Below, in pieces: positions 1-64,000 of a stretch of 64,000 bases of DNA. The notes beneath the pieces were generated by a model. It saw only the letters and a program-made list of their open reading frames with translations. It made no database searches and was not told the DNA's origin. A program made the translations under genes and the position numbers. This DNA comes from Candidatus Omnitrophota bacterium (lineage in GTDB: Bacteria > Omnitrophota > Gorgyraeia > Zapsychrales > Zapsychraceae): the NCBI GenBank assembly GCA_023247445.1, contig JAHFGL010000003.1, forward strand, positions 78,128-142,127, written 5' to 3'. Every line of letters starts with the position of its first letter. The stretch's first letter is position 1.

Positions 1-1152
1 CACAAAAAAGTTGATCTGATCACCCTTTCTGATAAATTAAGAAACGATGGCGTTTTGGAGCAAATTGGCGGAGTTACCTACATCTCAATGCTCATTGATT
101 CGGTGCCCACCTCAGCCAATGTGGAGCATTATGCTCGCATTGTTAAGGAAAAGGGGATTCTTCGTAAACTGATTCAGAATGCGACGCAGATTATTAGTGA
201 AAGTTATGATGCACAAGGCAACAGCGAAGATGTTGTTGATACCGCTGAACGATTGATTTTTGAGGTCGCCGATTTAAAACAAAAACAACAATCGTTTCAT
301 ATTAAAGATTTGGTCAAAGATGGTATTGAAACCATTGATAAGCTTTATCAGCGCAAGCAACATATTACTGGGATCCCGACGGGTTTTGCTGAGTTTGACA
401 AAATGACGTCAGGGCTTCAAAAATCTGATTTGATTATTATTGCCGGCCGACCTTCCATGGGAAAAAGTGCCTTTGCTGTCTCCATTGGCGAAAATGTCGG
501 GGTTAAAAGTAAAATGGGTGTTGCTATTTTTAGCCTGGAGATGTCAAAGGAGCAATTGGTTCAGCGTATGTTGTGCTCACAGGCACGTATTGATGCTCAC
601 AAACTTAGGTCAGGTTACTTAGCTTCTTCAGATTGGCCTCTATTAACAAAGGCGGCGGGAAAGTTATCGGAATCACCAATTATTATTGATGATACGCCAG
701 CGATTTCGGTTTTGGAACTGCGCGCTAAAGCAAGACGTTTGAAAGCTAACCACGATATTCAATTAATTATCCTTGATTATTTGCAGCTGATGCGAAGCTC
801 ATCTAAAAGTGAAAGTCGTCAGCAAGAAATTTCAGAAATATCACGATCGCTTAAAGCTTTGTCACGTGAGTTAAGTATTCCAATTATCGCGTTAAGTCAA
901 TTATCTCGCGCGGTTGAATCTCGGCAAGATCATCGCCCACAACTTTCTGACTTGCGCGAATCCGGTGCTATTGAACAAGATGCTGATGTGGTTGTTCTTT
1001 TAATGCGTGAAGAATATTATAATCCGACGGAAGAAAACAAAGGGATCGCCGATATTATTATTGCCAAGCAACGTAACGGTCCTGTAGGAACGATGAAACT
1101 CGCGTTTGTCAAAGAGTTTATGAGTTTTGAAAATCTTGCATATGTTAATTGA
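1..1152 (+). CDS. dnaB: Replicative DNA helicase DnaB (5'-partial; N-terminus lies outside the window).
   Basis: The reading frame is open from base 1 (HKKVDLITLSDKLRNDGVLEQIGG...). Walker A GRPSMGKSAF and the RecA-like C-terminal domain motifs (IIIDD, DYLQLM, QLSR) are present. Confidence 0.9.
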   Translation, partial: HKKVDLITLSDKLRNDGVLEQIGGVTYISMLIDSVPTSANVEHYARIVKEKGILRKLIQNATQIISESYDAQGNSEDVVDTAERLIFEVADLKQKQQSFHIKDLVKDGIETIDKLYQRKQHITGIPTGFAEFDKMTSGLQKSDLIIIAGRPSMGKSAFAVSIGENVGVKSKMGVAIFSLEMSKEQLVQRMLCSQARIDAHKLRSGYLASSDWPLLTKAAGKLSESPIIIDDTPAISVLELRAKARRLKANHDIQLIILDYLQLMRSSSKSESRQQEISEISRSLKALSRELSIPIIALSQLSRAVESRQDHRPQLSDLRESGAIEQDADVVVLLMREEYYNPTEENKGIADIIIAKQRNGPVGTMKLAFVKEFMSFENLAYVN

Positions 1153-1203
1153 CATGATCTTTTCTTAAACGTATAATCAGTCCAATTAAATCCTAAAAAT
1201 AAT

Positions 1204-3534
1204 ATGAAAAATATATTTCGACATCTTTTACCAATTATTCTCTGCGTTAGTTTAGTATCTCTTCCCAAGCATGTCTTTGCTCAAGTCACTGAAGAACCCG
1301 TTGTTGTAGAATCCGAAACAAAAATTGTTAAGGCCATTGATATCCAAGGGAATAAAACCATTAGCGTCGCTACAATTCTTGCAAAAATTAAAACTCGTGT
1401 AGGACAGGAATATCTGCAAACAGTTATCAGCGATGATCTTAAACGTTTGTATAACACGGGCTATTTTTCAGATGTTCGGGTTGACCGAAAAGATCAAGAC
1501 GGCGGACTCAAAGTCATTATCTATGTTGAAGAAAAATCTATTGTCGAGGAAATTACATTCTCTAAACTGCGTTATTATAATTCCAAGTCGTTACTTAAAA
1601 AATTAAAATCTCAAGTAGGAAAATTTTTAGATAATAAATCTTTGCAGGATGATATTCAGACGATTAAAGACCTTTATACTCAAAAAGGACTGACAAAGGT
1701 GGATGTGGATGTCGAGAAGTTTGTTGATGAGGTGACCAATAAGGTGAGTTTGCATTTTGTTGTTAAGGAAGGTAATAGAGTAAGAATCACAAAGATCAAT
1801 GTCTATGGCAATACAGCCTTTAATGACAAAAAGATTTTGAAGGTAATTAAAACCAGAGCCAAGTTTTTCATTAACTCAGGGTATCTTAAAGAAGATGTGT
1901 TGGATGAGGATAAAGAGCGCATTGTTTCTTTTTATGAGCAACAGGGATTTATTGATGCAAAAGTTGAATATACCGTTGATCCAACCTATAAAGGTAACGT
2001 TGAAATCAATTTTCAGATTGAGGAAGGTAAACGATATTCTGTGGGCAGCGTTATTTTAGAGGGAAATGAAATTGTTTCGCAGCGCGAAATTCAAAAAGCA
2101 ATGGAGAATATTAAGGAAGGCAATGTTTTTAGTCGCCAAAAATTGTCTGTTGATATTAGTAATGTCCGTACGTTATATTTTGATCGCGGTTATATCTTCG
2201 CTAATCTTCATGACTCCACATCGTTAGATCCAGAAACAGGTAAAGTTGAAGTCCAGATTAAGATAGAGGAAGGCGGCCCAGCTTATATTGAGAAAGTTAA
2301 AATTCAGGGGAATACCCGTACACGTGATATTGTTATTCGTCGAGAATTAAAGATGTTTCCTGGGGATCGTTTTGATGGACTTAAGTTGCGACGCAGTAAA
2401 GAAAAGTTAACCGATTTAGGATATTTTGAGGATGTTAATTTTGATATTGAGGATACAGCGACACCCGATCGAAAAGATTTAGTTGTTCAAGTTAAAGAGG
2501 CGAAAACAGGGACATTTAGTTTTGGTGGTGGTTTTAGTACGGTTGATCAGGTCATCGGTTTCGTCGAAGTTGAACAACGTAATTTTGATTTTGCCAATTG
2601 GCCTACCTTTACGGGTGGTGGTCAGCATCTTTCTTTGCGGGCTGAGACAGGGTCAACACGAAATAATGTCCAGTTAAGCTTTACTGAACCGTGGATTTTT
2701 GATCATCCTGTTTCTGGGGGATTTGATATTTATAAATCGTCACGTGAGCGTAGTTCGGATACGGGTTATGCCTATGATGAGGAGAGATTAGGCGGCGTTT
2801 TACGGTTTGGTAAACAATTTTCGGAATATATTGCTGGGGGAGTTTCTTATAAAAATGAAAGAGTAAAGATTGATAATTTTGAAGATAATGTTTCAGCTTC
2901 TTTAGCTGCTGAAGAGGGAACAAATACATTAAGTACGGTAGGTTTTAGTCTTACGCGAGACACGCGTGATAGTAAGATTAATCCGACAAAAGGACTTTAT
3001 CTCGAAGGAGATTTGGATGTTGCGGGTGGCGTTTTGGCCGGAGATAAAGATTTTGTCAGAACCCAGGGGAAGGCCAGTTATAATGTACCTCTCGCTTATA
3101 AATCAGTATTAGAAATGCGATTACGAGCAGGGGTTGTGAATGCTTACGGTGATTCCGATACGGTTCCTATTTTTGAGCGTTTTTATGCGGGTGGTGCTCG
3201 AACAATTCGCGGATATAACGAGCGCAAGGTTGGACCTTTAGATAGTGTAACGGGAGGGGCTATTGGAGGGGAAAGCATGGTCGTTGGAAATGTCGAATAC
3301 ACGATCCCCGTTATTGATTTTATTAAATTAGCGGCATTTTTTGATACTGGAAATGTTTGGGAAAATGCAGATGAATTAGGTCAAGGGGATATTAAATCAG
3401 GCACAGGTCTTGGTTTAAGAGTTAAAACACCTATTGGTCCTGTGAATCTTGATTATGGTTATCCGTTAAATGATGAACCAGGTGAAACCAGCAGAAGCGG
3501 CAAGTTTTATTTTAGTGTCAGTCGAGGATTTTAA
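1204..3534 (+). CDS. bamA: Outer membrane protein assembly factor BamA (Omp85 family).
   Basis: 776 aa with a signal peptide, repeated POTRA-like modules, a C-terminal beta-barrel and a terminal aromatic residue (..SRGF). It sits in the classic bamA-skp-lpxD context. Confidence 0.85.
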   Translation: MKNIFRHLLPIILCVSLVSLPKHVFAQVTEEPVVVESETKIVKAIDIQGNKTISVATILAKIKTRVGQEYLQTVISDDLKRLYNTGYFSDVRVDRKDQDGGLKVIIYVEEKSIVEEITFSKLRYYNSKSLLKKLKSQVGKFLDNKSLQDDIQTIKDLYTQKGLTKVDVDVEKFVDEVTNKVSLHFVVKEGNRVRITKINVYGNTAFNDKKILKVIKTRAKFFINSGYLKEDVLDEDKERIVSFYEQQGFIDAKVEYTVDPTYKGNVEINFQIEEGKRYSVGSVILEGNEIVSQREIQKAMENIKEGNVFSRQKLSVDISNVRTLYFDRGYIFANLHDSTSLDPETGKVEVQIKIEEGGPAYIEKVKIQGNTRTRDIVIRRELKMFPGDRFDGLKLRRSKEKLTDLGYFEDVNFDIEDTATPDRKDLVVQVKEAKTGTFSFGGGFSTVDQVIGFVEVEQRNFDFANWPTFTGGGQHLSLRAETGSTRNNVQLSFTEPWIFDHPVSGGFDIYKSSRERSSDTGYAYDEERLGGVLRFGKQFSEYIAGGVSYKNERVKIDNFEDNVSASLAAEEGTNTLSTVGFSLTRDTRDSKINPTKGLYLEGDLDVAGGVLAGDKDFVRTQGKASYNVPLAYKSVLEMRLRAGVVNAYGDSDTVPIFERFYAGGARTIRGYNERKVGPLDSVTGGAIGGESMVVGNVEYTIPVIDFIKLAAFFDTGNVWENADELGQGDIKSGTGLGLRVKTPIGPVNLDYGYPLNDEPGETSRSGKFYFSVSRGF

Positions 3535-3610
3535 AAAAATTTAACAATCAATAAATATTATTAGAATATTATTCTGATAATATGTCACATGAATAAAGGA
3601 GGAGAATATC

Positions 3611-4141
3611 ATGAGTAAGTTTCGAACATTAATGATTTCTATTTTTGCCGTCGTTTTATTAGCCAGCGTGTCTTATGCGGCTGATTTGAAGATAGGGTAT
3701 GTTGATTTAAGTCGAGTTTTTGATGAGTACCATAAGACTAAGGATTACGACAAAGTTTTAGAAGCAAAGAGTAAGGATTTTGAAAAAGAACGTAATGATA
3801 AGATTGAAAAAGTCAAAGAACAACAAGCCAAATTAGGTTTGTTAGCGGAAGATAAAAAAGCTCCTGTTGAACAAGAAATTGAAAAGTTGAAGACGGATTT
3901 ATTAGAATTTGACCGTCAGAAAAAAACAGACCTAACCAAAGAACGTAATGAGAAAATTCGTGAAATTCTTTTAGAGATCGAAAAAATTGTTAGCGGTTAT
4001 GCTGAAAAAGAAGGGTATACGCTCATTTTAAATGATCGTGTTTTGATTTATGGAGCTCAGACGCTTGATTTAACAGAAAAAGTGATGAAGCTCTTAAATG
4101 AAAATAAACCGGCCGACGACAAAAAAGCTGACAAGAAGTAA
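3611..4141 (+). CDS. skp: Periplasmic chaperone Skp/OmpH.
   Basis: 176 aa with a signal peptide and a coiled-coil K/E-rich body. It lies between bamA and lpxD as in most diderms. Confidence 0.75.
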   Translation: MSKFRTLMISIFAVVLLASVSYAADLKIGYVDLSRVFDEYHKTKDYDKVLEAKSKDFEKERNDKIEKVKEQQAKLGLLAEDKKAPVEQEIEKLKTDLLEFDRQKKTDLTKERNEKIREILLEIEKIVSGYAEKEGYTLILNDRVLIYGAQTLDLTEKVMKLLNENKPADDKKADKK

Positions 4142-4153
4142 TTTAGGTGTTGA

Positions 4154-5194
4154 ATGCGAAAAACCTTAGCCGAAATAGCAAAAGTCGTTAAAGGCGAGGT
4201 TGTCGGTGACAAAGCTATAGTCATCACTGGGCTAAGTGGTCTTGAGGAAGCTCAAGAAGGTGATTTAACATTTGTTATTAGTTCTAAATATTTTTCTTTA
4301 GCCCAGAAGACAAAAGCTTCTGCAATTTTAGCTCCTCGTAGCCTAAAAATTCCTGGCAAATCTATTATCTACACAGATAATCCTTCCTTTGCTTTTGGTG
4401 AAGTTGCCTCGATGATAACGGATGATGAAACTCATCGTATTAAGGGAATCCATTCCTCGGCTCTTATATCCAAAAATGTATCTCTTGGAAAAAATGTAGC
4501 CATTGGTCCATATGTCGTGATCGAAGAAGATACAGAGATCGGTGACAACACGATCATCTGTGCAGGGAGTTTTATTGGGCATCATGCAAAAATAGGCAAG
4601 GATTGTTTTATTTTTCCTCAGGTTATGATTCGCGATGGTTCGATGATTGGTGATCGCGTCATGATCCATAGTGGAACAGTGATTGGCTCTGATGGGTTTG
4701 GTTTTGAACAAGTTAAAGGTGTTCACAAGAAAATTCCGCAAATTGGTATTGTTGTTATTGAAGATGATGTTGAGATTGGTTCCAATGTCTGTATCGATCG
4801 AGCGCGGTTTAATAAAACAGTAATCGGCAAAGGAACAAAAATTGATAATTTAGTTCAGATTGGACACAATGTTGTTATTGGGGAAAATTGTATTATTATT
4901 TCGCAAGTTGGAATATCGGGAAGTACTATAATAGAAAAAAATTGTATTTTTGCCGGGCAAGTCGGAGTTGTCGGTCATATTAAAGTTGGCGAAGGGACTG
5001 TCGTTATGTCGCAATCTTGTCTGATGAAATCGACAACCCCCAACAGTAAGGTTTTTGGTTATCCTGCTAAGCCACACTTGCAAGCAAAGAAAATTAATGC
5101 TCATTTACAGCGGCTTCCCATTTATGTTAATAAAATTCAAGAGCTAGAAAAGAAAATTGAAATGCTAGAGTCGAAGTTTAAGGATAGGAAATAA
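4154..5194 (+). CDS. lpxD: UDP-3-O-acylglucosamine N-acyltransferase LpxD.
   Basis: 346 aa with left-handed beta-helix hexapeptide repeats (IGxxxxIG...). Its position is between skp and lpxC/fabZ. Confidence 0.85.
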
Positions 5195-6538
5195 ATGTCT
5201 TTATTGGGTGAGAAACAAAAAACAATTAAGGAAGAATGTCGTGTCTCGGGTGTTGGTCTACATACTGGGTCGTCGGTAAATGTTGTCTTTAAACCTTCCG
5301 CAGAGAACACGGGAATTAATTTTATCCGTGTTGATCTTCCATCGCGTCCCGTGATTAAGGCGGACCCTGCCCATGTTTTAGTCGAAACGCCTGTACCACG
5401 TTGCACGACCATTAGTTATGATGGGGCAATGATTCATACCGTTGAGCATTTAATGAGTGTTTTGCGTGGTTTGGGAATTACGAATTTATTGATTGAGTTA
5501 GATGGCAATGAGTTGCCTGGCTTAGATGGCAGCGGGGCTGATTATTTAAATTTATTTAAAAAAGCAGGGATTAAAGAACAAGAGGCTCAGGCCCCATTTT
5601 ATAGGATTCAAGAACCAATTGGCGTAGAGTTGAGCGGTTCCTCCATTTATGTTTTTCCCTCGGATGAATTAAAAATTTCGTATTTACTCGATTATCCGCA
5701 TAATATGTTACGGTCACAATATTTTAATATCACGATTGATCCAACAATTTTTGAACGTGAGATTGCTCCCTGTCGAACATTTTGTTTAGAGAGCGAGGCC
5801 AATGAGTTAAAAGCTGGAGGGTTGGGCAAAGGCGCTAATTTTAAGAACACTCTGGTTGTTGGCCCAGGAGGCGTTATCGACAATCAACTCCGCTTCCCTG
5901 ATGAATTTGCCCGTCATAAAATATTGGATTTTATTGGAGATTTGTATCTGCTGGGAATGCCGATTCGTGGACATGTGTTTGCCGTTAAAAGTGGACACGC
6001 TTTAAATCTGCGACTTTTAAAGAAAATTGTTGAGCAAAAAGAGAAATATTCGCGTAAAGGAATCGTGGTTGGATATGATATTGGTGATAAAAAAGAGATC
6101 GATATCAGTGATATCATGAAAATCTTACCGCATCGTTACCCGTTTTTGTTGGTGGATCGAGTCATTGAGATTGAAAAGGGGAAAAAGGGTATAGGGATTA
6201 AAAATGTTACAATTAATGACAGTTATTTTCAGGGGCATTTCCCAACGCGGCCCATTATGCCTGGGGTTTTGATGATCGAAGCGATGGCCCAGACCGGCGG
6301 GGTTGTTGTCTTGACGAATGAAGATCATCGTGGTAAAGTAGCGTTCTTTATGGCCACCGATAATGTGAAATTTCGTAAAGTGGTCACGCCGGGCGATCAA
6401 CTGATGATGGAGGTCGAAGTTGTGAAAGATAGAACTAAGATTGCCCAAGTTCATGCCGTAGGGAAAGTTAATGGTGAAGTTGTGGTTGAGGCCGATATGA
6501 TTTTTTCCTTCACTGATGCTTCTTATTTAGATTTATAA
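5195..6538 (+). CDS. lpxC/fabZ: Bifunctional UDP-3-O-acyl-GlcNAc deacetylase / 3-hydroxyacyl-ACP dehydratase (LpxC-FabZ fusion).
   Basis: 447 aa. The N-terminal ~280 aa carry an LpxC-like fold (GVGLHTG, HTVEHL). The C-terminal ~150 aa are a FabZ hotdog domain (LPHRYPFLLVDRV..., MPGVLMIEAMAQ). Confidence 0.85.
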   Translation: MSLLGEKQKTIKEECRVSGVGLHTGSSVNVVFKPSAENTGINFIRVDLPSRPVIKADPAHVLVETPVPRCTTISYDGAMIHTVEHLMSVLRGLGITNLLIELDGNELPGLDGSGADYLNLFKKAGIKEQEAQAPFYRIQEPIGVELSGSSIYVFPSDELKISYLLDYPHNMLRSQYFNITIDPTIFEREIAPCRTFCLESEANELKAGGLGKGANFKNTLVVGPGGVIDNQLRFPDEFARHKILDFIGDLYLLGMPIRGHVFAVKSGHALNLRLLKKIVEQKEKYSRKGIVVGYDIGDKKEIDISDIMKILPHRYPFLLVDRVIEIEKGKKGIGIKNVTINDSYFQGHFPTRPIMPGVLMIEAMAQTGGVVVLTNEDHRGKVAFFMATDNVKFRKVVTPGDQLMMEVEVVKDRTKIAQVHAVGKVNGEVVVEADMIFSFTDASYLDL

Positions 6539-6582
6539 AAAAGTTATTGTTTATCAATCGTCCTCGTTTAGAATAGGGTTAT

Positions 6583-7368
6583 ATGGAAAATTTAAATATT
6601 CATAAAACTGCTGTTGTTGATCGAGCCGCAAAATTATCTCCGGGCGTCAGCGTCGGCCCATATTCGATTATTGATGGTGGGGTTACAATTGGTGATAATG
6701 TCCGCATTGGGGCCCATTGTGTCATTACTGGACAAACAACCATTGGTCGCAATTGCAAAATTTATACTGGAGCCGTCATTGGCAGTGCCCCGCAAGATAG
6801 GAAATTTTCTGCGGATGACAACGTATTTTTAAATATTGGCGAAAATAATATTATTCGTGAATATGTGACAATGAATCCGGGAACGCTTGAGGGTGGTAGT
6901 AAGACAGTGGTTGGAAACGATAATTTAATTATGGCGTATTCACATGTCGCTCATGATTGTGTAATTGGTAACAACTGCGTGATGGCTAATGCGGCAACGC
7001 TCGCTGGGCATGTGACACTTGAAGATAGCGCGGTTGTTGGGGGATTAAGTGCTGTTCATCAATTTGTTCGCGTAGGTCGTTTATCGATTGTTGGTGGATG
7101 CTCAAAAGTTGTCCAGGATATTCCTCCATTCTCCATGAGTGATGGACATCCAGCCCAAGTGCATGGTTTAAACTTAGTTGGTTTAAGACGAGCCCACTTT
7201 ATGAAGGAAACAATTAAATCTCTTAAACACGCATTTAAAATATTATTTTTCTCCGGCCTTGCTAAAACCCATGCTTTAGAACAAATCGTCAGCGAAATTC
7301 CTTCATCTCCAGAGATTGAGCATCTTGTATTTTTTGCTAAAACTTCTGAACGAGGACTTTGCAGTTAA
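6583..7368 (+). CDS. lpxA: Acyl-ACP--UDP-GlcNAc O-acyltransferase LpxA.
   Basis: 261 aa with hexapeptide repeats and the LpxA C-terminal helical region. Confidence 0.85.
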   Translation: MENLNIHKTAVVDRAAKLSPGVSVGPYSIIDGGVTIGDNVRIGAHCVITGQTTIGRNCKIYTGAVIGSAPQDRKFSADDNVFLNIGENNIIREYVTMNPGTLEGGSKTVVGNDNLIMAYSHVAHDCVIGNNCVMANAATLAGHVTLEDSAVVGGLSAVHQFVRVGRLSIVGGCSKVVQDIPPFSMSDGHPAQVHGLNLVGLRRAHFMKETIKSLKHAFKILFFSGLAKTHALEQIVSEIPSSPEIEHLVFFAKTSERGLCS

Positions 7369-7407
7369 TCAGTTCTCGATACACAAATTAATAGCAAACA
7401 GCTAAGT

Positions 7408-8217
7408 ATGTCAAGTCAACTTCTCGGACTTATCGCCGGAAACGGCAAATTTCCCATTCTTTTCGCCCAGAAAGCAAAATCAAAAAATTACAAGATAGTT
7501 GCCGCAGGCATTAAAGGTGATACGTCATTTCTTTTGAAATTTTTTGTTGATGAATTGGTTTGGTTTAGAGTCGGGGAACTCAAAAAACTTTTTTCTTTTT
7601 TTAAAGAAAGAGGTGTTGGCAAGGTGATTATGGCTGGGCAAGTAAATCCTGATAATTTGTTTGAACAAAATGTTAAATTTGATGAAGAGTTTCAAAAATT
7701 ATTTGATGCTATCAAAGATCGTAAGGCTGATACAATTTTTAGCGCTATTGCCGACAAATTAAAACAACAAAACATGGAGCTCGTTGATTCAACCTTTTTA
7801 CTTGAGGATTATTTGGCGCCAAAGGGAACGTTAACCAAGCGCGGTCCAACGCTTAAGGAGTTAGAAGATATTGAATTTGGTCGAACAATCGCCAAAGCCA
7901 TGGGCGGCCTTGATGTTGGCCAGACCGTTGTAATTAAAGAGAAAGCGATTGTGGCGATCGAAGCGATGGAGGGAACGGATCGCACCATTGACCGCGGGGG
8001 GCGCATCGCCCGAACAGGCGCGGTTGTCGTTAAAATGAGTAAACCAAATCAAGACTTGCGTTTTGATATCCCTGTCATTGGCCCACGTACAATTGAAACC
8101 ATGATCAAGTCAAAAGCCCAGTGCCTTGCCATTGAAGCTGGAAAAACTTTAATTATTGAACGTCCAAAATGCCTTAAGCTTGCCAATCGATTTGGCATTT
8201 GCATTGTTTCTTCTTAG
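7408..8217 (+). CDS. lpxI: UDP-2,3-diacylglucosamine hydrolase LpxI (DUF1009 family).
   Basis: 269 aa. LGLIAGNGKFP at the N-terminus and MGGLDVGQTVV...IEAMEGTD motifs are typical of LpxI. It lies directly after lpxA. Confidence 0.6.
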   Translation: MSSQLLGLIAGNGKFPILFAQKAKSKNYKIVAAGIKGDTSFLLKFFVDELVWFRVGELKKLFSFFKERGVGKVIMAGQVNPDNLFEQNVKFDEEFQKLFDAIKDRKADTIFSAIADKLKQQNMELVDSTFLLEDYLAPKGTLTKRGPTLKELEDIEFGRTIAKAMGGLDVGQTVVIKEKAIVAIEAMEGTDRTIDRGGRIARTGAVVVKMSKPNQDLRFDIPVIGPRTIETMIKSKAQCLAIEAGKTLIIERPKCLKLANRFGICIVSS

Positions 8218-8262
8218 TCCTAAAAAAATCATTTCTCGCCGATAAAACGAGCCCTCTTTTGA

Positions 8263-8291
8263 TTGACACTACCTAGCTTTTTCTATATAAT
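8263..8291 (+). promoter_or_regulatory. Consensus sigma70-type promoter upstream of lysS.
   Basis: TTGACA (8263-8268), a 17-nt spacer, then TATAAT (8286-8291), about 45 nt ahead of the lysS start. Confidence 0.55.
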
Positions 8292-8337
8292 CAAGTTCAA
8301 TATTTTATAATAATATTATTAATTAAGGATAGTTTTC

Positions 8338-9810
8338 ATGGAAGTTGAAGAAATTAAAAGAGTTAGGTTAGAAAAATTACAGCATTTACGAGCGCAAGGA
8401 ATTTATCCGTATGGGGGGAAGTTTGACTTCACCACATCCATTGCGGATGCGCTCGCCAATTTTCAGGAAGGTAAAGAGATTATTGTAGCCGGCCGTATCC
8501 TGGCCAATCGCAGCCACGGGAAAGTTGTTTTTATTGATTTGATGGATCAAACCGGCAAGATGCAGCTTTTTATTAAGCATGAAGTTATTGGTGAGAAATT
8601 ATTTAATCTTTGTAAAGATTTAGATATCGGCGATATTATTGGCGTTAAGGGACCGCTTTTTACGACTAAGACTGGCCAGCAAAGTGTGCGTGTGGCTGAC
8701 TTTAAACTTCTTTCTAAGTCGCTGATGTGTATGCCAGAAAAATGGCATGGGTTAAAGGATGTCGAGATCCGTTATCGTCAACGTTATTTGGATATGATCG
8801 CCAATCCAGAGGTTCGTAATCTTTTTATTAAGCGAAGCAAGATTGTCAGTTCCATTCGAGCGTTTTTAGACAAGCAAGGATTTCTCGAGGTGGAAACCCC
8901 GATGCTTCAACCAATGGCGGGTGGTGCGCGCGGTAGACCGTTTAAGAGTTTGCATAATGCATATGATATGGAAGTTTTTTTACGTATCGCGCCAGAATTA
9001 TATTTGAAAAGACTTTTGGTTGGCGGCTTGGAACGTATTTATGAAATTAATCGTAACTTTCGTAATGAAGGAATCTCGACGCGCCATAATCCTGAATTTA
9101 CGATGATTGAGGTTTATCAGGCTTATGGTGATTTTGAAGACATGATGAAGTTAACCGAAGAGATGATCAGTGGTCTGGCCAAAGAAATCACAGGATCTTA
9201 CAAAGTTGCGTATCAAGGACATGAAATTGATTTTACACCCCCCTGGGAACGCCGCTCGTTTGCAAAAGTGATCAAAGATAAATTTGATATCAATCCCGAG
9301 GATGATGCCAAGACGATGCTTGATAAAGTTAAAGCACGTAAAGGGGTGAAGGTAAAGATTGATAAGCTGACGCGTTCGGCGGTTATGAAGATCGTTGAGG
9401 ATTTACTCGAAGAGGAAAAGATTATCAATCCAGTTTTCTTTACGGATTATTTTACATTTTTGTGTCCACTGGCGAAAACATTGCCGGACAATCCAGCAAT
9501 TTCACAACGGTTTGAATGTTTTATTGCGGGGATGGAAATTGGCAATGCTTATTCCGAGCTTAATGATCCGATTGAACAGAGAAAGCGTTTAGAAGAAGAT
9601 TTGGAAGATGATGTCGAAACAGGCAACCGTGTTATTGATGAAGATTTCTTACATTCGCTTGAATATGGCATGCCACCGGCGGGTGGTTTGGGAATTGGGA
9701 TTGATCGATTGGTTATGCTTCTAACAGATTCAGCCTCGATTCGTGATGTCATTTTATTTCCGCTTCTTAAACCTCTTCAAGAGAAGAAAGAAAAAGAAGA
9801 TAACGTTTAA
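8338..9810 (+). CDS. lysS: Lysyl-tRNA synthetase (class II).
   Basis: 490 aa with an N-terminal OB anticodon-binding domain and class II motifs (FRNEG, GGLGIGIDR). Confidence 0.9.
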   Translation: MEVEEIKRVRLEKLQHLRAQGIYPYGGKFDFTTSIADALANFQEGKEIIVAGRILANRSHGKVVFIDLMDQTGKMQLFIKHEVIGEKLFNLCKDLDIGDIIGVKGPLFTTKTGQQSVRVADFKLLSKSLMCMPEKWHGLKDVEIRYRQRYLDMIANPEVRNLFIKRSKIVSSIRAFLDKQGFLEVETPMLQPMAGGARGRPFKSLHNAYDMEVFLRIAPELYLKRLLVGGLERIYEINRNFRNEGISTRHNPEFTMIEVYQAYGDFEDMMKLTEEMISGLAKEITGSYKVAYQGHEIDFTPPWERRSFAKVIKDKFDINPEDDAKTMLDKVKARKGVKVKIDKLTRSAVMKIVEDLLEEEKIINPVFFTDYFTFLCPLAKTLPDNPAISQRFECFIAGMEIGNAYSELNDPIEQRKRLEEDLEDDVETGNRVIDEDFLHSLEYGMPPAGGLGIGIDRLVMLLTDSASIRDVILFPLLKPLQEKKEKEDNV

Positions 9811-9812
9811 TC

Positions 9813-11006
9813 ATGAATTACGAAAATTGGATTAGTTACCGATATTTGATCGCTGGCAAAGGACGGTTCCTTTCGTTTCTTAATTTTGTCTCGATTGCTG
9901 GCATTGCCATTGGCGTCACCGCACTTATTGTTGTCACAGGTGTTATGACGGGTTTTGGTAATAATCTGCGAGAAAAAATTATTGGCACAACGCCGCATTT
10001 GATGATCGAAAAAGAAACGGGTGTTCCAGATTATGAGAAAATTGTAAATCAGGTCAAATCGATCGATGGCGTTGCCGGCGTATCGACATATGTGCAAGGC
10101 AACATTTTCTTGGAAAATTCTGGGCAGGCGATGGGGCTTGTCATCCGTGGCATTGTTCCTCAGACAGAACGAGAAGTCACAAGAGTTGAACAATATTTAA
10201 CTAAGGGCAAGATCGATGATTTAGAAGGCGATCATATTATTGTTGGTAAAGAATTGGCACGGTATTTTGGTTATGAGGTTGGTGATAAGGTAACATTAAT
10301 TTCTCCCAGCGCTGGTTTATCAGGACAAAGTTGGCATTACCAGTTAACGATTTCAGGGATTTTCAGCACGGGCATGGCGGATTATGATATGAATTTAGTT
10401 TTGGTCAATTTTAAGAAAGCTCAAGAAATTTTTGGTTTGGCTCCCAATATGGCAACCGGCATTGGGGTCAAAGTAAATAATCCCTATCAAGCTAATGAGA
10501 TCAAAGAAAAATTTTACACCCTGTTAGGATACAGTTTTATCGTTAAGAGCTGGATTGATATTAATCGCAATTTGTTTGAGGCGCTCGCGCTAGAAAAATG
10601 GGGATTGTTTATTATCTTAACGCTCATGGTTTTGGTGGCGTCGTTTAATATTATCAGCACGCTGATTGTGACGGTCATGAGCAAAGTTCATGATATCGGG
10701 ATTTTGCAAGCGATCGGTGTTCCCAAGAGTTCTATCCGAAAGATTTTTACAAAGCAGGGAATTTTTATTGGCGGCTTAGGTATTTTTTGGGGACTCATCG
10801 GTGGATTTGGATTAAGTTATATTTTAAAAACATATATTCGTGTTCCCGCACAGATTTATTCCATTGATCATGTGCCAGTTGAGTTGCAACTCTCAGATAT
10901 TTTGATTACGATAACCGCCGCATTTTTAATTAGCTATGCGGCCAGCGTTTATCCAGCGGCGAAGGCAGCTAAACTTGAACCGGTAGAAGCGTTAAGATAC
11001 GAATAA
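9813..11006 (+). CDS. lolE: Lipoprotein-releasing system permease (LolC/E, FtsX-like).
   Basis: 397 aa with 4 TM helices, a large periplasmic loop and an FtsX-type C-terminal domain. It is followed by the lolD ATPase. Confidence 0.7.
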   Translation: MNYENWISYRYLIAGKGRFLSFLNFVSIAGIAIGVTALIVVTGVMTGFGNNLREKIIGTTPHLMIEKETGVPDYEKIVNQVKSIDGVAGVSTYVQGNIFLENSGQAMGLVIRGIVPQTEREVTRVEQYLTKGKIDDLEGDHIIVGKELARYFGYEVGDKVTLISPSAGLSGQSWHYQLTISGIFSTGMADYDMNLVLVNFKKAQEIFGLAPNMATGIGVKVNNPYQANEIKEKFYTLLGYSFIVKSWIDINRNLFEALALEKWGLFIILTLMVLVASFNIISTLIVTVMSKVHDIGILQAIGVPKSSIRKIFTKQGIFIGGLGIFWGLIGGFGLSYILKTYIRVPAQIYSIDHVPVELQLSDILITITAAFLISYAASVYPAAKAAKLEPVEALRYE

Positions 11007-11015
11007 GATTTTATC

Positions 11016-11095
11016 GTCATTCTGAGGAGCGAAATCGACGAAGAATCTCAAAATACTTAAGAGCTCTGAGATCCTTCGCATTCGCTCAGGATGAC
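11016..11095. repeat. Imperfect palindromic element (GTCATyCTGAG...CTCAGGATGAC family), intergenic copy.
   Basis: Left arm GTCATTCTGAGGAGCGAAATCGACGAAGAATCTC, an 18-nt loop, then right arm GAGATCCTTCGCATTCGCTCAGGATGAC. It is related to the 68-bp elements at 53038 and 54312 in the opposite orientation. Its terminal ATGAC supplies the lolD start codon. Confidence 0.8.
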
Positions 11096-11777
11096 AGCCT
11101 TTACTATGATCCTTGAAGCGACTAATATTCATAAATTTTATGTTCAGTCTGGCCAAACTTTAGAAATATTAAAGGGAATTGACTTAAAAGTTGGTGATGG
11201 AGAATTTGTGGCCATCGTTGGGCCATCGGGAGCTGGAAAGTCAACACTGTTACATATTTTGGGCGGATTGGATAAGCCCAGCGAAGGACAGGTTCTTTTT
11301 CAAGGGCAAGATGTTTATCGACTTAAAGATAAAGAACGGGCAAAGGTTCGTAACATTAGTATAGGATTTGTGTTTCAGTTTTATCATTTACTTGCAGAGT
11401 TTACCGCCCTGGAAAATGTTTTACTGCCCGCGCTTATTAAAGAAGATCGCAAGAATAGCAAACATTTTGAGGGTAAAGGAACGGCGCTGTTAGATCAAGT
11501 CGGATTAAAGAGTCGAGCGACGCATAAACCCAATCAATTGTCAGGTGGGGAGCAGCAACGAGTGGCTATCGCCAGAGCCTTAATTAATGATCCCAAAATT
11601 ATTTTTTGCGATGAGCCGACGGGTAATCTTGATTCCGCAACGGGTAAAGAGATCATTAGTTTATTGCAGCAACTGAATCAAAAAAATAAACAAGCCTTGG
11701 TAATTGTAACCCATGATGAGAATATTGCGAAGTTAGCACAGCGTAAAGTTTATATTAAAGATGGGAAGTTAGTCTAA
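11091..11777 (+). CDS. lolD: Lipoprotein-releasing system ATP-binding protein LolD.
   Basis: 228 aa ABC ATPase with Walker [10 protein letters not shown], signature LSGGEQQR and Walker B IIFCDEPT. Confidence 0.8.
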
Positions 11778-11794
11778 TTGTAAAAAGAGAGGCG

Positions 11795-12661
11795 ATGATG
11801 AAAATTTATCTCAATGGAAAATTTGTGGAGAAAAAAGACGCAAAGGTATCCGTGTTTGATCACGGTTTTCTTTATGGCGACGGCGCTTTCGAAGGAATCC
11901 GTGCGTATAATCGATTAGTTTTTAAATTAGAGGAGCACGTGGAACGACTTTATGAAACCAGTCATACGCTAATGATTGATCTTAAGATGACCAGAAAAGA
12001 AATGATGAAGGCCATCGTCGATACGCTTAAGGCCAATAATCTAACCGATGCGTATATCCGTGTTGTGGTTAGCCGTGGCGAGGGCGATCTTGGTTTAGAT
12101 CCACGCAAGTGTTTTGGAAATCCAAATGTGATAATTATTGCAGATAAAATTACGCTTTATCCAAAGGAATTATATAATAGGGGCATGGAAATTATCACCG
12201 TGCCTACGGTGCGCAATAATCCTGAAGCGATTAATCCACAGCTAAAAAGTCTTAACTATCTTAATAATATTTTAGCCAAGATCGAGGCGAATAATTCTGG
12301 ATTTAGCGAAGCGATTATGCTCGATCATCAAGGTTATGTGGCGGAGTGCACGGGGGATAACATTTTTATTATCAAAAATAAGGTGTTATCAACACCCAGT
12401 CAGGGAAGGTTAAAAGGTATCACCCGTGAGACCGTTTTAGAATTAGCTAAGAAAAATAAAATTGAAACAAAAGAATGCCTGATGACACGTCATGAGGTTT
12501 ATATTTCTGATGAATGTTTTTTAACGGGAACGGCGGCTGAGATTATTCCGGTCGTGAAGGTTGATGGTCGTATTATCGGCAGCGGTAAGCCAGGGCCAAT
12601 GACAACTAAGTTAATTGAGATGTTTCATAAAGTCACAAGGACAGATGGAACTAAGTATTAA
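11795..12661 (+). CDS. ilvE: Class IV (fold type IV) aminotransferase, branched-chain amino acid or D-amino acid aminotransferase.
   Basis: 288 aa with GxGxFEGxRxY near the N-terminus (GDGAFEGIRAY), typical of the IlvE/Dat family. Confidence 0.7.
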   Translation: MMKIYLNGKFVEKKDAKVSVFDHGFLYGDGAFEGIRAYNRLVFKLEEHVERLYETSHTLMIDLKMTRKEMMKAIVDTLKANNLTDAYIRVVVSRGEGDLGLDPRKCFGNPNVIIIADKITLYPKELYNRGMEIITVPTVRNNPEAINPQLKSLNYLNNILAKIEANNSGFSEAIMLDHQGYVAECTGDNIFIIKNKVLSTPSQGRLKGITRETVLELAKKNKIETKECLMTRHEVYISDECFLTGTAAEIIPVVKVDGRIIGSGKPGPMTTKLIEMFHKVTRTDGTKY

Positions 12662-12682
12662 TTTTTAAGTAAAGGTAAAATA

Positions 12683-13183
12683 ATGCAGTGTGATATTTGC
12701 GCTAAGAAAAAAGCAACCGTCCATTTGACAGAGATTGTTGATGAACAAATGTCTGAGATGCATCTGTGTGAGGAATGTGCTCGTCAGAAAAGTTCACAAA
12801 TGGAACAGCAGTTTGGACTGGCGGATTTATTGGCGGGTTTGGGAGACTTTGGTAAACAACTCAAAGATGCCGAGAAAGTCAATATTCAGTGTTCTAACTG
12901 CGCCATGAGCTATGACGATTTTAGGAAATTTGGCCGTTTGGGTTGCAATAAGTGTTATGATTCTTTTAAAACACATTTATCAACGTTGCTGAAAAAAATT
13001 CATGGATCAAATCAGCATTTTGGTAAATCACCGGTGAGAATTCCACAAGAGGAACGAAGAAAGATTGAAAGTCTGCAAGATTTAAAGAATCATTTGATGC
13101 AGGCCATTCAAATGGAAGATTTTGAAAAGGCCGCACAGCTACGTGATAAGATTCGTGAAATCGAAGAAAAAGGTAGTGTTTAA
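12683..13183 (+). CDS. mcsA: McsA-like protein arginine kinase activator (two Zn fingers plus a UVR domain).
   Basis: 166 aa with CxxC...CxxC twice and a C-terminal UVR motif (EDFEKAAQLRDKIREIEEK). It lies directly upstream of mcsB and clpC. Confidence 0.7.
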   Translation: MQCDICAKKKATVHLTEIVDEQMSEMHLCEECARQKSSQMEQQFGLADLLAGLGDFGKQLKDAEKVNIQCSNCAMSYDDFRKFGRLGCNKCYDSFKTHLSTLLKKIHGSNQHFGKSPVRIPQEERRKIESLQDLKNHLMQAIQMEDFEKAAQLRDKIREIEEKGSV

Positions 13184-13185
13184 TT

Positions 13186-14238
13186 ATGAAATTAGACGAT
13201 TTTATTCATAACACTGGGCAATGGTTAAAAGGAGCGGGAGAACATGCAAACATTGTTATGTCTTCTCGGGTAAGGCTCGCGCGTAACTTATCACTCAAAC
13301 CATTTCCTAACAAAGCCAGAAAAAAAGATTTAATGGAAGTTTTTTCTGCTGTTGAGGCGGCTATGCAACAAATCGAATTCTTTAAGAAGGTCGTTTTTCT
13401 TAGGATTTGGGAGTTGGATAGTATTGATAAACAATTTTTGATTGAACGCCATTTAATGAGCCATGAGCATGCCACAAGTCCGGAGGGAAAGGCTTTAGTT
13501 GTTTCGGATGAAGAAGTTCTTTCCGTTATGATTAATGAAGAGGATCATCTGCGTATTCAAGTGATGCAGTCGGGACTTAATTTGGATGCGAGCTGGAAGA
13601 TGGCTAATTCCATTGATGATGCGTTATCAGAAAAATTAGATTTTGCTTATTCGATTAATTGGGGATATTTGACAGCATGTCCGACGAATACTGGAACAGC
13701 TTTACGTGGATCGGTAATGTTGCATCTGCCAGCCTTGGTTATGACCAAACAAATTGGTAAAGTTTTAACGGCCGTATCGAAACTTAGTTTTGCCTCCCGC
13801 GGCTTTTATGGAGAAGGAACGCAGGCCAGCGGAAATTTTTATCAAATATCTAATCAAGTATCGATGGGCCATTCTGAAACAGATGTCATTCAAAATATTA
13901 ATGGCCTTATTCGTCAGGTTATCGAGCAGGAAGAACAAGCCCGGCAAGCACTCCTCGTGCAGAATCGTCCTATGCTCGAAGATAAAATTTATCGGTCACT
14001 GGGAATTTTAAAAACATCGCGAATTATTTCTAGTCAAGAAACTGTTGAGCTGTTGTCTATGGTTCGCTTAGGAATTGATCTTGATATTGCGAAAGATGTT
14101 AGTCGTAAAGCGATCAATGAACTTTTTATTATGATTCAACCGGCCCATTTGCAAAAAATTGAAGGCAAGAAGTTGACATCGACGGAAAGAGATGCCAAAA
14201 GAGCTAGTCTTATTCGACAAAAATTAGGAGGGTTCTAA
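13186..14238 (+). CDS. mcsB: Protein arginine kinase McsB (phosphagen/guanidino kinase family).
   Basis: 350 aa carrying the guanidino-kinase active-site region [13 protein letters not shown]. Confidence 0.8.
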
Positions 14239-14239
14239 G

Positions 14240-16657
14240 ATGTTCAATCGATTTACAGAACGAGCCAGAAAAGTTATTGTTTATGCTAAAGAAGAAGCAC
14301 GACGATTTAATCATGATTACATTGGCACCGAGCATCTTTTGTTGGGTTTGGTCCGTGAAGGAGAAGGTGTCGCGGCCGCTGTCTTACAAAAACTCGGATT
14401 AGATTTGGAAACAATTCGTATTGAAGTTGAGAAGTTGGTTCAACCGGGACCGCAGACGCAAGTGTTGGGAGATATTCCTTTTACACCGCGATCTAAAAAA
14501 GCACTAGAACTCTCGGCGGAAGAGGCGAGAGCTCTTGGCCACAACTACATCGGCACCGAGCATCTTCTTTTAGGATTAGTTAAAGAAGGTGAAGGGATGG
14601 CGTATCGCGTGTTATTAAACTTGGGACTTGATTTAGGTAAACTGCGTAACGAAGTTATGGAACTCTTAGGTTCGGGAATTCCTGGATATAATGCGCAGGA
14701 GCCAACCAAATCTGATAAAACGCCAGCCATCGATGCCTATGGACGCAATTTAAATAAATTAGCCAAGGACGGCAAACTTGATCCAGTCATCGGGCGCGAG
14801 GAAGAGATTCAACGCATCGTTCAGATTTTAAGTCGTCGAACAAAGAATAATCCAGTTCTTCTAGGTGAGGCTGGTGTTGGAAAAACAGCGATCGTTGAAG
14901 GATTGGCACAACTGATTGTCAAAGGTGATGTGCCTGAAGTCTTGCGCGACAAAACCATTGTCGTTTTGGATTTGGCGCTTATGATCGCCGGAACAAAATA
15001 TCGCGGACAATTTGAAGAACGTATTAAAGCCATCATGGATGAGATTAGACGTTCTGGAAAAGTTATTCTTTTTATCGATGAGTTGCATACATTAGTCGGA
15101 GCTGGTGCCGCGGAAGGGGCGATTGACGCCGCCAATATTTTAAAGCCAGCCTTGGCTCGAGGAGAGATTCAGTGTATTGGGGCAACCACACTTGATGAAT
15201 ATCGTAAGCATATTGAAAAAGATGCGGCGCTCGAACGTCGATTTCAAACCATTATGATTGAGCCGCCATCGGTTGAAGAGGCGATTCAAATTTTAAAAGG
15301 TCTTCGTGATAAATATGAAGCGCATCATCGTGTTAAATTTTCTGATGAGGCGCTCGATGCCGCGGTCAAATTATCGGATCGGTATATTTCTGGACGAGCT
15401 TTGCCGGATAAGGCTGTTGATATCTTAGATGAGGCTGGCGCTCGGGCTCGTCTTCAAGCGATGGTCATGCCGCCAGAAGTTAAAGGTTTAGAAGTTGAGA
15501 TTGAACAGCTAAAGAAAGAAAAAGAAAGCTATATCAAAAGTCAGGATTTTGAAAAAGCAGCCAAGATGCGTGATTTAGAACGTGATGCGCGCGATAAGTT
15601 AGAAGCGATCCGAAGCGCGTGGACTCAGGAACGTGATAAGGCGACGCTCGTCTTAGGTTATGAAGAGATTGCTAAAGTTGTTTCGCAGTGGACAAAGATT
15701 CCACTCGTTCGTTTGGAGCAAAAAGAGACAGATAAGTTAATGAAGATGGAAGATCATTTAAAGAAAATGGTCGTTGGCCAAGATGAGGCCATCAGCGCTA
15801 TTTCTCGCGCTGTGCGTCGATCACGTGCGGGGATTAAGAATCCTAAACGGCCCATTGGTTCTTTTATATTTTTAGGACCCACGGGCGTTGGAAAAACGCT
15901 TTTAGCTCAGGTGCTCGCTGAATTTATGTTTGGCGACCGTGAAGCGCTCATTCAAATTGATATGTCGGAATATATGGATAAATTTAATGTCTCGCGACTA
16001 ATTGGTGCGCCACCAGGTTATGTCGGGTATGAAGAGGGCGGACAATTGACCGAGAAAGTTCGACGTAAACCTTACTCAGTTATTTTACTTGATGAAATCG
16101 AAAAGGCTCACATGGATGTGTTTAATTTACTTCTTCAAGTTTTTGAAGAGGGGAGATTAACGGATAGCTTGGGGCGCAAAATTGATTTTCGTAATACCAT
16201 CATCTTGATGACATCTAACGTCGGTGCCGAGATGATCCGTAAACAAGGATCATTGGGTTTTGTTGCTCCTAAGGAAGATGTAACACATGATGAAATGAAA
16301 GTTCGTCTCCTTGATGAAGTAAAGAGAACGTTTAAACCGGAGTTTCTAAACCGTGTAGATGACATCATTGTCTTTAGATCTTTAACTAAAGAAAATTTAA
16401 GAAATATTGTCCAGCTTGAAATCAGCTCTGTGGCTAATCGCTTAAAAGAAAAAGGGATTGAGGTTGAACTTTCCCCATCAGCGCTGGATTTGCTCATCGA
16501 GAAAGGTTTTGATCCTGTCTATGGGGCGCGACCATTAAAGAGGACAATTCAAAGACTGCTCGAAGATCCTTTGGCCGAAGATATTATTTCTGGGCAATTT
16601 AAGGAAGGTATAAAAATTAACGTCGATCGAAAAGACGAAGTCTTGGCCTTTTCTTAA
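14240..16657 (+). CDS. clpC: ATP-dependent Clp protease ATP-binding subunit ClpC.
   Basis: 805 aa with two N-terminal Clp_N repeats, two AAA+ modules ([16 protein letters not shown]) and a middle UVR motif. Confidence 0.9.
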
Positions 16658-16666
16658 AAAGCAATC

Positions 16667-17641
16667 ATGAAAAGTAGATTTCTTCTACTCTGTGCGCTTG
16701 TCATTTTGCTTTGGCCTAAATTATGTTTAGCCAAAAGCACTTTCCCTTTTCACGGACAGCTTGATCTTGCCAACCGTAAGCTAGATTTAACCGTCCAGGT
16801 TAATGACCAAACCGTTTTTATAACAAACATCAATAAATTATCCGATAATGATTATCATCTTCGTTTAAAATTCGAACATCTTAAGGCGCTAGCCTTTGAT
16901 TTGTCGAGCGAGATGGAAGGATCTCTTCGTTTTCATCAAATTGAAGACGGGATAAGCCAATTTATTTCTGGAAAAATATGGAGTCAATACACCCTTGTTG
17001 ACCGAAAACCCATACGAGAACTTCTAGGACAGTTTGAGCTTCGGCAGAAGAAGTTAATCATTCCCTCGATATCATTCGGAGATATTAAATGTAGTGGTTC
17101 GGTTGATTTTAATTCTCCCTACAAAATAGATTTGGTTTTTGATCTTACGGCTATTGAGATGGAAGATTTTTTGGCTTTTTGGTCCAATAGTAGAGAATTT
17201 AGTGCCGCAGGAACTGTTGCTGGAAAAATCAAAGTTTCAGGAGCACTTGATCATTTACTTCTTAAGGGCAATTTGGCGAGCTTTAATGGTTTTGTCGACA
17301 AGTTGCAGTACGACAGTTTTTTCTTAAATATGGAAGGCATTTATCCGCATCTACAAATTGCTTCCTCCACAGTTTCTCAGTCGGATGGCCCCAGTTATAC
17401 TTTAGATGGCCCGTTTAATCTTAGCGATCAACAAAGTTTTAAAAAACAAATTGAAAATTTGACGATAGCGCCCTTAATCAATGATTCTGGATCTCGAGTA
17501 GAATGGACCTTTAAGCGTCTAAAGGATGAAAGATCAGGAACAACAGAAATTAAATATCTTCTGCGTAAAGATAATGCCAGTGGAGATGCGTTTAGTAAAG
17601 AATCGGATATGTTAGGTGTTGAGCGAAGGATGGAGTTTTAA
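16667..17641 (+). CDS. Hypothetical secreted protein.
   Basis: 324 aa with a signal peptide and no recognisable motif. It sits upstream of mlaE. Confidence 0.4.
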   Translation: MKSRFLLLCALVILLWPKLCLAKSTFPFHGQLDLANRKLDLTVQVNDQTVFITNINKLSDNDYHLRLKFEHLKALAFDLSSEMEGSLRFHQIEDGISQFISGKIWSQYTLVDRKPIRELLGQFELRQKKLIIPSISFGDIKCSGSVDFNSPYKIDLVFDLTAIEMEDFLAFWSNSREFSAAGTVAGKIKVSGALDHLLLKGNLASFNGFVDKLQYDSFFLNMEGIYPHLQIASSTVSQSDGPSYTLDGPFNLSDQQSFKKQIENLTIAPLINDSGSRVEWTFKRLKDERSGTTEIKYLLRKDNASGDAFSKESDMLGVERRMEF

Positions 17642-17644
17642 ATT

Positions 17645-18433
17645 ATGTTGGCCAATGTTAGTTATAAACTCGGAAATTTACTTTTTGGATTAATCAATTA
17701 TGTTGGTAAGTTGACGCTTTTATTAAGCCAGACGATAGGACTCATTTTTGTCCGCCCAATTAAAAGAGAGCGCATTTTAATTCAAGCTAAACGTGTTGGC
17801 CCGGGGAGTTTTTTTATTTCTGGATTAGTTGCGCTTTTTATTGGGATGATCATGGCTCTTCAGATGGCTTCTCAAATGATTAGGTTAGGGGCAGAGATTT
17901 ATATTCCGAGTGTTGTCGGTGTTTCTATGACTCGAGAATTAGCGCCTGTCTTAACCGCGCTTATTGTAGCTGGACGTGTAGGGGCGGGTATTGCTGCTGA
18001 AATTGGATCGATGGCCGTGACTGAACAAGTGGATGCCTTGCGCGCATTTGCTGTTAATCCCGTTAAATTCTTAGTTGTTCCTCGATTTTTGGCCTTAGTA
18101 ATTATGGTGCCATGTCTAACGATTTTTGCTGATTTGGTTGGGATTTTTGGTGGATTTATTATCTGTGTTTTTAAATTAGGCATGCATGCGTCGATGTATT
18201 TAAATATGATTGCGCAGGCTGTGGATATCCCAGATATTTTAACGGGACTTTTAAAAGCTGTTGTCTTTGCGGGGATTATTGCTTTGGTCGGTTGCCATGA
18301 AGGGCTTCATGTTAAAGGAGGCGCGGAAGGTGTTGGACGAGCCACAACGTTTTCGGTGGTTATTTCATTTATCCTTATCATCATGGCGGATTGTTTGTTT
18401 ACGACACTGTTTTATTTTATTTTTAAATTATGA
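17645..18433 (+). CDS. mlaE: Phospholipid ABC transporter permease MlaE.
   Basis: 262 aa multi-TM permease of the MlaE/TTG2B family. It is followed by the ATPase and the MCE-domain protein. Confidence 0.8.
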   Translation: MLANVSYKLGNLLFGLINYVGKLTLLLSQTIGLIFVRPIKRERILIQAKRVGPGSFFISGLVALFIGMIMALQMASQMIRLGAEIYIPSVVGVSMTRELAPVLTALIVAGRVGAGIAAEIGSMAVTEQVDALRAFAVNPVKFLVVPRFLALVIMVPCLTIFADLVGIFGGFIICVFKLGMHASMYLNMIAQAVDIPDILTGLLKAVVFAGIIALVGCHEGLHVKGGAEGVGRATTFSVVISFILIIMADCLFTTLFYFIFKL

Positions 18434-19203
18434 TTCACATTTCTCATCTATATAAATCTTTTGCTAGAGATTCTGTTCTTACCGATTTTAATTTAACCGT
18501 TAAGGCCGGTGAGACGAAGGTTATCATTGGCCGTTCCGGGGCGGGAAAAAGTGTGCTGCTCAAATGTATTATGGGATTAGTTCGACCGGATTCAGGATCA
18601 ATTAAGATTAATGGGGTTGAAGTCACGGATATTGCAGAGAAAGAATACAATAAAATCCGTATGGATATTGGTTTGCTTTTTCAAGGCGGAGCGCTTTTTG
18701 ATTCGATGAGTGTGGCGGACAATGTGGCTTTTGTTCTTAACGAATTTAAGAATCTGGACAAAAAAACAGTTCAAAAGAAAGTTGAAGAAGCCTTGGCTTT
18801 AGTCGGGTTGCAGGGGGTTGAGGATTTAAATCCGTCACAATTAAGCGGGGGGATGAAAAAGCGTGTTAGTTTAGCACGCATCCTTTGCATGGAGCCGCAA
18901 ATGATTTTTTATGATGAACCCACCAGTGAAGTCGACCCCATCATGGCGGATGCGATTAATAATTTAATCATCGATTTGCGCAATAAACTCAAAGTGACGT
19001 CGATTGTGGTGACTCATGATATGAACTCAGCTTTTAAGGTCGCTGACTCGATTGCAATGGTTTATCATGGCCAGGTGATTGCCGAAGGCACACCTGATGA
19101 GATTCGGCACACCAAACACCCGGTTGTAAAACAATTTATTTACGGGGAGGCGCATGGCCCCATTACTGATGATGAAAATCTAATTTTTGGGCATGTGAAA
19201 TAA
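18430..19203 (+). CDS. mlaF: Phospholipid ABC transporter ATP-binding protein MlaF.
   Basis: 257 aa ABC ATPase with GRSGAGKS, LSGGMKKR and IFYDEPTS. Confidence 0.8.
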   Translation: MIHISHLYKSFARDSVLTDFNLTVKAGETKVIIGRSGAGKSVLLKCIMGLVRPDSGSIKINGVEVTDIAEKEYNKIRMDIGLLFQGGALFDSMSVADNVAFVLNEFKNLDKKTVQKKVEEALALVGLQGVEDLNPSQLSGGMKKRVSLARILCMEPQMIFYDEPTSEVDPIMADAINNLIIDLRNKLKVTSIVVTHDMNSAFKVADSIAMVYHGQVIAEGTPDEIRHTKHPVVKQFIYGEAHGPITDDENLIFGHVK

Positions 19204-19217
19204 CAGAAAGGGACGAT

Positions 19218-19928
19218 ATGTCGAAGGAATCAAGGTTAGAATTTAAAGTCGGACTTTTTGTCTTGGCGGCAATGATTGGTTTAGCCTTTTTTATTTTCTC
19301 CGTGAATGATTCCTCCATTTTTGCCAAAGGTAAGAAATTAAAATTCATATTTCAATTTGCCGATGGCCTAAAGGAAAGTGCACCGGTGCGTATCGCTGGC
19401 GTCGATGAAGGGGTTGTCACGGATATTCATCTTTTCTTTGACCGACAAGATCGAAAAACAAAAGCGGAAGTCCAAGTTAAGATTCAGAAAGACACACAAA
19501 TTCCTTCGGATTCAGTTGTGCTGATTAATCAGTTGGGGTTGCTTGGCGAAAAATATATTGAGATTGTTCCCGGCGTTGAGACAAAAACATTTTTTGAAAA
19601 TGGACAGGTTATTGTTGGAAAGGATCCGATTTCGCAGAACGCTATTTCTGAGAAGATTATGGGAGCAGCGAACAAGTTTGATCAAACGATGAGCGGGTTA
19701 AGTAAAATTATGAGTGATGAGAAAAATATCGAATCGGTTAGCCAGACGCTTCAGGGGTTGGGCATGATTTCAAGTAACCTGGCACGTGTTTCCGAAAATA
19801 TTAAAGAAGGTAAAGGAACGATCGGTCGCCTTTTCTATGACGAACGTCTCTATGATGACCTGCAAGGCTTAGCTTCCGAGTTAAAAGCCAACCCTTGGAA
19901 ACTTCTCTATCGACCAAAAGATCGTTAA
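19218..19928 (+). CDS. mlaD: MCE-domain periplasmic substrate-binding protein MlaD.
   Basis: 236 aa with an N-terminal TM anchor followed by an MCE domain. Confidence 0.75.
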   Translation: MSKESRLEFKVGLFVLAAMIGLAFFIFSVNDSSIFAKGKKLKFIFQFADGLKESAPVRIAGVDEGVVTDIHLFFDRQDRKTKAEVQVKIQKDTQIPSDSVVLINQLGLLGEKYIEIVPGVETKTFFENGQVIVGKDPISQNAISEKIMGAANKFDQTMSGLSKIMSDEKNIESVSQTLQGLGMISSNLARVSENIKEGKGTIGRLFYDERLYDDLQGLASELKANPWKLLYRPKDR

Positions 19929-19957
19929 TTATTACCAAAGGAAATTATTCTAAGGTA

Positions 19958-20001
19958 TTTACACTACAAAAGTCGCCATGTGGCGACTTTTGTAGTGTAA
20001 A
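19958..20001. terminator. Perfect 21-bp-stem palindrome downstream of mlaD.
   Basis: TTTACACTACAAAAGTCGCCA-TG-TGGCGACTTTTGTAGTGTAAA. No T-run follows, so Rho-independent function is uncertain. It overlaps the left copy of a direct repeat. Confidence 0.5.
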
Positions 20002-20020
20002 TGAGCAAGGATCCTTCGTA
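19975..20020. repeat. Direct repeat, left copy (CGCCATGTGG...TTTGTAGTGTAAATGAGCAAGGATCCTTCGTA).
   Basis: Matches 20829-20889 with small indels. Together the two copies flank the 20060-20722 ORF. Confidence 0.75.
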
Positions 20021-20059
20021 AAATTATGTGTTTCAAGATTGTGAGAAAGGCTCTTTAAT

Positions 20060-20722
20060 ATGAATACAATTGAATTGGTAGTTTGGATATCTGTTATTGC
20101 AGCAATAGGTGTGACAATTCTTGTTTTTTATTTAAAAAAACTTGACCTAGATTTAAAGAGTAACATTGTAATAATTCTTGGGGTGGGTGCTTATTTTTAT
20201 TTTTTTCATGGATCTTTTGATTCACGCCATCTTTTAACATCTTTGATTAAATACCTTATTGTTTTTTTATTATGTATTTGGTTATTATATGACATGACAT
20301 GCAATGCTAATGGAGATAGAAAACTAAAGAAAATATTGAAGGTGATAAACTCTTCCAAAGATAAGAATATTATTAATGCGCTTAAAGAATTCTTTGTAAA
20401 AGATACGGAGATAGAGCTATTAAATTTTTATATCGAAGAAAAGGCAGACTGGTTGATCCAAGTTTCTAAAGGGAAGGACGTTGGGAATTTTGACTTTACC
20501 ACAACATTTCATTCAAGGGATTTGACCAAAGATCAAATAAATAGATTATCCCTATTGAGTTGGGAACCTTTTTGTGATGAAGAGTTAGAAGGATTTGAAT
20601 GCTCTTTAGAAATTTTTAAGGATGATTTGGCTAGCTTGACCAAAGCATCAGAATTGATTTATAAAACTTTTGAGATAGTCACATTTTCTTCAAATCAAAA
20701 GATTATGGTGAATTTTGGATAG
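20060..20722 (+). CDS. Hypothetical membrane protein (N-terminal TM helices plus a cytoplasmic domain).
   Basis: 220 aa, AT-rich, no recognisable motif. It is flanked by ~50-60 bp direct repeats. Confidence 0.45.
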   Translation: MNTIELVVWISVIAAIGVTILVFYLKKLDLDLKSNIVIILGVGAYFYFFHGSFDSRHLLTSLIKYLIVFLLCIWLLYDMTCNANGDRKLKKILKVINSSKDKNIINALKEFFVKDTEIELLNFYIEEKADWLIQVSKGKDVGNFDFTTTFHSRDLTKDQINRLSLLSWEPFCDEELEGFECSLEIFKDDLASLTKASELIYKTFEIVTFSSNQKIMVNFG

Positions 20723-20828
20723 AATTTCAAACGTGGCTTAAAAACAATATTTAGTTGATTTACAACCAGGTAAATTAGAAAACGTCACAAAATAGCAAAG
20801 AAATCTTGGGACATTAGAATTCGGGTTT

Positions 20829-20889
20829 CGCCATGTGTTGGAAATTTTTTATTGTAGTGTAAATACCTGATGAGCAAGGATTCTTCGTA
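20829..20889. repeat. Direct repeat, right copy (CGCCATGTG...TTGTAGTGTAAATacctgaTGAGCAAGGATTCTTCGTA).
   Basis: Right-hand partner of 19975-20020. Confidence 0.75.
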
Positions 20890-21003
20890 GAATGGGTTAT
20901 AGGATGACAATGGCAAAAATTGCCATAGCCTTTAATCTGACTTTTCTGCAGTAATCTTAATTTTGGTCTTGACTTTTCTGCAGCCTAATACATACTTATA
21001 AAT

Positions 21004-22125
21004 ATGAAACGCCTCCTTGAAGCAAAAATTAAACTAGATTTAGACCAAAAAATTGTTCTTTTAAGTGGTCCCCGCCAAGTAGGAAAGACAACCCTTGCCA
21101 AGGCACTTTATCCAGACACAGCAGAATATTTTAATATGGACAATGAGGCGCATCGTCTTCTTATCAAAAAGCAGGCTTGGCGCCGTGATTGTGATTTGGT
21201 CATTTTTGATGAATTGCATAAAATCAAAAAATGGAAAAGTTGGATTAAGGGGATCTATGATACGGAAGGCGTTAGACCACGTCTTCTGGTCACTGGGTCT
21301 TCACGGCTAGATACCTTTCGCAAAGGTGGCGATTCGCTTGCCGGGCGATTTTATCATTTTCGGCTTCATCCTTTTTCTGTAGCCGAGATCAAAGGCAATG
21401 ATTCTTCAGATAATATCCTAGAAAAGATTATGAGGGTCGGTGGGTTTCCTGAACCATTTCTAAAAGATAGCGAAGAAGCCGCCAAGCGTTGGCGCCGTTC
21501 GCATATCGATCGTATTTTACATGAAGATATTTTTGATGTTTCATCGCTTCGGGATATCCGCGGCCTCGAAACGTTGGTGGAATTATTACGTAATTGCGTC
21601 GGGAGTACCGTATCCTTTGAATCATTGTCCCGAGACCTGCAAGTTTCTCCACACACGGTTAAGCAATGGGTTAGTATTCTAGAAAGCCTTTATATTCTTT
21701 TTGTCGTAACACCCTATTCACGTAATATCGCCAGAAGTCTTTTAAAACAACCAAAAATTTATTTCTACGATACAGGTTTTGTCAAAGAAGATGAGGGGGC
21801 AAGATTTGAGAATACGGTAGCGTGTTCTCTTTTGAAACGACTCCATTTTTTAGAAGATACTAAAGGTGAGAAATGCGCACTCCATTATTTACGCGACAAA
21901 GAAAAAAAAGAAGTGGATTTTTTAACGGTGCGTGACGGCCAGCCGGAATGGTTAATTGAAGCTAAAATTTCCGATCAAAATACGTCTACGCTTAATCATT
22001 TTGCTAGCTTTTTACCTAAGAAAACGGAGCCAATCCTTCTTGTGAAAAATCTTAATCGGGAACTTTTTTTAAATGGGGTCAAGGTCAAAAGAGCTGCTCA
22101 ATGGTTACAAAATCTGGAAGCCTAA
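21004..22125 (+). CDS. AAA+ superfamily ATPase with a C-terminal DUF4143-type domain (COG1373-like).
   Basis: 373 aa with Walker A GPRQVGKTT and Walker B VIFDELH. This ATPase + DUF4143 architecture is widespread. Confidence 0.65.
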   Translation: MKRLLEAKIKLDLDQKIVLLSGPRQVGKTTLAKALYPDTAEYFNMDNEAHRLLIKKQAWRRDCDLVIFDELHKIKKWKSWIKGIYDTEGVRPRLLVTGSSRLDTFRKGGDSLAGRFYHFRLHPFSVAEIKGNDSSDNILEKIMRVGGFPEPFLKDSEEAAKRWRRSHIDRILHEDIFDVSSLRDIRGLETLVELLRNCVGSTVSFESLSRDLQVSPHTVKQWVSILESLYILFVVTPYSRNIARSLLKQPKIYFYDTGFVKEDEGARFENTVACSLLKRLHFLEDTKGEKCALHYLRDKEKKEVDFLTVRDGQPEWLIEAKISDQNTSTLNHFASFLPKKTEPILLVKNLNRELFLNGVKVKRAAQWLQNLEA

Positions 22126-22484
22126 TTTTCAATTGCCACAACGCAGGGGCTGCTTGTGTCGAATATCTAAAAAAGTGTGTGTCTCTTTTAACGAGAAATC
22201 AAATAATGCGTTCCAATATTCCAATTCAGCGAGATTATGCGTCTAAATGGTGGGTATCGTCTATTAACTATATATTTGTATTTATTTTCTTCGTTGTTTC
22301 TGCCCTTTTACATTTTTCTGAGGGATTTTTGGTAGCTTTTTTTTTATTCTTTATTTTTGCTATGGAAAATATAGTTATTATTGCAATTCAGATTTTTCAA
22401 AGAAAGTTTCTATATGCAATTTTGAACACAATGCTCTTCATTCTTATTGCAGGAACTCTACTAAGAATTATGATGGAACAATAA
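22101..22484 (+). CDS. Hypothetical small membrane protein.
   Basis: 127-aa ORF. The likely true start is the internal Met at ~22206 (MRSNIPIQ...). It has 3 predicted TM helices. Confidence 0.3.
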   Translation: MVTKSGSLIFNCHNAGAACVEYLKKCVSLLTRNQIMRSNIPIQRDYASKWWVSSINYIFVFIFFVVSALLHFSEGFLVAFFLFFIFAMENIVIIAIQIFQRKFLYAILNTMLFILIAGTLLRIMMEQ

Positions 22485-22702
22485 TCCTAGGAGATGACAT
22501 CAAAACATTTAAAGCCTGTGACTGAGGTATAAACGAATGCAATGTTTAATTTAAAGAATACACTGAATGATATAGAATTTTTAAAAAAATTTTATTTTCG
22601 AGGATGGAGAAGACAAATGGATAAAATATTGTAGATGAGAATTAGTAGGGGTAGAACACGCCATCATGAAGTTAAAATTGTAATTAATCCCAAGAGAAGG
22701 GT

Positions 22703-23149
22703 ATGAACTATATTATCTACATAGTAAAAAGTGTTCTCCTAGCAATTTTATGTGCAGTCTTTACATTCGTGGCCTTTGCCTGTCTTTGGTACGTGGCGTC
22801 AAACCCAAATTCCTTTTTTATATTTGGTATTGTTTTATTAGTCACCTTGGCGGCAATAATGTATACAATTGATTCCTTGCGCAGATCAGTCATAAAAGAT
22901 ACAGGGAGATCAAAGGCTTTTAATTATGCCTGCATCGGTATATTAATTGGAATTGTTATTGCCATTATTAAATGGAAATGGGACCTTTCTAAATACTTTC
23001 AGGCAAGGGGAACGCAAGAAACTTACGGTGCTGATATTGTTGAACTATTAATGTCGATTGTCTTTTTTTCTGTCTTAGGATTTATTGGCGGCTTATTTAT
23101 TGGATTAATACGAGTAAAAAGATATAAAAATATTCCGAAATTGCCATGA
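22703..23149 (+). CDS. Hypothetical membrane protein (4 TM).
   Basis: 148 aa, hydrophobic. It overlaps the start of the next gene by 4 bp, which suggests an operon. Confidence 0.4.
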   Translation: MNYIIYIVKSVLLAILCAVFTFVAFACLWYVASNPNSFFIFGIVLLVTLAAIMYTIDSLRRSVIKDTGRSKAFNYACIGILIGIVIAIIKWKWDLSKYFQARGTQETYGADIVELLMSIVFFSVLGFIGGLFIGLIRVKRYKNIPKLP

Positions 23150-25014
23150 AGTTAAAAGCGTGTTTAAAAAGGTTTCTTGCCAGCGATTGGGTTGTTGTTG
23201 CCGGTTTAACGTTTATTTTCTTTTTAACCCACGGGTATCGATTTGCCTGGGATGACCATCCCATGGAAATTCCCCTTCTTAAAAGCCTCATCGACCACGA
23301 GCTATTTACCCGTGATTATTTCGTTACCAGCACCAAACAATATCTCTTAACCTATTTTTTTATTATCTTGTCGAAATTAATAACCATTAAGCAGATTGAG
23401 TTGGTGTATTTCATTTTATTTTGGGTGTCGCGCTATTTTATGTTTTTCTGGATGTATAAATTGTGGTTACTCATCTCAAAAAATAAATTAACAAGTTTCT
23501 GCTGCGTCTTAAGTTTTGAAGTGTTGGTGCGGTATCAGCTATTTCTTTATCTTACGTTTTCGGAATCAGAATGGACCTTTGCCTTTATTTTTGCCGGTTT
23601 TTACTATTTCTTTAAAGAAAGGTATCTTCTGGCGTCGATCATTTTGGGTGTTGCGGCAAATTTTCATGCCTTATTTGCGGCTTTCCCGATGATGTATGTA
23701 CTGGCTTATTTGATGTTCAAGGTAAAAGACTTAGGATGGAAGCCATTGGTCAATTCATTGTTGGCCTTTTTGATTTGCGCATCGCCAGTTTTAATTTGGT
23801 TTGTGAAAAAGATTCTTTTTCCACCGGCACTTGCTCCCGAGTTGCAATCAATGGATTGGATACAGCTTTATAAGGAACACTGCGAGTATATGTTTCGTTA
23901 TGGCACCGCTGCTCTTAGCCAAACTTTTCCTAACTCAGGGGCTTTTATTAAGAACGAGGCTGTTCATTTCGATATTTTTGTTATTTCTTTATTGTTTTTT
24001 AATCTTTGTCATAACCCCACATTCCGTAAAGAAACAAAAACGATGACAATCTTTTTTGTTGGAATGACGTTAATGATTTTTGATGTGCTGTGTGCTTATT
24101 TTTTCCCCAACGAACTTAGTATGACGATACAGTTCCGTCGGCATGAACCGTATCTTATAATTTTCTTGATTGGCTATACGACACTAGCGCTACGAACGAT
24201 TTCTTTGAAAGAAACCGTTTGGACATCCGCATTTCTGGGGATTATGTATTATCATCTGGGCAACAAGGATTTATTAAGCGCATCGATGTTATTGGCGGCG
24301 ACGTGTTTATTATTTGTGACACGAAGTAAATCCTATAACAAGATTCCTCAACTAGTAATATCTATTTTGGGTGTTATTGGTGTTTTTGTTTCTTTAAAGC
24401 TTTATGTGTATCAATTGCACCTGATGGGGATCAATCCTTTTCGAGAGATGTTTTTTAAGATTGTTTTAACAGTTTTCGGTGTTTCTTCATTAAGCACGTT
24501 AATTTTTCGTAACCCGAAATATCATGGCCAAATAAAGGCGTTATTTATTATTGTTCCGTTAAGCATATTCGTCTTCGGCTATACGCAGCGACATATTCAA
24601 GAAGTAAAGAAACCTAAATCATCCATTGATATTGTGCGGGACGATTTTAAAGAAATGGCCCTATATGCCAAGGATCACACGCCGAAGAGTGCGCTATTTT
24701 TGATTCCCTATGATTTGTCTTATGACAATTTTAGAGTTTTCTCTGAGCGCAATGTTCTCTATAACGATCAAGACATCGCTATTTTTCCCTATGACAAGAA
24801 TTTTATTTTAGAACGAAAGAAGAAGTTATCTTATATCGGTGATTTTAAAATTAGAGCAGAGCGCCCCGTCAATGACGCGGTTAAGAATGCCATTTTGGTT
24901 TATCATGTCGACTATATTGTTTTCCCATCTTACAACATGCCGCCAAGTTCAGCGATATTAGAACGCATTCATACAACATCGCTTTTGGGGCTATATAAAG
25001 TCAATTATCTGTGA
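23146..25014 (+). CDS. Large polytopic membrane protein, possibly a GT-C-type glycosyl- or lipid-modifying enzyme.
   Basis: 622 aa with >10 predicted TM helices and a C-terminal soluble region. No diagnostic motif is recognisable. Confidence 0.4.
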   Translation: MKLKACLKRFLASDWVVVAGLTFIFFLTHGYRFAWDDHPMEIPLLKSLIDHELFTRDYFVTSTKQYLLTYFFIILSKLITIKQIELVYFILFWVSRYFMFFWMYKLWLLISKNKLTSFCCVLSFEVLVRYQLFLYLTFSESEWTFAFIFAGFYYFFKERYLLASIILGVAANFHALFAAFPMMYVLAYLMFKVKDLGWKPLVNSLLAFLICASPVLIWFVKKILFPPALAPELQSMDWIQLYKEHCEYMFRYGTAALSQTFPNSGAFIKNEAVHFDIFVISLLFFNLCHNPTFRKETKTMTIFFVGMTLMIFDVLCAYFFPNELSMTIQFRRHEPYLIIFLIGYTTLALRTISLKETVWTSAFLGIMYYHLGNKDLLSASMLLAATCLLFVTRSKSYNKIPQLVISILGVIGVFVSLKLYVYQLHLMGINPFREMFFKIVLTVFGVSSLSTLIFRNPKYHGQIKALFIIVPLSIFVFGYTQRHIQEVKKPKSSIDIVRDDFKEMALYAKDHTPKSALFLIPYDLSYDNFRVFSERNVLYNDQDIAIFPYDKNFILERKKKLSYIGDFKIRAERPVNDAVKNAILVYHVDYIVFPSYNMPPSSAILERIHTTSLLGLYKVNYL

Positions 25015-25069
25015 GCAAAATTCGTGGTGTTCACGATAGAACCATTGTATTATTGGATAAAAATAAATA
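24886..25069. repeat. 184-bp direct repeat, copy 1 (3' end of the 622-aa gene plus ~55 bp downstream).
   Basis: Near-identical to 28026-28209, with about 6 mismatches. Confidence 0.9.
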
Positions 25070-25188
25070 ACATCAAGGCGATATAATTTTCGATATGTGT
25101 TTTGGAATTATGTGGCCGTATTAGGAACGAGAGGATTAAGCCTTCCCACTATCAAACGTAAAGTTCATGAGATTCTTAAGAAGGAAAT

Positions 25189-25512
25189 ATGAGAGTAATG
25201 AAGAAGACCTTGCTTGTTAATATAATGATTCTTCTTAGCTATGTGACTTTGTTAGGCCTTGGCTATGGATTTTATACTAGGGGTTTTCCTCCTCGTGGCG
25301 AAAATTATGCTTCATTAGGCACGGCCCTTTTAACTGTGCTTCTTATTTTTGTACATTTATTTTGCAATTTAGTTTTGTCGTTTATCTTTTTTTATCTTAA
25401 GGATAAAGAGAAGGGAAAGGCTTATCTATTGAGCATTGCGGTGATTGCCATCATAGGTGTCCCAGCTTGTTTTGGTGGAACTTTTTTGACAGATTGGATT
25501 CAACGATTTTGA
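25189..25512 (+). CDS. Small membrane protein, paralog A.
   Basis: 107 aa with 3 TM helices. Paralogous to 25553-25846 (similar N-terminus KTLLVNIMILLSYVTLL and C-terminal CFGG/CFAG motif). Confidence 0.45.
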   Translation: MRVMKKTLLVNIMILLSYVTLLGLGYGFYTRGFPPRGENYASLGTALLTVLLIFVHLFCNLVLSFIFFYLKDKEKGKAYLLSIAVIAIIGVPACFGGTFLTDWIQRF

Positions 25513-25552
25513 TTACCCAATTTTCGATAATTTATTAGTAAGGAGATAAAAG

Positions 25553-25846
25553 ATGACCTTAACTAGAAAAATACTATGGGTGAATGTGATCATACTTTTT
25601 GCATACTTAACCTTGCTAAATATGGCCCTTAAAGCAGAAGGAAATAAGGCGGGACTTGGCTTTTTAATATTAGCAGCTTTTTCACTTGGATTGCATTTAG
25701 TGATTAACCTTATAATTGCAATTATAATGTTTTGTCGAGGGAAAGAAGATATCGGAAGAGCTTTTTTGTTCACTCTTCCTCTTATTTTAGTCATTGGTTT
25801 TCCCATGTGTTTTGCCGGTGTTGGGTTGCTTGATAATATACATTAA
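25553..25846 (+). CDS. Small membrane protein, paralog B.
   Basis: 97 aa. Tandem paralog of 25189-25512. Confidence 0.45.
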   Translation: MTLTRKILWVNVIILFAYLTLLNMALKAEGNKAGLGFLILAAFSLGLHLVINLIIAIIMFCRGKEDIGRAFLFTLPLILVIGFPMCFAGVGLLDNIH

Positions 25847-25851
25847 ATATC

Positions 25852-26595
25852 ATGTTTCCAATAAATATAACATTAGGGAAAGTAATTATTAATTCCCATT
25901 TGCTTTTTGAAATATTGGCTTATACGTTAGGTTTTCGTTATTTTTTGTACCTACGAAAAAAAGCGATTGATAGAGTATCAGAATCTAATCGCATCTGGAT
26001 TCTAATAGGTGCTGGATTTGGTGCGGTGATTGGGTCAAGATTATTGGGTTTCTTTAGCACACTAATCTCGGGTTTAAATGTATCCCAAGCTGTTTTATTG
26101 TTTTTTAGCAGTAAATCTATTGTCGGCGGACTTTTGGGAGGGTTGATTGGCGTTGAAATCACCAAGAAATTTTTAAATATAAAATTTTCAACAGGGGATC
26201 TTTTGACATATCCCATTATATTAGCCATGATCATTGGGCGTGTGGGGTGTTTCTTGCAAGGTGTTCATGATGGGACTCATGGTACGGCCTCAACTTTGCC
26301 ATGGGCTATCGATATGGGAGATGGAATCCTTCGGCATCCCACGTCATTATATGAAGTTATTTTTCTAGCTGCTCTATGGGTTGTTTTACGGAAAATTGAC
26401 CACCGCTTAATTGAAGGCGCAAGATTTAAATTATTTATAACAGCTTATCTAGTATTTCGATTCTTTATTGAGTTTATTAAGCCAGTTTATATCTATCCAG
26501 TGGGGATATCCGCTATTCAGATTGTTTGTCTGGCTGGTCTGATCTATTATTGGAAAGTACTATTGTTTTCTCAAAGTTTGTTTAAACAAATCTAA
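25852..26595 (+). CDS. lgt: Prolipoprotein diacylglyceryl transferase (Lgt family).
   Basis: 247 aa. Lgt signature regions are present: GGLLGGLIGV, GRVGCFLQG (cf. GRLGNFINGE), RHPTSLYE (cf. HPSQLYE) and FRFFIEFIKP. Confidence 0.7.
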   Translation: MFPINITLGKVIINSHLLFEILAYTLGFRYFLYLRKKAIDRVSESNRIWILIGAGFGAVIGSRLLGFFSTLISGLNVSQAVLLFFSSKSIVGGLLGGLIGVEITKKFLNIKFSTGDLLTYPIILAMIIGRVGCFLQGVHDGTHGTASTLPWAIDMGDGILRHPTSLYEVIFLAALWVVLRKIDHRLIEGARFKLFITAYLVFRFFIEFIKPVYIYPVGISAIQIVCLAGLIYYWKVLLFSQSLFKQI

Positions 26596-26606
26596 AAAGT
26601 GAGACA

Positions 26607-28013
26607 TTGATGGCCGACCGCAATTATTTATTTTACGATTTTACCACAAGCATCTGTTCACAATGTTTACGCAAAGTAGAGGCCAAGGTTATTTTTCAAG
26701 ATGAGAAAGTTTATTTACTTAAAAATTGTTTGATTCATGGAAAAGAGAAAGTATTAATCGCGACTGACATTGAATATTATAAGATGACGCGTAATTATTT
26801 AAAGCCTCCAAGCATGCCGCTTAAGTTTAATACCACGACACAATTTGGTTGTCCTTATGATTGCGGTTTGTGCCCCGATCATGAGCAGCATTCTTGTTTA
26901 ACGGTCATTGAAATTACCGATCGATGCAATTTGACATGCCCAACCTGTTACGCTGAATCAAGCCCTACGCATGGACGGCATCGAACGGTCGAAGAGATTG
27001 AACAGATGTTTGATATTATTGTCGCTAATGAGGGCGAACCGGATGTTGTTCAGATTAGCGGGGGCGAACCGACACTGCATCCCGATTTTTTTAAGATTCT
27101 TGATATTGCCAAAACAAAACCATTCCGGCATTTGATGATTAACACTAATGGTATTCGTATCGCTAAGGATGAAACTTTTGTCCGGCAGTTAGCGTCTTAC
27201 ATGCCGGGATTTGAAGTCTACTTACAGTTTGATTCCTTTGAGAAAGAGACACTTCAAAAGCTAAGAGGTGAAGATTTAAGAGATGTTCGGGAGCGTGCTC
27301 TTAATAATTTGAATAAATATAATCTTTCAACCACTTTAGTTGTTACCTTGCAAAAAGGATTAAATGATCATGAGATCGGCAAGATTATTCAGTTTGCCTT
27401 AAAGCAAAAATGTGTTCGCGGAGTAACATTGCAACCCACCCAAACGGCTGGCCGACTTGACAATTTCAATCCCGCAACTGATCGTCTTACCTTAACGGAA
27501 GTCCGTCAGGCCATCATTGATCAGAGCAATTTATTTACACCTGATGATTTGCTGCCCGTTCCTTGCAACTCTGATTGCTTGGCAATGGGATATGCGTTAA
27601 AAATTGCTGGACAGGTTATGCCACTTACGCGATTTATTAATCCCAAAGACTTATTAAATGATTCTAAAAATACGATTGTTTATGAGAAAGATCCCGACAT
27701 TCATCGCAAAATTATTAAAGTGTTTGATACGGGAAGGAGTGAGAATGAAATTCCGAAAAATTTGCAGTCACTCTTGTGTTGCTTGCCAAAGATTGTGGCC
27801 CCAAACCTTAATTATGATAATGTCTTTCGCGTGATCATTATGCAATTTTTAGATGCGTACAATTTTGACGTCCGCGCGGTCAAGAAATCTTGTGTCCACA
27901 TTGTCCATAAAGACGGCCGGATTATTCCTTTTGATACGATGAACTTATTTTATCGCGATGATAAAGAAGAATATTTAAAGCGTTTAAAGAATGAAACAGT
28001 TTTAACCAAATGA
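26607..28013 (+). CDS. Radical SAM enzyme with an N-terminal Cys-rich Zn-ribbon-like segment and two CX3CX2C motifs.
   Basis: 468 aa with CPYDCGLC and CNLTCPTCY, a glycine-rich SAM-binding stretch QISGGEPTL, and further C-terminal Cys residues. The architecture recalls the MJ0619 / Tes-like radical SAM family, but that assignment is unverified. Confidence 0.6.
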   Translation: MMADRNYLFYDFTTSICSQCLRKVEAKVIFQDEKVYLLKNCLIHGKEKVLIATDIEYYKMTRNYLKPPSMPLKFNTTTQFGCPYDCGLCPDHEQHSCLTVIEITDRCNLTCPTCYAESSPTHGRHRTVEEIEQMFDIIVANEGEPDVVQISGGEPTLHPDFFKILDIAKTKPFRHLMINTNGIRIAKDETFVRQLASYMPGFEVYLQFDSFEKETLQKLRGEDLRDVRERALNNLNKYNLSTTLVVTLQKGLNDHEIGKIIQFALKQKCVRGVTLQPTQTAGRLDNFNPATDRLTLTEVRQAIIDQSNLFTPDDLLPVPCNSDCLAMGYALKIAGQVMPLTRFINPKDLLNDSKNTIVYEKDPDIHRKIIKVFDTGRSENEIPKNLQSLLCCLPKIVAPNLNYDNVFRVIIMQFLDAYNFDVRAVKKSCVHIVHKDGRIIPFDTMNLFYRDDKEEYLKRLKNETVLTK

Positions 28014-28025
28014 AACAAGTCCATA

Positions 28026-28209
28026 AATGCCATTTTGGTTTATCATGTCGACTATATTGTTTTCCCATCTTACAACATGCCGCCAAGTTCAGCGATATTA
28101 GAACGCATTCATACAACATCGCTTTTGGGGCTATATAAAGTCAATTATCTGTAAGAAAAATCCGTGGCGTTCACGACAGAACCATTGTATTATTGGATAA
28201 AAATAAATA
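28026..28209. repeat. 184-bp direct repeat, copy 2 (noncoding relic of the 622-aa gene 3' end).
   Basis: Matches 24886-25069. It lies immediately after the radical SAM stop codon. Confidence 0.9.
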
Positions 28210-28337
28210 GCAATAATGGCATGGGTTGCGGTCTTTGGGAGTTGCTGGTAGGTAGGGATGATAATGGAGAGAATAGCAAAAGCTTTAGTAGCACAGGGAC
28301 TTATAAAATAGTATACTTTTTGCAAGGAGGATATTTT

Positions 28338-28523
28338 ATGACGGCAAAGCAAGAGGTTCGATCATTGCTTCAGAAGTTACCTAATAATTGTACGCTTGAG
28401 GATATTCAATATCATCTCTATGTTATTGAGAAAATTAATAGAGGCCTTGCGCGGATAAAAAAAGAAGGTGGTATTCCGCACAAAGAAGTTAAAAAACGGT
28501 TGGCTAAATGGATCGTAAAGTAA
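28338..28523 (+). CDS. Type II antitoxin (putative addiction-module component of the RelE/ParE system).
   Basis: 61 aa (MTAKQEVRSLLQKLPNNCTLEDIQYHLYV...) preceded by AAGGAGG. It overlaps the toxin start by 16 bp. The longer six-frame ORF from 28164 begins inside the repeat and is not credible. Confidence 0.6.
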   Translation: MTAKQEVRSLLQKLPNNCTLEDIQYHLYVIEKINRGLARIKKEGGIPHKEVKKRLAKWIVK

Positions 28524-28813
28524 AGTGGTCGCCTGAGGCCTTGGAAGATGTTGAGTCGATTGCGCAGTACATTGCCCGCGATTCGCAATTTTACGCCCGA
28601 TCTACGGTTTCTAAAATCCTCGATTTTTCAGACAGTATCGCCAAATTTCCACAAGTGGGTCGCATCGTCCAAGAATTTAATGATAAAACAATCAGAGAAC
28701 GGTTAGTTTATAGTTATCGTTTAGTGTACAAAATTGAACGTTTTCGCATCCTTGTTATTGCTGTTATCCACGATAAAAGGTTATTTAACTCTATATCAAA
28801 GCGATTTGAATAG
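28508..28813 (+). CDS. Type II toxin, RelE/ParE family.
   Basis: 101 aa (WSPEALEDVESIAQYIARDS...RLVYKIE...ILVIAVIH), the typical ParE/RelE fold signature. Confidence 0.7.
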   Translation: MDRKVKWSPEALEDVESIAQYIARDSQFYARSTVSKILDFSDSIAKFPQVGRIVQEFNDKTIRERLVYSYRLVYKIERFRILVIAVIHDKRLFNSISKRFE

Positions 28814-28941
28814 GACAACTTAAGAAGATTGTAGCAACATACTTTACGGGTAATTCGGGGACACAATACTCAATCCCCGAACTAATTAAGGAATCAAGTA
28901 ATGTGTCTCGGAATTTTTGTTGAATATTCTTGAATTGAAAA

Positions 28942-29424
28942 ATGGATCAAAAAGTTCTTAAATTCAGAAATCCAGATTTAAATTTTATTTCCTATGGAGG
29001 GATAGTGTGTTTTCTAGCTTCATTTCTATCGTTCCCATTTATTATCTTTGATCCATCAAAAAAAGATCTGCACTTAAATTTTACAGATTTTGTTGGCTTA
29101 GCATTTTTTGTCGGCCTGTTCTTCTTTGTATTAACTGTTGTGCCAGCTATCATTTTTCTGAATACATATTGGAAAGAGTTTATTTTTGATTCCAAGAAGA
29201 AAGTCATTACCATTGTGAAAAGAATATTCTTTTTTCGCGTTGGCAAAATCGAAGAAATCCCTTTTAGTTCTGCCTCGTTGGCATTGGAGCATAGATCCCT
29301 TGATGGGGGCCGAGTGTGGTATTTGATTTTAAATACGGGTTATAATCGATTTGATCTTTGCTTTAGTCTTTTTAAAGGCAGGATAGACAAACATAAGACA
29401 CGTTTAGAACAGATTTTAAAATAA
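28942..29424 (+). CDS. Hypothetical membrane protein.
   Basis: 160 aa with 2 TM helices and no recognisable motif. Confidence 0.35.
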   Translation: MDQKVLKFRNPDLNFISYGGIVCFLASFLSFPFIIFDPSKKDLHLNFTDFVGLAFFVGLFFFVLTVVPAIIFLNTYWKEFIFDSKKKVITIVKRIFFFRVGKIEEIPFSSASLALEHRSLDGGRVWYLILNTGYNRFDLCFSLFKGRIDKHKTRLEQILK

Positions 29425-29476
29425 AAAGACTTCTTAAAATTTATGACTGGCTGTTAACGAATGCTGATAAAGATTA

Positions 29477-30838
29477 ATGAAAACTAAAACGATATTTGTT
29501 TGTCAAAGCTGTGGGGCGCAGTCGCCGCGTTGGATTGGTAAATGTTCCAATTGCGACAGCTGGAATTCCTATGTTGAAGAAGCGATGTCTGGGCCTGTTG
29601 AAAGTAGAAAAGATATTGTCTTTAAAGACAGCCCAATTCTTTTGACTGATGTTTCGATTGAGCAAGAAAAAAGATATATCACAGAGATTAAGGAATTGGA
29701 TCGTGTCTTAGGCGGTGGGATTGTTCCCGGCTCAGTAACCTTAATCGGCGGCGATCCTGGCATCGGTAAATCAACATTGTCGCTACAAATTGCCTGTTCA
29801 TTGAGTCAGCAGGGGCATAAAGTTCTTTATATCAGTGGTGAAGAATCCGTTAAGCAAACGCGGATGCGATCGGAGCGTTTAAGCACTAAAGAAAATAAAT
29901 CGCTTTATATTGTGAATCAAGTCGATCTTAACGTGATCGCTGAATATATTAATACAATGAAGCCGACGGTTGTTGTCGTTGACTCCATTCAAGTTGTTTT
30001 TAGTGCAGAAATTTCGTCAACGCCAGGCAGTGTTAGTCAGGTTCGGGAATGCGCGGCCATCTTGACACATATGGCCAAGTCGATGGGGATGGCGCTTTTT
30101 ATTATTGGTCATGTCACTAAAGAAGGGATGTTGGCGGGTCCACGTGTTTTAGAACATATTGTCGATACGGTTTTGTATTTTGAAGGCGAACGGTATTCGA
30201 CTTTTCGTATTTTACGGGCGACTAAAAATCGTTTTGGATCAACTAATGAAATTGGTGTTTTTGAGATGACCTCCGGCGGTTTGGCGGAAGTGGCGAATCC
30301 TTCTGAAATATTTTTATCGGAACGACCAAAGAATGCATCGGGGTCGGTCGTGGTTCCCATTTTAGAAGGAACCAGGCCTTTTTTGGTTGAGATTCAAGGA
30401 TTGGTTAGCCGCAGCAGTTTCGGCATGGTTCGTCAAAAGGCGCAAGGTTTTGATCCTAATCGTTTGGCGATGCTCGTTGCTGTTTTAGAAAAACGGATGG
30501 GGCTTAATCTGCAGGATAAAGATATTTTCTTAAACGTTGTCGGCGGCGTTCGTGTGATGGATCCCGCGGCGGACTTGGCGGTTGCCATGGCGATTGCTTC
30601 GGCTTTGTTAGATAAATCCGTTAATTTTGATACCGTTATTTTAGGTGAAGTCGGTCTTTCATCAGAGGTCAGAAGTGTCAGCCAAATTGCTATCCGTATT
30701 AATGAAGCAGACAAGCTTGGATTTAAAAAATGTATTATCCCGAAAAATAATTTAAAAACAAAGATCGATGTCAAATCTAAGAAAATTGAGTTAATCCCGG
30801 TTGAAACTCTTCGTGAAGCTTTAAATATTTTAACCTAA
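29477..30838 (+). CDS. radA: DNA repair protein RadA/Sms.
   Basis: 453 aa with an N-terminal C4 zinc finger (CQSCGAQSPRWIGKCSNC), a RecA-like ATPase (GGDPGIGKST), KNRFG and a Lon-like C-terminal domain. Confidence 0.9.
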   Translation: MKTKTIFVCQSCGAQSPRWIGKCSNCDSWNSYVEEAMSGPVESRKDIVFKDSPILLTDVSIEQEKRYITEIKELDRVLGGGIVPGSVTLIGGDPGIGKSTLSLQIACSLSQQGHKVLYISGEESVKQTRMRSERLSTKENKSLYIVNQVDLNVIAEYINTMKPTVVVVDSIQVVFSAEISSTPGSVSQVRECAAILTHMAKSMGMALFIIGHVTKEGMLAGPRVLEHIVDTVLYFEGERYSTFRILRATKNRFGSTNEIGVFEMTSGGLAEVANPSEIFLSERPKNASGSVVVPILEGTRPFLVEIQGLVSRSSFGMVRQKAQGFDPNRLAMLVAVLEKRMGLNLQDKDIFLNVVGGVRVMDPAADLAVAMAIASALLDKSVNFDTVILGEVGLSSEVRSVSQIAIRINEADKLGFKKCIIPKNNLKTKIDVKSKKIELIPVETLREALNILT

Positions 30839-30852
30839 AGAATAGGAAAAAC

Positions 30853-31833
30853 ATGACGCTATTATTTATTCGTATCCTGTTTCTAGTTTTAAGTGCCGTC
30901 GTTGGTGAGTACATTGGCAGCCTTTTACAAAAACCAGTCTTAGGTGCGGGGGTCGGTCTTGCTAGCGGTGTCATTTTAATGACATTGGAACAGAGTCTAA
31001 GTCGTGTTTCCGTCCGTGGCTTATCGAGTATGGTTTTTGGACTCCTCTTGGGTGTTTTTATGGCGAAACTTATTTCAGATATCATTTCGCTATTACCATT
31101 GGGGGAATTTATAAATTCAATCACCAAAGTTATTTTGACACTAGTGTTTTCTTATTTGGGCGCAGTCATGGCGCTACGCGGTAAGGATGAGTTTAACGTG
31201 ATTATTCCCTATATTCGTTTTCGTCGGGAGGATGTTAAAGAGGGAGTGATCCTTTTGGATAGCAGCGCCATTATTGATGGGCGTATTATTGATATTTTTA
31301 AGATTAATTTTTTAATGGGACGACTGGTTGTTCCTCGTTTTGTTTTATTTGAACTACAAAATTTGGCCGATTCGGCCGATGACACCAAACGCCAGCGTGG
31401 CCGCCGAGGATTAGAATTATTACGAATGATGCAAGGGGATTTAAAAATGGATGTGCGCATTCAAGAAGAAGATATGTCGGGTGTTGATGAGGTGGATACG
31501 AAATTAATAAGGCTCGCTAAATTAATGGATGCCCGTTTATGCACGACCGATTTTAATCTGGGCCGCATTGCGACACTACAAGGCGTTGAGGTCTTAAATA
31601 TTCATGATCTTGTTAGTGCGGTTAAGTCCGTTGTCTTTACCGGTGAGAAACTAGACGTTAAATTAATTAAAGAAGGCAAAGAGCCAAATCAGGCGGTCGG
31701 TTATATGGAAGATGGAACAATGATTGTTGTCACTGATGCTAAATCTTTTCTTGGACAAAATGTTAAGGTTGCGGTGACCTCCGTTTTACAAACGCAGGCA
31801 GGCCGAATGATTTTCGGAAAGCTCGATCGATGA
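30853..31833 (+). CDS. yacL: PIN + TRAM domain membrane protein (YacL-like).
   Basis: 326 aa with N-terminal TM helices, a PIN domain and a C-terminal TRAM-like barrel. Its position after radA matches Bacillus yacL. Confidence 0.65.
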   Translation: MTLLFIRILFLVLSAVVGEYIGSLLQKPVLGAGVGLASGVILMTLEQSLSRVSVRGLSSMVFGLLLGVFMAKLISDIISLLPLGEFINSITKVILTLVFSYLGAVMALRGKDEFNVIIPYIRFRREDVKEGVILLDSSAIIDGRIIDIFKINFLMGRLVVPRFVLFELQNLADSADDTKRQRGRRGLELLRMMQGDLKMDVRIQEEDMSGVDEVDTKLIRLAKLMDARLCTTDFNLGRIATLQGVEVLNIHDLVSAVKSVVFTGEKLDVKLIKEGKEPNQAVGYMEDGTMIVVTDAKSFLGQNVKVAVTSVLQTQAGRMIFGKLDR

Positions 31834-32510
31834 AGGTTCAGGCGATTTTACCTACCGCCGGCGCTGGGAGCCGGTTTAAATCAACCCTTCCTAAACCGTT
31901 GGTTTCATTAGGCGGCAAACCTATCTTTATCCATGCCTTGGAAGCTTTGGAGCAGAGCATCGCTATTGATAGTGTAATCTTGGTTGCCCCTGAAAGTCAT
32001 TTGAAAGAATTTGAGAAAGTCCTTAAGCAATACGATTTACATCGATCGACAAAAGTTGTGGCCGGCGGAAAAACGCGTTTTGAATCGGTCAGTAATGGTT
32101 TAAAGGCTCTTGATAAAGATACAGAGATTGTTTTGGTCCATGATGGCGCACGGCCACTAGTGACAACAAAAATTATTGATGAAGCGATTAATCTTTGCCA
32201 TAATGAGCCCGCTGTGATCGTGGCTGTTCCGGTTAAACCGACGATTAAGAGGGTCAATATAAAATTAGAGGTTAAAGAAACACTTCGGCGTGATGAGTTG
32301 TGGGAAGTTCAAACGCCGCAAGTTTTTAAAAAGGATATTCTCCTAAAAGCTCATGAAGAAGGTCGAGGGCTCGATGTTACTGATGATGCGGCTTTGGTAG
32401 AAAGACTAGGGATCAAGGTTAAGGTCGTCATGGGTGATTATCGAAATATAAAGATTACAACGAAGGAAGATTTGGTTATCGCTGAAGCTTTATTAACTTT
32501 AAATAATTAA
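31830..32510 (+). CDS. ispD: 2-C-methyl-D-erythritol 4-phosphate cytidylyltransferase.
   Basis: 226 aa with the N-terminal AGAGSRF nucleotide-binding motif. Confidence 0.85.
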   Translation: MKVQAILPTAGAGSRFKSTLPKPLVSLGGKPIFIHALEALEQSIAIDSVILVAPESHLKEFEKVLKQYDLHRSTKVVAGGKTRFESVSNGLKALDKDTEIVLVHDGARPLVTTKIIDEAINLCHNEPAVIVAVPVKPTIKRVNIKLEVKETLRRDELWEVQTPQVFKKDILLKAHEEGRGLDVTDDAALVERLGIKVKVVMGDYRNIKITTKEDLVIAEALLTLNN

Positions 32511-32511
32511 G

Positions 32512-32590
32512 GGCTTTCAGCTATCAGACTTCAGCTATCAGCAGCTGGCAGCTACTGATAGCGGACAGCTGAAAGCAGACAGCTGGTCAA
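32512..32590. repeat. CAGCT-rich structured intergenic element (tandem TTCAGCTATCAG units plus an inverted partner CTGATAGC..CAGCTGAAAG).
   Basis: Lies between ispD and ispF. It can fold into a long imperfect hairpin. Confidence 0.6.
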
Positions 32591-32593
32591 AAA

Positions 32594-33079
32594 ATGAAAT
32601 ATAGAACAGGTATTGGTTACGATATTCATCGATTAGTCGATGGACGCAAACTTATCTTAGGCGGAGTGGAGATCCCCCATCACAAAGGGCTTGATGGTCA
32701 CTCCGACGCAGATGTCTTGATTCATGCGATTTGTGATGCTATTCTAGGAGCTTTGGGAGAAGGCGATATTGGAGAACATTTCCCGAACACAGATCCACAG
32801 TATCGAAATATCTCTAGCATGATTTTATTGGAGCGGGTTTATGCCTTGGCCCAATCTAAAGGTTATGTGATCAATAACATCGATGCGATCGTTCAGGCCG
32901 AAGAGCCGAAGCTCAAGGAATATAAAAATAAAATGAAATTTCAGATTGCGTACAAACTAGCGTTAGTTGAGGATGCCATTAATATTAAAGCGACAACGCA
33001 GGAAGGTTTGGGGGCCATCGGAAACAAGGAAGGCATTGCCGCTTTTGCGTCGGTATTATTAATCAAGGAGTCGGAGTAA
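32594..33079 (+). CDS. ispF: 2-C-methyl-D-erythritol 2,4-cyclodiphosphate synthase.
   Basis: 161 aa with the IspF motifs IGYDIHRL and HSDADV. Confidence 0.9.
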   Translation: MKYRTGIGYDIHRLVDGRKLILGGVEIPHHKGLDGHSDADVLIHAICDAILGALGEGDIGEHFPNTDPQYRNISSMILLERVYALAQSKGYVINNIDAIVQAEEPKLKEYKNKMKFQIAYKLALVEDAINIKATTQEGLGAIGNKEGIAAFASVLLIKESE

Positions 33080-33768
33080 TGGATATTTTAGGTGGACTAC
33101 TGATGTTTATTTTTATCTTTGTTGGCTTTATTGTGACAATCGCGATTGTCTTTGCCCAAGAAATCAAATCAACAAAAGAAAAAGATCCTGCGGCTAAAGG
33201 ATATTTAGAGATTATTCTTCTTTATCCAGGGCTTCATGCGGTGATGTCGCACCGCATTGCCCATGTGTTATGGCAAATGAAAATACCTTTTTTGCCTCGA
33301 ATGATGTCACAAGTGGCTCGATTTTTTACCGGGGTTGAGATTCACCCTGGGGCGCAAATCGGCCAGGGACTTTTTATTGACCATGGGATGGCCGTTGTTA
33401 TTGGGGAGACATCAATTGTTGGCAATGATGTCACAATGTTTCAAGGCGCGACACTCGGTGGAACCGGAAAAGAAACCGGCAAAAGGCATCCAACGGTTGG
33501 TAGTGGCGTTGTCATTGGCGCTGGGGCAAAGGTTTTGGGAAATATTACGATTGGGGATAATTCTTATATTGGGGCTAACGCGGTTGTCCTGAGGGATGTT
33601 CCCGCGAACTCCACTGTCGTTGGCGTTCCAGGGCATATTACAAAACAAGACGGGAAAAAGATAGATTTAATGATGGATCATGCCCACGTCTCGGATCCAA
33701 TGATGCAGAATATGAAAGAGTTACTTAGAAGAATCAAAACGTTAGAAGATAAATTAAATGGTAAATAG
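33079..33768 (+). CDS. cysE: Serine O-acetyltransferase.
   Basis: 229 aa with the DPAAKGYLEIILLYPGLHAV region and hexapeptide repeats. The hydrophobic N-terminal ~25 aa may be an over-extension of the ORF. Confidence 0.8.
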   Translation: MDILGGLLMFIFIFVGFIVTIAIVFAQEIKSTKEKDPAAKGYLEIILLYPGLHAVMSHRIAHVLWQMKIPFLPRMMSQVARFFTGVEIHPGAQIGQGLFIDHGMAVVIGETSIVGNDVTMFQGATLGGTGKETGKRHPTVGSGVVIGAGAKVLGNITIGDNSYIGANAVVLRDVPANSTVVGVPGHITKQDGKKIDLMMDHAHVSDPMMQNMKELLRRIKTLEDKLNGK

Positions 33769-35172
33769 ATGTCCATTCATATATTCAATTCTCTCACCAA
33801 ACAAAAAGAAGAATTAGTTCCTCTAAACGGTAAGACGATCAAAATCTATTCGTGTGGGGTTACTGTCTACGATCGCTGCCATATTGGTCACGCCAGAAGT
33901 CTCTACGTTTTTGATACCATCAAACGATATTTAAAGTTCCGTGGTTACGATGTACAGTTTGTCCGCAATATTACCGATGTTGATGACAAAATCATTAATA
34001 AAGCCAAAGAGTTAAATAAGTCCAGCGACATGGTTGCGAAAGAAAACATCGAAGCCTATCAACAGGATTTAAAAAGCTTGGGGATTGATGAGGCGGATTG
34101 CGAACCGCGTGCCACCGACAACATCAAAGAAATTATTGATGCCATCACAACGCTTATCCAAAAAGGATTTGCGTATGCGGTTGAGGGGGATGTTTATTAC
34201 AACGTACGTAAGTTTCCTGAATATGGAAAACTATCGGGTCAAAGCGTTGATAAAATGCTCGAGGGCGTGCGCATTGATCAGAATGATAAGAAACATGATC
34301 CACTGGACTTTGCCTTATGGAAGAAATCCAAGGATGGCGAACCGGCGTGGGATAGCCCGTGGGGACCAGGGCGGCCGGGCTGGCATATTGAATGCACCTG
34401 CATGAGTTTAAAACATTTAAAAACTGATACGCTCGATATTCACGCGGGTGGACGAGATCTTATTTTCCCTCATCATGAGAATGAGATCGCGCAATCAGAG
34501 GCCTTGACGGGAAAACCATTCGCCAAATATTGGATTCACCATGGACTTTTGACGATTAACGGTCAGAAGATGGCCAAATCCTTGGGGAACTTTATTACAG
34601 TTGTCGATGCGCTCAAGAAATATAATGTCGATACGCTCAAAATGTTTTTTCTCTTTTCGCATTACACGAGCCCGATTGATTACACTGAACAAAAGATGGA
34701 TGATGCGCATAAAGCACTGCAAAAATTTGATATTTTGTTTTGGAAGGTGTATGAAATCCTCAAGCACCGTCAGGTTACCCCGGTTCAAAGTAATTTTATT
34801 GATAAGCATAATCAGGATTTTATTGAGGCGATGGATGATGATTTTAATACGCCTCAAGCACTGGCGAGTTTATTTAATTTTATTAATGACACAAATCGAT
34901 TTATTGAAGAGGCTCAGCCAAATCCTAATTATGAAGGAATTCTTTATCATGCGGTTGATACCATTGAAGGTTTGGCACGTGGCATTTTAGGATTATTCTC
35001 CAAGGAAAAAGATCAGGATTTAAGCGACGAAGATAGGACTCTTGTTGAAGATCGCAAGAAGGCTCGTGCTAATAAGGATTTTAAGCGTTCCGATGAGTTG
35101 CGCGATTTGTTAAAACAACGAAATATCATTGTTGAAGATACTAAGGATGGTCAGACGTGGCGGTGGGCTTGA
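33769..35172 (+). CDS. cysS: Cysteinyl-tRNA synthetase.
   Basis: 467 aa with HIGH (CHIGHARS) and KMSKS (KMAKS) motifs and Zn-binding Cys residues. Confidence 0.9.
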   Translation: MSIHIFNSLTKQKEELVPLNGKTIKIYSCGVTVYDRCHIGHARSLYVFDTIKRYLKFRGYDVQFVRNITDVDDKIINKAKELNKSSDMVAKENIEAYQQDLKSLGIDEADCEPRATDNIKEIIDAITTLIQKGFAYAVEGDVYYNVRKFPEYGKLSGQSVDKMLEGVRIDQNDKKHDPLDFALWKKSKDGEPAWDSPWGPGRPGWHIECTCMSLKHLKTDTLDIHAGGRDLIFPHHENEIAQSEALTGKPFAKYWIHHGLLTINGQKMAKSLGNFITVVDALKKYNVDTLKMFFLFSHYTSPIDYTEQKMDDAHKALQKFDILFWKVYEILKHRQVTPVQSNFIDKHNQDFIEAMDDDFNTPQALASLFNFINDTNRFIEEAQPNPNYEGILYHAVDTIEGLARGILGLFSKEKDQDLSDEDRTLVEDRKKARANKDFKRSDELRDLLKQRNIIVEDTKDGQTWRWA

Positions 35173-35792
35173 AAAAATATAAGGGAAAATTTATTACATT
35201 TGAAGGCTCGGAAGGTTCTGGTAAAAGCACACAGATCGAGCTGATTTCGCAGTATCTGAAATCGAAGAAAATTCCGCTTCTTTTACTACGTGAACCGGGC
35301 GGGGTTAAGATCAGCGAGAAGATACGTCAGATTTTGTTAGATGTTGAGAACAAAGGCATGGGTGATGAATGTGAAACCCTTTTGTATATGGCGGCGCGCG
35401 CACAATTAGTTCATGAAGTCGTTGCCCCGGCGCTTAAGGAAGGCAAGCTTGTTCTCTGTGATCGTTTCCTGGACTCCACGGTTGTCTATCAAGGATATGG
35501 CAACGGCGTTGATATTGCTTTCATAAAAAGAATTGGGAAATTCGTTACTAAGGGAATTACACCCCATTTAACTTTTATTTTTGATATTGAGGCCGCGAAG
35601 GGTCTAGCGCGGATTAATCGTGCTAAAGATCGAATTGAACAAAAGGCCTTAACTTATCATAATCGTGTGCGCAGCGGTTATCTTGATATTGCCCGCCGTG
35701 AACCTAAGCGTATTAAAGTTATTAAAGTCGACAAAAGCAAAGAAGAAATTCATTTGATGATACGAAAACATATTGATCGATTGTTGAGTTAG
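35157..35792 (+). CDS. tmk: Thymidylate kinase.
   Basis: 211 aa with a P-loop GSEGSGKST and the DRF/LID region. Confidence 0.85.
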   Translation: MAVGLKKYKGKFITFEGSEGSGKSTQIELISQYLKSKKIPLLLLREPGGVKISEKIRQILLDVENKGMGDECETLLYMAARAQLVHEVVAPALKEGKLVLCDRFLDSTVVYQGYGNGVDIAFIKRIGKFVTKGITPHLTFIFDIEAAKGLARINRAKDRIEQKALTYHNRVRSGYLDIARREPKRIKVIKVDKSKEEIHLMIRKHIDRLLS

Positions 35793-35797
35793 TTGCC

Positions 35798-36769
35798 ATG
35801 CAAAAAGAAATTCAAATCAATGATTCCGCTGTTAATCGTTTAATTACTTTAAACAAGAATAAACATTTGGCACATGCCTATCTTTTTATTGGGCCCAAAG
35901 ATTCTGGCAAAGGGGAAACAGCCCTTACGATTGCCAAGATTATTAACTGTGAAAAGAATATCGAGGGAAAAGAGATTCAGGCCTGCGATGGGTGTCCATC
36001 GTGTGTTAAGGTAAACGCCGGTCATCATCCCGATATTCATATTACGGAAAGCGCCTATGGCGACACGATCAAGATTGAAGAAGTTCGTGACCTTTTGGAT
36101 CAAATTCGTTTGCGGCCATTTATGGGTGTCAAAAAGATTTTTATTATGAAAAATATAGAAAATTTAACAGCTGAGGCGGGCAATGCTTTGCTAAAGACGC
36201 TAGAAGAGCCATCTGCGAATAGTCTTTTGCTTCTAACAACCTCTGTGCTTGAAAAGAATTTGGATACAATTAAGTCGCGTTGTCATGCGATTTATTTTTT
36301 GCCAACGGCCAATAACCGTCTGGCCGAGGTTCTGACAAAGTATCATCACCAAGATCCGCTTGATGCTCATTTTTTGGCTTATTTTTCAGAAGGGTGTTTG
36401 GGAAAAGCCAAGAAATTAAAAGATGATAAAATTATTGAGCGTAAGAATGACATTATCGACCGGTTCATTCTTTCTGACGGGGGAGAGGCTTTCTTGAAAG
36501 AAATCTTAGCCGAAAAAGATAAAACTAAAGAGTTCTTAGATATTTTGTTATGCTGGGTTCATGATGCGCTTTTGGTTAAGGCCCAGGCCGCAGAAGAGAA
36601 TCTCATTAACCAAGATCGTGTGAAGGATCTAAATAAATTCCAATTGCGACATTCATTTGCGGAGTTGGAATCTTTGTACGAAGAAATTGTGAAGATGTGC
36701 CAATGGCTCGATGAAAATCTGAATTTAAAGATGCCGTTGTTGATTATAAAGGAGAGACTTCATGGGTAA
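35798..36769 (+). CDS. holB: DNA polymerase III delta' subunit.
   Basis: 323 aa clamp-loader AAA+-like fold with a Cys Zn module (CDGCPSC). Its position after tmk matches Bacillus. Confidence 0.7.
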   Translation: MQKEIQINDSAVNRLITLNKNKHLAHAYLFIGPKDSGKGETALTIAKIINCEKNIEGKEIQACDGCPSCVKVNAGHHPDIHITESAYGDTIKIEEVRDLLDQIRLRPFMGVKKIFIMKNIENLTAEAGNALLKTLEEPSANSLLLLTTSVLEKNLDTIKSRCHAIYFLPTANNRLAEVLTKYHHQDPLDAHFLAYFSEGCLGKAKKLKDDKIIERKNDIIDRFILSDGGEAFLKEILAEKDKTKEFLDILLCWVHDALLVKAQAAEENLINQDRVKDLNKFQLRHSFAELESLYEEIVKMCQWLDENLNLKMPLLIIKERLHG

Positions 36770-37637
36770 GCTCATTAAAATACAGCTGGGTGAGTATCGT
36801 GGGATCGATTGGTATGATTTAAACAGTATCGATTGCGAGCGTGATGATTATGTAATTTTGGAACAAGATAAAGGATCAGAATTTGGTAAGGTCATCTCCG
36901 AAGTCAAAACAGCGTGCGAGGGTAAGACAGAAAATGCCAAAGGCAAGGTAGTTCGCAAAGCGACAGAAGGTGATTTAAAGCAGATCGAAAACAATCGCAT
37001 GAAGACAAAGGATACGCTCAATACATGTTTACGCAAAATTAATGAACGTAAACTCGATATGCAGATTATCAAGGCCGAGTATACTTTTGACAGTAGCAAG
37101 ATTATATTTTTCTTCGTTGCAGAAGGCCGCGTTGATTTCCGTAGTTTGGTTAAAGATTTGGCTGGAATTTTTCGTATACGGATTGAATTAAAACAAGTGG
37201 GGGTTCGCGATAAAGCTAAGGTCGTTGGTGGTTATGGCGTCTGTGGGCGAGAACTTTGCTGCACATCCTATATGCATAATTTCCATCAACTCTCAATTAA
37301 GATGGCAAAGGAACAGGGACTGCCGCTCAATCCATCAAGAATCTCCGGCGTCTGTGGCCGGATTAAATGTTGTATGGCGTATGAGTTTTCTGTCTATCGC
37401 GAATTTGCCAGAGCCTTGCCGCGCGTTGGCGAGAAAATCAATATTGCCGAGGGAAAAGGAAGGGTTTTGGAAGTGAATATTTTAAAACAAATAATCAGTG
37501 TTGATTTAGGTGAGGGGCGCGTTATTCGAACAGTTTTTGATAAGAATCAAAACGCTGAAGTTTTAACTGGTGCCAGAAAAGATGAACCAGAAACAAACGG
37601 CAGTGATGAATTTAATGAAGAAGACTTTAAGGAATAA
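36762..37637 (+). CDS. ricT: PSP1 C-terminal domain protein (YaaT/RicT-like).
   Basis: 291 aa with the conserved Cys cluster CGRELCC...CGRIKCCMAYE typical of YaaT. Confidence 0.75.
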   Translation: MGKLIKIQLGEYRGIDWYDLNSIDCERDDYVILEQDKGSEFGKVISEVKTACEGKTENAKGKVVRKATEGDLKQIENNRMKTKDTLNTCLRKINERKLDMQIIKAEYTFDSSKIIFFFVAEGRVDFRSLVKDLAGIFRIRIELKQVGVRDKAKVVGGYGVCGRELCCTSYMHNFHQLSIKMAKEQGLPLNPSRISGVCGRIKCCMAYEFSVYREFARALPRVGEKINIAEGKGRVLEVNILKQIISVDLGEGRVIRTVFDKNQNAEVLTGARKDEPETNGSDEFNEEDFKE

Positions 37638-37649
37638 TGTTCAAACACT

Positions 37650-39152
37650 ATGTCTCGCCCAAAGTTTTATGTCACAACTCCGATTTATTACGTCAATGAC
37701 AAGCCGCATATTGGCCATGCCTATACAACGATTCTCGCCGATTGTTTAGCCCGCTTTCATCGCTCTTTAGGTGATGAAACATTTTTTTTAACCGGTTTAG
37801 ATGAGCATGGACAAAAAGTTCAGCAGGCCGCTGAGAAGCGCGGGATGACGCCTCAGGCGCACTGCGATGATTTGGCGCCGCGATTCTTACAGCTTTGGGA
37901 GAAGTTGCAAATTAAATATGATGATTTTATTCGCACAACCGAAGATCGTCATAAGAAAATTGTTCAACTAGCCCTTCAAAAAGTTTATGACAATGGTGAT
38001 GTGTATGCGGATGAATATGAGGGTTGGTATTCTGTCGCCGAAGAACGTTTTATTACGGATCTTGAAAAAGAGTCTGGTCAGTTTCGAGAAGTAAAACAGA
38101 TCAAAGAACGTAACTGGTTCTTTAAGATGAGTAAGTATCAACAGCAGCTTATTGATTATATCCAAAGTCATCCAGAATTTATCCAACCCAATCATCGGCG
38201 TAATGAAATTTTAGGCTTTTTGCAAAAGCCGTTGGGGGATTTGTGTATCTCTCGACCGAAATCGCGCCTCTCCTGGGGCATTGAGATTCCTTTTGCCAAA
38301 GATTACGTGACGTATGTTTGGTTTGATGCGCTGATTAATTATATTTCGGTTCCGGGATGGGGAACTGATGACGCGAAATTTAAGAAGTGGTGGCCGGCCT
38401 CAGTTCACTTAATTGGTAAAGATATCTTAACAACGCATGCGGTTTATTGGCCGACGATGTTATTTTCTCTTGGACTTCCGCTGCCAGAAAAAATATTTGC
38501 CCATGGTTGGTGGTTGATCGGCGAAACGAAGATGAGTAAATCTTTAGGCAATGTGGTTAATCCGCTAGACTTGGTTGATCAATATGGCGTTGATGCGGTG
38601 CGATATTTCTTAATGCGCGAGATGATTTTAGGTCAAGATGCCAACTTCACGATCGAATTATTTACCAAACGCTACAATAGTGATTTAGCGAACGATTTTG
38701 GAAATCTTCTTAATCGTGTTAGCGGTTTGATTGGGAAACATTTTGAAGGAGTTGTTCCTGTTTCTGATAAGTTAACAGAATCGGAAAATGAAATAAAAAA
38801 TATGGCTGATGGGTTGCCTTCAAAGGTTAAAGAATTGATTTACAATTTACAGATGAATGACGCCATCGAGGCGATCATTGAGCTTGTGCGTCGAGTTAAT
38901 CGATATGTCGAACATCAAGCGCCATGGAAGGTTATTAAGGAAGATCGGGTAAGGGCGGGGACAATTTTATATACAGCAACGGAAGGTTTGCGCATAAGCG
39001 CGGTGCTTTTATCAGCGGTTATGCCAATGAAAACCAAAATCGTGTTGGATGTGTTGGGCGCGTTGGATTCCAAGCCGCGCTGGGGAGAATTAAAGGCTGG
39101 GACGAAATTAAAATCTCATGAGGCGTTGTTTCCGAGACTTGAAATTAAATAG
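37650..39152 (+). CDS. metG: Methionyl-tRNA synthetase (short form).
   Basis: 500 aa with HIGH (PHIGHAYT) and KMSKS motifs. Confidence 0.9.
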   Translation: MSRPKFYVTTPIYYVNDKPHIGHAYTTILADCLARFHRSLGDETFFLTGLDEHGQKVQQAAEKRGMTPQAHCDDLAPRFLQLWEKLQIKYDDFIRTTEDRHKKIVQLALQKVYDNGDVYADEYEGWYSVAEERFITDLEKESGQFREVKQIKERNWFFKMSKYQQQLIDYIQSHPEFIQPNHRRNEILGFLQKPLGDLCISRPKSRLSWGIEIPFAKDYVTYVWFDALINYISVPGWGTDDAKFKKWWPASVHLIGKDILTTHAVYWPTMLFSLGLPLPEKIFAHGWWLIGETKMSKSLGNVVNPLDLVDQYGVDAVRYFLMREMILGQDANFTIELFTKRYNSDLANDFGNLLNRVSGLIGKHFEGVVPVSDKLTESENEIKNMADGLPSKVKELIYNLQMNDAIEAIIELVRRVNRYVEHQAPWKVIKEDRVRAGTILYTATEGLRISAVLLSAVMPMKTKIVLDVLGALDSKPRWGELKAGTKLKSHEALFPRLEIK

Positions 39153-39237
39153 AAGATAGAAAATAGAAGATGGAGGATGGATGAAGATGGATGGTAGAAT
39201 CGATGAGCTATCTTCTATCATCCATCTTCTATCTTCG
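39152..39237. repeat. GAAGATGGA-rich long imperfect hairpin element (copy 1).
   Basis: GAAGATAGAA...AGAAGATGGATGG // CCATCTTCT...TTCTATCTTC, immediately after the metG stop. Confidence 0.7.
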
Positions 39238-39262
39238 AGCGTGATATAAAGAGGTAGGTAAC

Positions 39263-40330
39263 ATGTCGATCCAGACAATTAAGTGGAACAAAGGTGTTGC
39301 CAAAATAATTGATCAGACAAAACTTCCCAATAAATTGGAATATATTTATTGTCGCGATGTCGAAATAATGTGGGACGCGATTAAAAGATTGTGTGTCCGC
39401 GGCGCGCCGGCGTTAGGAGTCGCGGCGGCGTTTGGGGTTTTGTTAGGACTTAAAGAATTCAAAGGACAAGATACGAAGGCATTCCTCAAACATATCAAAA
39501 AGGTTTGCGATTATATTGGAACCTCGCGTCCAACAGCGGTCAATTTGTTTAATGCGTTAGAACAGATGAAGGCCGTCGCGTTTAAGAATCAAAATGTTTC
39601 TGTAGCCAAGCTAAAAGCAATCTTAGAAAAAGAAGCTTTGTCAATATTCGAAGAAGATCGCCGCGTTTGCCGCCGGATGGGAGAGTTTGGTGCTAACCTT
39701 ATTCCAAATAATAGTCAGATTATGACCGTTTGTAACGCCGGTGCGCTGGCCACTGTTGATTATGGAACAGCGTTGGGAGTAATGTACAAGGCCAAAGAAA
39801 AAGGAAAAAAATTTAAGGTGTATGCCTGCGAGACGCGGCCGCTCTTGCAAGGCGCGCGTTTAACCGCGTGGGAACTTTTACAAGAAAATATTCATACGAC
39901 ACTAATTTGCGATAACATGGCGGCGAGCTTGATGAAGAAGGGAAAGGTCGATGCTATTTTTGCCGGTGCGGATCGGATTGCTTCTAATGGAGATACAGCG
40001 AACAAAATTGGAACTTATAGTCTTGCAGTTTTGGCCAAACATCACCATGTTCCCTTTTATATTGTGGCACCATACTCAACGTTTGATTTAACAATTAAAA
40101 GCGGAAAAGAAATTCCTATTGAGGAGCGTAGTGCCTCGGAGGTCACCAATTTTCGTGGTGTGGTCACCGCCCCCGCCAACGTGAACGTCTATAATCCTGC
40201 CTTTGATGTAACAGACCATAAACTTATTACGGCGATTGTCACCGAAGCTGGTATCATCCGTCCGCCGTTTCGTCAGAATATTAAGAGAATATTTAATCAC
40301 AAGGGTCAAGGGGCAAGGACCAAGGAGTAG
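39263..40330 (+). CDS. mtnA: S-methyl-5-thioribose-1-phosphate isomerase (eIF-2B alpha/beta/delta family).
   Basis: 355 aa with the characteristic MtnA/eIF2B-like fold motifs (GAPALGV, TRPTAVNL, CNAGALAT). Confidence 0.75.
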   Translation: MSIQTIKWNKGVAKIIDQTKLPNKLEYIYCRDVEIMWDAIKRLCVRGAPALGVAAAFGVLLGLKEFKGQDTKAFLKHIKKVCDYIGTSRPTAVNLFNALEQMKAVAFKNQNVSVAKLKAILEKEALSIFEEDRRVCRRMGEFGANLIPNNSQIMTVCNAGALATVDYGTALGVMYKAKEKGKKFKVYACETRPLLQGARLTAWELLQENIHTTLICDNMAASLMKKGKVDAIFAGADRIASNGDTANKIGTYSLAVLAKHHHVPFYIVAPYSTFDLTIKSGKEIPIEERSASEVTNFRGVVTAPANVNVYNPAFDVTDHKLITAIVTEAGIIRPPFRQNIKRIFNHKGQGARTKE

Positions 40331-40376
40331 GGTTTCTTCATGACCCTTGCGCCTTGCTACTTGACCCAGCGAGTTT

Positions 40377-41273
40377 ATGAAAAAAATTTCCGACATCGGT
40401 GAATTTGGATTTATTGATCTGATTAAGAAGCAGATTGGATCATCCTCGATTATTAAGGGAATCGGCGATGATACGGCGGTTGTCAATTTTAGCGCTGACA
40501 AGTATTTACTTTTAACAACAGACATGTTGGTCGAAGGCGTTCATTTTACACGAGCGATGTCGGCGAAAGCGATCGGTCATAAAGCGATTGGCTGTAATAT
40601 CAGTGATATCGCCGCGATGGGAGGTCTTCCTAAATATGCAGTAGTTTCAATTGGTTTATCAGGAAATTTATCGATTAAGTTTGCTACAGATATTTATGCG
40701 GGGATGAATCAACTCGCCAAGAAGTTTGGCGTTGTGATTGTCGGTGGTGATACGGTAAAGTCATCAAAACTGATTATCAATGTTGCTTTGACAGGTGAGG
40801 TTAAAAAAGATAAAGTTGTCCTGCGATCGGGTGCGAAAAAGGGCGATCAGATTTTTGTCACCGGAGCACTGGGAAAATCATTCTCAAGCGGCCGACATTT
40901 AACATTTACGCCGCGGCTTTTGCCATCACAATATTTGGTGAAACATTTCAAACCAACGGCGATGATTGATATCTCCGATGGCCTTGCCGCTGATTTAGGA
41001 CATGTTTTGGAAGAAAGTAACGTGGGCGCGATCATCGATGAAAAATGCATTCCGCGACATCAGGGAGCAAGTTTTAATAATGCTTTGCATGATGGCGAAG
41101 ACTTTGAGCTTCTTTTTACGTTATCCAGGGCTCAAGCGCAGCGATTAAAGAGCAAAAAAGATTTTAAGTTTTATCATATCGGTGAAATAACATCGGATAA
41201 AAACAAGTTGAGGTTAATTGATAAATTTGGACAGAGCCGAATTCTTGGCCAAAAAGGTTTTGTACATTTTTAG
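40377..41273 (+). CDS. thiL: Thiamine-monophosphate kinase.
   Basis: 298 aa PurM-like (AIR synthase related) with GDDTAV and TTDMLVEGVHF. Confidence 0.75.
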   Translation: MKKISDIGEFGFIDLIKKQIGSSSIIKGIGDDTAVVNFSADKYLLLTTDMLVEGVHFTRAMSAKAIGHKAIGCNISDIAAMGGLPKYAVVSIGLSGNLSIKFATDIYAGMNQLAKKFGVVIVGGDTVKSSKLIINVALTGEVKKDKVVLRSGAKKGDQIFVTGALGKSFSSGRHLTFTPRLLPSQYLVKHFKPTAMIDISDGLAADLGHVLEESNVGAIIDEKCIPRHQGASFNNALHDGEDFELLFTLSRAQAQRLKSKKDFKFYHIGEITSDKNKLRLIDKFGQSRILGQKGFVHF

Positions 41274-41276
41274 ATG

Positions 41277-41362
41277 AAGATAGAAGGGAGAAGATGGAAA
41301 ATGGATGAAGATGGAAAGTAGAATAAGATCATTCCACATTCTATTGTCCATCCTCTATTTTC
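41277..41362. repeat. GAAGATGGA-rich long imperfect hairpin element (copy 2).
   Basis: GAAGATAGAAGGGAGAAGATGGAAAATGGATGAAGATGGAAAGTAGAAT // ATTCTATTGTCCATCCTCTATTTTCCC, immediately after the thiL stop. Confidence 0.7.
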
Positions 41363-41372
41363 CCGCTCCATA

Positions 41373-41819
41373 ATGATCACATTTATATCCAATAGTCCAG
41401 AGACCACAGCTAAGTTTGGCGAACGATTAGCAAAAAAGCTAAAGCCTGGGGATATCCTCTGTCTTACTGGAGATTTAGGAACTGGCAAGACGACGTTTGT
41501 AAAGGGATTGGCGAAAGGATTAAAGGTTGATCAGGCAAAGGTGAGCAGTCCGACATTTGTTGTGATGAATTGCTACGATGGCAAACTTCCTTTATACCAT
41601 TTTGATTTGTATCGCCTTGAAGATATTAAGGAGATGGGCGCGATTGGTTATGATGAGTTTCTGTATGGCGAGGGGATTGCGGTGATTGAATGGGCTGAGC
41701 GACTTAAAGAACTCATGCCAAAAGAATATTTACAGATTCAATTAGAACATCAGGGACCGAATGAACGCGTAATTAAATTAAATGCAATTGGAAAACGATA
41801 TGAAACTCTTATCAATTGA
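41373..41819 (+). CDS. tsaE: tRNA t6A biosynthesis ATPase TsaE (YjeE).
   Basis: 148 aa with P-loop GDLGTGKTT. Confidence 0.8.
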   Translation: MITFISNSPETTAKFGERLAKKLKPGDILCLTGDLGTGKTTFVKGLAKGLKVDQAKVSSPTFVVMNCYDGKLPLYHFDLYRLEDIKEMGAIGYDEFLYGEGIAVIEWAERLKELMPKEYLQIQLEHQGPNERVIKLNAIGKRYETLIN

Positions 41820-42459
41820 CACCTCAACAAAAAACTTTAGCTTAAGCATCTCTGATCAAGGTAAAGTTTTGTCGCAGACGAATATTAAGCTCGATAAAAT
41901 TCTCTCAGACTCGATTATTCCCGCGATCGAGCAGATCCTTAAGAAAACAAAATTGTCGTTAGAGAAGTTGGATGGATTTGTTGTTGGGTTGGGTCCGGGT
42001 TCATTTACAAGTTTACGTGTCGGACTATCAACAATCAAGGCGTTTGCTTTTGTTCATAACAAACCTGTTGTGGGAATCTCAAGTTTAGATGCGATTGCGA
42101 TGGGGTTAAAAGAAGATGGTTCCGTTTGCGTGATTACCGATGCCCGACGGGAAATGGTTTATGCCTGTTTGTATGAAAAAAATAAAGGACAACTTACGCG
42201 AAGCAGTGATTATTTGCTGACATCGGTTAGTGATTTGTTAACAAAGATCAAAGGCCGTCCTATTTTTGTTGGCGATGGAGTTCCTCTGCTCAAGAATGAG
42301 GATGAAAAATATTCAACGGCCCAAGAAGATTTTTGGTATCCACAGGCTAAATTTTTTGTTCCACTGGCTTTGGATCGATTTAAAGCAAAAAAAACAGATA
42401 ATGTTTCAAAAATGGTTCCACTTTATTTATATCCCGAAGATTGCCAGGTTCAACGATGA
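41799..42459 (+). CDS. tsaB: tRNA t6A biosynthesis protein TsaB (YeaZ).
   Basis: About 220 aa beginning MKLLSIDTST (ATG at 41799); inactive Kae1 paralog fold. Confidence 0.75.
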
Positions 42460-43616
42460 AAAATAGTGGCGAACATTTAACGTGGGCCGAAGTAGATTTA
42501 AAAGCCATTGAACATAATCTTCAAGAGATCCGTCGGCTTTCGCTACGTAACCAATTTGTTATTTCTACCCGCAAGAAATCAAAACAACCCATTGAGATCC
42601 TGACAGTGATTAAAGCCGATGCCTATGGGCACGGGATGGATCGCGTGGGGTGTTTGTTGAATAAGCTGGGTGTAAATTATTTTGCGGTATCTGATGTTTG
42701 CGAGGGAATTGAACTTAGAAAAGTTGGTATCAAAAAGCCAATCTTGTTATTAGAAAGCACGTTGCCGGAGCTCGCCAAGAAAATTGTCGATCACGATTTA
42801 ATGCCGACGGTTTGTACGATGGAGCTCGCTCATGCGCTTAATCGCTACGCGCAAAAAATTAAGCGGCATATTCACATTCATATTAAAGTCGACACGGGTA
42901 TGGGTCGTTTGGGCATTTGGCATGAAGAGGCGTTTGATTTTATTCAAAACATTTTCAAATTAAGATATTTAACTGTTCAAGGCATCTATACGCATTTTCC
43001 GTCGGCTGACACAGACAAGAAATTTACTTTAGGCCAGATTAAGAGTCTGTATGATTTGGTGTTGCGCTTGGACCGTAGCGGACTCATCATTCCTTATATC
43101 CATGCTTCCAATAGCATGGGGTTGGCCGGCTATGAAACCAAAGTCCTTAACCTGGTTCGTCCAGGACTGATGATTTATGGATTATATCCGGATGCGCAGC
43201 TTAAGAAGAAAGTTAATTTGCATCCCGCGCTGAGCGTTAAATCAAAAGTTATTTTTGTTAAAGAGCTCAAAAAAGGACGCAGCGTCAGTTATGGCCGGAC
43301 GTTTATTGCAAAGAAGAATATTACCGTTGCCACGATTCCTGTTGGTTATAGCGATGGATATTTGCGTGGGCTTTCGAACAAGGCTTCTGTTTTGATTGAT
43401 GGGAAACGTTGTCCCGTCATTGGACGTGTGACGATGGATCAAATTGTCGTTGATGTTTCCGCGATCAAGAAAGTTAAGTTAGGAATGCCCGTTGTTATCT
43501 TAGGTTCCCAAGGACGGGAATGTATTTCCGCTGATGAATTAGCCAACCATAGCGCCACGATCAATTACGAGATTGTCTGTAATTTAGGCAATCGCCTGCC
43601 ACGAATTTACATTTAA
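42456..43616 (+). CDS. alr: Alanine racemase.
   Basis: About 386 aa with a PLP-lysine region (VIKADAYGHG) and C-terminal beta domain. Confidence 0.85.
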   Translation: MKNSGEHLTWAEVDLKAIEHNLQEIRRLSLRNQFVISTRKKSKQPIEILTVIKADAYGHGMDRVGCLLNKLGVNYFAVSDVCEGIELRKVGIKKPILLLESTLPELAKKIVDHDLMPTVCTMELAHALNRYAQKIKRHIHIHIKVDTGMGRLGIWHEEAFDFIQNIFKLRYLTVQGIYTHFPSADTDKKFTLGQIKSLYDLVLRLDRSGLIIPYIHASNSMGLAGYETKVLNLVRPGLMIYGLYPDAQLKKKVNLHPALSVKSKVIFVKELKKGRSVSYGRTFIAKKNITVATIPVGYSDGYLRGLSNKASVLIDGKRCPVIGRVTMDQIVVDVSAIKKVKLGMPVVILGSQGRECISADELANHSATINYEIVCNLGNRLPRIYI

Positions 43617-44722
43617 CTGAAATTTGATTCGATTAGAATAAGTGCAATCGAGGTGAAAACAAAAGGGGCCGCCCATGCCGCGAATACGGGAGGGAATAAT
43701 CCGCCTTTGCCAAAGGCCAGCGCGAGCGCGTTAACGACGTAGTAGAGAAAACCAATTAAGACCGCAATCCCCAGCGATGTAAAGGTCATCCCTTTACGAT
43801 TTTTAACAATCATCGCAAATGGAAGTCCAACGAGCACAATGACAAAATTTCCGATGGGGTAGGCAATCTTTTGCTGCAGATCAACACGTAAATTGTTAAG
43901 GGCCTTGGTGGCACCACTTCGTGAAAAACGAGAAATATAGTCACTGAGCTCCCGCAGATTCATCGATCCGACATCAATTCGTTGCTGCATAAAATCTTCA
44001 GGCGTTTCTTTAATGTCCATTAGCTTTTCGTCATAAACTTTTACCTTTGTCGGATTATTTAAACTAACACTATCAAACTCTGTAACTTGGCATTGGAAAA
44101 ACTTCCACGCAAGACCGATCCATTTGCCCTTTAAGGCAACAACTTTCTGACGGACATTTTGATTTTCATCATGCTCGATAATGGTGATTCCTTCGAGTTC
44201 ATTTGTGTTGGGATCATAGGCATCAACGTAGTAAAGCCTATTTTTTAATCCATAAAAGGTAAGGTTACTAATTTTTGCTTTATTCTTCTTTAAACGGTCG
44301 ACCTCAAGAATCATATGCTCATTGCGGATTTGTTTCGTGCTTTGGCTGGCCATCGGCACATAGCGTTCATTAAGCCAGAAAACGATGACGGAAATTAGTA
44401 AGGCAAAATAAAGAGCGGGTTTTATAATTTGCCAGAAATTCATCCCGCTGGAACGCATGGCCAGAACTTCATTGTCATTATTAAGACGGCTAAAGGTAAA
44501 AAGCGTTGAGATCAGGCAGGCAATGGAGGCGGTTTGAACTAAAATGATAGGTAAGTAAGATAAGTAATATTTAACTAATATATCGAAGGGAATTCTTCGA
44601 TCGATAATTTCATCGAGGGTACTGGTGACATCAATGACAACATACAGGAAAGAAAAAATAAATACTGTAATGATAAAGATTGAGAGAATTGATTTGGTAA
44701 TATGGCGGTCTATGATACGCAT
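43613..44722 (-). CDS. lptG: LPS export ABC permease LptG (YjgP/YjgQ family).
   Basis: 369 aa, 6 TM with a periplasmic beta-jellyroll. It is the second gene of a tandem pair. Confidence 0.7.
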   Translation of the reverse strand: MRIIDRHITKSILSIFIITVFIFSFLYVVIDVTSTLDEIIDRRIPFDILVKYYLSYLPIILVQTASIACLISTLFTFSRLNNDNEVLAMRSSGMNFWQIIKPALYFALLISVIVFWLNERYVPMASQSTKQIRNEHMILEVDRLKKNKAKISNLTFYGLKNRLYYVDAYDPNTNELEGITIIEHDENQNVRQKVVALKGKWIGLAWKFFQCQVTEFDSVSLNNPTKVKVYDEKLMDIKETPEDFMQQRIDVGSMNLRELSDYISRFSRSGATKALNNLRVDLQQKIAYPIGNFVIVLVGLPFAMIVKNRKGMTFTSLGIAVLIGFLYYVVNALALAFGKGGLFPPVFAAWAAPFVFTSIALILIESNFS

Positions 44723-45795
44723 TTGTAGTTTAGGTAGAGCGCAAACGTTCCAGCGATGATATTAGGAACCCACATAATCAGGGCTGGTGAAACAATATTT
44801 TTTATACTCAAGGCTTCACAGCCTAAGGAAAGTAAATAGTAAAAGGCCGCGCAAAGAATCGCCAAGACAATGTTCGCCGATTTTTCCCGTTTATGGGTGA
44901 TGACCGCCATGGGAAATCCTAGGAGAATAAAAAAGAGCGCTGAAAAAGACCAGGTGATTTTACGAAAATATTCGGTTTCCAATTGGGCAGTATCAATAAA
45001 GAGTCGCTGGAGTTTGTTGATTTCAGCTTTTAATTCTTTAAAGGTCATTCCTTTTGGTTTCTTTTCGACTTTTGCGCTGTCTTTTGATAAGTCTAACGTC
45101 ATAAAATAGTTTTTAAAATTCAATTTATAAAAATTTTTAGGGTTGTCAGCATCAGGCTCATCGGAGGTTCCATCCATTAATTTTAATTTGATTTGATCAG
45201 TTCCCGGGACGGGAGTAAATTCACCACGCTTGGCAATAATGGTTCGTGTTGGGGCATCTGTCTGCGGTTGATAAATAGTGATATTGTAGAGATTGTTTCC
45301 ATCGATCTTATGAATAAACAAAACCTGATTGTTAAACGAATGGATGAAGATGCCTTCTTCTAAAAGCGCGGTTGGGTTATTAACACCAATATTTTTTAGC
45401 ATCTTTTGTTGCTCGTAATGAGCATACGGGATGACGCGTTCATTTAAAATAATGGCAAATAAACTCATGACAATGCCAACAATAAATAAGGGAAATAATA
45501 ATTTGGTTAAATGGATGCCGCTGGTGCGAAGCGCTAATATTTCATTATCGGCCGATAAGCGGCTGAAGGTGATAATGATGCTTACCAGACATGCAATCGG
45601 CAGTGTATATCCCAAAAGGACAGGAATATAGAGGAAAAAGACACGTCCGATCGTGGATAAGCTAACCCCCTTATTAACAACGAGATTTGTTAACTGAATC
45701 AGGTTTCCTAAAAGAAATACACAGGTTAAGACCGCTAAAGAGAGGATGAAGGGAAGAATGATTTCTTTTAATATATAGGTGCGGATGATTTTCAT
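44710..45795 (-). CDS. lptF: LPS export ABC permease LptF (YjgP/YjgQ family).
   Basis: 361 aa with the same architecture. It is the first gene of the pair. Confidence 0.7.
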   Translation of the reverse strand: MKIIRTYILKEIILPFILSLAVLTCVFLLGNLIQLTNLVVNKGVSLSTIGRVFFLYIPVLLGYTLPIACLVSIIITFSRLSADNEILALRTSGIHLTKLLFPLFIVGIVMSLFAIILNERVIPYAHYEQQKMLKNIGVNNPTALLEEGIFIHSFNNQVLFIHKIDGNNLYNITIYQPQTDAPTRTIIAKRGEFTPVPGTDQIKLKLMDGTSDEPDADNPKNFYKLNFKNYFMTLDLSKDSAKVEKKPKGMTFKELKAEINKLQRLFIDTAQLETEYFRKITWSFSALFFILLGFPMAVITHKREKSANIVLAILCAAFYYLLSLGCEALSIKNIVSPALIMWVPNIIAGTFALYLNYKCVS

Positions 45796-46535
45796 TAGAT
45801 TGTAATCGCCAAGGTCAATACTCCAACGGTTTTGGCACCGGAATTCTTCAGTGTTCGTGCAGCTTCAGAAGCTGTTGCCCCTGTTGTTAAGAGATCATCA
45901 ATGAGAAGGATATTTTTGTTTAATAGCTGATTAGAATGTTTTATTCTAAAAGCACCGTGGATGTTTGTCCAGCGTTCTTTTTGACTAAAGAGCAATGTTT
46001 GCGATTTTGTATGACGAGATCTGCAAAAATTGTTTAACGATAGCGGAAGATCAAAGGCGTTCGCGATTTTTTCCGCTAAGAGTTGCGATTGATTAAAGCC
46101 TCGTTCGCGTAAACGTGTTATCGAAAGCGGAATCGGCATGAGGCAATCAAATTGGTGGATATCGAAAGAATATCTTTTGATAAAATCGATCATTAGATTG
46201 GCAAAGGTATGTCGCCAGAGAGATTTTTGATGGTATTTAAATTGATGAATAAGATTATCAAGCGGCGGGCGATAAAGACAGGTTCCCCAGGCAAAATCAA
46301 AGTCAGGTTTATGTAAAAGGCAATGATGACATTGGGCCGTGTCCATCTCAAGTAAATGTCGTGAGCATTTGGGGCAAAAGGGAGGGAAGTTAAATTTTAG
46401 ATCTTCTAGGCATTTTGGACAGAGAATCTCATTGGCGGGGAGTAGAGAGGTAATGTGTTTTTTACATATTAAACAATTCGGGGGATACACTAGATCGCTT
46501 AAGCCGTGTAATAGCTCATCAAGCACAAGGGGCAT
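45795..46535 (-). CDS. comF: ComF family protein (phosphoribosyltransferase-like).
   Basis: 246 aa with N-terminal Zn-finger Cys pairs (CLICKK, CPKC) and a C-terminal PRTase motif (ILLIDDLLTTGAT). Confidence 0.7.
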   Translation of the reverse strand: MPLVLDELLHGLSDLVYPPNCLICKKHITSLLPANEILCPKCLEDLKFNFPPFCPKCSRHLLEMDTAQCHHCLLHKPDFDFAWGTCLYRPPLDNLIHQFKYHQKSLWRHTFANLMIDFIKRYSFDIHQFDCLMPIPLSITRLRERGFNQSQLLAEKIANAFDLPLSLNNFCRSRHTKSQTLLFSQKERWTNIHGAFRIKHSNQLLNKNILLIDDLLTTGATASEAARTLKNSGAKTVGVLTLAITI

Positions 46536-46659
46536 GGTAACATTTTAGGTAGTTTTGGTCAAGGGAGTGCTAGGCGCAAGTTTGGGTTTACAAGTCGACC
46601 TGCGATCTTTATAATTCTTCCTAACATTTTATTTTAAATCAATTAAAGTTATAGTCACA

Positions 46660-48831
46660 ATGATTAATTTCAGATTTCTTTCTCTTTTTGTATTACTGAT
46701 TCTTATTAATATTCCCTTCTTCGATAGAAGCCACATCCCCCGCGATGATACGTTTTCTGTTTTTGAAATCTTCTATTTCTTTTATAACCATTTTTATTTT
46801 CATCACGAGATAGCTGCCTGGAATCCTTATAATTTTTATGGAATGCCGACTGGATATGGGCAGCTGATGGCGCTTTCTCCTCCCAGCTATCTTTGCTTTC
46901 TGGTTGGAACTATCTTAAAGATTACAGACACACTTTTTTTATTTAAACTTTCAATATTATTAGAACAATGCATTTTATTGTTCGGGATGTATCTACTGTG
47001 TGAGCAGATTTATAAATATAAATTCATAGGATTTTTGGTTTGTTTATCAATAATTACAAGTGCCAATTGGTATTCACACATCCATTTTAATCTACGGATT
47101 CTTTATTTATTACCTTTGATCTATTATCTTTTTCTCAAATTCTTTCTAAATCGAAAAGTACAATACTTTTGGTTAGGGAGCATCTGTTTTCTTATTTCTT
47201 TATTTGGGAATCCAGCGTATTTCTTGTTTTTGTGGATTTTTATACTTTTCTTTACGTTCTTAATATTTATCATCGATGACAAAACTATATTAAATAGATT
47301 TGAAAGTTTTAATAGGATAAGCGTTGTTTTGGTGGGGTTAGTTTTACTGCTTACTGCTTCTTTGGCTTATATTTTCTATGATGCTCGTCAATTTTCTGAT
47401 TTGGTTTCTATGTCAAGACAGACCAACGGGGCCAATGATATCAATACGTTTTTAGTTTATGGAGAAAAAAACAATTTTTCGACAATGGTGGATTGGATAT
47501 TTTTACAAAAAGAAAGAGTTTATATTGGGATTTTACCGGTTTTATTTTATTTCTTAGCTTTTTATAAGATTAATCGAATAGAACAGAAAGCCTTTCTAAT
47601 TGCTTCGATTGTTGTGACTTGGGTATCTTTTTCTGGGATTTTTTCCGTGGCAAGTTATTATTTCCCTGGGATGGCCTATTATCGGCACTTAGGACACACC
47701 TACGGCATAATTAAGATTTTGGTTCTTATTAGTGCTGGCTTTGGGTTGGAAAACTATTTGTCATGGGATGTCAAAAAGAAAACACAATATTTGTGGTGGT
47801 TTCTTTTTCTTTCTTTTTTCTTTCTTGATGGATTGGGGGTTTTTAAGGAGTATTTTATCTCCGCTTTAGAGACAAAAACGTTATGGCAGACAATCTTTGA
47901 TCTTAAGAATCATTTAGACATTATTCCAAGGTGGATGGTGTTTATAATTACAGTTGTTTTTATTTCAAGTGGTGTTTATGTAAACAACATTTTGGGTAAA
48001 GATAAAAGATCATTTTTGTCTGAAGGAGAACTTAGTAAGATAATTATTGGTTTGTTAGGTGTGGTGTTTATTTTTGATTTATTTGCTTCACAACGGTTAG
48101 TTTCTTTTGAACTAGATAAAAGAAGTTTAGAATCTCAAAAGTATGCAGATATTTTTAACGTTAATAAGCCAGGGTTTCAAATGTTGAGGGAAAATTTTCC
48201 TAATGGGCAACGCCAAAGAGATATCACCAGCTTTATCGAACGAAATGGTTTAAAATATGTTTCTGCTTATGGCTTTATGCAGTGGGATGTTTGTCATCCA
48301 GAGTTTCGGGTTGATTTTATGCCTAAAGGAGTGGAACGTTTTATCAACGCTCAGAGCTATGCCAATTCACAGGAGACTTTAAAAATTCTTGGCTGTCAAT
48401 GGCCTAAATTAAGGATCATAAGATCAGCAAATAATTTTCAGACAATCGAAGAAACGCAAGATTTTGTATCGCCGATTAATGTTGATAGTTTTTCTAATAA
48501 TGAGGTGACTGTTCGTGTAAACGTGGCTAGTGATAGTAACGCGTGGCTTGTGTATGCTGATTCTTTTCATCCAGGCTGGCAAGTCTTTGTTAATGGTCAA
48601 AAGAAGAAACTTTATGAAATATATTTAGCCTTTAAAGGTGTGTCTTTAGAAAAAGGCACAAATATCGTGCGGATGACATTTCGAAACAGCCCATATTATT
48701 GGGTGAGTCACTTCATTGCTTTCGTTGGACTTAGCTCCAGTGTCGTTTTGTTATGGTTTTTCCTGCAATTAATTTTCAAAAGACCAGAAACAGATTGCGG
48801 TACTTTTAAAGATTCATCTTGCCGCGTCTAA
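46660..48831 (+). CDS. Large polytopic membrane protein, possibly a YfhO-like or GT-C-type glycosyltransferase.
   Basis: 723 aa, very AT-rich, with >12 predicted TM helices and a C-terminal extracytoplasmic domain. Confidence 0.4.
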   Translation: MINFRFLSLFVLLILINIPFFDRSHIPRDDTFSVFEIFYFFYNHFYFHHEIAAWNPYNFYGMPTGYGQLMALSPPSYLCFLVGTILKITDTLFLFKLSILLEQCILLFGMYLLCEQIYKYKFIGFLVCLSIITSANWYSHIHFNLRILYLLPLIYYLFLKFFLNRKVQYFWLGSICFLISLFGNPAYFLFLWIFILFFTFLIFIIDDKTILNRFESFNRISVVLVGLVLLLTASLAYIFYDARQFSDLVSMSRQTNGANDINTFLVYGEKNNFSTMVDWIFLQKERVYIGILPVLFYFLAFYKINRIEQKAFLIASIVVTWVSFSGIFSVASYYFPGMAYYRHLGHTYGIIKILVLISAGFGLENYLSWDVKKKTQYLWWFLFLSFFFLDGLGVFKEYFISALETKTLWQTIFDLKNHLDIIPRWMVFIITVVFISSGVYVNNILGKDKRSFLSEGELSKIIIGLLGVVFIFDLFASQRLVSFELDKRSLESQKYADIFNVNKPGFQMLRENFPNGQRQRDITSFIERNGLKYVSAYGFMQWDVCHPEFRVDFMPKGVERFINAQSYANSQETLKILGCQWPKLRIIRSANNFQTIEETQDFVSPINVDSFSNNEVTVRVNVASDSNAWLVYADSFHPGWQVFVNGQKKKLYEIYLAFKGVSLEKGTNIVRMTFRNSPYYWVSHFIAFVGLSSSVVLLWFFLQLIFKRPETDCGTFKDSSCRV

Positions 48832-48906
48832 AAACGGTGGATATAATACAAACCAAAAAGGCCGCCAACCTTTAATTAAAAAGTTGGCGAGCCTCGCCAA
48901 ACAAAA

Positions 48907-49233
48907 ATGATGAAAGGCGGGAGAACTATGAAAAAGATTATTGCGCTTTTAATCATGATGGTTTTCTTAACCACACACGCGTTCGCTTTTCTTTATGAGG
49001 TAAAGGTTTATACCAAAGAAGAGATGCAAAGGTTAACTACGGATCAATTGATTGATGTTTTTAAAGATGCGGTTATTGAGCGCAAGGCCAGTGAAACCTT
49101 TCATGGCAAGGCGGGATTTACACCGAAAGAATATGAAAGTTATAAAAAACTTCTAGGGTTGATTGTTGCCCTGCGAGAAGAAATGAAAGTCAGAGAACTT
49201 GAACCGCCTCCTGTTGAAGATTGGTTGAGATAA
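48907..49233 (+). CDS. Hypothetical small secreted protein.
   Basis: 108-aa ORF. The likely start is MKKIIALLIMMVF at ~48928, with a signal peptide. Confidence 0.4.
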   Translation: MMKGGRTMKKIIALLIMMVFLTTHAFAFLYEVKVYTKEEMQRLTTDQLIDVFKDAVIERKASETFHGKAGFTPKEYESYKKLLGLIVALREEMKVRELEPPPVEDWLR

Positions 49234-49797
49234 TTGATGACGACAAACACAATTAAAGAAGATCGCGCAAGGCTCCTTGCGATTATCCATAAAGAAGCTT
49301 ACTTCCGCGAAAAGATTATTCTTTCTTCAGGCAAAGAAAGTGATTATTACATCGATGCCCGACGGGTTACTTTGGGTGCAGAAGGAGTATATTTGTGTGC
49401 CAGGCTAATTCTTGATTTAATTAAGAATGATAAAGTTGATGCTATTGGTGGTCCAACTCTTGGCGCTGATCCTATGGTGGGAGCTTTAGGGGTTCTAAGT
49501 TTTCAGGCGGGTAAACCAATCAATACTTTTATTATTCGAAAAGCGCCAAAGCCGCATGGTAAACAGCAGCAAGTAGAAGGCCCGTTATTAAGCGAAGGCA
49601 GTCGTGTGGTTTTAATCGATGATGTGGCTACAACCGGCAAGGCATTTTTAGAATCGATTGATGTGTTAACAAAAATGAATATTAAAACCCCGAAAGCCAT
49701 TTGCATTGTTGATCGTCATGAAGGAGCGAAGGAAGCGTTAAAGGCCAAGGGATGTGAATTGGTCTCCCTTTTTGATATTGCTGAAATCCATAAATGA
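49234..49797 (+). CDS. pyrE: Orotate phosphoribosyltransferase (short type).
   Basis: 187 aa with PRPP-binding motif VVLIDDVATTGKA. Confidence 0.75.
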   Translation: MMTTNTIKEDRARLLAIIHKEAYFREKIILSSGKESDYYIDARRVTLGAEGVYLCARLILDLIKNDKVDAIGGPTLGADPMVGALGVLSFQAGKPINTFIIRKAPKPHGKQQQVEGPLLSEGSRVVLIDDVATTGKAFLESIDVLTKMNIKTPKAICIVDRHEGAKEALKAKGCELVSLFDIAEIHK

Positions 49798-51134
49798 AAC
49801 GAATCATCCTCGCCTCAGGTTCTGTTCAACGAAAAAAACTACTGCAACTCTTAGGCGTTAAGTTTACTGTCCAGCCTAGTGGTGTTCCTGAAGTAAAGAA
49901 AATTAAAACTACCTGTACGGATCTTGTTAAACATAATGCTTTGATCAAGGCGCAAGATGTTGCCGCCAAGTCCAAGAATGCGATTGTTATTGGGGCGGAC
50001 ACGGTTGTTTACATCGGCAATAAACAAATCATCGGCAAGCCTAAAGATCTTAAAGACGCTAAACGGATTTTAAAGATTCTTTTTGCCAAGCCGCACTGGG
50101 TTTATACCGGCGTTGTTGTGATTGACACGGCCACCGGCAAGAAAGTGATCGATTATGAAAAGACCAAAGTTTTTATGACACCATTGTCTGACGAGGAAAT
50201 TGATCGGTATCATCAGAATATTTCACCATTGGATAAGGCGGGAGGGTTTGACATCGAAGGCTGGGGAAGTTTGTTCATCAATCGGATCGAAGGCTGTTAT
50301 TCGAATGTGATTGGGTTACCGATGTCGAAATTGTGTCACATGCTTAAAAAAGTTGGTGTGTCGGTTTTAGGACTTCTACTTATGATCAATATTATGGGCT
50401 GTGCTACAGAATATAATTTGGCGACTCAAAGGGAAGAGACATTAATTTACGGTGATGAAAAAGAAATTCATTTAGGTGAAGCGATGGCCCGTAGCATTGA
50501 GCTGCATTATAAGGACAAAATTTTTACCGAGGTTGACGCTAATGAACGTGTAGAAAGAATTTTAAAACGTATCACTGAAGTTTGTGATCGAACGGACATC
50601 GTTTATTTTATTAAAATTATTGATGAAGATGAAATGAACGCCGTTAGTCTTCCTGGGGGATATATCTATGTTTTTAAAAAATTAGTTGAAAAGGTTGATA
50701 ACGACGATCAATTAGCTGGCGTCATTGCCCACGAGGTTGGGCATATTACCGCTAAACATGCGATTAAAAAATTGCAGGAGGCTTATGGGGCGATGCTTTT
50801 TCAATTGGCTGTTACGCAAACCCCAGCCCGTAACGTCAGCGGTGGACTAAATTTTGCCTTAACATCTCTTTTTATGTCACATTCGCAAGAAGATGAATTT
50901 CAAGCCGATGAGCTTGGTGTCAAATATATGAAGGCCGCTGGGTATAATCCGTTAGAGATGACTAACATGTTACGAAAATTACAGCAAGAACAGGACAAAT
51001 CTTCCCTTCGCCAATATAGTTATTGGCGTACCCATCCGCATATTCCTGAGAGAGTTGCCGCGGTTAACACAATTGTTTCCGGTAAAATGGAGTTTAAAGA
51101 TTACATTAAAATGATTGGGCGTGATGAAAAATAA
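49794..51134 (+). CDS. maf: Maf-like nucleotide pyrophosphatase fused in-frame to a lipoprotein-type M48 (HExxH) peptidase.
   Basis: 446-aa continuous ORF. Residues ~1-185 are Maf (ILASGSVQRKKLL...GLPM). Then comes an internal lipoprotein-like signal, MLKKVGVSVLGLLLMINIMGC. The C-terminal part is an M48/BepA-like domain with HEVGH. Confidence 0.65.
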   Translation: MKRIILASGSVQRKKLLQLLGVKFTVQPSGVPEVKKIKTTCTDLVKHNALIKAQDVAAKSKNAIVIGADTVVYIGNKQIIGKPKDLKDAKRILKILFAKPHWVYTGVVVIDTATGKKVIDYEKTKVFMTPLSDEEIDRYHQNISPLDKAGGFDIEGWGSLFINRIEGCYSNVIGLPMSKLCHMLKKVGVSVLGLLLMINIMGCATEYNLATQREETLIYGDEKEIHLGEAMARSIELHYKDKIFTEVDANERVERILKRITEVCDRTDIVYFIKIIDEDEMNAVSLPGGYIYVFKKLVEKVDNDDQLAGVIAHEVGHITAKHAIKKLQEAYGAMLFQLAVTQTPARNVSGGLNFALTSLFMSHSQEDEFQADELGVKYMKAAGYNPLEMTNMLRKLQQEQDKSSLRQYSYWRTHPHIPERVAAVNTIVSGKMEFKDYIKMIGRDEK

Positions 51135-51573
51135 TCGATTAATTACTTTAATACTTTTTTCTATTTATTTTTTGGGATGTGGCGGGCCCAGGTTAGATCC
51201 AACGCACAATTATGTTTGTTTGAGAAATCATTGTATTGATGTTGAGTTGGCCAAAACAGAAAATGAGCATGCCAAAGGTTTGCAGGGAAGATCCACGTTA
51301 GGAAAAGATCACGGGATGCTTTTTATTTTTACTAAGCCAGGCGCTTATACCTTCTGGATGAAAGACACACTTATTGATTTAGATATCGTTTGGTTAGATT
51401 ATGCCCGACGAGTTGTTTATATTTCCCCCAATACCCCTTCATGCAAAGAGGAGCCTTGTCCTACCTATACGCCTGACGGCAGAGCTGTCTATGTTTTAGA
51501 AATTAACAGCGGATATGCGTCCCAGTTAGGAATGAAATTAGGCGATACCCTTGAATTTCGTTTGCGTCAGTAA
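51124..51573 (+). CDS. DUF192 (COG1430) domain lipoprotein.
   Basis: About 150 aa with a lipoprotein signal (LGCGG) and DUF192 core (GLQGR...GMLFIF...DLDIVWLD). Confidence 0.65.
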   Translation: MKNNRLITLILFSIYFLGCGGPRLDPTHNYVCLRNHCIDVELAKTENEHAKGLQGRSTLGKDHGMLFIFTKPGAYTFWMKDTLIDLDIVWLDYARRVVYISPNTPSCKEEPCPTYTPDGRAVYVLEINSGYASQLGMKLGDTLEFRLRQ

Positions 51574-53361
51574 TTAATTTGTTTTTTTAGGTCGGTAAAT
51601 GTGTGTACTTTGACCGAAGAAACTTTCGGCGGTTTCCATCAGAGTTTCACTTAAGGTGGGGTGAGGATGGATGGTCATTTTAAGGTCAGTGACAACCGCG
51701 CCCATTTCGATAGCCAGAACACCTTCAGCAATAAGTTCTCCAGCTCCAGGACCAACGATTGAGACACCTAAAATGCGTTCTGTTGTGGGATCAATAATTA
51801 ATTTTGTAAGCCCATCGGTGCGATCAAGGGTTAATGATCGTCCGGAGGCCGCCCATGGAAATTTGACAACCTCAACAATTTTGCCTTGAGCTTTGGCTTC
51901 AGTTTCTGTTAATCCGCACCAGGCAATTTCTGGGTCAGTAAAAACAACCGCAGGAATTGCTTTTGGTTCAAAAGCCGCTTTATGACCGGCAATGCATTCC
52001 ACGGCGGTGATTCCTTCGTGGGAGGCTTTATGGGCCAGCATCGGTTGACCAGTTACGTCACCGATGGCATAGATTGACGCATCCGCGGTTTGGCGCTGAA
52101 GATTTACTTCAATAAATCCGCGGTCACTAACTTTAACTTTTGTTTTCTCCAGACCGAGTCCACTAGTATTTGGTTTTCTGCCGATTGCGACTAAAACTTT
52201 TTCATATTCTTTTGATGTTGTCTGCCCAGTTTTATCTTCAAATGTTACTTTAATTCCCGAAGAGGTTTCTTCCATCTTAAGGACTTTTGTTTCCACCATA
52301 ATTGTGCTAAGGATTGTCCTTAAACGTTTCTCAAGGATACTTGCGACATCGCGATCAGCGCCCGTCATCAGTTGTGGAAGCATCTCAACAACATCTAATT
52401 GTGTTCCTAGTTCTGCATAGACCGTTCCTAGTTCTAGTCCAATATACCCACCGCCGACGAGTAACATCGTTTTTGGAATGCTTTTCATTTCTAAGGCTGA
52501 GGTTGAATCCCATATCCGAAGAGATTTTGGGGCGATAGGAAGTTGAATGGGACTCGACCCAGTTGCAATAATAGCGCGATCAAAAGTTAATGATTCAGAA
52601 CTTCCGTCGTTCTTCGCAACATTTAAAGTGTTTGAGTTAACAAATGTAGCGCGGCCTTGGATATATTTTACTTTTCGTTGTTTACTTAATTGTCCTAAGC
52701 CACCGGTTAATTTTTTAACAACATCATCTTTCCATCCACGCAATTTATTGATATCGATTTTTGGTTTATCAAATTCAATGCCGAAATTTTTGGCTTCTTT
52801 GGATTCAGATAAAACTTTGGCAGCGTGAAGTAGGGCTTTAGAAGGAATGCATCCGCGATATAAACAAACGCCGCCTGGATTAACATCTAAATCAATGAGA
52901 GTTACGTTTAGTCCTAAGTCGGCTGCTAAGAATGCCGCGGTGTAGCCACCGGGTCCACCGCCGATGACGACGAGATTAATATCTTTTGTTGATGATAAGG
53001 GAAGAGGAGTTAGGTGTTGGGGTTCGGTTTTACTTTTGTCATCCTGAGCGGCAGCGAAGGATCTCTTGGGAGATCCTTCAGTCGCTTTCGCTCCTTCAGG
53101 ATGACGGGTAATGCCTGATGTTGATGATGTCTCTTCAACTTTAAGCACAACCTGACCGATCGTAACTTCTTGGCCAGCTTTGATTAGAATTTCTTTAACG
53201 ACACCATCGCAGGTCGAAGGGACCGGCAAGGAAGCCTTGTCTGTTTCAAGCTCGAGAAGATCTTGACCTTTTTTAATCGTGTCACCGACTTTAACAAAGA
53301 TGTTAACGACAGTTCCAGATTTTATATTTTCCCCGACCTGAGGAATTTTGAATTCAATCAT
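51574..53361 (-). CDS. lpdA: Dihydrolipoyl dehydrogenase (E3) with an N-terminal lipoyl domain.
   Basis: 595 aa: lipoyl domain (ELETDKA), linker, FAD-binding GGGPGGY, and redox-active disulfide CLYRGCIPSK. Confidence 0.9.
   Translation of the reverse strand: MIEFKIPQVGENIKSGTVVNIFVKVGDTIKKGQDLLELETDKASLPVPSTCDGVVKEILIKAGQEVTIGQVVLKVEETSSTSGITRHPEGAKATEGSPKRSFAAAQDDKSKTEPQHLTPLPLSSTKDINLVVIGGGPGGYTAAFLAADLGLNVTLIDLDVNPGGVCLYRGCIPSKALLHAAKVLSESKEAKNFGIEFDKPKIDINKLRGWKDDVVKKLTGGLGQLSKQRKVKYIQGRATFVNSNTLNVAKNDGSSESLTFDRAIIATGSSPIQLPIAPKSLRIWDSTSALEMKSIPKTMLLVGGGYIGLELGTVYAELGTQLDVVEMLPQLMTGADRDVASILEKRLRTILSTIMVETKVLKMEETSSGIKVTFEDKTGQTTSKEYEKVLVAIGRKPNTSGLGLEKTKVKVSDRGFIEVNLQRQTADASIYAIGDVTGQPMLAHKASHEGITAVECIAGHKAAFEPKAIPAVVFTDPEIAWCGLTETEAKAQGKIVEVVKFPWAASGRSLTLDRTDGLTKLIIDPTTERILGVSIVGPGAGELIAEGVLAIEMGAVVTDLKMTIHPHPTLSETLMETAESFFGQSTHIYRPKKTN
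53038..53105. repeat. 68-bp palindromic element (GTCATCCTGAG...CTTCAGGATGAC) lying in-frame inside the lpd lipoyl-domain linker.
   Basis: GTCATCCTGAGCGGCAGCGAAGGATCTCTTGGGAGATCCTTCAGTCGCTTTCGCTCCTTCAGGATGAC. It is translated on the minus strand as ...RHPEGAKATEGSPKRSFAAAQDDK... Confidence 0.85.
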
Positions 53362-53363
53362 TT

Positions 53364-54641
53364 TTAAAGTCCTGTTAAATCCGGCTTTTCAATGGCTTCA
53401 GCGATCCAGCGTAGGAATCGCGCACCATCGGCCCCATCAATCAAACGATGATCATAGGAAAGAGAGAGAGGAAGTTTAAATCGCGGGACAAAAGCACCCT
53501 TTTCATAAACCGGTTCCCATGCTCCACGAGAAATTCCTAAAATTGAAACCTCTGGCCAGTTGACAATCGGAGTAAAATAAGTTCCGCCAATGCCACCTAA
53601 ATTTGTTAAGGTAATTGATCCGCCTTGTAATTCATCTAATGTTGTCTTTTTGGTACGCGCGCGTTCCGCCATTTCATTTAGTTCATCAGCCAGTTGAATA
53701 ATACTTTTCTTGTCGATATCTTTTATGACTGGAACCAGAAGTCCGCGATCCGTATCAACAGCGACACCAATGTTAAAATATTTTTTCTCAATGATTTCGT
53801 TCGTGCTCATATCAATCGAGGCATTAAATTGTGGAAATGTTTTTAAAGCCGAGGCCATTACTTTTAAAAGAAATGGGGTGATCGTTAATTTGCGTTTATC
53901 TGTCGATTTTTCTTTGCGTATTTTCTCAAGTTCGGTAATGTCCGCTTTATCGAATTGTGTGACGTGGGGAATTGTGGTCCAGCAATATGTCATATGTTCC
54001 GCTGTTTTCTTGCGGACATTGTTCATCGGTTTTCGTTCAACCGATCCCCATTTTGAGAAATCAGGCAAAGATCGTGTAGGCACACTTACGCCGCCACTAG
54101 CGCGTGAAGTGTTGAGCGCTTTTGAATAAGCTTTAACATCATCAAGAGAAATGCGTCCACCAGGACCAGTTCCCAAGACTTGGCCAATTTCGATACCAAT
54201 CTCTCGTGCGAAACGACGAACAGAGGGAGCCGCTGCAACGTCACGTTGTGGTGACATTGATCGCATGGGCATAACTGGTTGCGCCATTTGGACTGGTTTG
54301 GCAACAGTTTTGTCATCCTGAGCGGCAGCGAAGGATCTCTTAGGAGATCCTTCAGTCGCTTTCGCTCCTTCAGGATGACGAGCCGGGGTTGTTGTCGTGG
54401 CCGATGTTGTCTCATCAATTTTCATCACCAGCTGACCAATTTTTACTTCATCGTTTTCTTTGATCAAAATTTCTTTGATTGTCCCATCGACAGGAGAAGG
54501 GACTTCAAGCGCCGCTTTATCTGTTTCAAGCTCAAGGAGAGTTTGATTTTTCTTGATGACATCGCCAACTTTGACGGCAATTTTTATGACGGTGCCGGAT
54601 TTTATATTTTCTCCGACTTCGGGGAGTTTGAATTCGAACAT
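53364..54641 (-). CDS. aceF: Dihydrolipoamide acyltransferase (E2) of a 2-oxo acid (pyruvate) dehydrogenase complex.
   Basis: 425 aa: lipoyl domain, linker, E3-binding domain (PSVRRFAREIGIEI) and catalytic domain (DHRLIDG). Confidence 0.9.
   Translation of the reverse strand: MFEFKLPEVGENIKSGTVIKIAVKVGDVIKKNQTLLELETDKAALEVPSPVDGTIKEILIKENDEVKIGQLVMKIDETTSATTTTPARHPEGAKATEGSPKRSFAAAQDDKTVAKPVQMAQPVMPMRSMSPQRDVAAAPSVRRFAREIGIEIGQVLGTGPGGRISLDDVKAYSKALNTSRASGGVSVPTRSLPDFSKWGSVERKPMNNVRKKTAEHMTYCWTTIPHVTQFDKADITELEKIRKEKSTDKRKLTITPFLLKVMASALKTFPQFNASIDMSTNEIIEKKYFNIGVAVDTDRGLLVPVIKDIDKKSIIQLADELNEMAERARTKKTTLDELQGGSITLTNLGGIGGTYFTPIVNWPEVSILGISRGAWEPVYEKGAFVPRFKLPLSLSYDHRLIDGADGARFLRWIAEAIEKPDLTGL
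54312..54379. repeat. 68-bp palindromic element (same family) lying in-frame inside the E2 lipoyl-domain linker.
   Basis: Differs from the 53038 copy by one base (TTAG vs TTGG loop). It encodes the same RHPEGAKATEGSPKRSFAAAQDDK peptide. Confidence 0.85.
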
Positions 54642-54660
54642 GGTTAACCTTTACAGTAGT

Positions 54661-54738
54661 GTCATTCCCGCAAAAGCGGGAATCTAGGACGAAAGTTTAT
54701 TTTTTATGGATGCCCGATTAAAGCATTCGGGCATGACA
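54661..54738. repeat. Double-hairpin palindromic element between aceE and aceF with GTCAT...ATGAC termini.
   Basis: GTCATTCCCGCAAAAGCGGGAATC ... ATGCCCGATTAAAGCATTCGGGCATGAC. Two stems of 8 bp each. The termini resemble the GTCATCCTGAG family. Confidence 0.7.
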
Positions 54739-54751
54739 GAAATCAAATACT

Positions 54752-57436
54752 TTAAGAAATCATCGGATTAAGTTTATTCGGATTAATCGACAATTCTTTG
54801 GCGGCTTTATCAAGAACATCTGCCTTAATTTTGTTTTCGCGGTAAAGTTTGCTTAACGTGGCAAAGACAATATGTCGCGCGTCGATTTCAAAGAAATCGC
54901 GTAGCGCCTTGCGGCTTTCGCTACGACCAAAACCATCGGTTCCCAGAGAAACCATCGGCCCTGGTACCCATTTGCTAATTCCATCCGACATCGCCTTCAT
55001 ATTGTCAGAGACAAAGACAAAAACGTCTTTCTCATTTTTTAAAATTTGAGTCACGTAAGGAACTTTAGGCGTTTCTTTTGGATTTAAGAAATTCCAACGC
55101 TCGATGTGAAGTGCTTCCCGGCGAAGTTCGTTGTAGCTGGTAACACTCCAGATATCGGCGGCGATATTATATTTTTCTTCTAGAATCTTCTGCGCCTCTA
55201 GCGCTTGATTCATAATTGACCCACTGCCAAAAATTTGCGCTTGAAGTGTAGCACCCTTTTTGTCTGAGGTCTTAAATTTGTACATTCCTTTTAAGATGCC
55301 TTCTTTAACACCTTCAGGCATCGCAGGCATCGGATAATTTTCGTTGCCGACACTTAAGTAGTAGAAAACATTTTCTTGTTTTTCATACATACGATAAATG
55401 CCGTCACGAATAATGATGGCTAGTTCATAAGCAAAGGCTGGATCATAGGTGACGATGTTGGGAACGCTTGAAAGTAAAAGGTGGCTGTGGCCATCTTGAT
55501 GTTGTAATCCTTCACCGTTAAGTGTTGTTCGTCCGGCGGTAGCGCCAACTAAAAATCCTCGGCAACGTGAATCCGCCGCGGCCCAGATTAAATCACCGAT
55601 ACGTTGTGGTCCAAACATCGAATAATAAATATAAAATGGAATTGTGTTGATCCCTTGTGTTGAATAAGCCGTTCCGGCGGCAATAAAAGAGGAGATGGCG
55701 CCGGCTTCATTAATACCTTCTTCTAGGATTTGACCATCTTTCGCTTCTTTGTAATAAAGAAGTGAGTCCGCATCAACTGGTTCATAAAGCTGCCCGACAT
55801 GGGAATAGATTCCGCATTGACGGAAAAGCGATTCCATCCCAAAGGTTCGCGCTTCATCAGGAATAATAGGAACAATTAATTGACCAATTGTTTTGTCTTT
55901 TAAAAGTTTGGTTAAGATACGAACATAAACCATCGTCGTTGAAACTTCACGGCCTTCGGTTCCTTTATAAAATTCTTCAAATAATTCTTCAGAAGGCGTT
56001 TGAAGAGGAACACTGTTGGCCTGACGCGAGGGAACGTAGCCGCCGAGTGCTTTGCGTCGTTCATGAAGATAAATCATTTCTTCAGAATCCGCTGCTGGTT
56101 TATAAAATGGTGTGTTCGCGGTATCTTTATCTGAAATAGGAATGTTAAATCGTGTACGGAATTGTTTTAATTCATCTTCGTTGAGCTTCTTTTGTTGGTG
56201 GCTAATGTTTTTTCCTTCGCCACTTTCGCCAAGTCCATAGCCTTTGATTGTTTTGGCTAAAATAACCGTTGGTGCGCCTTTAAAATCCATGGCCGCTTTA
56301 TACGCCGCATAAACTTTTTGAGGATCATGGCCACCGCGGTTTAAACATTCCAACTGTTCGTCGCTTAAATGTTTTACCATCTCTAACAGGCGTGGATCTT
56401 TGCCAAAAAAATGGTCACGGATATAAGCGCCAGACTCAACTGAATATTTTTGATATTCGCCATCGATAACTTCACCCATACGTTTGGCAAGAAGGCCTTC
56501 GGTATCTTTTTCGAGCAAAGCATCCCAGCCGCTGCCCCAGATAACTTTAATGACATTCCACTGCGCGCCGCGAAAGAGGGCTTCTAATTCTTGAATAATT
56601 TTGGCGTTGCCGCGAACCGGTCCATCAAGTCGCTGGAGGTTGCAGTTAATAACAAAGATTAAATTGTCGAGTTTTTCGCGAGAGGCGACAGTAATAGCGC
56701 CTAAAGATTCTGGTTCATCAGATTCACCATCGCCCATGTAGCACCAAATTTTGGCATCATCACGAGGTTTAAGGCCACGGTCTTCCAAATAACGCATAAA
56801 ACGGGCTTGATAAATACTACAAATTGGACCCAGTCCCATTGAAACCGTTGGAAATTGCCAGAAATTTGGCATAAGCCAAGGATGTGGATAAGAGGAAAGG
56901 CCGCCACCAGGCTGCAATTCTCGACGGAAATTTTCTAGATTGGTTTCAGTTAATCGGCCTTCTAAGAAAGCGCGGGAATAAACACCAGGAGAGGCATGAC
57001 CTTGAAAATAAATGAAATCACCGCAAAAATTATCCGTTCGCGCACGATAAAAATGATTAAAGCCAACTTCCCAAAGCGTTGCCGCTGAGGCGTAGGTTGA
57101 AATATGTCCACCGATTCCGCTTTCCGCATGATTGCCGCGAACGACCATCGCCATCGCATTCCAGCGAATAATACTTTTAATGCGGCGTTCAATCTCGCGG
57201 TTTCCTGGGTAAGCAGGTTCTTTGCTTTTGGCAATTGAGTTTATATAGGGAGTATTAACAGTAAAGGGAAGGGTAACACCGGCTTCTTGAGCGCGGATTT
57301 GCAGCTGAGCGAGGATTTTTTGCGCTTGTTCGAGCGAGCCGTGTTTTAAAACGTAATCGAGGGAACTGAGCCACTCTTGTATTTCAATATCTTCGACTTC
57401 ATTGGATTGATTTTTTACGACACCATCGGAACTCAT
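54752..57436 (-). CDS. aceE: Pyruvate dehydrogenase E1 component (homodimeric AceE type).
   Basis: 894 aa. The length and ThDP-binding regions are typical of the large single-chain E1. It is upstream of E2 and E3. Confidence 0.9.
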   Translation of the reverse strand: MSSDGVVKNQSNEVEDIEIQEWLSSLDYVLKHGSLEQAQKILAQLQIRAQEAGVTLPFTVNTPYINSIAKSKEPAYPGNREIERRIKSIIRWNAMAMVVRGNHAESGIGGHISTYASAATLWEVGFNHFYRARTDNFCGDFIYFQGHASPGVYSRAFLEGRLTETNLENFRRELQPGGGLSSYPHPWLMPNFWQFPTVSMGLGPICSIYQARFMRYLEDRGLKPRDDAKIWCYMGDGESDEPESLGAITVASREKLDNLIFVINCNLQRLDGPVRGNAKIIQELEALFRGAQWNVIKVIWGSGWDALLEKDTEGLLAKRMGEVIDGEYQKYSVESGAYIRDHFFGKDPRLLEMVKHLSDEQLECLNRGGHDPQKVYAAYKAAMDFKGAPTVILAKTIKGYGLGESGEGKNISHQQKKLNEDELKQFRTRFNIPISDKDTANTPFYKPAADSEEMIYLHERRKALGGYVPSRQANSVPLQTPSEELFEEFYKGTEGREVSTTMVYVRILTKLLKDKTIGQLIVPIIPDEARTFGMESLFRQCGIYSHVGQLYEPVDADSLLYYKEAKDGQILEEGINEAGAISSFIAAGTAYSTQGINTIPFYIYYSMFGPQRIGDLIWAAADSRCRGFLVGATAGRTTLNGEGLQHQDGHSHLLLSSVPNIVTYDPAFAYELAIIIRDGIYRMYEKQENVFYYLSVGNENYPMPAMPEGVKEGILKGMYKFKTSDKKGATLQAQIFGSGSIMNQALEAQKILEEKYNIAADIWSVTSYNELRREALHIERWNFLNPKETPKVPYVTQILKNEKDVFVFVSDNMKAMSDGISKWVPGPMVSLGTDGFGRSESRKALRDFFEIDARHIVFATLSKLYRENKIKADVLDKAAKELSINPNKLNPMIS

Positions 57437-57474
57437 AGGCTGCTTTCCTTTAACTTTTAGTCTTTATATGTTTC

Positions 57475-57589
57475 TATCCCTCGCTTCATAAAATTTATAA
57501 TATTCCAATTCTGTTTTGATTCCAGAATAGCGAGGGATAATACCGCGCCTTGCCGAGCATAATATTGAAATTTTTTTGAAGCGCGGTAT
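57475..57589. promoter_or_regulatory. Two inverted repeats in the aceE upstream region (candidate operator and promoter elements).
   Basis: IR1 is TATCCCTCGCT (57475-57485) paired with AGCGAGGGATA (57529-57539). IR2 is ATACCGCGC (57540-57548) paired with GCGCGGTAT (57581-57589). Confidence 0.4.
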
Positions 57590-57667
57590 AAGTTTGAGCA
57601 TTTTAGTATGGATAAACTTAATGCGCAAGGGGTTTTTCCCTATTTAAAGTTGACTTATCTGGAATTT

Positions 57668-58339
57668 TTAATTAGAGCTAACTTTTATTACCACACCGGC
57701 TGCATTAACAGGATCCTTGTGACCAACGACAAGACTAATTTGTCCAGGATTGATGGCCGTAATTTTGCCCTCATCATCAATGCTGATGATTTCTGTGTTG
57801 GCTGGTTTGCCAGGATACAGCACATATTTTGTGCCAAACTTTGTGGAAGTGATGTCCCGTTCCACCCCATCACTGAATGTCCCATAAACGTTTATTTGTC
57901 GAGTATCGCCAACCGTTAAGGAAATAAAATCAGAATCTACCCGAAGAGATATGAGTGGACCCATTGTATTAAGAGAAAGGGGTAAGAGTAGTTCTTGGGA
58001 GTTTGTGTAAGAACCTTCAGGGGTCTTCCCGGTAGCGACTAATTTAATGTTTTCGGTTGCTTGGGATGGTATTTGATATCTGAAGGTGAAGATATTTGTT
58101 CCATTGTTTTTCTGAGTTTTGACAAATTCAGGCCCAACTAAAAGCACTTCAGCGACATGGGTTCCTTGTAATTCGATTTCAACAATTTCACCGGGTGCTA
58201 ACGAGATATTTTCTTGTGGTTTAATAAAAGACAAAGATGGTGTCTCTTGAGTCGTAGCTTCGGATATCTGTTTAGGAATTTGGTGTAATCCCAGTGCAAT
58301 AAAGGTGAAGAAGGTTATGGTAATAATTTTTATGTGCAT
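57668..58339 (-). CDS. Secreted protein with a C-terminal bacterial Ig-like (Big_2-type) domain.
   Basis: 223 aa with a signal peptide. The C-terminal ~80 aa (LTVGDTRQI...ITAINPGQISLVV) resemble a Big_2 domain. Confidence 0.5.
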   Translation of the reverse strand: MHIKIITITFFTFIALGLHQIPKQISEATTQETPSLSFIKPQENISLAPGEIVEIELQGTHVAEVLLVGPEFVKTQKNNGTNIFTFRYQIPSQATENIKLVATGKTPEGSYTNSQELLLPLSLNTMGPLISLRVDSDFISLTVGDTRQINVYGTFSDGVERDITSTKFGTKYVLYPGKPANTEIISIDDEGKITAINPGQISLVVGHKDPVNAAGVVIKVSSN

Positions 58340-58455
58340 AAGATATCCTTTGTAGGAAAGCTAATGCGGCCCCAGCATTTCTAATTAATTTTAATGGTAG
58401 CTGGGACTGCACTTGTTTTCTCTATTATAAAATTTTTAGCTTAAAGGAAAACAAG

Positions 58456-58500
58456 TGCGGAAGGAGAGATTTGAACTCTCATACCTTGCGGCACAGGCTT
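58456..58500 (-). tRNA. 3' half of a split tRNA-Leu(CAG)-like gene (anticodon-loop AA through the acceptor 3' strand plus discriminator A).
   Basis: Minus strand reads AAGCCTG-TGCCGCAAGGTAT-GAGAGTTCAAATCTCTC-CTTCCGC-A. The T-arm and acceptor are nearly identical to the intact tRNA at 58581-58663. No CCA is encoded. Confidence 0.55.
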
Positions 58501-58580
58501 CTGCACTGACTTCTCTAATAAAGATATTTATTGTAGTCAGTACTGCCCCAACTTTTTCTTTATGCTTGGGGAAACTTTAA

Positions 58581-58663
58581 TGCGGAAGGAGAGACTCGAA
58601 CTCTCAAGGCTTGCGCCATACGCTTCTGAGACGTACGCGTATACCAAATTCCGCCACTCCCGC
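58581..58663 (-). tRNA. tRNA-Leu(CAG), intact, type II with a long variable arm.
   Basis: Minus strand reads GCGGGAG-TG-GCGGAATTTGGTATACGC-G-TACGT-CTCAGAA-GCGTA-TGGCGCAAGCCTT-GAGAGTTCGAGTCTCTC-CTTCCGC-A. The acceptor pairs 7/7 (one G-U). No CCA is encoded. Confidence 0.8.
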
Positions 58664-58740
58664 GAAAAATATGCTTTCAAAAATATTTAGAAAAGTCAGT
58701 GCTGTACCAACTACCATAAATTTATTAAGGAAAGTTGGTG

Positions 58741-58777
58741 CTGAGACCTGCGTGTCTACCAATTTCACCACTTCCGC
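58741..58777 (-). tRNA. 5' half of a split tRNA-Leu(CAG)-like gene (acceptor 5' strand through anticodon CAG).
   Basis: Minus strand reads GCGGAAG-TG-GTGAAATTGGTAGACAC-G-CAGGT-CTCAG. It pairs with the 3' half at 58456-58500 (acceptor 7/7; anticodon stem CAGGT/GCCTG 5/5 with one G-U). Confidence 0.55.
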
Positions 58778-58943
58778 TCAACCACAAATTTTTGGAAAAG
58801 AGCGGAAGAGTCCTCCGAGCGAGAGCGAAGGAGGGCACTTCCGCAATGATTTCCGCCCAGTATACCCAGAATCAAATAGTCTGTCAATTGATCCACAATG
58901 GAAACGTTTTCAAAGAAAATGGTTTTACCACTTGTGAAATTCT

Positions 58944-58953
58944 GGGGGGGGGG
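58944..58953. repeat. Homopolymeric G10 tract.
   Basis: GGGGGGGGGG lying ~57 bp upstream of the 59010 secreted-protein gene. Confidence 0.9.
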
Positions 58954-59009
58954 TACACTTATATTAAAGTAATTTATAAAATAAATTTTAACAATTTTAT
59001 AAAGGAGAG

Positions 59010-59540
59010 TTGATTATGAGAATGGTTAAATCATTGCTTACAGTAATTTGTGTTTCACTAGGAATGCTGCTTATGACGAGTCTATCACAGGCACAGATGG
59101 TTCCTACACCAGATTTAAAGATTCAATTGATTGCAAAAGATGCAACGACACATTCCAAGGTTACAGCAGCTACTACAGCGATTGAAGTTGACGCATTAAT
59201 CACAAATCTTTCCTCTAATGCGTATGGTGCCATTCTGGTAACGTTAAGTAAAACTAACACTAACCAGAATTCCGCTCTTTATATCACTAATCGTCCAAGT
59301 AATGCTTTCGTTGATCTATATACGGGAAGTGTTTCACAAGCTGGATATGATCCCAATCCGCCTTTTTCTTCACATCTTTATTATATCATTGGGACTGGAC
59401 AAAAATTGACGTTGACTAATGTTAAGAAAACAGAACCGATTGTTCTACATGCTGATTTGCAAATTAAAGTATTTGATCCTTCAGGTGCGGTTTATTCTAC
59501 AATTAAGACCCAGGTGGAAGATGTTATATTTCAACCATAG
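59010..59540 (+). CDS. Hypothetical secreted protein.
   Basis: 176 aa with a signal peptide (..SLSQAQ), no recognisable motif. It is followed by a strong hairpin. Confidence 0.45.
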   Translation: MIMRMVKSLLTVICVSLGMLLMTSLSQAQMVPTPDLKIQLIAKDATTHSKVTAATTAIEVDALITNLSSNAYGAILVTLSKTNTNQNSALYITNRPSNAFVDLYTGSVSQAGYDPNPPFSSHLYYIIGTGQKLTLTNVKKTEPIVLHADLQIKVFDPSGAVYSTIKTQVEDVIFQP

Positions 59541-59574
59541 ATATTGAATGAATGTAAAGAAATGTGTTTTGTTT

Positions 59575-59618
59575 AAAGAAGGCAGCACTTTAAGAATAAA
59601 GTGCTGCCTTCTTTATTA
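59575..59618 (+). terminator. Rho-independent terminator.
   Basis: AAAGAAGGCAGCACTTT-aagaat-AAAGTGCTGCCTTCTTT followed by ATTAT. A 17-bp perfect stem. Confidence 0.7.
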
Positions 59619-59682
59619 TAAATCTTTGCGCGCGCCCTTGATTTTATTTGAAAGATCAATTCTTGTGTTATAATCTCTGCCT

Positions 59683-60138
59683 ATGGGAGAACCAATTGCC
59701 ACCAACAAAAAAGCTTATCGAGACTATTTCCTGTCGGACTTTATGGAAGCGGGCATTGCTTTAACCGGTGGAGAGGTCAAGTCTATTCGCGCCGGAAACG
59801 TGAGCTTTAAAGACGCCTTTGCCCGGATTGATGAGGATGAAGTCTTTCTTTATAATTTGCACATTACGCTATATCCTCAAGCCAGCTATTTAAATGATGA
59901 GCCGGATCGTGTCCGCAAATTGCTCCTTAATAAAAGGGAAATTGGAAGGTTAATTGGTTCTGTTGTACAAAAAAATCTACTTTTAGTGCCAACGAAACTT
60001 TATTTTAATAAGCGGGGAATGGTTAAGGTCGAACTTGCCGTTGGTCGCGGTAAGAAGCAGTACGATAAGAGAGAGACGATTAAAAAGCGTGACATCGATC
60101 GCGACATCAGCCGCGTCATTCGACAGAAGAAGCGTTGA
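59683..60138 (+). CDS. smpB: SsrA-binding protein SmpB.
   Basis: 151 aa with SmpB motifs (IALTGGEVKSIR, YNLHITLY) and a basic C-terminal tail. Confidence 0.9.
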   Translation: MGEPIATNKKAYRDYFLSDFMEAGIALTGGEVKSIRAGNVSFKDAFARIDEDEVFLYNLHITLYPQASYLNDEPDRVRKLLLNKREIGRLIGSVVQKNLLLVPTKLYFNKRGMVKVELAVGRGKKQYDKRETIKKRDIDRDISRVIRQKKR

Positions 60139-60237
60139 GTTTCTAGAATTTGCTAGTTATGGGCGGATGAATTATAATTGCACTACCAAAATCGATCATT
60201 GTTCTTTAAAATTTTACTATACGTTAAACGCTATTTC

Positions 60238-60665
60238 GGGGGTGATCGGTCTCGACTTGAGTTAGCGATGTATAGGTGGCATGCCGAGGAAGCCTAGTAG
60301 GCCTCGTTAATAATCTGGGCAAAAACTAAACGCAGAAAAAACAGCGTTATCGACCTTCGATGCTGAACTTGCATTTGCTACGTCAGTAGCTCCTGTCAAG
60401 AACACAGTGTCTGTTGGTCAATTAGTCTAAGCTCTCGTAGCTTAGCCCTCTTACCAGTCTCGTCTGCGGATTGGAGTTAGGGGACCCTAGCAGGCTCGGG
60501 TGTAAATTCCGTTTCCTGGTTTACATCGACACTTTAAGGAATCTAGTCTTAATTGATCCTGTCTAGCGGAGGGATTAAGATGACGCTTGAAAAGATAGAC
60601 TACGCATGTAGAGGCTTATATAACGAAACCCAAGGACCCGGGTTCGATTCCCGGCACCTCCACCA
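60238..60665 (+). ncRNA. ssrA: tmRNA (SsrA).
   Basis: The 5' end GGGGGUGAUCGGUCUCGAC pairs with the 3' end CACCUCC-ACCA. The terminal tRNA-like domain is GGACCCGGGTTCGATTCCCGGCACCTCCACCA. It lies immediately downstream of smpB. The internal frame from GCA (60332) runs to TAA at 60428 (AEKTALSTFDAELAFA...). Confidence 0.85.
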
Positions 60666-60667
60666 TT

Positions 60668-60736
60668 TCTTTCCACAAGACAAAAAACCTCTGTACCCGA
60701 AAGGGCGGAGGTTTTTTGTTGTCTAGGGAAAGAAAT
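60668..60736. terminator. Nested long hairpin / bidirectional terminator after ssrA.
   Basis: AAAAAACCTC...GAGGTTTTTT inner stem flanked by TTTCTTTCCACAAGAC / GTCTAGGGAAAGAAA outer arms. Further hairpins follow at ~60740-60775 and ~60845-60895. Confidence 0.65.
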
Positions 60737-61052
60737 GGTGGCCCCAGCAACGCTCCTGCGTTGCCGGGGCCATGTCTGCTCCTCAAGACTGGCCAGAAAA
60801 TAAATTTTCTGTCTAGTCTTTTCGTCGCATCCATGTCGGTGCCTGGGCAACAAAGATTTTCGGTATAAAATTAAGGAATCTTTGTTGGCCCGGCACCATT
60901 CTAAAAACAACCAAAATGCAATTAATTCAAAATAAGAGCAGCAAGTATTTAAATAAAACTACTTGCTGTTTTATTTTTTGTGTTAAATTTAATCAGTGTC
61001 CAAACGGTGTCAGCCAAATTATTATTTGTTATAGTAGAGGAATCTTATAAAT

Positions 61053-62588
61053 ATGATTTCTAATTGGTTAAAGCGATGTCGAGGTCTTGTCGATTATTTG
61101 GAAAACGGGCCGACACCAATAAGTTATTTTGTCTTGTCTTTTCTTTCCATCCTTATTCTGCGGACTTTTTGGGAACATACCCTTCTTGTGATGGAACCTG
61201 TCCTGAAGGTTACGGATGATATCCCGCATTACTTGCTTTTTTATACTTCCTTAGCTTTAACGCTAACCTTAATAACATCCAAAGTTGCTCAGGTTGAGAT
61301 TGGAAAAGCCGCCCGCATTGTTATGACAGGATTTGTTGTTCTTTGGATTGTTCCTTTTTATGACCGACTTAGTCATGGCCGAGATCTTTACAGTGTCGCT
61401 TATATATTTCCTGAGCAAGGCCAGATTTTAATGAGATTTTTGACCTTTTTTGGCCCTTTAGAAGATATGGGGGTAACTCCTGGTATGCGACTGGAGGTCT
61501 TTATTGTCATGGTTGTTTGGGGGTTTTATATTTATTTAAAAACGAATAAATTGGGGCGAGCTTTTTTGGGGGCAATTCTAGCCTATATAACAATTTTTGT
61601 TTATATCATTACACCCGTTTGGTTAATTCCTATCATGAACTTCACGGGGCTTACCTATCAATTTAGTCCTCGACTCATCATTGATCTTTTTCTCTTACTG
61701 AGCATGATCCAATTTTTATTGGTTTCTTATATCGCTTCACCAGGTGTCTTTAAGACTTTAATAAAAGATATTCGGTGTACGCGGCTGTTGCATTATCAAT
61801 TGTTTCTTGTTCTTGGTTTTGTCATGGGGTTAAAAACTTCCCTGAGTCCGATTTTTACGGAGCAATGGATTGTTTTTAGGGCTATTGAATTAATGTTGGC
61901 CCTGGGGTTTGCTTGGATTTTTTCAGTAATAATGAATAATATTGTTGATCAAAAAATCGATCGAGTGTCCAATCCTTCTCGGCCACTTATTTCTGGAAAT
62001 ATATCTGTTGAGCTTTATCGGCGAATTGGATGGGGGATGCTGATTGCCGCTATCCTTTTTGCGATTGCGGTTGATCAAGAAACGCTGCTTCTAATTGCGG
62101 CTTTCTTGGCGAGCTATTTTCTTTATTCCATGCCACCTTTTCGGATGAAACGTATTCCTATCATTTCTAAAGTAAGCATTGGATTTAATTCCCTTTTGGC
62201 ATTTATGTTGGGACATATGTTCATTGGTCACAACATTAATATTTCATTAGGCATTATTATCTTTTTTCTTATTTTTTCCTCATTAACGGCCAATTTAATT
62301 GATCTAAAAGATTATAGCGGTGATCTTCAAGCGGGGATACGTACATTACCTGTACTTTGTGGTATGGCGCAAGCGCAAAAGGTGGTTGGAGCAAGTTTTT
62401 TCATTTCATATTTAATTGCAGCTTATGCATTTAAGGTTCCGGAACTTAAATGGTTGTTTTTGGCCGTTGGAGTTCTTCAAGCAGTTCTTATTAACAGGAA
62501 ACCATATAATGAGAAACCTGTTATGGTTTTGCATATAACTGTTATAGCCTTCCTAATTATTTATATTTCTTTGCGTCCTAATTTATAG
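61053..62588 (+). CDS. Polytopic membrane protein with a C-terminal UbiA-family prenyltransferase-like domain.
   Basis: 511 aa. The C-terminal half carries the UbiA-type Asp-rich motif NNIVDQKIDRVSNPSRP. The N-terminal ~280 aa add extra TM helices of unknown function. Confidence 0.5.
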   Translation: MISNWLKRCRGLVDYLENGPTPISYFVLSFLSILILRTFWEHTLLVMEPVLKVTDDIPHYLLFYTSLALTLTLITSKVAQVEIGKAARIVMTGFVVLWIVPFYDRLSHGRDLYSVAYIFPEQGQILMRFLTFFGPLEDMGVTPGMRLEVFIVMVVWGFYIYLKTNKLGRAFLGAILAYITIFVYIITPVWLIPIMNFTGLTYQFSPRLIIDLFLLLSMIQFLLVSYIASPGVFKTLIKDIRCTRLLHYQLFLVLGFVMGLKTSLSPIFTEQWIVFRAIELMLALGFAWIFSVIMNNIVDQKIDRVSNPSRPLISGNISVELYRRIGWGMLIAAILFAIAVDQETLLLIAAFLASYFLYSMPPFRMKRIPIISKVSIGFNSLLAFMLGHMFIGHNINISLGIIIFFLIFSSLTANLIDLKDYSGDLQAGIRTLPVLCGMAQAQKVVGASFFISYLIAAYAFKVPELKWLFLAVGVLQAVLINRKPYNEKPVMVLHITVIAFLIIYISLRPNL

Positions 62589-62900
62589 TGTAATTCTCCT
62601 CACATTGCCTTCCCAAAAACATATGCTATACTTTCAGCAGAAACAGAAGCGTTAGCCGATCTTTAAAAATTTATCTTAGTAAACTATTCGAAAGAGTAGG
62701 ACACAAAGCCGTGAGCCTAAAGTCCTTTTGGACTATGGTTGTCTGGTTGCCATTGCTGATCTAATTAGATCGTAGATACAGTGATGATTGCCTCAAGGAA
62801 GATCTAAAGTCGTAAAGAATTGAGGCTGCGTTTAGTCCAACGCAAAAGGCTTCGTCTTTGTCCCTATCCTTCGTGCCTTAATCATTTAGGAGGGATAAAG

Positions 62901-63143
62901 ATGAAAATAATCCTTTCAGCACTTCTTCTATTAAGTATCAGTACCTTAAGTTACGCTGGTGTCAGCCAAACCCAAAGTTATCGAGTTTCGCTTACAATTC
63001 CTGCCGTTGTTGGATTGAATGTGGGTGTTGAGCCTTCCGCAAATTTAGGAACTTCCAAAGATTTAAAGAATCAGGAAATCATTAAAGAAAGAATTGTCCG
63101 CAACAATACCCCAATCATCCTGGAGACGATTGTCCTGAAGTAG
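62901..63143 (+). CDS. Hypothetical small secreted protein.
   Basis: 81 aa from ATG 62901 (MKIILSALLLLSISTLSYAG...) with a signal peptide, preceded by AGGAGGG. Confidence 0.4.
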   Translation: MKIILSALLLLSISTLSYAGVSQTQSYRVSLTIPAVVGLNVGVEPSANLGTSKDLKNQEIIKERIVRNNTPIILETIVLK

Positions 63144-63145
63144 AA

Positions 63146-64000
63146 CTATTCTTGTGTTTTTGAATTTTTGTTAAGCGGAATGTGGAAGACGTACGTCGTT
63201 CCTTCGCTAACGTCCACTTCATTTTTGATCTTAACGGCGGGGAGATATTCAATAGGAATCGAGTTGATATCGATTGTCATTTGGTGAGTTCCGGCGCCAA
63301 TATTTGAGAAGAAATAATTTCCTTCGAAATCCGTTGTGGTAGATTCTTTCCCATCCAAAATAATTTTTACTTTTGAAATGCGAACATCATATGAATCTGG
63401 TTTGCCGTTTTGATTCTCATCAAAGAAGACCACGCCATAAATTCCAGAGTTTGTCGTTAATCCAAAATTAACATGCTGCGTTCGATGCGGGATAATTAAT
63501 GTATTAACCAAAGAGGGCGTGGAGAATATAAAACCAGAGGGAATAGTTTTCGTGTCAAGGCTCACCTCAACGGACTTGGCATGGACCGAAGTTTTATAAT
63601 GTCCTTTTGTATCCGTTTTGGTTTGTTTTTTTCCAACATTAACGTGGACATTGGCAATGCCAGATTCTTCGGGATCTTGTTTTTTATTATTATTTAAATC
63701 TTTAAAGACAATACCATCAATTTGACCACGTGGATTCCAGACAATCGGAAGTTCCCAGGCGCTACGAATTCCGCTACGAATATCAATTTCATTAAACGCG
63801 GTCGCTCGGTTATTTTCCGCCCACACATTACGCACGCGTCCATCAATAAAAAATTCAAAATCGAGTGTTGGCTTATAACTTAAACCGATACTTCCTGTCG
63901 TGCTATCTTCTCCAGCGAGAAAACTATTTAATCCATCAGTTCCTTCTTCATCACGATAGGAGAAGTCGGAATGCAGCGTCCAATGCTCTGTTAAAGTTCG
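63146..64000 (-). CDS. Secreted protein with a carboxypeptidase-regulatory-like / SdrD-B-like beta-sandwich domain (3'-complete, 5' end outside the window).
   Basis: The frame is open to the window edge, upstream of the listed Met. Domain motif: ...DGKESTTTDFEGNYFFSNIGAGTHQMTI... Confidence 0.5.
   Translation of the reverse strand, partial: RTLTEHWTLHSDFSYRDEEGTDGLNSFLAGEDSTTGSIGLSYKPTLDFEFFIDGRVRNVWAENNRATAFNEIDIRSGIRSAWELPIVWNPRGQIDGIVFKDLNNNKKQDPEESGIANVHVNVGKKQTKTDTKGHYKTSVHAKSVEVSLDTKTIPSGFIFSTPSLVNTLIIPHRTQHVNFGLTTNSGIYGVVFFDENQNGKPDSYDVRISKVKIILDGKESTTTDFEGNYFFSNIGAGTHQMTIDINSIPIEYLPAVKIKNEVDVSEGTTYVFHIPLNKNSKTQE

Follow-up and report, generated by a model that had tools for sequence, protein, structure and literature searches.

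A complete tRNA-Leu(CAG) gene nested in the anticodon loop of a split tRNA-Leu(CAG) gene at a bacterial aceE-smpB locus

tRNA genes are classic landing sites for mobile DNA, and how tRNA genes came to be split or to contain introns is a long-standing question. CIMEs and IS200/IS605-type elements (PATEs, REPs) are small, gene-poor and hairpin-rich, are bounded by short motifs and accrete in arrays by tRNA genes. Prophages, ICEs and genomic islands insert into tRNA genes and restore them (Islander, PMC4383910; fragment survey, doi 10.1101/2022.07.05.498093). In the split and permuted tRNA genes of Archaea and algae, such as the split tRNAs of Nanoarchaeum equitans, the halves are encoded as separate genes and are joined by a bulge-helix-bulge (BHB) endonuclease and a ligase (PMC4390854, PMC4033280).

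The window analysed here, a stretch of 64,000 nt, contains a tRNA-Leu(CAG) gene split around an insert, X, that carries a complete tRNA-Leu(CAG) of its own. Similarly to the targets of tRNA-directed integrative elements, which are often split in the anticodon loop at the DNA level, the gene is interrupted in that loop, the incoming tRNA would be a functional replacement, and displaced fragments lie at the borders; displaced tRNA fragments are also abundant at this locus in relatives. Compared with those elements, complementary halves, a repeat of 3 nt, a separate complete tRNA and a length of 240 bp were found here, and no recombinase gene. With the CIMEs and IS200/IS605-type elements the insert shares small, hairpin-rich DNA, short bounding motifs and seamless empty sites; it differs from them in having neither dispersed copies (in the 64-kb window) nor a partner enzyme, and its hairpins give the impression of functional RNA trailers, paired with the CCA end, a design that recurs after the tmRNA gene. 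Group I introns of bacterial tRNA-Leu genes resemble the insert in their anticodon-loop site, their size (~200-250 nt) and their sporadic occurrence at one identical site, but here no catalytic core, P1 or internal guide pairing was detectable, a bona fide tRNA makes up one third of the insert, and trailer hairpins of the kind that also follow stand-alone tRNAs make up the remainder. As in the archaeal and algal split tRNAs, the break lies at the anticodon loop, and flanking complementarity (here a 16-bp helix) could bring the halves together; in contrast to them, the halves stand in cis, in a bacterium, with no BHB and with a redundant complete tRNA between them.

Architecture of the locus

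The features are collected in Table 1. Loci of relatives are designated by L and a number.

Table 1. Features of the composite tRNA-Leu locus, in order of transcription.
Feature	Positions	Strand	Description
Promoter	58859..58887	-	sigma-70-type, TTGACA-17-TATACT, for the whole composite locus; 11/12 consensus positions
Leader hairpin ('minihelix')	58802..58844	-	GCGGAAGTG-CCCTCC..GGAGGAC-TCTTCCGC; inverted repeat I10, direct repeat D6
Outer tRNA-Leu(CAG), 5' half	58741..58777	-	GCGGAAGTGGTGAAATTGGTAGACACGCAGGTCTCAG (37 nt); acceptor 5' strand, D arm, anticodon-stem 5' strand, CUCAG
Insert X	58501..58740	-	240 nt, trinucleotide CAG on either side; homologous to the L091 insert, same two junctions
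Hairpin 1	58705..58740	-	CACCA (tRNA 3' terminus) and trailer hairpin CAACTTTCC..GGTAGTTG; aligns with stand-alone L137
Long-range helix (16 bp) around the inner tRNA, 5' arm	58687..58702	-	GCACTGACTTTTCTAA; inverted repeat I4; MFE fold
Inner tRNA-Leu(CAG), complete, 'inner type'	58581..58663	-	D arm GGCGGAATTTGGTATACGCG, anticodon stem TACGT/GCGTA; ARAGORN and Rfam
Hairpin 2, H_b type	58546..58571	-	CCCCAAGC..GTTGGGG; read from sequence; resembles hairpins downstream of stand-alone tRNAs
Trailer-type hairpin	58503..58545	-	CAGTACTGACTACAAT..TTAGAGAAGTCAGTGC; includes long-range helix 3' arm (58518-58503); repeats I4, I16, D3
Outer tRNA-Leu(CAG), 3' half	58456..58500	-	AAGCCTGTGCCGCAAGGTATGAGAGTTCAAATCTCTCCTTCCGCA (45 nt); A37-A38, anticodon-stem 3' strand, variable arm, T arm, acceptor 3' strand, A73
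Trailer hairpin of the outer tRNA	58409..58458	-	GCACTTGTTTTCC..GAAAACAAGTGC, then CAG; inverted repeat I13, 12/12 complementary
H_b' hairpin	58370..58406	-	TCCCAGC..GCTGGGG, then CCGCA; read from sequence

The outer 5' and 3' halves matched nhmmer positions 1-41 and 34-83, respectively. The split sits between the anticodon CAG and A37, and the joined junction would read ..GGUCUCAG followed by AAGCCUGUG.. (also given as ..GGUCUCAG followed by AAGCCUG..), within an outer-type anticodon stem of CAGGU/GCCUG. The earlier note, written from the letters of the window, had given the coordinates of both halves and their 240-nt spacing exactly, and the CAG that it described was seen ahead of each junction. 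Its proposal that the halves fold into a type-II tRNA-Leu(CAG) if joined was borne out by ARAGORN, which called the joined 82-mer as tRNA-Leu(CAG) with a normal cloverleaf; the same program, which the earlier note had named for this purpose, did not call the outer gene in situ when introns were permitted (-i0,400) and reported the inner gene alone. The joined gene was identical at 82/82 positions to the uninterrupted tRNA of L002 at the same locus, the 5' half being L002 tRNA positions 1-37 and the 3' half the corresponding L002 part. The outer halves showed almost no pseudogene decay, which is surprising for relics.

The inner tRNA was called by ARAGORN and scored 51.3 bits with the Rfam tRNA model, in agreement with the earlier note, which had placed a complete, separately folded tRNA-Leu(CAG) in the spacer. 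It was 81-83% similar to the outer halves. The 240-bp insert held no plausible ORF, and its spacers correspond to trailer hairpins normally found after inner-type tRNAs. At the left junction the anticodon CAG is joined to a tRNA 3' end, CACCA, with its trailer: CAG followed by CACCAACTTTCC.. aligned with CCG-CACCAACTTTCC.. (tRNA 3' end and trailer) of L137, and hairpin 1 aligned with the 3' end and trailer of the same tRNA (CCGCACCAACTTTCC..GGAGAAAGTTGGTG). Between the window and the insert of L091, hairpin 1 showed one compensatory pair (C-G to U-A). The right end of the insert, ..GAAGTCAGTGCAG, aligned with the end of the L121 trailer. A 16-nt inverted repeat (58687-58702 / 58503-58518, 94% complementary) brackets the inner tRNA; the 5' arm of this helix was homologous to the trailer hairpin arm CACTGACTTTCC of L121, and the block TTGGGGCAGTACTGACTACAAT, which overlaps the 3' arm, was 100% conserved in L091.

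Hairpin 2 resembles the TCCCxCC..GGxGGGG hairpins that lie 3' of stand-alone tRNAs, and its 5' arm is absent in L091. Both of the 'hairpin plus GCACTGACT' modules of the earlier note exist, although the second reads GTACTGACT and not GCACTGACT. The motif GYACTGACT occurred three times in 64 kb (0.3 expected), every time at this locus, and the direct repeats D1, D3 and D5 represent duplicated units. Nine aligned hairpin modules had CAC..GTG termini and a flanking C(A/C)G, a pattern that RNA trailers starting at tRNA positions 72-74 would also explain. The ends of X, if joined, would form the palindrome GTGC-A-GCAC. The tmRNA gene is followed by the same trailer design.

The same TTGACA..TATACT was present ahead of the tRNA in L002, L168, L091 and most relatives, and no second promoter-like site was found upstream of the inner tRNA. 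With a single promoter, the whole locus is therefore expected as one precursor transcript. The first 9 nt of the leader (58844-58836) copy the tRNA 5' end and stand at the position of the tRNA start in L002; set against L002, the leader has the appearance of 67 nt inserted between copies of the 9-nt repeat GCGGAAGTG. Its homologue in L091 showed a compensatory G..C to A..T change (ACGGAAG..CTTCCGT). Downstream, the outer trailer hairpin begins within the tRNA 3' end and groups with the trailers of L172, L004 and L121 as one family. The H_b' modules have homologues in L121, L130 and L137, and the equivalent pair in L091 lies upstream of the outer 5' half.

The locus in relatives and its rates of change

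The locus is the aceE-smpB tRNA-Leu locus of a clade that is probably Omnitrophota-related. The comparison with relatives, which the earlier note had put forward, revealed both intact and nested forms. Uninterrupted orthologues were found in L002, which has the same promoter and adjoins smpB, and in L168; the outer type is also found as a stand-alone gene in L101, in L103 and in L077, an Omnitrophota MAG. By sequence comparison the outer gene is ancestral and the insert derived, because the L002 gene is both uninterrupted and identical at 82/82 positions, and L168 is uninterrupted as well. The inner type is the stand-alone gene adjoining smpB in L092, L121, L130, L137, L156 and ~25 further loci. 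L091, of a different lineage, showed a homologous nested structure with identical junctions (CTCAG followed by CACCA, and GTGCAG followed by AAGCC). An independent nested case was present in L131, where a 174-nt insert with its own tRNA interrupts D-loop position 20/21; the joined halves were called tRNA-Leu(CAG) by ARAGORN, and the insert ends and target site differ from those of the window. Leftover 5' or 3' tRNA fragments were observed in L003, L004, L094, L100, L107, L113, L129, L130, L164, L170 and L173, and the promoter and tRNA unit flips its orientation among close relatives. The earlier note had suggested a rearrangement hotspot, and the second nested case in L131, the fragments in about ten lineages and the changing orientation agree with it.

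By SmpB identity, L002 and L168 are nearer to the window than L091 is, so that the nested window and L091 are not mutual closest relatives. The locus is a mosaic: the promoter and outer halves of the window resemble L002 and L168, and X resembles the X of L091. The aceE-smpB interval of L091, L168 and L004 held the tRNA unit alone. Homologues of ORF223 adjoin other tRNAs, and their synteny is uninformative for this locus. A GTDB scan with SmpB gave distant relatives only (at most 61% identity), and 0 matches came from scanning metagenomes for the outer 5' half with a pyrimidine directly after it.

Between the window and L091, substitutions were found at 2/82 aligned positions of the inner tRNA (2.4%), 8/81 of the outer halves (9.9%) and 26/135 of the spacers (19.3%). 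The intermediate rate of the outer halves did not differ significantly from the others (p=0.08 and 0.06; outer versus spacers p=0.08), and selection on the outer halves was not accepted as shown by this rate. Covariation power is low with two sequences, the window and L091. Four-fold sites between them are saturated (33% identity), yet the insert spacers are ~81% identical. The L091 outer gene showed 9 changes compared with the window, mostly structure-preserving, and retained its variable-arm pairs; its T-stem A-U to G-C change is also present in the functional tRNA of L077, and a single pair, A7.C66, is broken. The identity of the window outer gene with a functional orthologue and the mostly structure-preserving changes of L091 speak against reading the outer halves as relics. 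Taken together, the undecayed outer halves, the spacers that are similar despite saturated sites and the non-sister nested lineages demand either a recent horizontal spread of the insert or selection on the outer halves.

Insertion, intron and other explanations

The reading that we hold to be probable, with some reserve, is a nested gene at the DNA level, in which tRNA cassettes insert recurrently, the inner tRNA works and the outer halves are relics. Gene-within-gene arrangements arise repeatedly at this locus, as the relatives show, and are most likely due to DNA insertion rather than to a self-splicing intron. In the original outer gene, a cassette of 240 bp came to lie between CAG and A37; it is composed of CACCA, the terminal five nucleotides of a tRNA, with a trailer hairpin, a spacer, a complete tRNA-Leu(CAG) of sister-clade type and two further trailer-type hairpins. 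We infer the functions of the inner and outer genes from their sequences: the inner tRNA would be released by normal 5' (RNase P) and 3' processing and be the working gene, and the outer halves, although still able to pair as a cloverleaf that clamps the insert, would not be rejoined and would be relics. The founding insertion would have been an uncommon recombination event, illegitimate or templated, at the microhomology CAG; the analysis turned up neither an enzyme nor a mechanism for it. Homologous recombination, for which the conserved outer halves would serve as arms, or precise loss could account for the occurrence of the insert in some relatives and not in others. With such recurrent turnover at the aceE-smpB locus, new tRNA cassettes would land inside the resident gene, and later recombination between partly repeated tRNA segments would leave only 5' fragments upstream or 3' fragments downstream.

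An integration event had been one option of the earlier note, and it is the best-supported reading by virtue of the empty orthologues L002 and L168 and the sister-clade-type inner tRNA; the integrase, the dispersed copies and the classical signature were absent. Like an integrative element, the insert has a tRNA gene as its target and carries a tRNA that scores as a normal tRNA-Leu(CAG), and the incoming inner tRNA would preserve function. The signature of such elements, a complete tRNA and a displaced partial one that share a crossover repeat, was not present at the locus, where two complementary halves were found and only CAG is repeated. Two classical routes were rejected. If a 5'-type and a 3'-type element had integrated in two steps, the intermediate would be a hybrid tRNA whose anticodon stem is mismatched; moreover, the inner tRNA is coherent in type across its two parts. 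A circle integrated by a single homologous crossover would leave two hybrid tRNAs and not a nested one.

A site-specific mobile mini-cassette is unlikely. X would then be a non-autonomous unit (CIME or IS200/IS605-like), moved by a recombinase or transposase encoded elsewhere and directed to C(A/C)G next to a stem, normally at the tRNA 3' end between CCG and CAC and here at the anticodon CAG; its own tRNA would make the insertion harmless, and it would have entered the window and L091 lineages independently. The same junctions in two non-sister lineages, the L002/L168-like promoter and outer halves around an L091-like X, and an X far more alike between genomes than neutral sites are consistent with such movement, as are the C(A/C)G bounds and CAC..GTG termini of all hairpin modules, the palindrome of the joined X ends and the precise 'empty sites' of L002 and L168. 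However, no recombinase, transposase or integrase gene was found at or near the locus in any relative. Neither did other copies appear: searching the 64-kb window for the motif, and by blastn with the locus as query, returned the locus itself only, blastn against phage and plasmid collections gave a weak tRNA-Leu match only, and IMG/VR pattern scans gave chance matches without tRNAs or none, together with ordinary integrase-adjacent tRNA-Leu genes of high-GC organisms. The trailer design shared with tmRNA suggests functional RNA trailers rather than selfish DNA, the L131 case has other ends and another target site, and the same-site distribution needs no enzyme if the outer halves recombine homologously.

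An intervening sequence at the RNA level, i.e., a new kind of bacterial tRNA intron, appears improbable. A single transcript would give rise to both tRNAs: the halves would be held together by the 16-bp helix and the outer stems, RNase P and 3' enzymes would cut out the embedded tRNA, and the rest would be removed and the outer halves ligated. The insert lies in the anticodon loop at an identical site in the window and L091 and is missing in L002 and L168, a sporadic distribution among close relatives that is typical of introns, including those of group I. The outer 'exons' are undecayed with structure-preserving differences, the 322-nt unit folds into nested cloverleaves (MFE -103 kcal/mol, z-score -4.5), hairpin 1 has its compensatory pair, the junction-proximal blocks are conserved, and the layout is like the complementary leader and trailer of archaeal split tRNAs. 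The earlier note had called the junction compatible with a group-I-like intron; U33 and the terminal G of the insert are indeed available for a U(-1)/G(omega) reading, but with neither an Rfam match nor a guide such an intron is unsupported.

The Infernal comparison that the earlier note had pointed to turned out negative: Rfam 15 cmscan of 58200-59000 with permissive filters detected no intron or ribozyme family at E<=10, neither Intron_gpI nor group II domain V/VI, hammerhead, twister, pistol, hatchet or HDV. The group I model works in this clade, because the same library detected a group I intron (36 bits) in the relative locus L003. The whole window at the gathering threshold and 58200-59000 at E<=10 gave tRNA, tmRNA and a c-di-GMP riboswitch only, and in 15 related loci Rfam found leaders and inserts without a known family. 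By inspection, the insert contained no GGACC-like or wobble-variant partner for the 5' exon GGUCU (P1/internal guide), a manual search for the hammerhead core CUGANGA was negative, and no bulge-helix-bulge motif was seen in the sequence or fold. In the MFE and consensus folds, the junctions fell within a three-way junction and a 4x4 internal loop, and the 5' junction is itself part of the one 4-bp helix present (GCAC/GUGC).

Further points weigh against RNA-level removal. To our knowledge, bacteria have no tRNA splicing endonuclease, and RNase P and RNase Z alone would leave tails of ~77 nt and ~80 nt that need exact trimming. The insert consists of ordinary trailer hairpins with no dedicated core, the outer tRNA is redundant with the inner tRNA, and two sequences offer little covariation power. 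A related idea, that the embedded tRNA serves as a processing handle and a bacterial RNA repair or ligation system rejoins the outer halves, so that one promoter yields two tRNA-Leu(CAG) species, seems slightly harder still to credit.

Decay of a tandem array is very doubtful. Three tRNA-Leu genes (outer, inner, outer) with their trailers would have suffered two separate deletions, of positions 38-71 of the first copy and of the leader and positions 1-37 of the third. The left junction does look like an internal deletion from CAG (34-36) to CCG (69-71), giving A5-CACCA-trailer, at the right junction position 37 directly follows a trailer ending in GTGCAG, C(A/C)G microhomologies are present at both, and the direct repeats D1, D3 and D5 indicate duplicated units. 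However, the two deletions would have to leave exactly complementary halves (37 + 45 = 82 nt, L002-identical), L131 would require this coincidence a second time, at 20/21, and no relative among ~90 loci had three tandem tRNA-Leu copies.

An assembly chimera of tandem or allelic tRNA-Leu genes, which the earlier note had named as a way in which its reading could fail, can practically be set aside: tRNA-derived repeats could confuse short-read assemblers, and contig L001, assembled from another sample, ends precisely where the tRNA 3' end lies, but L001 carries the same nested arrangement in an independent assembly (4503/4504 identical), the related lineage L091, which comes from a different project, shows the structure in a diverged form (83% identity), and the repeats are just 81-83% identical over 26-48 nt, far below k=141.

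Meaning of the nested gene

Nested tRNA genes are missed or mis-annotated by standard finders, as ARAGORN gave the inner gene only. At one locus of one bacterial clade, a series of stages was observed: intact forms, gene-in-gene forms in the anticodon loop and the D-loop, and decayed forms with terminal fragments. If the outer halves are still used, the insert would represent a new kind of bacterial intron; such an RNA-level class, if true, would be without precedent among bacterial tRNA introns in belonging to neither group I nor group II, and it would illustrate in a present-day organism how anticodon-loop insertions can give rise to tRNA genes that are split or contain introns. If the outer halves are relics, the locus would be a compact natural record of tRNA replacement by horizontally acquired alleles with no loss of function, and it would also show how such fragments of tRNA genes can form in the absence of large islands.

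Layout and composition of the nested locus

The earlier note described a complete tRNA-Leu(CAG) nested in a second, split tRNA-Leu(CAG), and this was confirmed by the ARAGORN and Rfam calls and by the same arrangement in L001, an independent assembly of another sample. The nested unit spans 58456-58777 on the minus strand, with the 5' half, insert, and 3' half in order. ARAGORN called the joined outer halves as tRNA-Leu(CAG) with a regular type-II cloverleaf. CAG precedes both insert junctions, and the inner tRNA is bracketed by a 16-nt inverted repeat (58687-58702 / 58503-58518, 94% complementary). The 64-kb window has three copies of GYACTGACT versus 0.3 expected, all of them at the nested locus.

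Features of the nested tRNA-Leu(CAG) locus
Feature	Position and length	Strand	Basis
Outer 5' half	58777-58741, 37 nt, ends CUCAG	minus	sequence reading
Insert	58740-58501, 240 nt	minus	between outer halves
Outer 3' half	58500-58456, 45 nt, starts AAGCC	minus	sequence reading
Inner complete tRNA-Leu(CAG)	58663-58581	minus	ARAGORN; Rfam tRNA 51.3 bits

By its composition, the insert is not a dedicated element. The clade's stand-alone tRNA-Leu genes carry a trailer hairpin beginning within the tRNA 3' end, of the form (CCG)CAC-N4-5-TTTCC..GGAAA-N'4-5-GTG and then (C/A)AG, whose outer-stem positions co-vary (CAAC/GTTG, TGAC/GTCA, TTGT/ACAA, CAGT/ACTG); a second hairpin, TCCCxCC..GGxGGGG, and CCGCAC follow. 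The insert starts as such a trailer unit, CAG followed by CACCAACTTTCC..GGTAGTTGGTA-CAG aligning with CCG-CACCAACTTTCC..GGAGAAAGTTGGTG of the sister-clade locus L137, and also ends as one (..GAGAAGTCAGTG-CAG aligns with ..GAGGAAGTCAGTA-CAG of L121). From these alignments, the left junction is the anticodon CAG joined to what are normally tRNA positions 72-76 plus trailer, and the right junction is a trailer end joined to position 37. After the terminal CCACCA of the window tmRNA comes a trailer, TTTCTTTCC..(terminator)..GGGAAAGAAATGGTGG, which pairs back onto CCACCA (60660-60775, plus), and then the hairpin CCCCAGCAACG..CGTTGCCGGGG, the same two-hairpin design as 3' of the tRNA-Leu genes. Given this analogous pairing, the hairpins are most simply RNA trailers, and the common design suggests that stable RNAs across the clade share a signal for 3'-end processing or termination.

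A single strong promoter (58887-58859) serves the nested locus and none was found within the insert, so on this reading the inner tRNA must come from a long precursor. The precursor was predicted to fold into nested cloverleaves (MFE −103 kcal/mol, z = −4.5): besides the acceptor, D, anticodon, and T arms of the outer tRNA, the fold contains the insert's first hairpin, the 16-bp helix, the inner cloverleaf, and, at the anticodon loop, a three-way junction. The group-I-like intron offered earlier was not supported: the Rfam search of 58200-59000 brought up neither a group I or group II intron nor a small-ribozyme family at E<=10, and inspection of the insert revealed no internal guide sequence to pair with the 5' exon. 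The same library picks up a group I intron in the relative locus L003. Inspection revealed no hammerhead core at the nested locus, and inspection and predicted folds no bulge-helix-bulge motif.

The L003 match (6061-6725, plus; 36.4 bits, E 1.2e-5, sub-threshold) abuts the 3' end of that relative's tmRNA gene (5704-6074). This match probably marks a T-loop group I intron of ssrA such as Williams reportedly described.

Resident gene and related loci

The aceE / smpB-ssrA interval holds tRNA-Leu(CAG) in ~50 related metagenomic loci, with the same synteny in two Omnitrophota MAGs and one MAG labelled Planctomycetales; on this synteny the window's organism is probably related to Omnitrophota. In L002 (SmpB 79% identical to the window's) the tRNA is uninterrupted behind the same TTGACA-17-TATACT promoter and identical to the joined outer halves at 82/82 positions; in L168 (SmpB 75% identical) it is likewise uninterrupted. 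By comparison with these relatives, the outer gene is the resident orthologue and the 240 bp were inserted later. Inner and outer tRNA differ at ~16 positions, among them compensatory changes in the D and anticodon stems, and the inner type is the one that ordinarily stands alone at this locus across a large sister clade (L092, L121, L130, L137, L156, and many more). With these observations, the proposed insertion bringing its own tRNA is supported in modified form.

A composite homologous to the window's is present in L091 (SmpB 71-72%), where it lies on the opposite strand relative to smpB. The two composites share both junctions and are 82.7% identical over 324 nt; the joined outer halves of L091 were also called tRNA-Leu(CAG). 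L131 is an independent nested case, in which outer positions 1-20 (GCTGGAG..GGC) are separated from outer positions 21-83 by an insert of 174 nt with a GCCGAAG-type tRNA inside it. The joined halves of L131 were called tRNA-Leu(CAG), and in its relative L129 the GCTGGAG-type gene is uninterrupted. Shorter tRNA remnants turn up often: pieces of the 5' end, 9-21 nt long, sit between promoter and tRNA in L003, L004, L100, L107, L113, L129, L130, L131, L164, L173, the window, and L091, while L094 and L170 have 3' fragments downstream of the tRNA. The independent case and these fragments support, again with modification, the idea of a rearrangement hotspot.

The promoter and tRNA-Leu unit occurs in either orientation between aceE and smpB (L002 versus L168, L091, L003, L092, L137), flipping even in close relatives (L002 minus, L168 plus, SmpB 82% identical), implying that small inversions or replacements of the cassette are frequent.

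Leader and neighbouring genes

A ~105-nt conserved leader runs from promoter to tRNA-Leu(CAG) (L100:860-985, L107:2249-2383, L113, L130) and is shortened in the window (58778-58852). Within it, a stretch of 10-20 nt repeats the 5' end of the adjoining tRNA and varies with that tRNA's sequence from lineage to lineage. The leader also has two hairpins whose alternative pairings (GTTTAGC/GCTAAAC/ATTTAGC) exclude one another, and GCGAAGTAGA directly before the tRNA. It matched no Rfam family; it could have a regulatory role or be a footprint that earlier insertions left behind. In a leader hairpin ("minihelix"; window 58802-58844, L091:418-466, L164 leader) the 5' arm is the tRNA 5' end, and the acceptor 3' strand forms the end of the 3' arm; the hairpin's stem base shows a compensatory G..C to A..T change between window and L091.

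L091, L168, and L004 lack ORF223 (57668-58339, minus), which in the window lies directly downstream of the tRNA locus. Homologues of ORF223 (L174, L175; 48-55% identity) lie directly downstream of tRNA-Ile(TAT) and tRNA-Arg(TCG), and the L001 contig starts exactly at the tRNA 3' end (58456); ORF223 may be a small tRNA-associated island. An 80-aa GIY-YIG domain ORF lies directly downstream of the tmRNA gene in L168 (1909-2151). The window tmRNA (60238-60665, plus; 169 bits) has an unusually long ARAGORN-predicted tag peptide (AEKTALSTFDAELAFATSVAPVKNTVSVGQLV*), which may be a wrong prediction or an atypical tag in the clade. A c-di-GMP-I riboswitch (62668-62754, plus; 71.5 bits) precedes a small secreted-protein-like ORF (62820-63143). 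Since tyrosine-integrase-like ORFs directly adjoin tRNA-Leu(CAG) with the window locus's anticodon arm in two IMG/VR contigs from high-GC organisms (L176:104-1318, L177:4196-5512), such a gene is elsewhere a classical integration target.

State of the outer halves and origin of the insert

Between window and L091, the inner tRNA showed 2 substitutions in 82 aligned positions, the outer halves 8/81, and the spacers 26/135. The divergence of the outer halves is intermediate (p=0.08 against spacers, p=0.06 against the inner tRNA), and in sequence they look undecayed. The window outer gene has the sequence of the L002 gene, taken as functional. The L091 outer differences mostly keep structure or match natural variants; its T stem GAGGG/CCCTC is also present in a tRNA of the Omnitrophota MAG L077, taken as functional, and the only broken pair is A7.C66. 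The smpB four-fold sites of window and L091 are saturated (33% identity), whereas the insert spacers are ~81% identical. By SmpB identity, L002 and L168 are nearer to the window than L091. The locus is a mosaic: promoter-proximal sequence and outer halves resemble those of L002/L168, and the insert that of L091.

We lean towards a DNA-level nested insertion with the inner tRNA as the working gene. A cassette with a tRNA would land in a resident tRNA gene, and recombination of partly repeated 3' (or 5') tRNA segments would delete one flank, leaving a 5' (or 3') fragment; nested forms would survive where inner and outer types are too diverged to recombine (81-83% in the window). Cassette landing plus flank loss would be a simple model uniting the nested and fragment patterns. 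A tRNA gene nested in a same-isoacceptor tRNA gene was not found described in the searchable literature; the known phenomena that come nearest are group I introns of tRNA genes (doi 10.1101/2020.01.27.920355) and integrative elements that target tRNA genes and leave displaced fragments (PMC4383910; doi 10.1101/2022.07.05.498093).

A mini-cassette moved by a site-specific mobilising enzyme would also fit the substitution, SmpB, and mosaic data, and we regard it as unlikely. Splicing of a novel RNA-level intron would fit the same data and seems quite improbable, and a tandem array with two deletions is more doubtful still. An assembly artefact has a negligible chance, as L001 is 4503/4504 identical, so a chimera is excluded for practical purposes.

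In the favoured nested insertion, the insert, once formed, would be gained and lost among related lineages via homologous recombination through the conserved outer halves. This is the simplest way to reconcile conservation with the mosaic pattern, and it would mean that each host's halves were functional until recently.
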